Counted from the stretch's first letter, positions 1-32,000 are shown. The stretch: DNA of 32,000 nucleotides from Propionibacterium freudenreichii subsp. freudenreichii (GCF_000940845.1 NZ_CP010341.1:2010001-2042000); one strand, 5' to 3'. The notes: generated from the letters alone by a model not told the origin. Program-made: numbers and translations.

Positions 1-356
1 CCGCGGCGCAGCACGGCGCGGATGCGGGCCACCAGCTCACGCTGGCTGAACGGCTTGGTCACATAGTCGTCGGCGCCCAGCTCGAGGCCCACCACCTTGT
101 CAACCTCGGAATCGCGGGCGGTCACCATGATCACCGGCACATCGCTGCGCTGCCGCAGCGCCTTGCACACCTCAATACCGGGTAACCCCGGCATCATGAG
201 GTCAAGAAGCACCAGGTCGGCCCCATTGCGATCGAATTCGGCCAGGCCCTGCTCGCCGTCCGGCGCCGCCGCGACGGCGAACCCCTCCCGGTCAAGCATG
301 AACGACATGGCGTCCCGATAGGACTCCTCGTCCTCAATGATCAGAATGCGACTCAC
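1..356 (-). CDS. regX3: OmpR/PhoB-family response regulator, RegX3-like; only the 5' part is present (the C-terminal DNA-binding domain lies beyond the window start)
   Basis: Minus-strand translation from GTG at 356 gives VSRILIIEDEESYRDAMSFMLDREGFAV...DLVLLDLMMPGLPGIEVCKALRQRSDVPVIMVTARDSEVDKVVGLELGADDYVTKPFSQRELVARIRAVLRR. This is a complete receiver domain whose motifs closely match mycobacterial RegX3 as I recall it. It starts 5 nt after the kinase stop and the frame stays open to position 1. Confidence 0.9.
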   Translation of the reverse strand, partial: MSRILIIEDEESYRDAMSFMLDREGFAVAAAPDGEQGLAEFDRNGADLVLLDLMMPGLPGIEVCKALRQRSDVPVIMVTARDSEVDKVVGLELGADDYVTKPFSQRELVARIRAVLRR

Positions 357-361
357 AGTGC

Positions 362-1549
362 CTATTCTCCTCGCTCGCGACCGGCGGCGGATTGATCCTG
401 GGGAACCGGGTCCGCCACCGGCCCGAGGTCCTCGGGCAGGCGGACGGTGAAAGTGGATCCCTGGCCCGGACGGCTCCACAGGCTGATCGAGCCACCATGG
501 GCCGCCACGACGTGCTTCACAATCGACAGCCCCAGCCCGGTGCCACCATCGGCCCGGCTGCGCGCATAATCCACCCGATAGAAGCGCTCAAAGATCCGCT
601 CCTGTTCCTCGGGGGCAATTCCGATTCCATTGTCGGTGACGGCGATCTCAACCCAGTGGTCGTCGGCCTGGGCGACGCGCCGCACCGTCACCGCGACGCG
701 CGCACCACGATCGGAATAGGAGATCGCATTCGCCACCAGATTGGTGATGGCATTGGTCAGCTGGTCGAGGTCGCCGATCACCGTGAGCCCCTTGTCCCCG
801 GTGACCGAGAACGAGACCTCATGGCCCACCAGCGCATCGTGGGTGCGGGAGGCCGCCTGGGCGACCACCTCATCCACCGACACCACATGGGCGCCCAGCA
901 GCGGATCATCGGACTGCAGGCGCGACAGCTCGATGATCTGGCCCACCAGTTCGCCCAGACGCTTGCTCTCCACGCCCATCCGCCCCGCAAAGTGGCGCAC
1001 CGCCTCGGGATCGTCGGCGGCCGCCTGCAGGGTCTCGGCCAGCACCTGCATCGCACCCACCGGCGTCTTGAGCTCGTGGCTCACATTGGCCACCAGGTCA
1101 CGCTTGGATTCATCGGCGCGAAGCACGGCACTGTGGTCCTCGACGATCGCCAGCACGGCGTCGCGTTCCATGGGATGCACCCGGGCGGTGAGGATGCGTG
1201 CCGGACCGGCCAGGTCGGAGCCCAGTCGCACGTCATGCACCGACGCCTTGCCGCTCTCACGGGCCCGACGCACCTGGTCGAGCACCTGGTGGATGCCGAT
1301 GCGCCCCCCACGCACCAGGCCGAGGGTGCGGGCCGGCTCGTTGGCACAGACCACCTCGTCATGGGGCCCCACCACCACCGCGGGGGGACGCAGGGCGTCA
1401 ACGACGACGGCCACCTCGGGATCGACCACCGGCGGGCGTTCATGCATGCGCCGGCGCGCATTGAGGCCCCAGCTGATGACCGCGGCGAGGCCGGCACCGA
1501 GGAGTGCACCCAGCACAAGGCTGAGCAACACGGCGGGGACAAGGCTCAC
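362..1549 (-). CDS. senX3: Sensor histidine kinase, SenX3/PhoR-like
   Basis: ORF 362..1651. It has a HisKA H-box (ANVSHELKTPVGAM), HATPase motifs (DNGIGIAPEEQERIFERFYRVD, GGTGLGLSIVKHVV) and an N-terminal TM helix (VSLVPAVLLSLVLGALLGAGLAAVISWGL). I place the start at GTG 1549, just before the TM helix. The upstream 34 codons are Pro/Arg/Gly-rich, overlap a PHO-box-like repeat, and a TACAAT hexamer (complement 1557..1562) lies 7 nt upstream of this GTG. The start is uncertain and the ORF could extend to 1642 or 1651. Confidence 0.85.
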   Translation of the reverse strand: MSLVPAVLLSLVLGALLGAGLAAVISWGLNARRRMHERPPVVDPEVAVVVDALRPPAVVVGPHDEVVCANEPARTLGLVRGGRIGIHQVLDQVRRARESGKASVHDVRLGSDLAGPARILTARVHPMERDAVLAIVEDHSAVLRADESKRDLVANVSHELKTPVGAMQVLAETLQAAADDPEAVRHFAGRMGVESKRLGELVGQIIELSRLQSDDPLLGAHVVSVDEVVAQAASRTHDALVGHEVSFSVTGDKGLTVIGDLDQLTNAITNLVANAISYSDRGARVAVTVRRVAQADDHWVEIAVTDNGIGIAPEEQERIFERFYRVDYARSRADGGTGLGLSIVKHVVAAHGGSISLWSRPGQGSTFTVRLPEDLGPVADPVPQDQSAAGRERGE

Positions 1550-1645
1550 GGGGCCGATTGTAGGGGAGCTGCCGGCCGTCGCCGACCGCCCACGGGGTCG
1601 GTGCCGCACCGCCGCGCCTGCGCCGGGCGGCGGGGGCCCCATGTC

Positions 1646-1678
1646 GTTCACCAGTTGTTCACATGGGCGTCACGCATC
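1646..1678 (+). promoter_or_regulatory. PHO-box-like array of three 11-nt direct repeat units (GTTCACCagtt GTTCACAtggg cGTCACgcatc)
   Basis: GTTCACC at 1646-1652 and GTTCACA at 1657-1663 are exactly 11 nt apart. A degenerate third unit (TCAC core) starts at 1668. A TAGCAT -10-like hexamer at 1706-1711 follows on the phoU strand. GTTCAC/GTGAAC direct repeats with 11-nt phasing are the recognised PhoP/RegX3 site type in actinobacteria. Confidence 0.5.
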
Positions 1679-1843
1679 CATGACCACCGCGACGCGCAGG
1701 CCCGTTAGCATCCTTGTCGAGGACTGTGCTGATCACCAGCCGCCGCGGTGGGTGACCGGCAGCGGTTCGATCAGTCACGGGACACCAGCGCCCCGGCGGG
1801 GCAACGAACCACGGGACGCGGAGCGCCCCAGCAGGGAGAACGA

Positions 1844-2521
1844 ATGCGCGAGTACTACCACTCAGAGCTGGACGAGGTGGTCCACCAACTGGTCACGATG
1901 TCGGATTCGGTGCAGATTGCCGTGCGTGACGCCACCACCGCCCTGCTCGACGCGAATGTGTCGGTGGCCGAGCGGGTGATCGCCGGCGACCTGCGCATCG
2001 ACGCGATGCACGACGAGCTGGAGCAGCGCTGCTTCACGCTGCTGGCGCGCCAGGCGCCGGTGGCGGGCGAACTGCGCACCATCGTGGCCGCCACGCAGGT
2101 GGTGGCCGACATCGGACGCACCGGGGACCTGGCCAAGCACATCGCCGAGATCGCCCGCATGCGCTACCCCGACCATGCCGTACCCGAGCCGCTCGTGGAC
2201 AGCTTCCGCAGGATGTCGGACGTCGCCCAGGAGATGGTGGGCAAGGCCGGACGCACCCTGCTCGACCGCAACCTGGAGGAGGCCCACGAACTCGTCGACG
2301 ATGACGACGAGATGGACAACCTGCGCAGCTCCCAGTTCCGCCAGATCGTCTCGGAGGAGTGGAGCCACGGCGTCGACAAGGCCGTGGAGAAGGCCGTGGA
2401 TGCCGCGCTGCTGGGGCGCTACTACGAGCGGATCGCCGACCACGCGGTGGCGATGGGCCGGCGGATCATCTACATCATCACCGGCGAGGCGCCCGAGGGC
2501 GACGACTGGCCGACCACCTGA
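1844..2521 (+). CDS. phoU: Phosphate signalling/transport regulator PhoU
   Basis: ORF 1748..2521. I start it at ATG 1844 (MREYYHSELDEVVHQLV...), preceded by GGGAGA. The two-repeat PhoU architecture is present (VAGELR...DIGRTGDLAKHIAE and ...LLGRYYERIADHAVAMGRRIIY). It is divergent from senX3-regX3. Confidence 0.9.
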   Translation: MREYYHSELDEVVHQLVTMSDSVQIAVRDATTALLDANVSVAERVIAGDLRIDAMHDELEQRCFTLLARQAPVAGELRTIVAATQVVADIGRTGDLAKHIAEIARMRYPDHAVPEPLVDSFRRMSDVAQEMVGKAGRTLLDRNLEEAHELVDDDDEMDNLRSSQFRQIVSEEWSHGVDKAVEKAVDAALLGRYYERIADHAVAMGRRIIYIITGEAPEGDDWPTT

Positions 2522-2632
2522 GCCAACCTGCCTGGCGCCGGGACGACACCGTTTGCGACGACGCCTTTTGGGCCGGCGCACGGGAAGAACCACCCGGCTC
2601 GACCCACACAGCACGACCCATACAGCAGGAAC

Positions 2633-2668
2633 GAGGGGGCCGCGCACCATCTGGTGCGCGGCCCCCTC
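2633..2668. terminator. Perfect GC-rich inverted repeat between the convergent phoU and gpmA genes (candidate bidirectional terminator)
   Basis: gagggggccgcgcacca (2633-2649) / tc / tggtgcgcggccccctc (2652-2668): 17-nt perfectly complementary arms. There is no clear T-tract, which is common in high-GC actinobacteria. Confidence 0.5.
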
Positions 2669-2720
2669 GGGTCTTCAGCCGGCGATCCGGGTCACCCGGA
2701 CCCCGGCCCGGAAGGCCTGG

Positions 2721-3470
2721 CTACTTCTTGCCCTGGCTGGCGACGGCCTTCTGTCCGGCGGCTGCCGCCTCCGGGTCAAGATAGCGGCCACCGGGCACCA
2801 GCGGCTTCATGTCATCGTCGAGCTCGTAGAACAGCGGAATGCCGGTCGGGATGTTGAGGCCCGAGATGGTCTGGTCATCGATGTTGTCGAGGTGCTTGAC
2901 CAGCGCACGCAGCGAATTGCCGTGGGCGGCCACCAGCACCGTCTTGCCGGCCTTCAGGTCGGGCACGATCGACGACTCCCAGTAGGGAAGCATGCGCTCG
3001 ACGACGCCCTTGAGGCACTCATGCAGCGGACGCTCGTCAGCCGGGATGTCGGCGTAGCGCGGGTCGTTGAACTGGCTGAACTTGCTGTCGGGCTCGATGG
3101 CCGGCGGCGGCACGTCGTAGCTGCGACGCCAGGCCATGAACTGCTCCTCGCCGTACTGGTCGCGGATCTCGGACTTGTTGAGGCCCTGCAGGGCGCCGTA
3201 GTGGCGCTCGTTGAGGCGCCAGCTGCGCTTCACCGGAATCCAGAGGCGATCGGCCTTGTCAAGGGCCAGGTACGAGGTGTGGATGGCGCGGCGCAACAGC
3301 GAGGTGTGCACGATGTCGGGCAGCAGTCCCTCCTGGGCCAGCAGCTCGCCACCATGGGATGCCTCCCGCACGCCCTTCTCGTTGAGGTCGACGTCGACCC
3401 AGCCGGTGAACAGGTTTTTCGCGTTCCATTCGCTCTCGCCATGGCGGAGCAGGATCAACTTCGAGGTCAT
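2721..3470 (-). CDS. gpmA: 2,3-bisphosphoglycerate-dependent phosphoglycerate mutase
   Basis: [33 protein letters not shown]... contains the catalytic RHGES motif, and the protein is full length. The ORF extends to GTG 3476, but ATG 3470 gives the canonical N-terminus. Confidence 0.95.
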
Positions 3471-3477
3471 GTGCACG

Positions 3478-3483
3478 ATTCTA
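3478..3483 (-). promoter_or_regulatory. -10-like hexamer TAGAAT placed 7 nt upstream of the gpmA ATG (candidate leaderless transcript)
   Basis: The minus strand reads ...ctaTAGAATcgtgcacATGacc. No Shine-Dalgarno sequence lies between the hexamer and the ATG. Confidence 0.35.
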
Positions 3484-3800
3484 TAGAACCGTCCCTCGGA
3501 CGCACGGCCCCATCGTGACGCAGAAGTGACTAGCCTGAGGAAATAGATAAGGACCGATCCGGTCCCAAACTCGCCAGTGGTGGGCCGGGAACGGATCGGA
3601 CGTCACGCTGACGGGGCCCGCCCATAGGGCATCATGAGCCCCACAGTGCCACGCTGCTGGGGGCCTGCACCGTCCCGGCCGAAGGGGGCCCTTCCGGGGT
3701 CCCTTGACCGGCCGGATGGGGGTGCCCCCGGGGAAGGCGTGGCGACAATCGGCACGTGAAGGCTTGAACAAGAAGACCTGAAGAAGAAGGGTGCACACCG

Positions 3801-4532
3801 ATGTCCCAGGGGGACACGACCACCGCAGGTGCCAGGGTTCCGGGCGCGCATGACGCCGCCGTGGGACGCCCACGCGATCCCCTGGTCGAGCCGCGGGCCC
3901 TGTCGGCTGCCCTCGATGTCTACGGGCGCCATGGCTGGTCGGGCTTCACGATGGGTCGGGTGACCGCCCTGTCGCGCGTCGGCAAGTCGTCGATCTACCG
4001 GCGCTGGCCCGGCCGCGAGGAGCTCCTGGCGGCAGCCTTCGACCGCGTGGCGGTGTTGTTCGAGCTCGATGACCGCCAGCTGCGTCGCCTGCCGTTCGTG
4101 GAGCGCCTGCTCACCATGACCCAGCACCGCCTCTACACCTATTCCACGCCCACCGGGCCGGCCATCATCCGCCTGCAGGTGGAACACCACGCCGAGCCCG
4201 ACACCGTCGGCAAGATCTGGAACCGCACCATCCCGCAGTCGCTGGTGGGCCTGCAACGCCTGCTTGCCGAGGGACGCGAACGCCAGCTGCTGCGTCCCGA
4301 GGCATCGCCGAAGTACCTCGCCGACGCGCTGGAGGGCAGCATGGTGATGCACGCGCTGGGGGTGCACTCCCCCACCGACGCCTCCGGGTCGAACCTTGAG
4401 GCCCAGGCCTATGCGATCGTCAGCCAGGTGCTGGGCCTGTGGCTCACCCAGGACGGCTCGCAGCTGCGTCCCGAGATGGTGCCGATCGCGCCGTTGATCG
4501 ACACGCGCCGCGCCCCGTTACCCGAGGAATGA
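3801..4532 (+). CDS. TetR/AcrR-family transcriptional regulator
   Basis: N-terminal HTH region ALSAALDVYGRHGWSGFTMGRVTALSRVGKSSIYRRWPGREELLAAAF is typical of TetR_N. The start is preceded by GAAGGG. Confidence 0.8.
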   Translation: MSQGDTTTAGARVPGAHDAAVGRPRDPLVEPRALSAALDVYGRHGWSGFTMGRVTALSRVGKSSIYRRWPGREELLAAAFDRVAVLFELDDRQLRRLPFVERLLTMTQHRLYTYSTPTGPAIIRLQVEHHAEPDTVGKIWNRTIPQSLVGLQRLLAEGRERQLLRPEASPKYLADALEGSMVMHALGVHSPTDASGSNLEAQAYAIVSQVLGLWLTQDGSQLRPEMVPIAPLIDTRRAPLPEE

Positions 4533-4613
4533 TCCGGTGGCGCCGCCTGCCCGTGACGCCTTCGCACTGGGGACGTCCGGTCGACCCATGACACCCGGCC
4601 CACTCGTGACACG

Positions 4614-5366
4614 ATGGGTGACATGACAGAAACACTCGGGACAGCAGTGGTCACTGGCGCGTCCAGTGGCATCGGAGCGGCCACCGCACGCCGCCTGGCG
4701 ATGGACGGCTTCCTCGTCTATTGCGTGGCGCGGCGCACCGACCGCATCAACGCATTGGCCGAGGAGATCGGCGGTGTCGCCATCACCTGTGACGTCACCG
4801 ACCAGGCTCAGGTGGACGCCATGGCAGCCCAGCTGCCGGCGCAGCTGGATGTGCTCTTCAACGACGCCGGCGGAGCCTTCGGCCAGGAGAACGTGGAGGA
4901 CGCCAACCTCGACGAGTGGAACAAGATGTACCAGCTCAACGTGTTGGGCACCGCCCGGGTGACCAAGGCCCTGCTCCCCCGGATCGAGGCCGGCCAGGGA
5001 ACCCTGGTGTTCCTCACCTCCACCGCCGCCGAGTACCCCTATGTGGGCGGGGCGGGCTACTGCGGGGCCAAGGCCGCCGAACGCAATATCGCCGGTGCGA
5101 TGCGCCTGGAGCTGGGCGGACGACCCATCCGCGTGCTGGAGATCTCACCGGGCATGGTGAAGACCGACGAGTTCAGCCTCACCCGCTTCGCCGGTGACAA
5201 GGCCGAGGCCGACGCGGTCTACGCCGGCGTCGCCGAACCCCTAGTGGCCGAGGACATCGCCGACTGCGTGGCCTGGGCCGTCACCCGCCCGGCACACGTG
5301 AACATTGATCGCATGGTGGTGCGTCCGCGTGCCCAGGTGAGCAATTACAAGGTCTACCGCCACTGA
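4614..5366 (+). CDS. Short-chain dehydrogenase/reductase (classical SDR)
   Basis: Cofactor motif TGASSGIG (AVVTGASSGIGAATARRLA), NDAG, and the catalytic YCGAK (YxxxK) motif. The start could instead be ATG 4623. Confidence 0.85.
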   Translation: MGDMTETLGTAVVTGASSGIGAATARRLAMDGFLVYCVARRTDRINALAEEIGGVAITCDVTDQAQVDAMAAQLPAQLDVLFNDAGGAFGQENVEDANLDEWNKMYQLNVLGTARVTKALLPRIEAGQGTLVFLTSTAAEYPYVGGAGYCGAKAAERNIAGAMRLELGGRPIRVLEISPGMVKTDEFSLTRFAGDKAEADAVYAGVAEPLVAEDIADCVAWAVTRPAHVNIDRMVVRPRAQVSNYKVYRH

Positions 5367-5428
5367 CACCCGCGAGGCGCTCTGCCTGCCGGGGCGGGTG
5401 CGTCCCGGTGACGAGCGAGCGGACATGG

Positions 5429-5474
5429 ACAAGCAGGTGGCCCGGAACCTCATGGTTCCGGGCCACCTGCTTGT
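5429..5474. terminator. 21-bp perfect hairpin between the convergent SDR and 1.3S genes (candidate bidirectional terminator)
   Basis: acaagcaggtggcccggaacc (5429-5449) / tcat / ggttccgggccacctgcttgt (5454-5474), followed on the plus strand by T-rich tgtgatgcgtgcttgttgtg. Confidence 0.6.
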
Positions 5475-5496
5475 TGTGATGCGTGCTTGTTGTGCG

Positions 5497-5868
5497 TCAG
5501 CCGATCTTGATGAGACCCTGACCGCCCTGCACGGCGTCACGCTCCTTGACAAGGACCTTCTCGACCTTGCCGTCGGTGGGAGCGTTGATCTCGGTCTCCA
5601 TCTTCATGGCCTCGAGAACGAGCACGGTCTGACCAGCCTTGACCGTGTCACCCTCCTTCACGAGGATCTTGGAGACGGTGCCGGCCAGCGGAGCGGGAAT
5701 CTCGCCCTCTCCGGCCTTACCGGCGCCTGCGCCACCTGCTGCGCGCGGTGCCGGCGCGCCGCCGGTGCCGCCGCCGAACAGGATGGTGCCCATCGGGTTT
5801 TCGTGTGACTTGTCGACGTCAACGTCAACGTCATACGCAGTGCCGTTGACTGTTACCTTCAGTTTCAT
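5497..5868 (-). CDS. Methylmalonyl-CoA carboxyltransferase (transcarboxylase) 1.3S biotinyl carrier subunit
   Basis: The 123-aa product [37 protein letters not shown]...[10 protein letters not shown]...GLIKIG matches the P. shermanii 1.3S subunit as I remember it. It carries the AMKM biotinylation motif, and GGGAG lies upstream of ATG 5868. The ORF-track extension to 5994 is rejected. Confidence 0.97.
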
Positions 5869-5884
5869 GTGAGTTACTCCCGGA

Positions 5885-6133
5885 TCAACGAATGGAATGG
5901 TTCTGCAGAGCCCGACGACCCTCGCGGACCCAGTTCGGGCTCGGGGCGAAATGGACGACCTCAGCCGATCCATCGTTGCCGAGATAGGCCGCAACGGCGG
6001 CCGAAATGGCCGTCAGTACGTCCTCGGTGACACCCTGGGTATCGCTCTGGAGTGAACCCAACTCAGACTCCAATGACGCGACGCGCTTGTTGAGCGTGGC
6101 GATCATCAGGTCCTTCTCTTCCTCATCAGCCAT
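5885..6133 (-). CDS. Small (82 aa) acidic protein, AccE/PccE (acyl-CoA carboxylase epsilon)-like, or MmdE/OadG-motif-like
   Basis: A strong SD (GAGGAGAG) lies 6 nt upstream of the ATG. Gaps to the 12S stop and the 1.3S start are 15-16 nt. Codon style resembles the flanking operon genes. The protein has the motif [18 protein letters not shown] followed by a basic tail [17 protein letters not shown]. Confidence 0.6.
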
Positions 6134-6148
6134 AATTTCTCTCCTCGC

Positions 6149-7723
6149 TCAGCAGGGGAAGTTTCCATGCTTCTTCGCCGGGCGGGTCTGACGCTTGGTG
6201 GCGTAGATCTCCAGGGCGGAAGCAATCTTTCGACGGGTATCAGCCGGGTCAATCACGTCGTCGACCTGACCGCGGGCGGCGGCCACGTACGGCGTGTTGA
6301 ACGCGTTCTGGTACTCCTCGATCTTCTCGGCGCGCATGGCGTCGGGATCGTCGGCAGCCTTGATCTCCTTGCGGAAGATCACATTTGCCGCACCCTCGGC
6401 GCCCATCACCGCAATCTCGGCGCTGGGCCAGGCGTACACGGCGTCGGCACCAAGGTCACGGTTGCACATGGCCAGGTAGGAGCCGCCGTAGGCCTTGCGG
6501 AGCACCACGGTGATCTTCGGCACGGTGGCCTCGGAATAGGCGTACAGCATCTTCGCGCCATGGCGAATGATGCCGCCGTACTCCTGCTGCACGCCGGGCA
6601 GGAAGCCCGGCACGTCGACCAGCTGCACCAGCGGGATGTTGAACGAATCGCAGAAATTCACGAATTCGGCGGCCTTGTCAGAGGCGTTGATGTCGAGGCA
6701 ACCCGACATCACCGACGGCTGATTGGCCACGATGCCCACCGAACGACCATTGACCCGGGCGAAGGCGGTCACGAGGTTGGTGGCATAGCCGGCCTTGACC
6801 TCGAGGTAGTCACCCCAGTCGACGATCTTGGCAATGACATCGCGCACGTCATAGCCCTTCTTGCCGTCAATCGGAACGATGTCGCGCAGCTCGGTATTGG
6901 GGCTGACGTCATTGTTCGGGTTGACGAAGGAGGCTTCCTCAGTGTTGTTCTGCGGAAGGAAGCTCAGCAGCTTCTTGGCAATGAGCTCCGCGGCGTCGTC
7001 GTCCTCGGCCACGAAGTGGATATTGCCCGAGATGGCCATATGGGCCTCAGCGCCACCGAGTTCGTCAGCGGTGACATCCTCGCCGGTGACCGACTTGATG
7101 ACCTGGGGGCCCGTGATGAACATATGGGCCTTCTTGGTCATGATGATGAAGTCAGTCAGTGCCGGCGAATACGAGGCGCCACCGGCACAGGGGCCGGCAA
7201 TGATGGCGATCTGCGGCACGACGCCCGACAGCTTCACGTTGGCGAAGAACATCTTGCCGTAACCGCTCAGCGAGTCGATGCCCTCCTGGATCCGGGCGCC
7301 GCCCGAATCGTAGAAGAACAGGAAGGGCGTGCCGGTGAGCAGCGCCTGTTCCATCGTCTCGACGACCTTCGTGGACTGCGTCTCGCCAGCCGAACCACCC
7401 ATGACCGTGAAGTCCTGGGACGCGGCGTGCACGGGACGACCAAGGATGGTGCCACGGCCGGTGACCACGCCATCTGCCGGGACGACGGCCTTGTCCATGC
7501 CGAACAACGTGGTGCGGTGCTTGCGGAAAGCGCCGACCTCGTCGAACGAATGGGGATCGAGCAGGTTGTTCAGGCGCTCACGAGCGGTCTGCTTACCCTG
7601 GGAATGTTGCTTCTCGACGCGACGTTCGCCGCCACCGGCTTCGATCACCTGGCGCTGCTCTGCGAGCTGCTCCACGCGACCTTCCATGGTGCTGGCGAGC
7701 TTCAAATTGTTGTTTTCAGCCAT
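6149..7723 (-). CDS. Methylmalonyl-CoA carboxyltransferase 12S subunit (carboxyltransferase, PccB/AccD family)
   Basis: The 524-aa product starts MAENNNLKLASTMEGRVEQLAEQRQVIEAGGGERRVEKQH... and ends ...TRPAKKHGNFPC, matching the P. shermanii 12S sequence as I recall it. AGGATGA lies upstream of ATG 7723. Confidence 0.97.
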   Translation of the reverse strand: MAENNNLKLASTMEGRVEQLAEQRQVIEAGGGERRVEKQHSQGKQTARERLNNLLDPHSFDEVGAFRKHRTTLFGMDKAVVPADGVVTGRGTILGRPVHAASQDFTVMGGSAGETQSTKVVETMEQALLTGTPFLFFYDSGGARIQEGIDSLSGYGKMFFANVKLSGVVPQIAIIAGPCAGGASYSPALTDFIIMTKKAHMFITGPQVIKSVTGEDVTADELGGAEAHMAISGNIHFVAEDDDAAELIAKKLLSFLPQNNTEEASFVNPNNDVSPNTELRDIVPIDGKKGYDVRDVIAKIVDWGDYLEVKAGYATNLVTAFARVNGRSVGIVANQPSVMSGCLDINASDKAAEFVNFCDSFNIPLVQLVDVPGFLPGVQQEYGGIIRHGAKMLYAYSEATVPKITVVLRKAYGGSYLAMCNRDLGADAVYAWPSAEIAVMGAEGAANVIFRKEIKAADDPDAMRAEKIEEYQNAFNTPYVAAARGQVDDVIDPADTRRKIASALEIYATKRQTRPAKKHGNFPC

Positions 7724-7738
7724 GATTGGCAATCATCC

Positions 7739-9256
7739 TCACGCCTGCTGAACGGTGACTTCGCGGACGGTTCCGCCCACGTTCACGTTGTAGGTGACGG
7801 GACCGGCCACGGCGAGCGACTTCTCGTCGCCCTCGGCCTCGGCCTTCAGCTGGGCATCGGTGAGAGCCACGCTGTGCGGGCCCTCGGCGCGATGCTCGAA
7901 GAAGACCGGAGCGACCTGCGGGAACAGTGCATAGGTGAGCACGTCCTCGTCGGTGCCGTTGAAGCCCTTGAGCGTCGCGGCCTCCTTGGACTGCTTCTCC
8001 CACTCGGGGGGCAGCAGATCGGCCGGGCGCTGGGTGATCGGCTTCTTGCCGGACTGCTCCTCGGCCAACTTGACCACCTTCGGATCGCGATCGGCCGGGC
8101 TGGCGCCGTAGTAGCCGAGCATGATGTCGGCGAACTCGCCGGTCATCCTCTTGTACTCGCCCATCATCACGTTGAACACGGCCTGCGTGCCGACGATCTG
8201 GCTGGACGGGGTGACCAGGGGCGGGAAGCCGGCGGCCTTGCGGACGCGCGGAACCTCGGCCATGACCTCGTCCATCTTGTCCTCGGCGCCCTGGGCGCGC
8301 AGCTGCGACTCCATGTTGGAGAGCATGCCGCCGGGGATCTGCGACTTGAAGATCGAGGTGTCGACAAGCGTCTTCGACTCGAACTTCTTGTACTTCGGGC
8401 GGATGGCCTTGAAGTGATCGCGGATCTTGTGCAGGCGATCGTAGTCAAGGTTGGTGGTGTACCCGGTGCCCTCGAGCATCTCGGCGACCGACTCGGTGGG
8501 GTTGTGGCCCGGGCCGAGCGACATGGACGAGATGGCGGTGTCGACGACGTCGACGCCGGCCTCGATGGCCTTCATGAGGGAGACCTCGGTGACACCCGTG
8601 GTGGAGTGGCAGTGCAGGTTGATCTGCGTCTTCTGGCCGTAGGTGTCCTTGATGGCCTTGATGATGTCGTAGGCCGGCTGCGGCTTGAGCAGGGCGGCCA
8701 TGTCCTTCAGGGCGATGGAATCAGCACCCATGTCAAGCAGCTGACCAGCAAGCTTGACATAGCCCTCAACGGTGTGGACCGGGCTGATCGTGTAGCAAAT
8801 GGTGCCCTGCGCGTGCTTGCCGGCCTTCTTGACGGCAGCCATGGCGTGCGCCATGTTGCGGGGATCATTCATGGCGTCGAAGACACGGAACACGTCCATG
8901 CCGTTCTCAGCGGACTTGTCGACGAAGCGATCGACGACCTCGTCGTTGTAGTGGCGGTAACCCAGCAGGTTCTGGCCACGCAGCAGCATCTGGAGACGGC
9001 TGTTGGGCATCAGCTTGCGGAACGTGCGCAGACGCTCCCAAGGATCCTCGTTGAGGAAGCGGATACACGAGTCATACGTGGCACCACCCCAACACTCCAC
9101 TGACCAGTACCCGGCAGCATCAATGTCTGCACAGGCGCCGACCATGTCTTCCATTGCCATTCGTGTGGCCATCAGGCTCTGATGGGCATCGCGCAGCACG
9201 AGCTCGGTGATACCAACCTCGCGCGGCTCGGAAACCTCAATTTCTCGCGGACTCAT
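7739..9256 (-). CDS. Methylmalonyl-CoA carboxyltransferase 5S subunit (pyruvate carboxyltransferase, HMGL-like TIM barrel)
   Basis: The 505-aa product MSPREIEVSEPREVGITELVLRDAHQSLMATRM... ends ...VNVGGTVREVTVQQA, matching the P. shermanii 5S subunit as I recall it. GGGAGGA lies upstream of ATG 9256. The ORF-track extension to 9307 is rejected. Confidence 0.97.
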   Translation of the reverse strand: MSPREIEVSEPREVGITELVLRDAHQSLMATRMAMEDMVGACADIDAAGYWSVECWGGATYDSCIRFLNEDPWERLRTFRKLMPNSRLQMLLRGQNLLGYRHYNDEVVDRFVDKSAENGMDVFRVFDAMNDPRNMAHAMAAVKKAGKHAQGTICYTISPVHTVEGYVKLAGQLLDMGADSIALKDMAALLKPQPAYDIIKAIKDTYGQKTQINLHCHSTTGVTEVSLMKAIEAGVDVVDTAISSMSLGPGHNPTESVAEMLEGTGYTTNLDYDRLHKIRDHFKAIRPKYKKFESKTLVDTSIFKSQIPGGMLSNMESQLRAQGAEDKMDEVMAEVPRVRKAAGFPPLVTPSSQIVGTQAVFNVMMGEYKRMTGEFADIMLGYYGASPADRDPKVVKLAEEQSGKKPITQRPADLLPPEWEKQSKEAATLKGFNGTDEDVLTYALFPQVAPVFFEHRAEGPHSVALTDAQLKAEAEGDEKSLAVAGPVTYNVNVGGTVREVTVQQA

Positions 9257-9454
9257 GGCGCCATCCTCCCACGTTCTGCGGCGATTCGGGCAAGGGGGTG
9301 GGGGCACTAAACGCAGATCACAGGAATCTAACAGCGTTCATCCGAGGCACCCCAGACGACCTACCAAAAAACCTTCGGCGCCGCCGGAAAATGACAGGCA
9401 ATCTCGCATTACGAACACGCCGTGATCACCATTTGAACAGTTTCGGACATGGCA
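9257..9454 (-). promoter_or_regulatory. Upstream/promoter region of the transcarboxylase operon (locally lower GC)
   Basis: A 198-nt non-coding stretch lies between a hairpin downstream of hemL and the 5S start. On the minus strand it contains cgctgTTAGATTcc (a TAGATT -10 candidate) and a T6 run. No transcription start can be fixed from sequence alone. Confidence 0.3.
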
Positions 9455-9492
9455 GTGGGCGCGTCCGGCGAACAAGCCGGAAACGCGCCCAC
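9455..9492 (-). terminator. Hairpin 33 nt downstream of the hemL stop (candidate terminator)
   Basis: gtgggcgcgt (9455-9464) pairs perfectly with acgcgcccac (9483-9492). An inner ccggc/gccgg extension surrounds the loop gaacaa. No adjacent U-tract. Confidence 0.4.
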
Positions 9493-9524
9493 TCCGCAAT
9501 TGCCACCGCCTGGCGAGACACCGA

Positions 9525-10850
9525 TCAGCGGCGCACATCCTCCAACGAGGAAAGGCCCTGGGCGGCCGCCTGTGCAGCCTTGTGCAGGCCGGCGTCGATG
9601 ACCTCAAGGTCGTCGTCATCCAGGGCGGTGGAGCAGAACCAGGCCTCGAAGCCGCTGGGGGCCAGCCACAGGCCGGCATCGAGTGCCGCGTGGAAGAAGC
9701 GCGAGAACGCCTTGGTGTCCTGCTTGGACGCCGAGGCGAAGTCAGTCACCGGGGCGTCGGTGAGGAAGACGCTGAACAGGTTGGAGACCTTGTTGATCCG
9801 GTGGGGCACCCCGGCGGACTCCAGCGCCGCATCGGCCATCGCCGAGACCCGGTCGGCGGTGGCGTCCAGTCGGGAGTAGGCGGCGTCGTCCATGAGGGCA
9901 AGCGTGGCCAGCCCCGCCGCGCAGGCAGCCGGGTTACCCGACAGGGTGCCCGCCTGGTAGACGGGCCCCTCGGGGGCCAGGTAGTCCATCAGCTGCGCCG
10001 AACCACCCACGGCCGCCAGTGGCATGCCGCCACCGATCACCTTGCCGAAGGTGAACAGGTCGGGAGTCCACCCCTCCTTCGCCCCCTGCAGTCCCCAGGC
10101 GCCGGTGGGGCTCAGCCGGAAACCGGTGAGCACCTCGTCCTGGATGAGAAGGGCGCCGTGGGCGTGGGCGATGTCATGCAGGCGACGGTTGAAGCCCTCG
10201 GGCGGCACGATGACGCCCATGTTCGCCGGGACGCCCTCGGTGACGATGGCCGCCACCTGGTCGCCACGCTCGGCGAACAGCTCCTCGACCATGTCGATGC
10301 GCCCATAGGGCAGGGCGACCGTGTCGCCGGCGACCTCCTTGGGCACGCCGGGCGAATCGGGCAGGCCCAGGCTTGCCACCCCGGAGCCGGCCGACACCAG
10401 GAAGGAATCGGAATGGCCGTGGTAGCAGCCGACGAACTTGACCAGCAGCGGTCGCTTCGTGATGCCGCGCGCCAGTCGGGCCGCGGTCATCACGGCCTCG
10501 GTGCCCGAACAGGTGAAGCGCACCTTGTCGATGGCGCCGCCCATGCGGGCGACGACGGCCTGGGCGAGCCGCAGCTCCACCTCACTGGGCGCGCCGAACG
10601 AGGTGGAATCGGCAACGGCCTGCAGCACGGCGGCCACCACCTCGGGGTGGGCGTGGCCGGCGATCATCGGCCCCCAGCTGCACACCAGGTCGACATAGCG
10701 CTTGTCGTCGACGTCGACGATGTGGGAACCCAGCGCCCGCTTCACGAAGCGTGGCGTGCCCCCGACACTGCGGTAGGCGCGCACCGGCGAGGAGACGCCC
10801 CCGGGCATGACCTTGAGGGCTTCTGCGAACAATTCGTCACTGACACTCAT
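9525..10850 (-). CDS. hemL: Glutamate-1-semialdehyde 2,1-aminomutase
   Basis: MSVSDELFAEALKVMPGGVSSPVRAYRSVGG...; class-III aminotransferase with the PLP-lysine region (FTFGKVIGGGMPLAAVGG). Full length, 441 aa. Confidence 0.95.
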   Translation of the reverse strand: MSVSDELFAEALKVMPGGVSSPVRAYRSVGGTPRFVKRALGSHIVDVDDKRYVDLVCSWGPMIAGHAHPEVVAAVLQAVADSTSFGAPSEVELRLAQAVVARMGGAIDKVRFTCSGTEAVMTAARLARGITKRPLLVKFVGCYHGHSDSFLVSAGSGVASLGLPDSPGVPKEVAGDTVALPYGRIDMVEELFAERGDQVAAIVTEGVPANMGVIVPPEGFNRRLHDIAHAHGALLIQDEVLTGFRLSPTGAWGLQGAKEGWTPDLFTFGKVIGGGMPLAAVGGSAQLMDYLAPEGPVYQAGTLSGNPAACAAGLATLALMDDAAYSRLDATADRVSAMADAALESAGVPHRINKVSNLFSVFLTDAPVTDFASASKQDTKAFSRFFHAALDAGLWLAPSGFEAWFCSTALDDDDLEVIDAGLHKAAQAAAQGLSSLEDVRR

Positions 10851-10907
10851 GGGTTCTTCCTTGTCGGGCCGGGCATTCCGGCAGCGGGATGGCCTTGCCC
10901 CTCGATT

Positions 10908-11639
10908 CTAGGGTCTGCCCGCAGCGGGGCCGGCCCGACGACCGGTCGCCCAGGCGCGGGCCGGATCCGGGGCGCCTCCGGTGTGATCCGGGCCCCCGGC
11001 TCCCCCAGCGTCCCCGGCGCGCGTCGTCCCCGTGGCCAGCGGCAGGAAGACCGTGTCCACGATGTCCACGATGTCCTCGTCCGGCACGCTCTGGAAGGTC
11101 ATGAAGAACTGCAGGCGCACCAGGTCCATCGGCAGCGCCAGCACGCGTCGGGGCAGCGGCGCGGCGACCTCACCGCGAGCGATGGCACGCTCCACGAGCA
11201 GCGCCATCGTGTCCACCCGATCGCCCAGCAAATGGGCACGCAACTCCTGGGGCGTGGTGTTCGTCTCATCGAAGTAGGCCCCCAGCAACACGCTGATCAG
11301 GGCCGGCGCATCGTCGCCGAGGCGATTCGCGCCGCGCAGCACGGCCAGCACATCGCCACGCAGCGATCCGGTGTCGGGAACCGTTGCCGGGTCATTGAAG
11401 TAGCGCTGCGACAGCACGGCCAGCACCAGCGACTCCTTGTTGGGCCAGCGCCGGTAGAGGGCGGCCTTGCCGGTGTGGGCGCGCTCGGCCACTGCCTCGA
11501 AGGTGAGTCCGGCGTAGCCGGCACCGGCGAGTTCGCGCCATCCGGCGTCCAGGATCGCCTTCTCCAGCGCCGGGCCGCGCCGCCTGGTCTCCCGGGGGAT
11601 CGTCCCCTGCCCGTCCGCGTCCGCCACGACTCCCCCCAT
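10908..11639 (-). CDS. hemR: TetR-family regulator divergent from an MFS transporter; its position corresponds to hemR of the hemYHBXRL cluster described for P. freudenreichii (recollection)
   Basis: HTH region ALEKAILDAGWRELAGAGYAGLTFEAVAERAHTGKAALYRRWPNKESLVLAVL. The ORF runs to GTG 11687, but its first 16 codons fall in an AT-richer stretch, so ATG 11639 is preferred. The start is uncertain. Confidence 0.8.
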   Translation of the reverse strand: MGGVVADADGQGTIPRETRRRGPALEKAILDAGWRELAGAGYAGLTFEAVAERAHTGKAALYRRWPNKESLVLAVLSQRYFNDPATVPDTGSLRGDVLAVLRGANRLGDDAPALISVLLGAYFDETNTTPQELRAHLLGDRVDTMALLVERAIARGEVAAPLPRRVLALPMDLVRLQFFMTFQSVPDEDIVDIVDTVFLPLATGTTRAGDAGGAGGPDHTGGAPDPARAWATGRRAGPAAGRP

Positions 11640-11735
11640 CCCGAAAACCAACCCCGAAAAGTACTCATTGTGATCGCTTGCGTCCACTATCTTACGCGCC
11701 TATGTTGTGTACGCATTCGTTCTCTATTGGAGGTC
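11640..11735. promoter_or_regulatory. Divergent promoter/operator region between the TetR regulator and the MFS transporter
   Basis: This is the most AT-rich patch in the neighbourhood. Candidate -10 hexamers are TATGTT (11700-11705, plus strand, towards the MFS gene) and TAAGAT (complement 11689-11694, towards the TetR gene). GGAGG lies at 11729-11733, before ATG 11736. Confidence 0.35.
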
Positions 11736-13199
11736 ATGGTGGTGAATCCACACGATGGTGCGGCCACGACGCAGTCGACTGGCAGGTTGCTGGTCGCGCT
11801 GGTGGTCGGCGGGATCACGGCGATCATGGACACGACGATCGTCGCCATCGGCATGCACACCCTCACCGAGGCGCTGCACGCACCGGTCTCGACGCTGCAA
11901 TGGGTGAGCACCGGCTACCTGCTGGCGCTCGCGGTGGCGATCCCCTTCGTCAGTTGGGCCCAGACCCGGTTCGGGGGCAAGCGGCTGTGGCTGTTCGCGC
12001 TCGGACTGTTCACGGTGAGCTCCGCCCTGTGCGCGCTGAGCTGGAGCGCCGCCTCGCTCATCGCCTTCCGGGTGCTGCAGGGCTTCGGGGGCGGCATCAT
12101 GTTCCCGCTCATGCAGACCCTGGTGATGCAACACGTCGACCGACGTGGGATGACCCGGGCCATGGCCAATGTGAGCCTGCCGATCGCCCTGGGGCCGATC
12201 ATCGGGCCCGTACTCGGCGGCGTCGTGCTCAACTGGCTGTCCTGGCACTGGCTGTTCCTGATCAATGTGCCGATCGGCGTTGTGGGGTGGGTACTCGCCA
12301 TGGCGTTCATCACCGATGACCGTCCGCGCCCGGCAGCAGGCCACCCACGACTCGACCTGGTCGGCGCGGTGCTGTTGTCGCTGGCCCTGGCCGGCATGCT
12401 CTACGGCCTGTCCAATGCCTACGACGTGGGCGGCTTCCATCGCGCCGACGTGCTGGTTCCGGCATTGGTGGGCCTGGCGCTGCTGGCCGGATTCGTCGCC
12501 TGGGCGCGCCGACGCGGCAGCCGGGCCCTGATCGACGTGCGCCTGTTGGCGGTGCGCTCGGTGCGCGTCTCCTCGGTCACCCTGACGCTGGTGGGCGCCA
12601 CCCTGTTCTCGGCCAACTTCCTGTTGCCGCTGTACTTCCAGTCGTTGCGCGGCTACGACGCCCTCAACGCCGCGCTGCTGTTGATCCCGCAGGGCATCGG
12701 TTCCCTGCTGTCGCGGTTCATCGTGAGCTCCCTGGTCGCCCGCTTCGGCCCGCGCCTCACCGCGGTGGCAGGCCTGCTGATCAGCGCCGCCGCGACCGTC
12801 CCCTTCGCCCTGGCAGGCACCGACACCGGGCTGTGGCTGCTCGGCACGGTGCTGTTCGTGCGGGGCTTCGGCATGGGCGTGGTGCTCATCCCGATCATGA
12901 CCGGGGCCTATGTGGACATCGCCCGTGAGCACATGCCACATGCCTCGGCGATCACCCGCATCGTGCAACAGCTGGGTGGCGCCTTCGGCACGGCCCTGGT
13001 GGCGGTGGCGCTCACCTCACGAGCGAGCACCGCGCGTCCCCGGGACGGGTTCGATGCGGCCTTCTGGTGGACGATCGCCATGACCCTGGCGGCTGCCGTC
13101 GCCGCGCTGTTCCTCGCGCCGGACGAACGACCCACGGCCGAGCGCACGGACGCCACCCCGGCGAGCCGACAACCGGCCATCGTGGCTGCCGGCGACTAG
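11736..13199 (+). CDS. hemX: MFS transporter, DHA2 (EmrB/QacA-like, about 14 TM) drug:H+ antiporter type; its position corresponds to hemX of the hemYHBXRL cluster (recollection)
   Basis: These are the last 487 codons of the 9582..13199 ORF, starting MVVNPHDGAATTQSTGRLLVALVVGGITAIMDTTIVAIGMHTL after GGAGG. Many hydrophobic helices are present, along with the MFS motif region LQGFGGGIMFPLMQTLV. The upstream part of the long ORF is antisense to hemL/hemR and is rejected. Confidence 0.85.
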   Translation: MVVNPHDGAATTQSTGRLLVALVVGGITAIMDTTIVAIGMHTLTEALHAPVSTLQWVSTGYLLALAVAIPFVSWAQTRFGGKRLWLFALGLFTVSSALCALSWSAASLIAFRVLQGFGGGIMFPLMQTLVMQHVDRRGMTRAMANVSLPIALGPIIGPVLGGVVLNWLSWHWLFLINVPIGVVGWVLAMAFITDDRPRPAAGHPRLDLVGAVLLSLALAGMLYGLSNAYDVGGFHRADVLVPALVGLALLAGFVAWARRRGSRALIDVRLLAVRSVRVSSVTLTLVGATLFSANFLLPLYFQSLRGYDALNAALLLIPQGIGSLLSRFIVSSLVARFGPRLTAVAGLLISAAATVPFALAGTDTGLWLLGTVLFVRGFGMGVVLIPIMTGAYVDIAREHMPHASAITRIVQQLGGAFGTALVAVALTSRASTARPRDGFDAAFWWTIAMTLAAAVAALFLAPDERPTAERTDATPASRQPAIVAAGD

Positions 13200-13227
13200 A
13201 CCGCCGCCACGCGCCGGCGGCGTCGAA

Positions 13228-14238
<1,011 letters not shown>

Positions 14239-14273
14239 TCAGAGGGTGAATGTGCCCGACTGGGCGAGCCCGG

Positions 14274-14321
14274 GTGCTTGAGGGGAAGGGCGCTTGAAGG
14301 GAAGGGTGCTTGGGAAGATGG
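14274..14321. repeat. 3 x 16-bp imperfect tandem repeat in the hemH-hemB intergenic spacer
   Basis: gtgcttgaggggaagg (14274-14289) / gcgcttgaagggaagg (14290-14305) / gtgcttgggaagatgg (14306-14321). Confidence 0.7.
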
Positions 14322-14348
14322 CGTGGGCGGGACTGCCCGCGGGACGCG

Positions 14349-15407
14349 TCACCGTGGACCCGCGGCGAAACCGGGGATCGTCGGCCTGCCGGCGATCCGG
14401 GCATTGGGACAGCAATCCGGCGTGCACCAATGGCGCGCGGCAGGGGCGTCGGGGCCGGTGCCCGGCTTGGTGGACAAGGCAGCGACGATCAGGTCGGCCA
14501 GCCCCTCGATGAAGACCGGCAGGGTGCCGACGGTGGCCACCCGGGTGAAGGCCATGGAGTGCTCGGCGGCCGTCGCGGCGGCCTCGGTGTCGAGGTCCCA
14601 GACCACCTCCATGTGATCGGTGAGGAATCCGATCGGTGAACAGATCACGTCGCGGACCCCCTCGCCGGCCAGGCGGGTGATCACGTCATTGATGTCAGGC
14701 TCCAGCCACGGCGTGCGTGGGCTCCCGGACCGCGATTGGTAGGCCAGCTCCCAGGAGGGACGCAGGCCAAGGGCGGCCAGCTCGGCCATCACCGCGTCGA
14801 TCAGCGCCAAGTGTTGCGGGATGTAGGCGTTGCCGTGCGGACCCGAGGTCTCGGCCATGGCGGTGGGGATGGAGTGGGTGGTGAACACCAGGTGGGCGTC
14901 GGGATGATCGGCCAAGGCCGCGCGCAACAGCTGTACCTGGGCGGTGACCAACGCCGGCAGGTCGGCATAGGGGTCGAGCTTGACCACCTGCAGGGCGGGG
15001 CGTCCCTCGTCGTCGATCCGGGTGCCGGCAAGCAGCTCCTCGCGATAGGCACGGCATCCGGAGTAGGACGCGTAGGGCGTGGGCACCAGCGTCAGCACCC
15101 GACGGATGCCACGGGACTGCAGGTCGGCCAGGGCCTGGTCCATGTAGGGCATCGAGTGGCGGTTGGCGTTGGCGATCGGCACGTCGATGCCCCGTGCCAC
15201 CAGCGCCTCCCCGAGGGCCGCGGCCAGGGCGCGGTGCTGGGCGTTCACCGGACTGACGCCGCCGAAGCGCGCGTAGTGGTGCTCCACCTCGGCCAGCCGG
15301 TCGGGCGGGATGTGCCCGCCGCTGACCCGTTGCAGGAAATCGGGCACCTCCGCCATCGATTCGGGACCGCCGAAACCAGCGACCAGTAGGGCGTCGAAGC
15401 TCGTCAT
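14349..15407 (-). CDS. hemH: Ferrochelatase (coproporphyrin ferrochelatase CpfC type), with a Cys-rich C-terminal tail
   Basis: The 352-aa product starts MTSFDALLVAGFGGPESMAEVPDFLQRV... and has the motif region ICSPIGFLTDHMEVVWDLD. Its ATG (15407) overlaps the hemY stop as ATGA. The ORF-track N-terminal extension to 15869 lies inside hemY in another frame and is rejected. Confidence 0.9.
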   Translation of the reverse strand: MTSFDALLVAGFGGPESMAEVPDFLQRVSGGHIPPDRLAEVEHHYARFGGVSPVNAQHRALAAALGEALVARGIDVPIANANRHSMPYMDQALADLQSRGIRRVLTLVPTPYASYSGCRAYREELLAGTRIDDEGRPALQVVKLDPYADLPALVTAQVQLLRAALADHPDAHLVFTTHSIPTAMAETSGPHGNAYIPQHLALIDAVMAELAALGLRPSWELAYQSRSGSPRTPWLEPDINDVITRLAGEGVRDVICSPIGFLTDHMEVVWDLDTEAAATAAEHSMAFTRVATVGTLPVFIEGLADLIVAALSTKPGTGPDAPAARHWCTPDCCPNARIAGRPTIPGFAAGPR

Positions 15408-16987
15408 CGGGTCTCCGTCCGGTCGGTGGCGGCGTTGCCGGTGGGTGCGCTCGGGGTAGCGGCCAGTGCGGCGTCGATCACCTCGTCGGCGCTGTGCCGG
15501 GCGTCGCTGATGCAGTCGGGCAGCCCGACGCCGTGCAGGGCACTCCCGGCAACCGCCCAGGTGGGACGCTGCTCGGCCAGCGTGGAATCGACCACCGCAG
15601 CGCGCTCCAGGTGTCCCACGGTGTACTTGGGCATCACCTTGTGCCAGCGGGTGATCTGGGTGAGGCCGGGCTCGCCGTGCACGCCCAGCAGGGGGCGCAC
15701 ATGGTCGATCACCGCGCTGAGCAGCTCGTCGTCGGGGGCGTCGGTGAGCGGGCCGCGCTTGTCGGGGACGAAGACGCGCATCAGCACCGAACCGTCGGGG
15801 GCGCGGCCGGCGAACTTGATGGAGCTGGCGGTCAGGCCACTGACCGGGCCGGCGTCGGCCTCGAGCCAACCCTGCGAATCAGGGGCGACGTCGAAGGCGC
15901 TGACCGGCCAGGCCAGCGAGACGATCGTCGTGGAGGCCAGGGGGATCTGCGCCAGGGCACGGGCGGCGGCCGGCAGCTGGGGTCGCAGCAACCGCGCCGA
16001 GCTGGCCACTCCCCCGGCAAGTACCACCGCATCGGCGGGCAGCACCCGCCCATCGGACAGGTGCACCCCGTCGCGGCCCAGCAGGTCGACGCTGGTGTTC
16101 ACCAGCAGCTCGACGCCACCGGCACGCAGCTGGTCGACCAGGGCATCGATCAGCTGGCCGAGGCCCCCGCGCAACGTGCGGAAGGGGGATGCGGCCGGGC
16201 CGCGTGTCCCCGCTGAGTTGTTCTGGCCTGTGCTGTTCTGGTGCGAGCTGTTCTGCTGCGCGTTGTTCTGGGCCGCCCGCTGCCGGGCCGCGCGCCGGCT
16301 GGCGCGTCCGCCGGCAAGGGAGGCGACCATCAGGGAGCGGTGGTCGCGCTCGTTGTCACGCAGGCTCGGCAGCACGGCGTCGAGGCTCAGCTCGTCGATA
16401 CCGGCACCGTAGATGCCGCCGACCATCGGATCGGCGAAGCGACGCACGATGCCATCACCCAGGCGTTGGCGCAGGAAGGCGCCGATCGCCACGTCATGGT
16501 CGGGCAGGCGGCGCGGGATCACCAGGTCGAGCCCGGCGCGGATCTTGTCGGGCCATGACAGCACGGTGGTGGTGACGAAGGGCCACATGCGGGTCGGCAG
16601 CACCATGCCCATGCCGGCCGGCATCGGACGCAGCTTGCCGCGCGACAGCAGGCTCACACGGCGTCCCCCACCCGGTGCGATCACCTGGTCGGACAGGCCC
16701 AGCTCCTCGATCAACTTCAGTGCGGCGGGCCGGTAGGCGACGAACGAGTCGGGCCCCTGCTCCACCAGGAAGCCGTCGCGCCGGTCGGTGACGACCTTGC
16801 CGCCGAAGTGGTCATCGGACTCCACAACGCTGACCCGCGCGCCGCGGGCCATGCCCTGCCAGGCAGCGGCCAGGCCGGTGATGCCGCCGCCGACCACCAC
16901 CAGGTGGCAGTGCGAGGCATCAGGGCCGGGCGCGTCGGTGCCGGAAACGGTCGGGGTGGGGGTGGTCACACGATCGGTGGTGCTCAT
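15404..16987 (-). CDS. hemY: HemY-type FAD oxidase (protoporphyrinogen/coproporphyrinogen III oxidase, CgoX)
   Basis: FAD dinucleotide-binding motif HLVVVGGGITGLAAAW...VSVVESDDHFGGKV. The protein is 527 aa, longer than typical HemY because of an internal Q/N-rich insert. Confidence 0.9.
   Translation of the reverse strand: MSTTDRVTTPTPTVSGTDAPGPDASHCHLVVVGGGITGLAAAWQGMARGARVSVVESDDHFGGKVVTDRRDGFLVEQGPDSFVAYRPAALKLIEELGLSDQVIAPGGGRRVSLLSRGKLRPMPAGMGMVLPTRMWPFVTTTVLSWPDKIRAGLDLVIPRRLPDHDVAIGAFLRQRLGDGIVRRFADPMVGGIYGAGIDELSLDAVLPSLRDNERDHRSLMVASLAGGRASRRAARQRAAQNNAQQNSSHQNSTGQNNSAGTRGPAASPFRTLRGGLGQLIDALVDQLRAGGVELLVNTSVDLLGRDGVHLSDGRVLPADAVVLAGGVASSARLLRPQLPAAARALAQIPLASTTIVSLAWPVSAFDVAPDSQGWLEADAGPVSGLTASSIKFAGRAPDGSVLMRVFVPDKRGPLTDAPDDELLSAVIDHVRPLLGVHGEPGLTQITRWHKVMPKYTVGHLERAAVVDSTLAEQRPTWAVAGSALHGVGLPDCISDARHSADEVIDAALAATPSAPTGNAATDRTETR
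16212..16271 (-). repeat. 4 x 15-nt in-frame tandem repeat inside hemY, encoding QNNAQ-QNSSH-QNSTG-QNNSA
   Basis: TGTTCTG recurs at 16219, 16234, 16249 and 16264, a period of exactly 15 nt. The coding-strand units are cagaacaacgcgcag / cagaacagctcgcac / cagaacagcacaggc / cagaacaactcagcg. Confidence 0.85.
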
Positions 16988-16990
16988 TGG

Positions 16991-18112
16991 TCAGGCAACA
17001 CTCAGATCGTGTTCGCGCATCTTCTCAGGCACATAGGGGCACAGCGGGTCGGAGGCGAGCGGGTCGCCGGTCCAGGCATAGGCACGGGCCCGCGAGCCGC
17101 CGCACCAACGGTCGAATTCGCAGACACCGCAGCGTCCCTTGAACTCCTCGGGACGGCGCAGCTGGCGCATCAGCTCGGTGTCGCGGTAGAGCTCCACGAT
17201 GCTGCGGTCCTTGACATTGCCCACCGACAGCGGCAGGAAGCCCGAGGGCATGACCTCGCCCAGGTGCGAGATGAACACGATGCCGTTCCCGTCGCGGATG
17301 CCGAAGCCACGGGCCGCCGGGCTGTTCTCCACGTCCTCGCGGGTCTTGCCGGCATGCATCATGGCCTGCGCATTGATGCGGCGGTACTGCATGGCCTCGG
17401 TGGTCTTGATGCGGAACGGCGAGGTGCGTCCGATCCTGCCCCACTTGATGAGGGTGCGCTCGGCGTCACCGGGGGTGAGCTCGCGCAGCTGGGCACCGCG
17501 TCCCACCGAGATGAGGAAGAACAGGCTCCACTGCATGACGTCGTAGTTCTTGAGCAGTTCGTAGACATCGTCGAGGTCCTTGGCGGTCTCGTCGGTGACC
17601 AGGGTGTTGATCTGCACGGGCACACCGGCCGCGTTCGCGTCGGCCAGCGCGGTCATGGTGGCGTCGAAGGTGCCCGGCACCTGGCGGATGCCGTCGTGGT
17701 GGGCGGCCGTGGAGCCGTCGAGGCTCAACGAGATGGCCTGCACGTCCAGCGCCTTGAGGTCCTTGAGTCGCTGGGCCGACAGCAGCGGGGTGACGGCCGG
17801 GGCCAGCGAGACGCCGAGCCCGCGCTGGTTCGCGGCGGCGATGAGCTGGTCGAGGTCGCCGCGACGCATCGGGTCGCCGCCGGTGAAGATCACATGGGGT
17901 GCCGGGGAGCCGAAGCCGGCGAACTCGTCGAGCACGCCGAGTGCCTCGTCGGTGGTCAGCTCGCCGGGTGCCGGATCGGGCTGGGCCGTCGCGCGACAAT
18001 GCCGGCACGCCAGGCCACAGGCAGTGGTCAGCTCCCAGTAGATGATCATCGGTGCGCGGTCGTAGGCCCAGTTGACGGGCTTGACGGAACCGATTCCGGC
18101 GGGATGTGACAT
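16991..18112 (-). CDS. Radical SAM/SPASM-domain protein of the NirJ/AhbC/AhbD family (candidate O2-independent coproheme decarboxylase, AhbD-like)
   Basis: The 373-aa product starts at ATG 18112 (MSHPAGIGSVKPVNW...). It has a CX3CX2C cluster (ELTTACGLACRHCRA), a GGDP SAM-binding motif, family-typical LFFLISVGRG and FISHLGEVMPSGFLPLSVGNV, and a C-terminal SPASM Cys cluster (GRCGVCEFDRWCGGSRARAYAWTGDPLASDPLCPY). There is 1 nt between the hemDE stop and its ATG, and 3 nt between its stop and the hemY ATG. The ORF-track extension to 18271 is rejected. Confidence 0.85.
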   Translation of the reverse strand: MSHPAGIGSVKPVNWAYDRAPMIIYWELTTACGLACRHCRATAQPDPAPGELTTDEALGVLDEFAGFGSPAPHVIFTGGDPMRRGDLDQLIAAANQRGLGVSLAPAVTPLLSAQRLKDLKALDVQAISLSLDGSTAAHHDGIRQVPGTFDATMTALADANAAGVPVQINTLVTDETAKDLDDVYELLKNYDVMQWSLFFLISVGRGAQLRELTPGDAERTLIKWGRIGRTSPFRIKTTEAMQYRRINAQAMMHAGKTREDVENSPAARGFGIRDGNGIVFISHLGEVMPSGFLPLSVGNVKDRSIVELYRDTELMRQLRRPEEFKGRCGVCEFDRWCGGSRARAYAWTGDPLASDPLCPYVPEKMREHDLSVA

Positions 18113-18113
18113 A

Positions 18114-20012
18114 TCAGTGTCCTTTCGCAGCTGCGGGCGCCTCATGGACCAGGTCGACGATGTGCGCCAGCACATCGGGGTTGGTGTCCTTGGGCACGCC
18201 ATGTGCCAGATTGACGATGTGGGCGGGCGCGGCGCGTCCGGCGGCCAGCACTGCTGCCACCGCGGCGTCAACCGCCTCGGGCGGGCCGGCCAGCACGGCC
18301 GGGTCGATGTTGCCCTGCAGCGGGGTGCGTCCGCCGAGCAGCTCGTTGGCGGCGTCCAGCGTCAGGTCGGCACCCACGCCCATGACGTCGGCTCCGGCGT
18401 CGCGCATCGCCACCAGCAGGTGGCCGGTGCCGGTGCCGAAGTGGATGCGGGGCACGCCGAGCTCGCCCAGGGCACGCAGAACGCGTCCGGATGCGGGCTG
18501 CACGTGCACCAGGTAGTCGGCCAGCGACAACTCGCCGACCCAGGAGTCGAACAGCTGCACGGCACTGGCGCCGGCCAGCACCTGGGCGCGCAGGAAGGCG
18601 ATGTCGACCTCGGCCACCCATTCGAGCAGCGCCTCCCACGCCTGCGGATCGTCATGCATGAGCGCATGGGTGCGCGGATGGGTGCGATTGGGGCGGCCCT
18701 CCACCAGATAGGACGCCACCGTGAACGGGGCGCCGGCGAAGCCGATCAGTGGCACATCGGGCAGCTGGGCGGTCACCCGTCCGATCGCCTCGCGGATCGG
18801 GGCCAGGGCCTCGTCGGTGAGCGTCGGCAGCGCGGCGATGTCGTCACGGCTGCGCACCGGATGGGCCAGCACGGGACCCACGCCCGGTTCGATCTCGACG
18901 TCGACGCCGGCCAGCTTGAGCGGCACCATGATGTCGGAATAGAAGATCGCCGCATCCACGCCGTAGCGACGCACCGGCTGCAGGGTGAGCTCGGCGGCCA
19001 GGGCCGGGTCCAGGCACGATTCCAGCATCGTGGTGCCCTCGCGGGCGGCCCGGTACTCGGGCAGCGATCGCCCGGCCTGGCGCATGAACCACACCGGGGT
19101 GCGGGCCGGACGGTCGCCACGGCAGGCGCTCAGCAGCGCACTGTCGGCGATGGCGCCGGAGTGGCTGGGATGGTCGGCGGGCAGCGCTTCGGGGTAGATC
19201 TCCTGCGACAGTGCCCGGCCGCCGAGCAGGCGGGCGGCCAGGGCGGCCACCTCCTGCGGATGGGCCGAGGGACAGGCCTGCACGGTGAATCCGGCCTCGC
19301 GGGCGGCGGCGCTGGTGGTGGGTCCGGCGGTGATCACCGCAGTGGACGCCGGAATCGGCGTGCCCCCGGTGAACTCGGCCAGGGCCTGCACGGCACTGGG
19401 TGAACGCAGCACGACGGCGCTGAACGCACCGGACGCCAACAGCTCGGCGCTCTCGGGGCGCCGGGCCACCGGATGGGTCTGGTAGATGGCCGAGCGCAGC
19501 ACGTGCCAGCCGGCACGTTCCAGCGCCTCGGGGAGCTCCTTGCGGGCGATGGTGCTGCCCGGGATCAGTGCCACCGGCGGCAGGCCGGCGTTGTCGGGGT
19601 CCCCGGTGATGCGGGGCAGTTCCCGGCCGTTGACCAGCCGGGCCAGCTCGGCGGCATTGGGTGCCATCTGTGCGACCCCGGCGAGCTTGGCAGGCAGCGA
19701 ATCGCGGGTTGCGGGCCCGGTGCAGAACACGCGCATGCCGCGGTCGACCGCGCCGACGGCCGCATTCTCCAGCGCCGCGACGCCCACCTGCTGCGCCCAG
19801 TGCTGCCAGGTGCGCGGCGAGGTGATCAGCAGGATCACCTGGGCCCCGCTCGATTGCAGGAAGCCCGTCATCCGGTGGGCCGGCGCGGAATCGTCGGCGG
19901 CACGCACCTCGAGCCAGGGATCGATCGTCGAGGCAAGGCCGAAGCGATCGAGCGCGATGGCGTCCCGCTCATTGCCGTCGGGACGGATGAGCAGGAGGGG
20001 GCGGACTGTCAT
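18114..20012 (-). CDS. hemE: Bifunctional fusion: uroporphyrinogen-III synthase (HemD, about aa 1-265) + uroporphyrinogen decarboxylase (HemE, about aa 289-632)
   Basis: A single uninterrupted 632-aa ORF. The N-terminal half has the two-lobe HEM4 pattern (LLIRP...ILLITSPRTW...ALIPGSTIARKELPEALERAGWHVLRSAIYQT...VVLRSPSAV). The C-terminal half has the URO-D signature RTPVWFMRQAGRSLPEYR and ...FDSWVG.... The start overlaps the hemC stop as ATGA. Confidence 0.9.
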   Translation of the reverse strand: MTVRPLLLIRPDGNERDAIALDRFGLASTIDPWLEVRAADDSAPAHRMTGFLQSSGAQVILLITSPRTWQHWAQQVGVAALENAAVGAVDRGMRVFCTGPATRDSLPAKLAGVAQMAPNAAELARLVNGRELPRITGDPDNAGLPPVALIPGSTIARKELPEALERAGWHVLRSAIYQTHPVARRPESAELLASGAFSAVVLRSPSAVQALAEFTGGTPIPASTAVITAGPTTSAAAREAGFTVQACPSAHPQEVAALAARLLGGRALSQEIYPEALPADHPSHSGAIADSALLSACRGDRPARTPVWFMRQAGRSLPEYRAAREGTTMLESCLDPALAAELTLQPVRRYGVDAAIFYSDIMVPLKLAGVDVEIEPGVGPVLAHPVRSRDDIAALPTLTDEALAPIREAIGRVTAQLPDVPLIGFAGAPFTVASYLVEGRPNRTHPRTHALMHDDPQAWEALLEWVAEVDIAFLRAQVLAGASAVQLFDSWVGELSLADYLVHVQPASGRVLRALGELGVPRIHFGTGTGHLLVAMRDAGADVMGVGADLTLDAANELLGGRTPLQGNIDPAVLAGPPEAVDAAVAAVLAAGRAAPAHIVNLAHGVPKDTNPDVLAHIVDLVHEAPAAAKGH

Positions 20013-20941
20013 GGGCGCTCCAGAAGCTGTTCGGCGACACTTTCCCCAAGCGCCCGGGCGTCGTCGGTCGGGTCACCCCGGCGCAGGCCGATGGTGCGGG
20101 CGACATGGGCATGGGCGACGCCCATGTGATCGGTGAGGTCGGCCATCAGCGTCAGGGAATAGCCCTGCAGCACGCTGTGGGCTCCGATGGCGGTGGTGCA
20201 GGTGGCCTGCACGCCGGTGAGCACCTGGCGCTCGGCGGCCACCTGGATGCGCGTGTCGTGGTCGTTGATCTGCGCGACGGTGGCGGCCAACGGATCATCG
20301 GTGCGCATCTCGACGGCGAGGGCGCCCTGCGCCGGGGCGGGCACGATCACCTTCGGGTCGATCAGCTCGGTGATCTCGTCGTGCAGGCCGAGCCGCTCCA
20401 GGCCGGCGGCGGCGAGCACGGCGGCGTCGACGCGTCCCTCGCGCACCTTGCGGATGCGGGTATCGACATTGCCCCTGATGGGCACGATCTCCAGGTCGTC
20501 GCGGTAGCGCAGCAGCGCGCTGGCGCGCCGCGGGCTGGACGTGCCGACCTTCGATCCGGCCGGCAGCTCGTCGAGGCCCAGTGCGTCGCGGCTCACCAGG
20601 GCGTCGAAGGCGGCGGCGCGCTGCGGCACGGCCACCACCGACAGCCCGGGCATGGGCGCGAAGGGCAGGTCCTTGAAGGAATGCACGGCGATGTCGACTT
20701 CGCCGTCGAGCAGCACATCACGCAGGCGGGCGACGAAGGCCCCCGGGCGCGGCGGCGCCGACAGCGGGATCGACAGGTCGTCGCCGTCGGTGCGCACGAT
20801 CACCAGTTCGGTGGGCAGCCCGGTGACCTGTTCAATGAGGGCGGCTGTCATGGCGCTCTGCGAGCGCGCCAGCCGCGAACCCCGAGTGCCGATCTTCAGC
20901 ACGCGGCGATCACCCGAGGCGCCCTGCGGGGTCTGGCTCAC
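20009..20941 (-). CDS. hemC: Hydroxymethylbilane synthase (porphobilinogen deaminase)
   Basis: LKIGTRGSRLARSQS..., ...VHSFKDLP..., ...RGNVDTRIRKV.... The GTG start overlaps the hemA stop as GTGA. Confidence 0.95.
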   Translation of the reverse strand: MSQTPQGASGDRRVLKIGTRGSRLARSQSAMTAALIEQVTGLPTELVIVRTDGDDLSIPLSAPPRPGAFVARLRDVLLDGEVDIAVHSFKDLPFAPMPGLSVVAVPQRAAAFDALVSRDALGLDELPAGSKVGTSSPRRASALLRYRDDLEIVPIRGNVDTRIRKVREGRVDAAVLAAAGLERLGLHDEITELIDPKVIVPAPAQGALAVEMRTDDPLAATVAQINDHDTRIQVAAERQVLTGVQATCTTAIGAHSVLQGYSLTLMADLTDHMGVAHAHVARTIGLRRGDPTDDARALGESVAEQLLERP

Positions 20942-22191
20942 GCTTCCACCTCGACACCGAACAGCACGTCCAGGGCGGTCCTGCAGTCCTCGAGCTTGCC
21001 CTCCTCGGCAAGCTGCGAGAAGCGCACCGTGGGGGTGTGCATCATGACGCCGATGGCGTGGCGCAGCGACCGTTCGACGGCCTGCACCACCTCGGGTGAC
21101 TCGTTCTCGCGCACGCGTGCCAGTTCATCGTCGACGAGCACCTTCGCATGCTGGCGCAGCGCCGTGACGAGCGGATCGGCGACCCTGGCGCGTTCCTTGG
21201 ACAGATGGGCGGCGACACCCTGGGTGACCACGCGTTGTGCCTCCTCGATCACGGCGGACTGCAGCTGTGCGGTGCGCGAGCTGACATCGTCGAGTCGCAC
21301 CAGGTGCACGCCGGGCAGTTCGGCGGCGGCCTCGTCGACATCGCCGCCCAGCGAGAGGTCGATCACCGACAGTTGCCGGTCGGCGTTGCGCGCCAGTTCC
21401 GGGCGTGCGGCCGACAGCGTGGTGCCACTGAGCACCACCCCGTTGCCCGAGCAGGTGATCACCAGGTCGGCCGATTGCAGTGCCCGGTCCAGGCCATCGG
21501 ACGACACCGGCGTCACCGGATGGTGTGCGGCGAATTCCTCGGCGCGTCCCGATGCCGACCAGCACTCGATCTCGCCGACCCGTCGGTCGGTGAGCTCGGC
21601 GACCACCACACGGGCGAATGATCCGGTGCCCATCAGCAGCACGCGCGCGCCCCGCAGGCCGCCACGCCCCATGGCCAGGTCGAGTCCGACGCCGGCGGCG
21701 GAGCGTCCCACCGCACCCAGCGAGGTGGACGAGGCGACCGTGCGCGAGACGCGCAGGCAGTCGTGGAAGAGCCGGTGCAGGCGCGCGGTGCACTGGCCCC
21801 GGTCGGAGGCCAGCTCATAGGCACGGCGCAACTGGCCGGCCACCTGCTTGTCGCCGACCACGGCGGAACACAGTCCGGCGCCCACCTCGAACAGGTGGCA
21901 GATGGCGGTGTCGTCGCTGCGCACCTCCAGTCCGGCCAGCGCACGGGGATCGACATCGGGGGCGAGCTCGCGGATTCCGGCCTTGGCCAGCCCGAGCAGA
22001 CGGTCGGGGTCCACGGCATCGGTGGCATCGACGATCAGCTCATAGCGGTTGCACGTGGACAGCAGGGCGGCCCCGGCGATGCCGGGTTCGCGTCCCATGA
22101 CCGTGAGGGCCAGCTCGTCAGCCGGCGCCAGCGAGGCAAGGGCTGTCAGTGGCGCCGTAAGATAGTCGACGCCGACGAGATGGATACGCAC
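20938..22191 (-). CDS. hemA: Glutamyl-tRNA reductase
   Basis: Has the active-site Cys motif ALLSTCNRYELIV, an NADPH-binding region VLLMGTGSFARVV and a C-terminal dimerisation helix. The start is GTG at 22191. Confidence 0.95.
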   Translation of the reverse strand: MRIHLVGVDYLTAPLTALASLAPADELALTVMGREPGIAGAALLSTCNRYELIVDATDAVDPDRLLGLAKAGIRELAPDVDPRALAGLEVRSDDTAICHLFEVGAGLCSAVVGDKQVAGQLRRAYELASDRGQCTARLHRLFHDCLRVSRTVASSTSLGAVGRSAAGVGLDLAMGRGGLRGARVLLMGTGSFARVVVAELTDRRVGEIECWSASGRAEEFAAHHPVTPVSSDGLDRALQSADLVITCSGNGVVLSGTTLSAARPELARNADRQLSVIDLSLGGDVDEAAAELPGVHLVRLDDVSSRTAQLQSAVIEEAQRVVTQGVAAHLSKERARVADPLVTALRQHAKVLVDDELARVRENESPEVVQAVERSLRHAIGVMMHTPTVRFSQLAEEGKLEDCRTALDVLFGVEVEA

Positions 22192-22399
22192 CCCCGCATG
22201 CTAACCCGCAATTCGCCGAGAACGGCTGTCTCCAAACACGCTCGTCGGTTGGCTATGCTCCCGCGGGCGGGCAGCCACGAGCGCCGGGACGCGTTGCACC
22301 GCCGATTTCAGGCGTGCGACGTGCGTCGGACGTTTCACCCGATCGGCAATACTGAACGGGTACGCCGTTGATGAACAATCTTCAGGAAGTTGGGCCCCC

Positions 22400-24310
22400 A
22401 TGTGCGGTTACATGAGCTTCATCTCCACCGAAAGCCTGCGCGACGAGCGCGTTGACCAGGTGCGCGAGGGGATGAAGCAGTGCCGGCACCGGGGCCCCGA
22501 TGACACCAACATCTGGCACGACGAGCACACCTGCTTCGGCTTCAACCGGTTGTCGATCATCGACATCGACAACTCGGGGCAGCCGCTGAAGTGGGGCCCG
22601 CCCGAGACCCCCGACCGCTACTGGATGGTGTTCAACGGCGAGGTCTACAACTACCTCGAGCTGCGCGAACGCCTGGCCGCCGAGGATGGCGCCGTGTTCC
22701 ACACCGAGGGTGACGGCGAGTCGATCGTGGCCGGCTACCACTACCACGGGGCCGAGTGGGTCAACGAGCTGCGCGGCATGTTCTCGTTCGTAATCTGGGA
22801 CTCCCAGGAGGACGTCGCCTTCGGTGCCCGCGACCCGTTCGGCATCAAGCCCATGTACATGGCGAAGGTCGACGACGGCTATGTCTTCGGCTCGGAGGCC
22901 AAGTCGCTGCGCGCACTCACCGGCACCGCACAGGTGAACGTGCCCGAGCTGCAGCACTACCTGGTGCTGCAGTACGTGCCCGAGCCGGCCAGCATGGACC
23001 AGGACCTGTCCAAGATCGAGTCGGGCTGCTCGTTCACCCTGACGAACGGCGAGCTCACCCAGACCCGCTATTTCCATCCTGACTTCCAGTCGATCCCGGT
23101 GAACAACACCCGCGAGCAGCGCGACCTCTACGACCGCATCCTCGAGGTGCTCGACGACTCGGTGGCCAAGCACATGCGTGCCGACGTCACGGTGGGCGCC
23201 TTCCTGTCGGGCGGCATCGACTCCACCGCGATCGCCGCGCTGGCCAAGCGCTACAACCCCGACCTGCTCACCTTCACCACCGGCTTCAAGGTGGACGGCT
23301 ATTCGGAGGTCGACGTGGCCGACGAATCGGCCCGGGCGATCGGCGTGGAGCACATCACCCGCTGGGTCACCGAGGAGGAGATGACCAAGACCCTGCCGTT
23401 GATCGTCTGGTACCTGGACGATCCGGTGGCCGATCCGGCCCTGGTGCCGCTCTACTTCGTGGCCAATGAGGCCCGCAAGCGGGTGAAGGTGGTGCTGTCG
23501 GGCGAGGGTGCCGACGAGCTGTTCGGTGGCTACACGATCTACCACGAGCCCCTGAGCCTGCGTCCGCTGGAACGACTCCCCCACCTGCTGCGCCGCGGCC
23601 TGGCCGCGGTGGGACGCGCCCTGCCCGACGGGATGCGCGGCAAGGACATGCTGCGCCGCGGCACCCTCGACATGGAGGACCGCTACTACGGCAATGCGCG
23701 CATCTTCCGCGAGGAGCAGCTGCCCGGCCTGCTGCGCACCTACGACCCCAATATCTCGTTCCACGATGTCACCGACCCGATCTACGCCCAGTCGAAGGGC
23801 TGGGATCCGGTGCAGCGGATGCAGGACATCGACCTGTTCACCTGGCTGCGCGGCGACATCCTGGTGAAGGCCGACAAGATGACGATGGCCAATTCGCTCG
23901 AACTGCGCGTGCCCTTCCTCGACAAGGAGGTGTTCGAGGTGGCCCGCCACATTCCCCTCAGCGAGAAGCTGGCGGACGGCACCACCAAGTACGCCCTGCG
24001 CAAGGCCCTCGAGCGGGTCGTTCCGCCCCATGTGCTGCACCGCCGCAAGCTCGGCTTCCCGGTGCCCACCCGTGTGTACCTGCGCGGCGATTCGTACGCC
24101 TGGGCGCGCGACATCATCCTCAACTCGCCCACCGACGAGTACATCAACCCGCAGGCCGTCATGAAGCTGCTCGACGAGCACCGCGACGGCGTGGCCGACC
24201 ACTCGCGCCAGATCTGGACCGTGCTGGTGTTCATGCTGTGGTTCGACATCTTCGTGGCCGGCACGGTCACGCCCGAGGTTCCGCACCCGCAATACCCCGT
24301 GCGCCTCTAG
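22400..24310 (+). CDS. asnB: Asparagine synthase (glutamine-hydrolysing), AsnB family
   Basis: N-terminal nucleophile MCG..., a class-II GATase domain (FNGEVYNYLELR) and the synthetase PP-loop FLSGGIDSTAIAAL. 636 aa. Confidence 0.9.
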   Translation: MCGYMSFISTESLRDERVDQVREGMKQCRHRGPDDTNIWHDEHTCFGFNRLSIIDIDNSGQPLKWGPPETPDRYWMVFNGEVYNYLELRERLAAEDGAVFHTEGDGESIVAGYHYHGAEWVNELRGMFSFVIWDSQEDVAFGARDPFGIKPMYMAKVDDGYVFGSEAKSLRALTGTAQVNVPELQHYLVLQYVPEPASMDQDLSKIESGCSFTLTNGELTQTRYFHPDFQSIPVNNTREQRDLYDRILEVLDDSVAKHMRADVTVGAFLSGGIDSTAIAALAKRYNPDLLTFTTGFKVDGYSEVDVADESARAIGVEHITRWVTEEEMTKTLPLIVWYLDDPVADPALVPLYFVANEARKRVKVVLSGEGADELFGGYTIYHEPLSLRPLERLPHLLRRGLAAVGRALPDGMRGKDMLRRGTLDMEDRYYGNARIFREEQLPGLLRTYDPNISFHDVTDPIYAQSKGWDPVQRMQDIDLFTWLRGDILVKADKMTMANSLELRVPFLDKEVFEVARHIPLSEKLADGTTKYALRKALERVVPPHVLHRRKLGFPVPTRVYLRGDSYAWARDIILNSPTDEYINPQAVMKLLDEHRDGVADHSRQIWTVLVFMLWFDIFVAGTVTPEVPHPQYPVRL

Positions 24311-24442
24311 CCGCGCACCGGCAGCGCCGGCCGGGCGGGCCCGACCCGCTCGGCCTGCCGCCGAGGGGTCGAGCCGTGGGACCGTCCGTGGCGCCTTGCG
24401 GGCCGCAATACATTGGGGCCTGCATTACGCGAAAGGACTCCC

Positions 24443-26284
24443 ATGCCGAAACTGCGCTCAAAAACCACCTACGAGGGACGCCCCATGGCGGGCGCCCGTG
24501 CCCTGTGGCTTGCCACGGGTATGACCGAGAACGACTTCGGCAAGCCGATCGTGGCGATTGCGAACAGCTATACCGACTTCGTGCCCGGCCATGTGGGCCT
24601 CAAGAACGTCGGATCCATCGTCAAGAAGGCCATTGAGGCCGCCGGTGGCGTGGCCAAGGAGTTCAACACCATCGCCGTCGACGACGGCATCGCGATGGGC
24701 CATGGCGGCATGCTCTATTCCCTGCCCAGCCGCGAGGTGATCGCCGACTCGGTGGAATACATGTGCAATGCCCACCAGGCCGACGCGCTGGTGTGCATCT
24801 CGAACTGCGACAAGATCACCCCCGGCATGATGCTGGCCGCGCTGCGGCTCAACATCCCCACCGTGTTCGTCTCCGGCGGCGGCATGGAGTCGGGTCGTCC
24901 CGTCAAGCGCGACGACGGCACCGACACCACCCGCCTCGACCTGATCGACGCGATGACCGCCTCGGCCGACCCGTCGGTGTCCGACGACGAACTGAAGCGC
25001 ATCGAGATGTCGGCCTGCCCCACGTGTGGCTCGTGTTCAGGCATGTTCACCGCCAATTCGATGAACTGCCTCACCGAGGCGATCGGCCTGTCACTGCCCG
25101 GAAATGGCACGACGCTGGCCACCTATGCCGCCCGCAAGCCGCTGTTCGAGCAGGCCGGCGCGCTGGTGGTGGAGCTGGCCAAGCGCTACTACGACGGCGA
25201 CGACGAGTCGGTGCTGCCGCGCGCGATCGCCACGCGCGATGCCTTCGCGAATGCGATGACGATGGACATCGCAATGGGCGGATCGACCAATACGATCCTC
25301 CACCTGCTGGCCGCCGCCCAGGAGGGCGAGGTCGACTTCACCCAGGAGGACATCGACGAGCTGTCCCGCCGGGTGCCCTGCATCTGCAAGGTGGCCCCGA
25401 ACAGCTCGCAGTACTTCCTGGAGGATGTGCACCGTGCCGGTGGCATCCCGGCGATCCTGGGCGAGCTCAACCGCGCCGGGCTGCTCCACGACGAGGTGCA
25501 TTCGGTGCACCATGCGTCGCTGCAGGGCTTCCTGGACGATTGGGACGTGCGCGGCGGCAAGGCGAAGCCCGAGGCCTTCGAGCTGTACAAGGCGGCCCCC
25601 GGTGGTGTGCGCACCACCGAGATGTTCACCTCCACCAAGACCTATGACGAGCTCGACACCGATGAGGTGAACGGCTGCATCCGCTCGGTGGAGCATGCCT
25701 ACACCACCGACGGTGGCCTGGCCGTGCTGCACGGCAACATCGCCGTGGACGGCTGCGTCGTCAAGACCGCCGGCGTGCCCGAGAACCAGTACGTCTTCCG
25801 TGGTCCGGCCGCGATCACCGAGAGCCAGGAGGAGGCCGTCGAGGCCATCCTGAGCAAGCGGATCAAGGCCGGCGACGTGGTGGTCGTGCGCTACGAGGGC
25901 CCCAAGGGCGGCCCGGGCATGCAGGAGATGCTCTACCCCACCAGCTACCTGAAGGGCGTAGGGCTCGGCCCCAAGTGCGCGTTGATCACCGATGGTCGCT
26001 TCTCCGGCGGCTCCTCGGGCCTGTCGATCGGGCACATGAGCCCCGAGGCGGCCTCGGGTGGCAACATCGGCCTGGTCGAGAACGGCGACATCATCTCGAT
26101 CGACATCCCGAACCGCACGATCAACGTCGAGGTGAGTGACGATGAACTCGCCAGGCGCCGTGCAGTGCGTGAGGCCAAGGGTTGGGTGCCCGAGAACCGC
26201 GTGCGTCCGGTGAGCAATGCGCTGAAGGTGTTCGCGCTGCTGGCGCAGAGTGCTGACAAGGGTGCTGCACGTCGGCAGTTGTGA
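24443..26284 (+). CDS. ilvD: Dihydroxy-acid dehydratase
   Basis: [27 protein letters not shown]...[23 protein letters not shown]...[12 protein letters not shown]...; GAAAGGA lies upstream of ATG 24443. The ORF-track start at 24413 is rejected. Confidence 0.95.
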
Positions 26285-26329
26285 TGCTCTCCACGTGACG
26301 GACCTTGTGTCCGCACAATGGCTCGGCAC

Positions 26330-26401
26330 GGGTGTGGGCCGTCGAGACGCTTGTCCTGAAAATCTTACGGACTGCGCCGCCTCGACGGCCCGCACCCTTT
26401 T
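26330..26401 (+). terminator. Element A: 17-bp stem (one G.T pair), 34-nt conserved apical segment, then TTTT; candidate ilvD terminator or structured RNA/repeat element
   Basis: gggtgtgggccgtcgag (26330-26346) pairs with ctcgacggcccgcaccc (26381-26397). The loop is acgcttgtcctgaaaatcttacggactgcgccgc, and tttt follows at 26398-26401. Confidence 0.45.
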
Positions 26402-26476
26402 CGTGTGACGGAACAGATCCCTGCGGGGATACCTGATCGGCCCGGGGAGGGGTCTGCGAGACACCCGACCGGCTCC

Positions 26477-26548
26477 GGGGAGGGGTCTGCGAGACGCTTG
26501 TCCTGAGAAGCTTACGGACTGCGCCGCCTCGCAGACCCCTCCCCTTTT
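26477..26548 (+). terminator. Element B: same architecture as element A, with a perfect 17-bp stem of different sequence, a 34-nt near-identical apical segment, then TTTT
   Basis: ggggaggggtctgcgag (26477-26493) pairs with ctcgcagacccctcccc (26528-26544). The loop is acgcttgtcctgagaagcttacggactgcgccgc, and tttt follows at 26545-26548. An extra copy of the left arm lies at 26442-26462. Confidence 0.45.
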
Positions 26549-26611
26549 GCGGCAGAAACACTTCCCGCGGGCCACATACGCCGCCCCGCAGGCCCCTACC
26601 CTCTTGTCGAA

Positions 26612-27220
26612 TCAGCCGAGGAGGAGCCTGGCGGCGATGGCGAGCATCATCACGCCGATGGCGGCGTCGATCACGCGCCACACCGAGGGCTTCGACAGCG
26701 GGCGGGACAGGGCGCGGGCACCGAGGCCGAGGGCGGCGAACCACAGCGCCGAGCCGAGCATGGCCCCGCCGGCGAAGGCCCAGCGGGTGAGCCCGGGATG
26801 TTGGTTGGCCAAGCCGCCGAGCATCACCATCGTGTCCAGGTAGACGTGCGGGTTGAGCCAGGTGAGTGCCAGCGTGGTGCCCACGATCGGACGCAGGGCC
26901 CCGGCGTCCGGGCCCTGACCGGTGAGCGCGTCGTCGGACTGGGGACGCAGGGCGGAGCGGAAGCTGCGCCAGGCGAACCAGCACAGGTAGGCGGCACCGG
27001 CCCAGGTGAATGCGGTGATCACCCAGGGCGCCGACGTCACCAGGGTACCCATGCCGAGCGTGCCGACGCTGATCAACGCCATGTCGCTGGCAATGCACAG
27101 CGCCACGATCACCCCGATGTGCTGGCGGCGGATGCCCTGGCGCAACACCCACGCGTTCTGGGCGCCGATGGCGGCGATCAGCCCGAGCGATGTCGCCAGG
27201 CCCGTGGCAAGGGTGAGCAC
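26612..27220 (-). CDS. LysE/ArgO-family basic amino-acid exporter
   Basis: IGAQNAWVLRQGIRRQH...LTWLNPHVYLDTMVMLGGL... closely parallels E. coli ArgO (GPQNAFVMNQGIRRQ, VTWLNPHVYLDTFVVLGSL) as I recall it. 202 aa, GTG start. Confidence 0.85.
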   Translation of the reverse strand: MLTLATGLATSLGLIAAIGAQNAWVLRQGIRRQHIGVIVALCIASDMALISVGTLGMGTLVTSAPWVITAFTWAGAAYLCWFAWRSFRSALRPQSDDALTGQGPDAGALRPIVGTTLALTWLNPHVYLDTMVMLGGLANQHPGLTRWAFAGGAMLGSALWFAALGLGARALSRPLSKPSVWRVIDAAIGVMMLAIAARLLLG

Positions 27221-27356
27221 ACGGTGAATCTAGGGCCCCGCGGCGGTGCGGGGCGGGCGGGTCCCGTCTGGTGGTCGTCGCCGGGGCCGTCCTCCCGCCA
27301 GCACCTCTCCGGGAGCGCAACCGCGGACCACGGGCGCACGCCGTCCCCGAACGCGC

Positions 27357-27394
27357 CACAGCGGCTCCCCCGGTCGGTCGGGGAAGCCGCTGTG
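27357..27394 (-). terminator. Hairpin about 70 nt downstream of iolE (weak terminator candidate)
   Basis: cacagcggctcccc (27357-27370) pairs with ggggaagccgctgtg (27380-27394) with one mismatch/bulge. No U-tract. Confidence 0.3.
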
Positions 27395-27466
27395 ACAGCT
27401 CGGTACGGGGGTCGTCGCCCGGCGCCCGGGCTGTGGGGCCCCAGCGAGCGGGGTCGGGCAACCGGG

Positions 27467-28390
27467 TCAGGCGAACAGTTCCTTCTCGATGTAGTCGCGG
27501 GCCATCCTGCCGTACATCAGCGGCTTGGCGATCTCGGGGTCCTGCTCGGCCTCCACCAGGATCCAGCCCTGGTAGCCGTGGTCGATCAGGTAGCGGTAGA
27601 CCGTCGGGAAGTCGATGATGCCGTCACCGGGCACGGTGAACATGCCGGCCAGGAAGGAGTCGAGGAAGGAGCGCTCGGCGGCCTTGGACTCGGCCAGCTT
27701 GCGCGGACGCACGTCCTTGAAGTGCACGTGCTTGATGCGGTCGATGTTCTGCTCGAGGATCGCCATCACCGAGCCGTCGCCGACGTAGGCGTGGCCGGTG
27801 TCGAACAGCAACGAGACCTTGCTCGGATCGGTCATGTCCATGAGTCGCTTGGTCTCGTCGGCTGTCATCACCACGGTGCCCAGGTGGTGGTGGTAGACGA
27901 GCTCCATGTTGTGCCTGTGGGCGATGTCGCCGAGCACTTCCAGGCCCCTGGCGAGCTGGGTCCACTCGGCCTCGCTCATCACCGGCTTGTTGGAGAAGAT
28001 CGATACATCGCGGATGCCCTGCACCGAACCGGTCTGCTCGGAGACCACCACGCGCGGGGCGTTGACATATTCGAGGTTGGCGCAGGTCTGCTCGAAGTCC
28101 TTCGCCACGGCATCCACGCCGTCGCGCACGATGAACGACGAGAACCACTGGGCGGCGATCTTCTCGTCGCGGGCGTCGATCTCCTTCTTCAGCACCTCGG
28201 GGCTGGGGAAGAAGCCGGCGCACTCGGTGCCGGCGAAGCCGAGCGTCACGAGGTCGTCGAGCAGGATCTCGAGCGTGTTCCACTCCCCCACCTCGGGGAT
28301 GTCATCGTTGCGCCAGCTGATCGGGTGCATGCCCCAGGTGAGGCCGTTGGGGTCCTTGATCGCGGTGTCTGGGGACAGCTTCTTTGCCAT
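27467..28390 (-). CDS. iolE: Inosose dehydratase (myo-inosose-2 dehydratase), xylose-isomerase-like TIM barrel
   Basis: The 307-aa product starts at ATG 28390 after GGAGGA. PISWRNDDIPEVG, VVVSEQTGSVQG, LVYHHHLGTVV, LLFDTGH, HVHFKDVR, FTVPGDG and WILVEAEQDP align motif-for-motif with B. subtilis IolE as I recall it. The ORF-track extension to 28510 is rejected. Confidence 0.9.
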   Translation of the reverse strand: MAKKLSPDTAIKDPNGLTWGMHPISWRNDDIPEVGEWNTLEILLDDLVTLGFAGTECAGFFPSPEVLKKEIDARDEKIAAQWFSSFIVRDGVDAVAKDFEQTCANLEYVNAPRVVVSEQTGSVQGIRDVSIFSNKPVMSEAEWTQLARGLEVLGDIAHRHNMELVYHHHLGTVVMTADETKRLMDMTDPSKVSLLFDTGHAYVGDGSVMAILEQNIDRIKHVHFKDVRPRKLAESKAAERSFLDSFLAGMFTVPGDGIIDFPTVYRYLIDHGYQGWILVEAEQDPEIAKPLMYGRMARDYIEKELFA

Positions 28391-28517
28391 CGGTTCCTCC
28401 TGAGTGGGCGGATCACGCGATGGTGGATCCGCGGCTTGTTTCGGTCGTGGGACGTTCGTTGTCTCGCTGGCGGCGGCGAGGGGCCCGCCGTCAGGACTCG
28501 TACCGATCATAACCTAA

Positions 28518-28531
28518 TTTGTCCTGACAAA
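28518..28531. promoter_or_regulatory. Near-palindromic operator candidate TTTGTC-CT-GACAAA upstream of iolE
   Basis: It lies about 134 nt upstream of the iolE ATG in a locally AT-rich patch, next to a TATGAT -10 candidate (complement 28506-28511). Its reverse complement matches 13 of 14 nt with the site at 31541-31554. The GT...AC core fits the general GntR-family operator type. Confidence 0.45.
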
Positions 28532-28564
28532 GCTATGTCAGGTTGAAAGGACCCCTCCTGGGTT

Positions 28565-28912
28565 TCAGGGCATCAGGATGGGCACCGAGCCCACGGTGAC
28601 GGCCGCCACCACGGCCAGCACCAGCCAGGGCAGGGAGGCGTGCCGGGCCGGCGAGTACGCCGTGCGGTGACGGGTGAAGAAGCAGACCGCCATGCCCACC
28701 AGCGAGCTGATCACGCCCACCAGGGCGACCTCGGTGAGGCCGCTGCGACAGCCCGCCACGCCGGAGCAGTAGTGCTCCAGGGCCGGGCTCCAGCTGATGA
28801 GGCTGAACAGGGCGAACAGCCAGAAGGCGCCCCAGACCACGATGAACGACTGCCCGAACAGCCTGGTGAAGAAGGCCAGTGAGGGCCGTTGTGGCCGGTC
28901 GGGTTCGTTCAT
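28565..28912 (-). CDS. Hypothetical small integral membrane protein (115 aa, about 3 TM helices)
   Basis: ATG 28912 is preceded by GGAGGA. Third-position GC is strongly biased, as in the neighbouring genes. Hydrophobic segments: FIVVWGAFWLFALFSLI, VALVGVISSLVGMAVCFF, LPWLVLAVVAAVTVGSV. I recognise no family. Confidence 0.55.
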   Translation of the reverse strand: MNEPDRPQRPSLAFFTRLFGQSFIVVWGAFWLFALFSLISWSPALEHYCSGVAGCRSGLTEVALVGVISSLVGMAVCFFTRHRTAYSPARHASLPWLVLAVVAAVTVGSVPILMP

Positions 28913-29011
28913 GGATCCTCCAGAGATGCCGGGACGCCGTTGGGACGCCATTGGCGCCGGAACAGCAGGGTTCCGACGCCAATGGCCGTATTGGTCGCTG
29001 ATGACCAGTGT

Positions 29012-29067
29012 TGCCGGCCTGGCCCGATCAGGCCAATGGTGCCGGCATGGCCCGGTCAGGCCAGGGT
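29012..29067. repeat. 2 x 28-bp tandem duplication spanning the iolG stop codon
   Basis: tgccggcctggcccgatcaggccaatgg (29012-29039) / tgccggcatggcccggtcaggccagggt (29040-29067), 24/28 identical. The second unit contains the iolG stop (29056-29058). Confidence 0.7.
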
Positions 29068-30045
29068 GACCGGCTTGCCGCTGCGCGCCGAGTCGGTGGC
29101 AGCCTCGGCCAGGCGCAGCGCCTTGATGGCATCGTCGATGCCCGTCGGCGGCTTCGTGCCGTTCTCGACGGCCTCGATGAAGGCCGACAGCTCGAGGCGG
29201 TAGGCGTCGGCGTAGCGCTCCAGGAAGAAGTCCAGGTAGGGATCCTGGGCGTCGGTCTGGGTGGCCGACGAGAAGCGCACCGTGGTGGGACGGATGTTGT
29301 CGGCAAACAGGGCACCCTCGTCGCCGGCAGCCTCCAGTCGCTGGTCGTAGCCCGAGGCGCAGTGCCGGTTGTTGATGATGGTGGCCACCGCACCGGAGGC
29401 AGCCTTCAGGGTGACCACGGCGGCGTCGAAGTCGCCGGCCGCGCCGATGGCGGGATCCAGCACCTGGCCGGCCGCGAAGACCTCGGTGATGTCGCCCAGG
29501 AAGAAGCGCGCCATGTCGAAGTCATGGATGGTCATATCGCGGAAGATGCCGCCGGAGACCTTGATGTACTCGATCGGCGGGGCCGCCGGATCGCGACTGA
29601 TGATGGTCAGCTGCTCCAGGCGCCCGACCTTGCCGTCACCGACGGCCTTGTGGATCGCGGCGAACGAGGGGTCGAAGCGACGGTTGAAGCCGAACATCAC
29701 CGGCGTGGTGATGGCGTCCAGCTCGGACTCGACGGCGGTGACGTCAGCCATGTCGAGGGCGATCGGCTTCTCGCAGAGCACGGCCTTGCCGGCCTTCGCG
29801 GCGGCGAGCAGGTGCGGAATGTGCAGCGGGGTGGGTGAACCGATGATCACCGCGTCGATGTTCGGGTCGGTGAAGATGTCGTCGGTCTGCTTGGCGGCAC
29901 GGGCGCCGTAGAGCGCGGCCAGCTTCTCGGCGGCATCGCCGACCGGGTCACAGACGAGTTCCAATGTGGCGTCCGGATGGGAGGCAATGGTCTTGGCGTG
30001 GACGTGGCCGATTCGGCCAGCGCCGATGACGGCGATTCTCAGCAT
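29056..30045 (-). CDS. iolG: myo-Inositol 2-dehydrogenase (Gfo/Idh/MocA family)
   Basis: The 329-aa product starts at ATG 30045: MLRIAVIGAGRIGHVHAKTI...AVLCEKPIALD...GFNRRFDPSF...SRDPAAPPIEYIKVSGGIFRDMTIHDFDMARFFLG. It is very similar to rhizobial IdhA/IolG as I recall it. The ORF-track extension to 30228 is rejected. Confidence 0.9.
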   Translation of the reverse strand: MLRIAVIGAGRIGHVHAKTIASHPDATLELVCDPVGDAAEKLAALYGARAAKQTDDIFTDPNIDAVIIGSPTPLHIPHLLAAAKAGKAVLCEKPIALDMADVTAVESELDAITTPVMFGFNRRFDPSFAAIHKAVGDGKVGRLEQLTIISRDPAAPPIEYIKVSGGIFRDMTIHDFDMARFFLGDITEVFAAGQVLDPAIGAAGDFDAAVVTLKAASGAVATIINNRHCASGYDQRLEAAGDEGALFADNIRPTTVRFSSATQTDAQDPYLDFFLERYADAYRLELSAFIEAVENGTKPPTGIDDAIKALRLAEAATDSARSGKPVTLA

Positions 30046-30263
30046 CGTTGCTGCCTTTCCCGCACAAGCGGAATGAAGTGGATGAAATCGAACGGGTAGA
30101 CCTCTGTGGAGGGGAGACCTTGGCGGACGACGGGACGGCGTGCCCCGTCGTGCGGGCAGCCATCCGGGTGGATGACTGCCGGTGCGGTCCGCAGGATGGC
30201 CGGGGCCGATGGGCGGAGCCGGCACCACGGCTCCGCCCCTGCGGTTCCTGCTGTGAAGTTGTG

Positions 30264-30314
30264 GGTCAAGCTGTGTTCTCGATCAAGCGGTGTTCTTGGT
30301 CAAGCTGTGCTGTT
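30264..30314. repeat. 3 x 17-bp imperfect tandem repeat between the transaldolase stop and the iolG start
   Basis: ggtcaagctgtgttctc (30264-30280) / gatcaagcggtgttctt (30281-30297) / ggtcaagctgtgctgtt (30298-30314). On the gene strand each unit contains GCTTGA(C/T)C. Confidence 0.7.
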
Positions 30315-30358
30315 GTGCGTCATGGAGTTGTGTGCCGGGTGCCCCGACAGGCGCCGGA

Positions 30359-31435
30359 TCACGGCTGGGGCATGATCACATTGCGCACGAGCTCGTCGAG
30401 GTCGGCGTCGGCCTGCAGGAAGCCACGCAGCGTGCGGCGGGTGGCGCCGAAGGCGTCGAACTCGGCCGGCGTGAGGCCGTCGGGCTCGTAGGCGCGCACG
30501 AACTCGGGGATCGACTGCAGCGTCTTCATGATCTCGGGGGCCACCGGCTCGTCGATGCGGTTGACCGGCTTGTAGTCCGACTTGTTGATGATCTCCTGCC
30601 AGGCGAACGGCGGTGAGACGACCAGGTCGCCACCCACCAGCTCCGACCAGTGCATGACATTGCGGAAGGCGGCCGACAGCACCCGGGCGCGCAGTCCGCG
30701 GGCCTGGAACTCGTGGTAGGCCCGCTTCAGGGCTGCAACGCCGCCCCATTCGAGGTGGCCGGGATCGAGGAACAGGCCGTCGCGCTTGGCGACGATCTTG
30801 ATCCAGTCGTCCAGGCGTCCACCCATGAGGGTGACCACGGGGCCCATCGTGGAGGTGTCCTTGCCCTCGGCCTCGCGGCGCTTCAGGCCGCGCTCGATGG
30901 CCTCGCCGGCGGTGATTGCCTGCGGCACGGTGAACGAGACGGTGACATTGACCGAGACGCCGCGATAGGTGGCGTCCTCGATCGCTGCGATGCCGACCTC
31001 GGTGGCCGGGATCTTCACGATGATGTTCTTGGTGAGCTTGCTGAATTCCTCGGCCTGGTCGGCCAGAGCCTTGGCGCTGCGGGCGAGGCGGGGATCGGTC
31101 TGGATCGACAGTCGGCCGTCGCGTCCGTTCTCACGCTCGAAGATGGGCTCGAGCAGTGCGGCAGCCTCCAGCGAGAGCTCCTTGACGGCCTGCCAGCCGA
31201 TCTCGGACTCGGAGGCCTGCGGCATCTCCTCGGCGATCTCGGCGATGCGCGGCAGCCACTTGTCCTTGCGCTTGGTGATGCAGGTGTAGGCGATCGACGG
31301 GTTGCAGGTGGCGCCCACGCCGCCGAAGGAGATCGACTGGCGCAGCTCATCGGGATCGGCCGAGTCGTTCCACAGCGCGGTGGGGGTATTGCGGGCAGCC
31401 TCGAGCAGGGGCCCGGGCGTGTATTCGATGCTCAT
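30359..31435 (-). CDS. Transaldolase-family protein (class I aldolase fold)
   Basis: The 358-aa product starts at ATG 31435 after AGGAAGGA. It has the TCNPSI motif (GVGATCNPSIAY), SIQTDPRLA, and the Schiff-base lysine context IIVKIPATEVG and VNVTVSFTV. The ORF-track extension to 31468 is rejected. Confidence 0.85.
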   Translation of the reverse strand: MSIEYTPGPLLEAARNTPTALWNDSADPDELRQSISFGGVGATCNPSIAYTCITKRKDKWLPRIAEIAEEMPQASESEIGWQAVKELSLEAAALLEPIFERENGRDGRLSIQTDPRLARSAKALADQAEEFSKLTKNIIVKIPATEVGIAAIEDATYRGVSVNVTVSFTVPQAITAGEAIERGLKRREAEGKDTSTMGPVVTLMGGRLDDWIKIVAKRDGLFLDPGHLEWGGVAALKRAYHEFQARGLRARVLSAAFRNVMHWSELVGGDLVVSPPFAWQEIINKSDYKPVNRIDEPVAPEIMKTLQSIPEFVRAYEPDGLTPAEFDAFGATRRTLRGFLQADADLDELVRNVIMPQP

Positions 31436-31540
31436 GGTTTCCTTCCTCAGTGTGGTCGCCGGTGCCATCCGCGTCGTCTTCGACGGTGGGGCGAACCAAC
31501 GAGGTCCATTGAACCTTCGACCCGCATGTCATGTCAACTA

Positions 31541-31554
31541 TTTGTCAGGACAAC
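31541..31554. promoter_or_regulatory. Near-palindromic operator candidate TTTGTC-AG-GACAAC upstream of the transaldolase gene
   Basis: It shares the 13-mer tttgtcaggacaa with the reverse complement of 28518-28531. On the gene strand it sits 4 nt upstream of a perfect TTGACA (complement 31532-31537), which is 18 nt from TTCAAT (complement 31508-31513). It is about 112 nt upstream of the ATG and directly downstream of the GntR gene. Confidence 0.45.
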
Positions 31555-31628
31555 ATGAGGAAGCTCACCTGATGCAAGGAACCAGCCACGCAGACGGGCC
31601 CTCCCCGGGCCCTGCGCACCGGATGCGG

Positions 31629-32000
31629 TCAGCGGGTGAACAGCGTCGAATCGAAGCTGTAGCGCGAGGCGCGGTAGGCATGGCGACCCACCTCCACCAC
31701 CTCGCCCTTGTCGTCGTAGGTGGTGCGCGTCATGGTCAGCAGCGCTGCGCCACGGGGTTCCAGCAGCACCTCGGCGTCGGCCTTGGTGGCATTGCGCGCA
31801 CCGATGGACTGATGGGCCGTCGACAGGTGGATCTCGCGCTTGCGTAGCAGGTCGTAGAGGCCGCCGGTCTCCAGTTCCTCACTGGTGGGGGCGATGCGGG
31901 CCGGCACCAGGTTCGTCAGCAGCGCGATCGGCTCACCGTCGGCATTGCGCAGCCGCCGGATCGACACGATCTCGGTGCCGGTCGGCACCGACAGCCATTC
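31629..32000 (-). CDS. GntR/HutC-family transcriptional regulator, 3' part only (UTRA effector domain); the N-terminal wHTH lies beyond the window end
   Basis: The frame is open to position 32000 (…EWLSVPTGTEIVSIRRLRNADGEPIALLTNLVP...). RTTYDDKGEVVEVGRHAYRASRYSF is typical of a UTRA-domain C-terminus. The GTG 'start' at 31988 in the ORF track is internal. Confidence 0.8.
   Translation of the reverse strand, partial: EWLSVPTGTEIVSIRRLRNADGEPIALLTNLVPARIAPTSEELETGGLYDLLRKREIHLSTAHQSIGARNATKADAEVLLEPRGAALLTMTRTTYDDKGEVVEVGRHAYRASRYSFDSTLFTR

Follow-up and report, generated by a model that had tools for sequence, protein, structure and literature searches.

An AhbD-like radical SAM protein encoded in the hem operon of Propionibacterium freudenreichii is a candidate O2-independent coproheme decarboxylase

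Results

A radical SAM gene within the hem operon

The window, i.e. the whole 32-kb stretch of DNA that was analysed from the cheese bacterium Propionibacterium freudenreichii, contains on its minus strand an operon with the order hemA-hemC-hemD::hemE-rSAM-hemY-hemH, with hemB lying beyond hemH (Table 1). The hemD::hemE fusion encodes uroporphyrinogen III synthase and uroporphyrinogen decarboxylase, and the gene that we call rSAM encodes a radical SAM protein. A preliminary description of this DNA had recognised the setting as one of the coproporphyrin type, in which rSAM is indeed embedded, and had correctly read the gaps on the two sides of the gene, which are of 1 nt to hemD::hemE (TGA-t-ATG) and of 3 nt to hemY (TGA-cca-ATG). 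In addition, the stop codon of hemY overlaps the start codon of hemH (ATGA). These junctions indicate that rSAM and its hem neighbours are translationally coupled, and the ATGA overlap leaves no space for a chdC gene at the hemY-hemH junction. The window was also described as free of any ChdC-like reading frame, and none was detected in it, either by tblastn with two Propionibacteriaceae ChdCs (E < 1e-5) or by Pfam searches of the remaining open reading frames. No ahbA, ahbB or ahbC gene was found in the window or in the related loci (within 10 kb), and there are no heme d1 or siroheme genes near rSAM.

In strain DSM 20271 rSAM corresponds to RM25_1802/RM25_RS08885/AJQ91506.1, and the same reading frame, with an identical 373-residue product, is called in the complete P. 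freudenreichii chromosomes LT576034.1, LT618785.1, and CP116039.1. The RM25_1802 protein was seen by mass spectrometry in the proteome (7 peptides), which, together with a family match at E = 2e-130 (see below), places the gene far above chance. AJQ91506.1 carries the GenBank name "Coenzyme PQQ synthesis protein", which is a mislabel, and RM25_1802 is omitted from a recent account of the heme genes of P. freudenreichii.

Table 1. Coordinates of rSAM, its putative cluster ligands and the surrounding heme genes, counted from the first nucleotide of the window
Feature	Position	Strand	Basis and remarks
hemA (glutamyl-tRNA reductase), first operon gene	20938..22191	(-)	NF000750, 292.5 bits
hemC (hydroxymethylbilane synthase)	20009..20941	(-)	TIGR00212, 289 bits
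hemD::hemE fusion, 632 aa	18114..20012	(-)	Pfam HEM4 21-250, URO-D 291-624; TIGR01464
rSAM (radical SAM gene), 373 aa	16991..18112	(-)	Open reading frame; TIGR04053 family; putative AuxII-only AhbD-type
C32-X3-C36-X2-C39 codons, radical SAM [4Fe-4S] motif (TTACGLACRHC)	17996..18019	(-)	Translation
E239 (TTEAM), aligned with C223, an AuxI ligand in M. barkeri AhbD	17396..17398	(-)	Alignment; invariant in homologues
S290 (MPSGFLP), site of AuxI ligand C274 of M. barkeri AhbD	17243..17245	(-)	Alignment
S340 (CGGSRAR), site of AuxI ligand C324 of M. barkeri AhbD	17093..17095	(-)	Alignment
C328-X2-C331-X5-C337-X20-C358 codons, single auxiliary (AuxII) motif	17039..17131	(-)	Translation
hemY (CgoX-type coproporphyrinogen oxidase), 527 aa	15404..16987	(-)	TIGR00562, 219.9 bits (cutoff 97.85)
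hemH (CpfC-type ferrochelatase), 352 aa	14349..15407	(-)	TIGR00109, PF00762
hemB (porphobilinogen synthase)	13228..14226	(-)	NF006762, 446 bits
hemL-type aminotransferase (candidate glutamate-1-semialdehyde aminomutase)	9525..10850	(-)	PF00202 in gene calls, identical loci

Cluster motifs

The CX3CX2C motif noted in the preliminary description is present as C32/C36/C39; it is invariant across 29 homologues and lies in a radical SAM domain recognised by Pfam (PF04055, E = 5e-18). The SPASM auxiliary motif that had also been assigned is only in part correct. A C-terminal CX2CX5CX20C motif is present ('CGVCEFDRWCGGSRAR...CPY'), its four Cys being invariant in the same 29 homologues, and it agrees with the CX2CX5CX20-38C AuxII motif that is kept in 39 of 39 AhbDs (Fix et al. 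2023). This is half a SPASM arrangement: the AuxI Cys are absent, there is no Pfam match to a SPASM domain at E ≤ 0.001, and the protein has 7 Cys in total, and therefore one auxiliary cluster site and not the full SPASM pair. In the published AhbD alignment set the four AuxI positions are occupied in rSAM by E239, I, S290, and S340. The Glu/Ser/Ser combination at these sites is common to rSAM, the haloarchaeal clade and most representatives of TIGR04053. Three internal segments that had been taken as typical of the AhbD and NirJ proteins (LFFLISVGRG, FISHLGEVMPSGFLP, and GGSRARAY) align with the published AhbD alignment.

According to Fix et al. (2023), AhbDs fall into a group with a full SPASM arrangement, found in methanogens and sulfate reducers and the sole group to have been assayed, and an AuxII-only group, which is without biochemical study. 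In non-methanogenic archaea, AhbD retains AuxII and has Glu, Ser, and Ser at the positions of C223, C274, and C324. In the Methanosarcina barkeri enzyme AuxII is dispensable, and perturbation of AuxI stops the second decarboxylation (Fix et al. 2023), so that rSAM, which has no AuxI, might halt at the monovinyl stage or differ in some other way.

Family placement

The best NCBIfam match of rSAM is TIGR04053, the BA_1875-type radical SAM/SPASM family (435.2 bits, above the curated cutoff of 395; E = 2e-130), with an end-to-end alignment of residues 17-362 to model positions 3-366 of 366. This family has no functional name at NCBI, and a search of the full-text literature on TIGR04053/BA_1875 returned nothing relevant. 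TIGR04545 (AhbD, heme b synthase) is the second-best model, also matched over its full length, with 295.8 bits, which misses the cutoff of 500; NirJ2, NirJ, and AhbC follow with 175, 162, and 153 bits. Judged from these scores, the nearest characterised family is, by far, AhbD.

Membership in other families was considered and rejected. HemN/HemW/CgdH would call for a HemN-type radical SAM domain with HemN_C; Pfam recognises PF04055 only, and none of these families is among the 25 best NCBIfam matches. The PqqE model (TIGR02109) gives 98.1 bits against a cutoff of 381, and the neighbours of rSAM are hem genes. The 153-175 bits for NirJ/AhbC compare with cutoffs of 500-650. Finally, ChdC/HemQ has the chlorite-dismutase fold (PF06778/NF042928), and rSAM, being a radical SAM protein, can be a functional analogue of it at most.

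For a comparison with AhbDs we used anchor sequences taken from the alignment in the supplement of Fix et al. (2023), obtained as OCR text that lacks the N-terminal ~80 residues. Over residues 83-373, rSAM is 41-44% identical to haloarchaeal AhbDs (44% to Hlac_1215), 41% to the crenarchaeal AhbD PAE0596, and 37% and 35% to the verified canonical AhbDs DVU_0855 (Desulfovibrio vulgaris) and Mbar_A1458 (M. barkeri), respectively. These values and the TIGR04545 score bear out the earlier assignment to the AhbD/NirJ lineage, and not to HemN. The archaeal fragments Hlac_1215, PAE0596, and SSO1631 have TIGR04053 as their best model, with a score profile like that of rSAM, and the DVU_0855 and Mbar_A1458 fragments have TIGR04545 (542 and 483 bits). 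In a search of 1.8 billion cluster representatives, the sample of matches that was classified comprised a TIGR04053 continuum and a group scoring best on the AhbD model.

A neighbour-joining tree of 84 sequences (279 columns, no outgroup) was calculated. In this unrooted tree with OCR-derived anchors, the canonical AhbDs, including the verified enzymes, form a clade with 96% bootstrap that does not include rSAM and in which the AuxI positions read C/C/C/C in all 17 members. The Propionibacteriaceae sequences form a separate clade (100% bootstrap; AuxI positions E/I/S/S), as do the haloarchaeal sequences (100%; E/I(V)/S/S). A phylogeny had been proposed as a check on the AhbD assignment, and in the strict sense its outcome goes against that assignment: rSAM stays outside the verified-AhbD clade and under the TIGR04545 cutoff, although it groups with the AuxII-only archaeal AhbDs.

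The AlphaFold model of rSAM (pLDDT 81.7) has a SPASM/twitch radical SAM fold, the best structural matches being SuiB and PqqE, followed by SkfB and anSME. Like matches were reported for models of AhbD (Fix et al. 2023); a PDB sequence search and Foldseek retrieved no AhbD structure, only generic SPASM/twitch enzymes. The closest proteins of solved structure are PqqE, SuiB, SkfB, and anSME, and some members of the functionally unnamed TIGR04053 family are located away from hem genes. This could be taken to mean that rSAM rides in the hem operon with an unrelated function, as a peptide or cofactor maturase in line with its GenBank name, as a chaperone for heme, or as an enzyme that modifies tetrapyrroles. 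We consider this very improbable. The PqqE score is far from its cutoff, as are those of the models for mycofactocin and sactipeptide maturases, and neither precursor-peptide nor pqq genes are found near rSAM. Moreover, the tight translational coupling and the synteny with late heme genes are kept across genera, and rSAM has its E/S/S and C-terminal signatures in common with the archaeal AhbDs.

Conservation of the locus in relatives

The order hemE-rSAM-hemY-chdC-hemH is present in Brooklawnia cerclae, a JGI genome, and Propioniciclava, and also in two Propionibacteriaceae MAGs and a Nanopelagicales MAG. The ChdCs of these relatives, where scored, match HemQ_actino (NF042928) with 300-311 bits (cutoff 235); the HemQs of Actinobacteria share about 55-60% identity with one another. 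In none of the Propionibacterium-genus loci examined, which come from two MAGs besides P. freudenreichii and P. cyclohexanicum, does the hem locus include chdC. The preliminary description had placed rSAM in the position expected for hemQ, which is not what the relatives with both genes show, since chdC lies between hemY and hemH and rSAM between hemE and hemY. Thus rSAM occupies its own slot with or without chdC, and the difference is that the operon has lost chdC. No HemH-HemQ fusion was found in close relatives among the best 120 matches to HemH.

In the 80 ChdC loci listed, a close rSAM homologue (65-71% identity) lies within 6 kb of chdC in four cases, and a distant one (40%) in one more. 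Arthrobacter and its relatives, among the same 80 loci, have no rSAM homologue within 6 kb. Within the cluster rSAM is the best-conserved protein, with 68-71% identity compared with 40-63% for the others. In Propionimicrobium rSAM is divergent from hemH and has no other hem neighbour. Two members of TIGR04053 from outside the Actinomycetota have no hem neighbours; cytochrome and iron-sulfur genes are found next to one of them, and a flavodoxin gene next to the other.

Since rSAM directly adjoins hemY in nearly all loci, including a distant pair in which a HemY-like gene is located ahead of an rSAM homologue of 40% identity on the opposite strand, its substrate might be a metal-free one at an earlier step. 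It would then act as an O2-independent coproporphyrinogen III oxidase that backs up HemY, the alternative given in the preliminary description, or as a CgdH-like coproporphyrinogen decarboxylase. CgoX needs O2 in vitro, and CgoN, which is O2-independent, is hardly found beyond the Bacillaceae (2024 CgoN paper), which leaves the Actinobacteria without a known O2-independent alternative. Nevertheless, we find such a role quite unlikely. The HemN/CgdH family does not appear among the best NCBIfam or Pfam matches, and the Propionimicrobium gene is paired with hemH, not with hemY. We know of no precedent for a six-electron ring oxidation by a radical SAM enzyme. All the reactions characterised in this lineage either remove side chains from iron tetrapyrroles or decarboxylate them, as summarised in reviews, and, according to one report (PMC6620371), the CgoX of Staphylococcus aureus already serves anaerobic heme synthesis.

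A chlorite dismutase family protein encoded elsewhere

Dank et al. (2021) list in their supplementary tables a P. freudenreichii protein, UPI0001D5CC29 (locus tags PFREUD_23510 and RM25_2250), annotated as chlorite dismutase or chlorite dismutase family protein; it has equivalents in about 20 strains and is among the detected proteins. Searches of full texts for a chlorite dismutase or coproheme in P. freudenreichii returned nothing relevant, the gene appearing in supplementary tables only. When the aerobic and anaerobic transcriptomes of DSM 20271 are compared, the RM25_2250 transcript is up under air at both time points, and those of RM25_1802, hemC, and hemA are up under air at the late time point only. 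Cld-family proteins of Actinobacteria are normally ChdCs. Being made as a protein and aerobically induced, RM25_2250 resembles the expected O2/H2O2-dependent heme synthase, and we infer that it is a ChdC-type enzyme.

These data bear on the idea, put forward in the preliminary description, that rSAM has taken the place of ChdC and that P. freudenreichii has no other coproheme decarboxylase, in which case PFREUD_23510 would do something else. Such a replacement would fit with the hemY-hemH junction, which is without chdC in every Propionibacterium-genus locus examined and retains it in relatives, and PFREUD_23510 goes by generic names only. However, every strain listed has the Cld-family gene, and its product shows the expression expected of an O2/H2O2-dependent heme synthase. 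The relatives carry rSAM and chdC side by side, so that coexistence is the norm in this family. We therefore regard replacement as unlikely. Were it true, heme synthesis would require an AuxI-less radical SAM protein for its last step whatever the conditions, a bacterial coproporphyrin pathway would end in radical SAM chemistry, and this would be achieved by a class of AhbD without the cluster on which the second decarboxylation depends in the one AhbD that has been studied well.

Discussion

Proposed function

Starting from the gene, operon position, motifs, family placement and expression observed for rSAM, we consider it likely that it is an AuxII-only AhbD-type O2-independent coproheme decarboxylase (heme b synthase) and that it operates side by side with a ChdC-type enzyme; the substrate of rSAM, its activity and the division of labour with ChdC are what we infer from these observations. 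The TIGR04053 and TIGR04545 scores, the E/S/S signature, the synteny with late heme genes and the detection of the protein all argue for this function. Against it are the missed TIGR04545 cutoff and the place outside the verified-AhbD clade, the transcript of RM25_1802, which tracks the hem operon and shows no anaerobic induction, and the two members outside the Actinomycetota that have no hem neighbours.

By analogy with characterised AhbDs, the [4Fe-4S] cluster held by the CX3CX2C motif would cleave SAM reductively, and the resulting 5'-deoxyadenosyl radical would take a hydrogen from the propionate of ring A, and next from that of ring B, of Fe-coproporphyrin III, which could be supplied by the adjacent CpfC (HemH). 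Loss of CO2 and of one electron from the substrate radical would then yield a vinyl group, twice, with two SAM consumed per heme, and the electron would exit through the heme iron, through the one auxiliary cluster at the C-terminus, or through both. We propose that rSAM is co-transcribed with the hem operon and that it acts beside the separately encoded, aerobically induced Cld-family (ChdC-type) protein, which it does not replace. The aerotolerant anaerobe P. freudenreichii would thus be able to make heme with or without O2/H2O2.

A similar pair of enzymes has been studied in Haloferax volcanii, where a delta-ahbD mutant has a defect in anaerobic growth only, and a mutant in the ChdC-like pitA (delta-pitA) has an aerobic growth defect; added heme rescues both. 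In P. freudenreichii, too, an AhbD-type and a ChdC-type protein would coexist; in Haloferax the two serve anaerobic and aerobic growth, respectively.

Comparison with known systems

The closest counterparts of rSAM are the AuxII-only archaeal AhbDs of Halorubrum (Hlac_1215), Natronomonas (NP_1546A), and Pyrobaculum (PAE0596), to which Haloferax HVO_2144 probably also belongs. Like rSAM, they match TIGR04053 best among the NCBIfam models, they combine the CX3CX2C motif with a CX2CX5CX20C motif, and they have Glu/Ser/Ser at the AuxI positions; the C-terminus of rSAM, 'TGDPLASDPLCPYVP', is nearly identical to that of the haloarchaeal AhbDs. The Propionibacteriaceae proteins are nonetheless a clade of their own with respect to these AhbDs (100% bootstrap), and the pathways differ. 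The archaeal enzymes have been assigned to the siroheme-dependent pathway, following AhbA, AhbB, and AhbC, whereas the neighbours of rSAM are the CgoX and CpfC of the coproporphyrin pathway.

With canonical AhbD (D. vulgaris DVU_0855 and M. barkeri Mbar_A1458; TIGR04545) rSAM shares full-length homology and the radical SAM and AuxII motifs, and its predicted reaction is the same, the conversion of coproheme to heme b without O2. It differs in lacking the four AuxI cysteines, in its TIGR04545 score (296 bits against the 500 of the cutoff), in falling outside the clade with 96% bootstrap and in its pathway context. NirJ, AhbC, NirJ1, and NirJ2 belong to the same branch of the superfamily and have a C-terminal CX2CX5CX20-21C motif, but the scores of rSAM on the NirJ, AhbC, and NirJ2 models are much weaker. 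ChdC/HemQ (HemQ_actino, NF042928) resembles rSAM in the overall reaction proposed here and in the joint operon of the relatives. In contrast, it is a heme-dependent, H2O2-using enzyme of unrelated fold, without an iron-sulfur cluster or SAM and with no sequence similarity to rSAM.

For Gram-positive bacteria with a coproporphyrin pathway, reviews give an AhbD-like radical SAM enzyme only as a candidate for the anaerobic last step, and the 2024 CgoN paper calls the enzyme that finishes heme without oxygen "yet unknown". The hybrid pathway is therefore already in the literature as a hypothesis (reviews; Layer et al.), and the "little-characterised pathway variant" of the preliminary description had been published in that form before. 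With a candidate gene in the hem operon and chdC lost from it, P. freudenreichii lends itself well to a direct test. In addition, the AuxII-only class of AhbD would have a bacterial member in rSAM, the study of which could show what the missing AuxI does. This protein is a good experimental handle on the class, and will be no surprise to specialists. JGI annotations already call close homologues of rSAM "AdoMet-dependent heme synthase".

Loss of chdC and placement of the radical SAM gene

In the genus Propionibacterium, chdC, the coproheme decarboxylase (HemQ) gene, is cleanly lost from the hemY-hemH junction, where no chdC remnant or spacer is left; in the P. freudenreichii window hemY and hemH share an ATGA overlap (15404-15407). 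A chdC gene coding for 220-224 residues lies at exactly this junction in six related loci, two of which, from Brooklawnia cerclae and a JGI genome, are included in the table.

The radical SAM gene (rSAM) was also observed in other settings. In an Actinomycetes MAG (7805-10308, minus strand), a HemY-like gene (30% identity) is immediately followed by a distant homologue of rSAM (40% identity), the pair being on the opposite strand to hemE-chdC-hemH, so that the arrangement differs, yet rSAM is still paired with a HemY-type oxidase. The hem genes of Propionimicrobium sp. are not kept in one cluster: at 8645-11140, rSAM stands alone and is divergent from hemH, some 240 bp away.

The GenBank record of DSM 20271 (CP010341.1) labels the rSAM product (16991-18112, minus strand; AJQ91506.1) as 'Coenzyme PQQ synthesis protein', probably because PqqE is its closest characterised or solved relative. 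Identity with PqqE was rejected, as AJQ91506.1 scores 98 bits against the PqqE model, versus a cutoff of 381.

The hemD::hemE fusion and neighbouring genes

The hemD::hemE fusion is common to the Propionibacterium-genus loci (P. freudenreichii, P. cyclohexanicum and two MAGs), and hemE is a stand-alone gene in more distant relatives; the JGI genome carries a hemC::hemD fusion in place of hemD::hemE. In one assembly (L005) the URO-D part alone was called, with 345 residues. A 2024 paper took the fused gene as a plain hemE, and assigned a putative uroporphyrinogen III synthase to another locus.

HemH ends in a Cys-rich tail (14349-14480, minus strand; …HWCTPDCCPNARIAG…), which may resemble the extension that binds a [2Fe-2S] cluster in actinobacterial ferrochelatases. 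In P. freudenreichii, MFS transporter and TetR regulator genes are inserted between hemB and hemL; they may correspond to 'hemX/hemR' in the early account of the cluster as hemYHBXRL. Neither P. cyclohexanicum nor two related MAGs have this insertion, and there hemL comes straight after hemB. The MFS gene of strain LT576034.1 is broken into pieces of 345 and 125 aa. The hem region is adjoined by transcarboxylase (methylmalonyl-CoA carboxyltransferase) genes (5497-9256, minus strand).

Features discussed (window positions; chdC rows, positions in the respective locus)
Feature	Position	Strand	Remarks
Biotin-carrier ORF	5497-5994	-	
Transcarboxylase 12S-type gene	6149-7723	-	
Transcarboxylase 5S-type gene	7739-9256	-	
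Antisense ORF	9582-13199		1205 aa
TetR regulator gene	10908-11687	-	
MFS transporter gene	11736-13199	+	
Antisense ORF	16808-18109	+	433 aa, opposite rSAM
hemD::hemE fusion	18114-20012	-	632 aa; HEM4 21-250, URO-D 291-624
chdC, B. cerclae (L007)	12494-13156		between hemY and hemH
chdC, JGI genome (L092)	12525-13199		between hemY and hemH

Long antisense ORFs cover real genes at many sites in the window. None of those tested had a family match, and they were rejected as genes, being by-products of the G+C content of about 70%.
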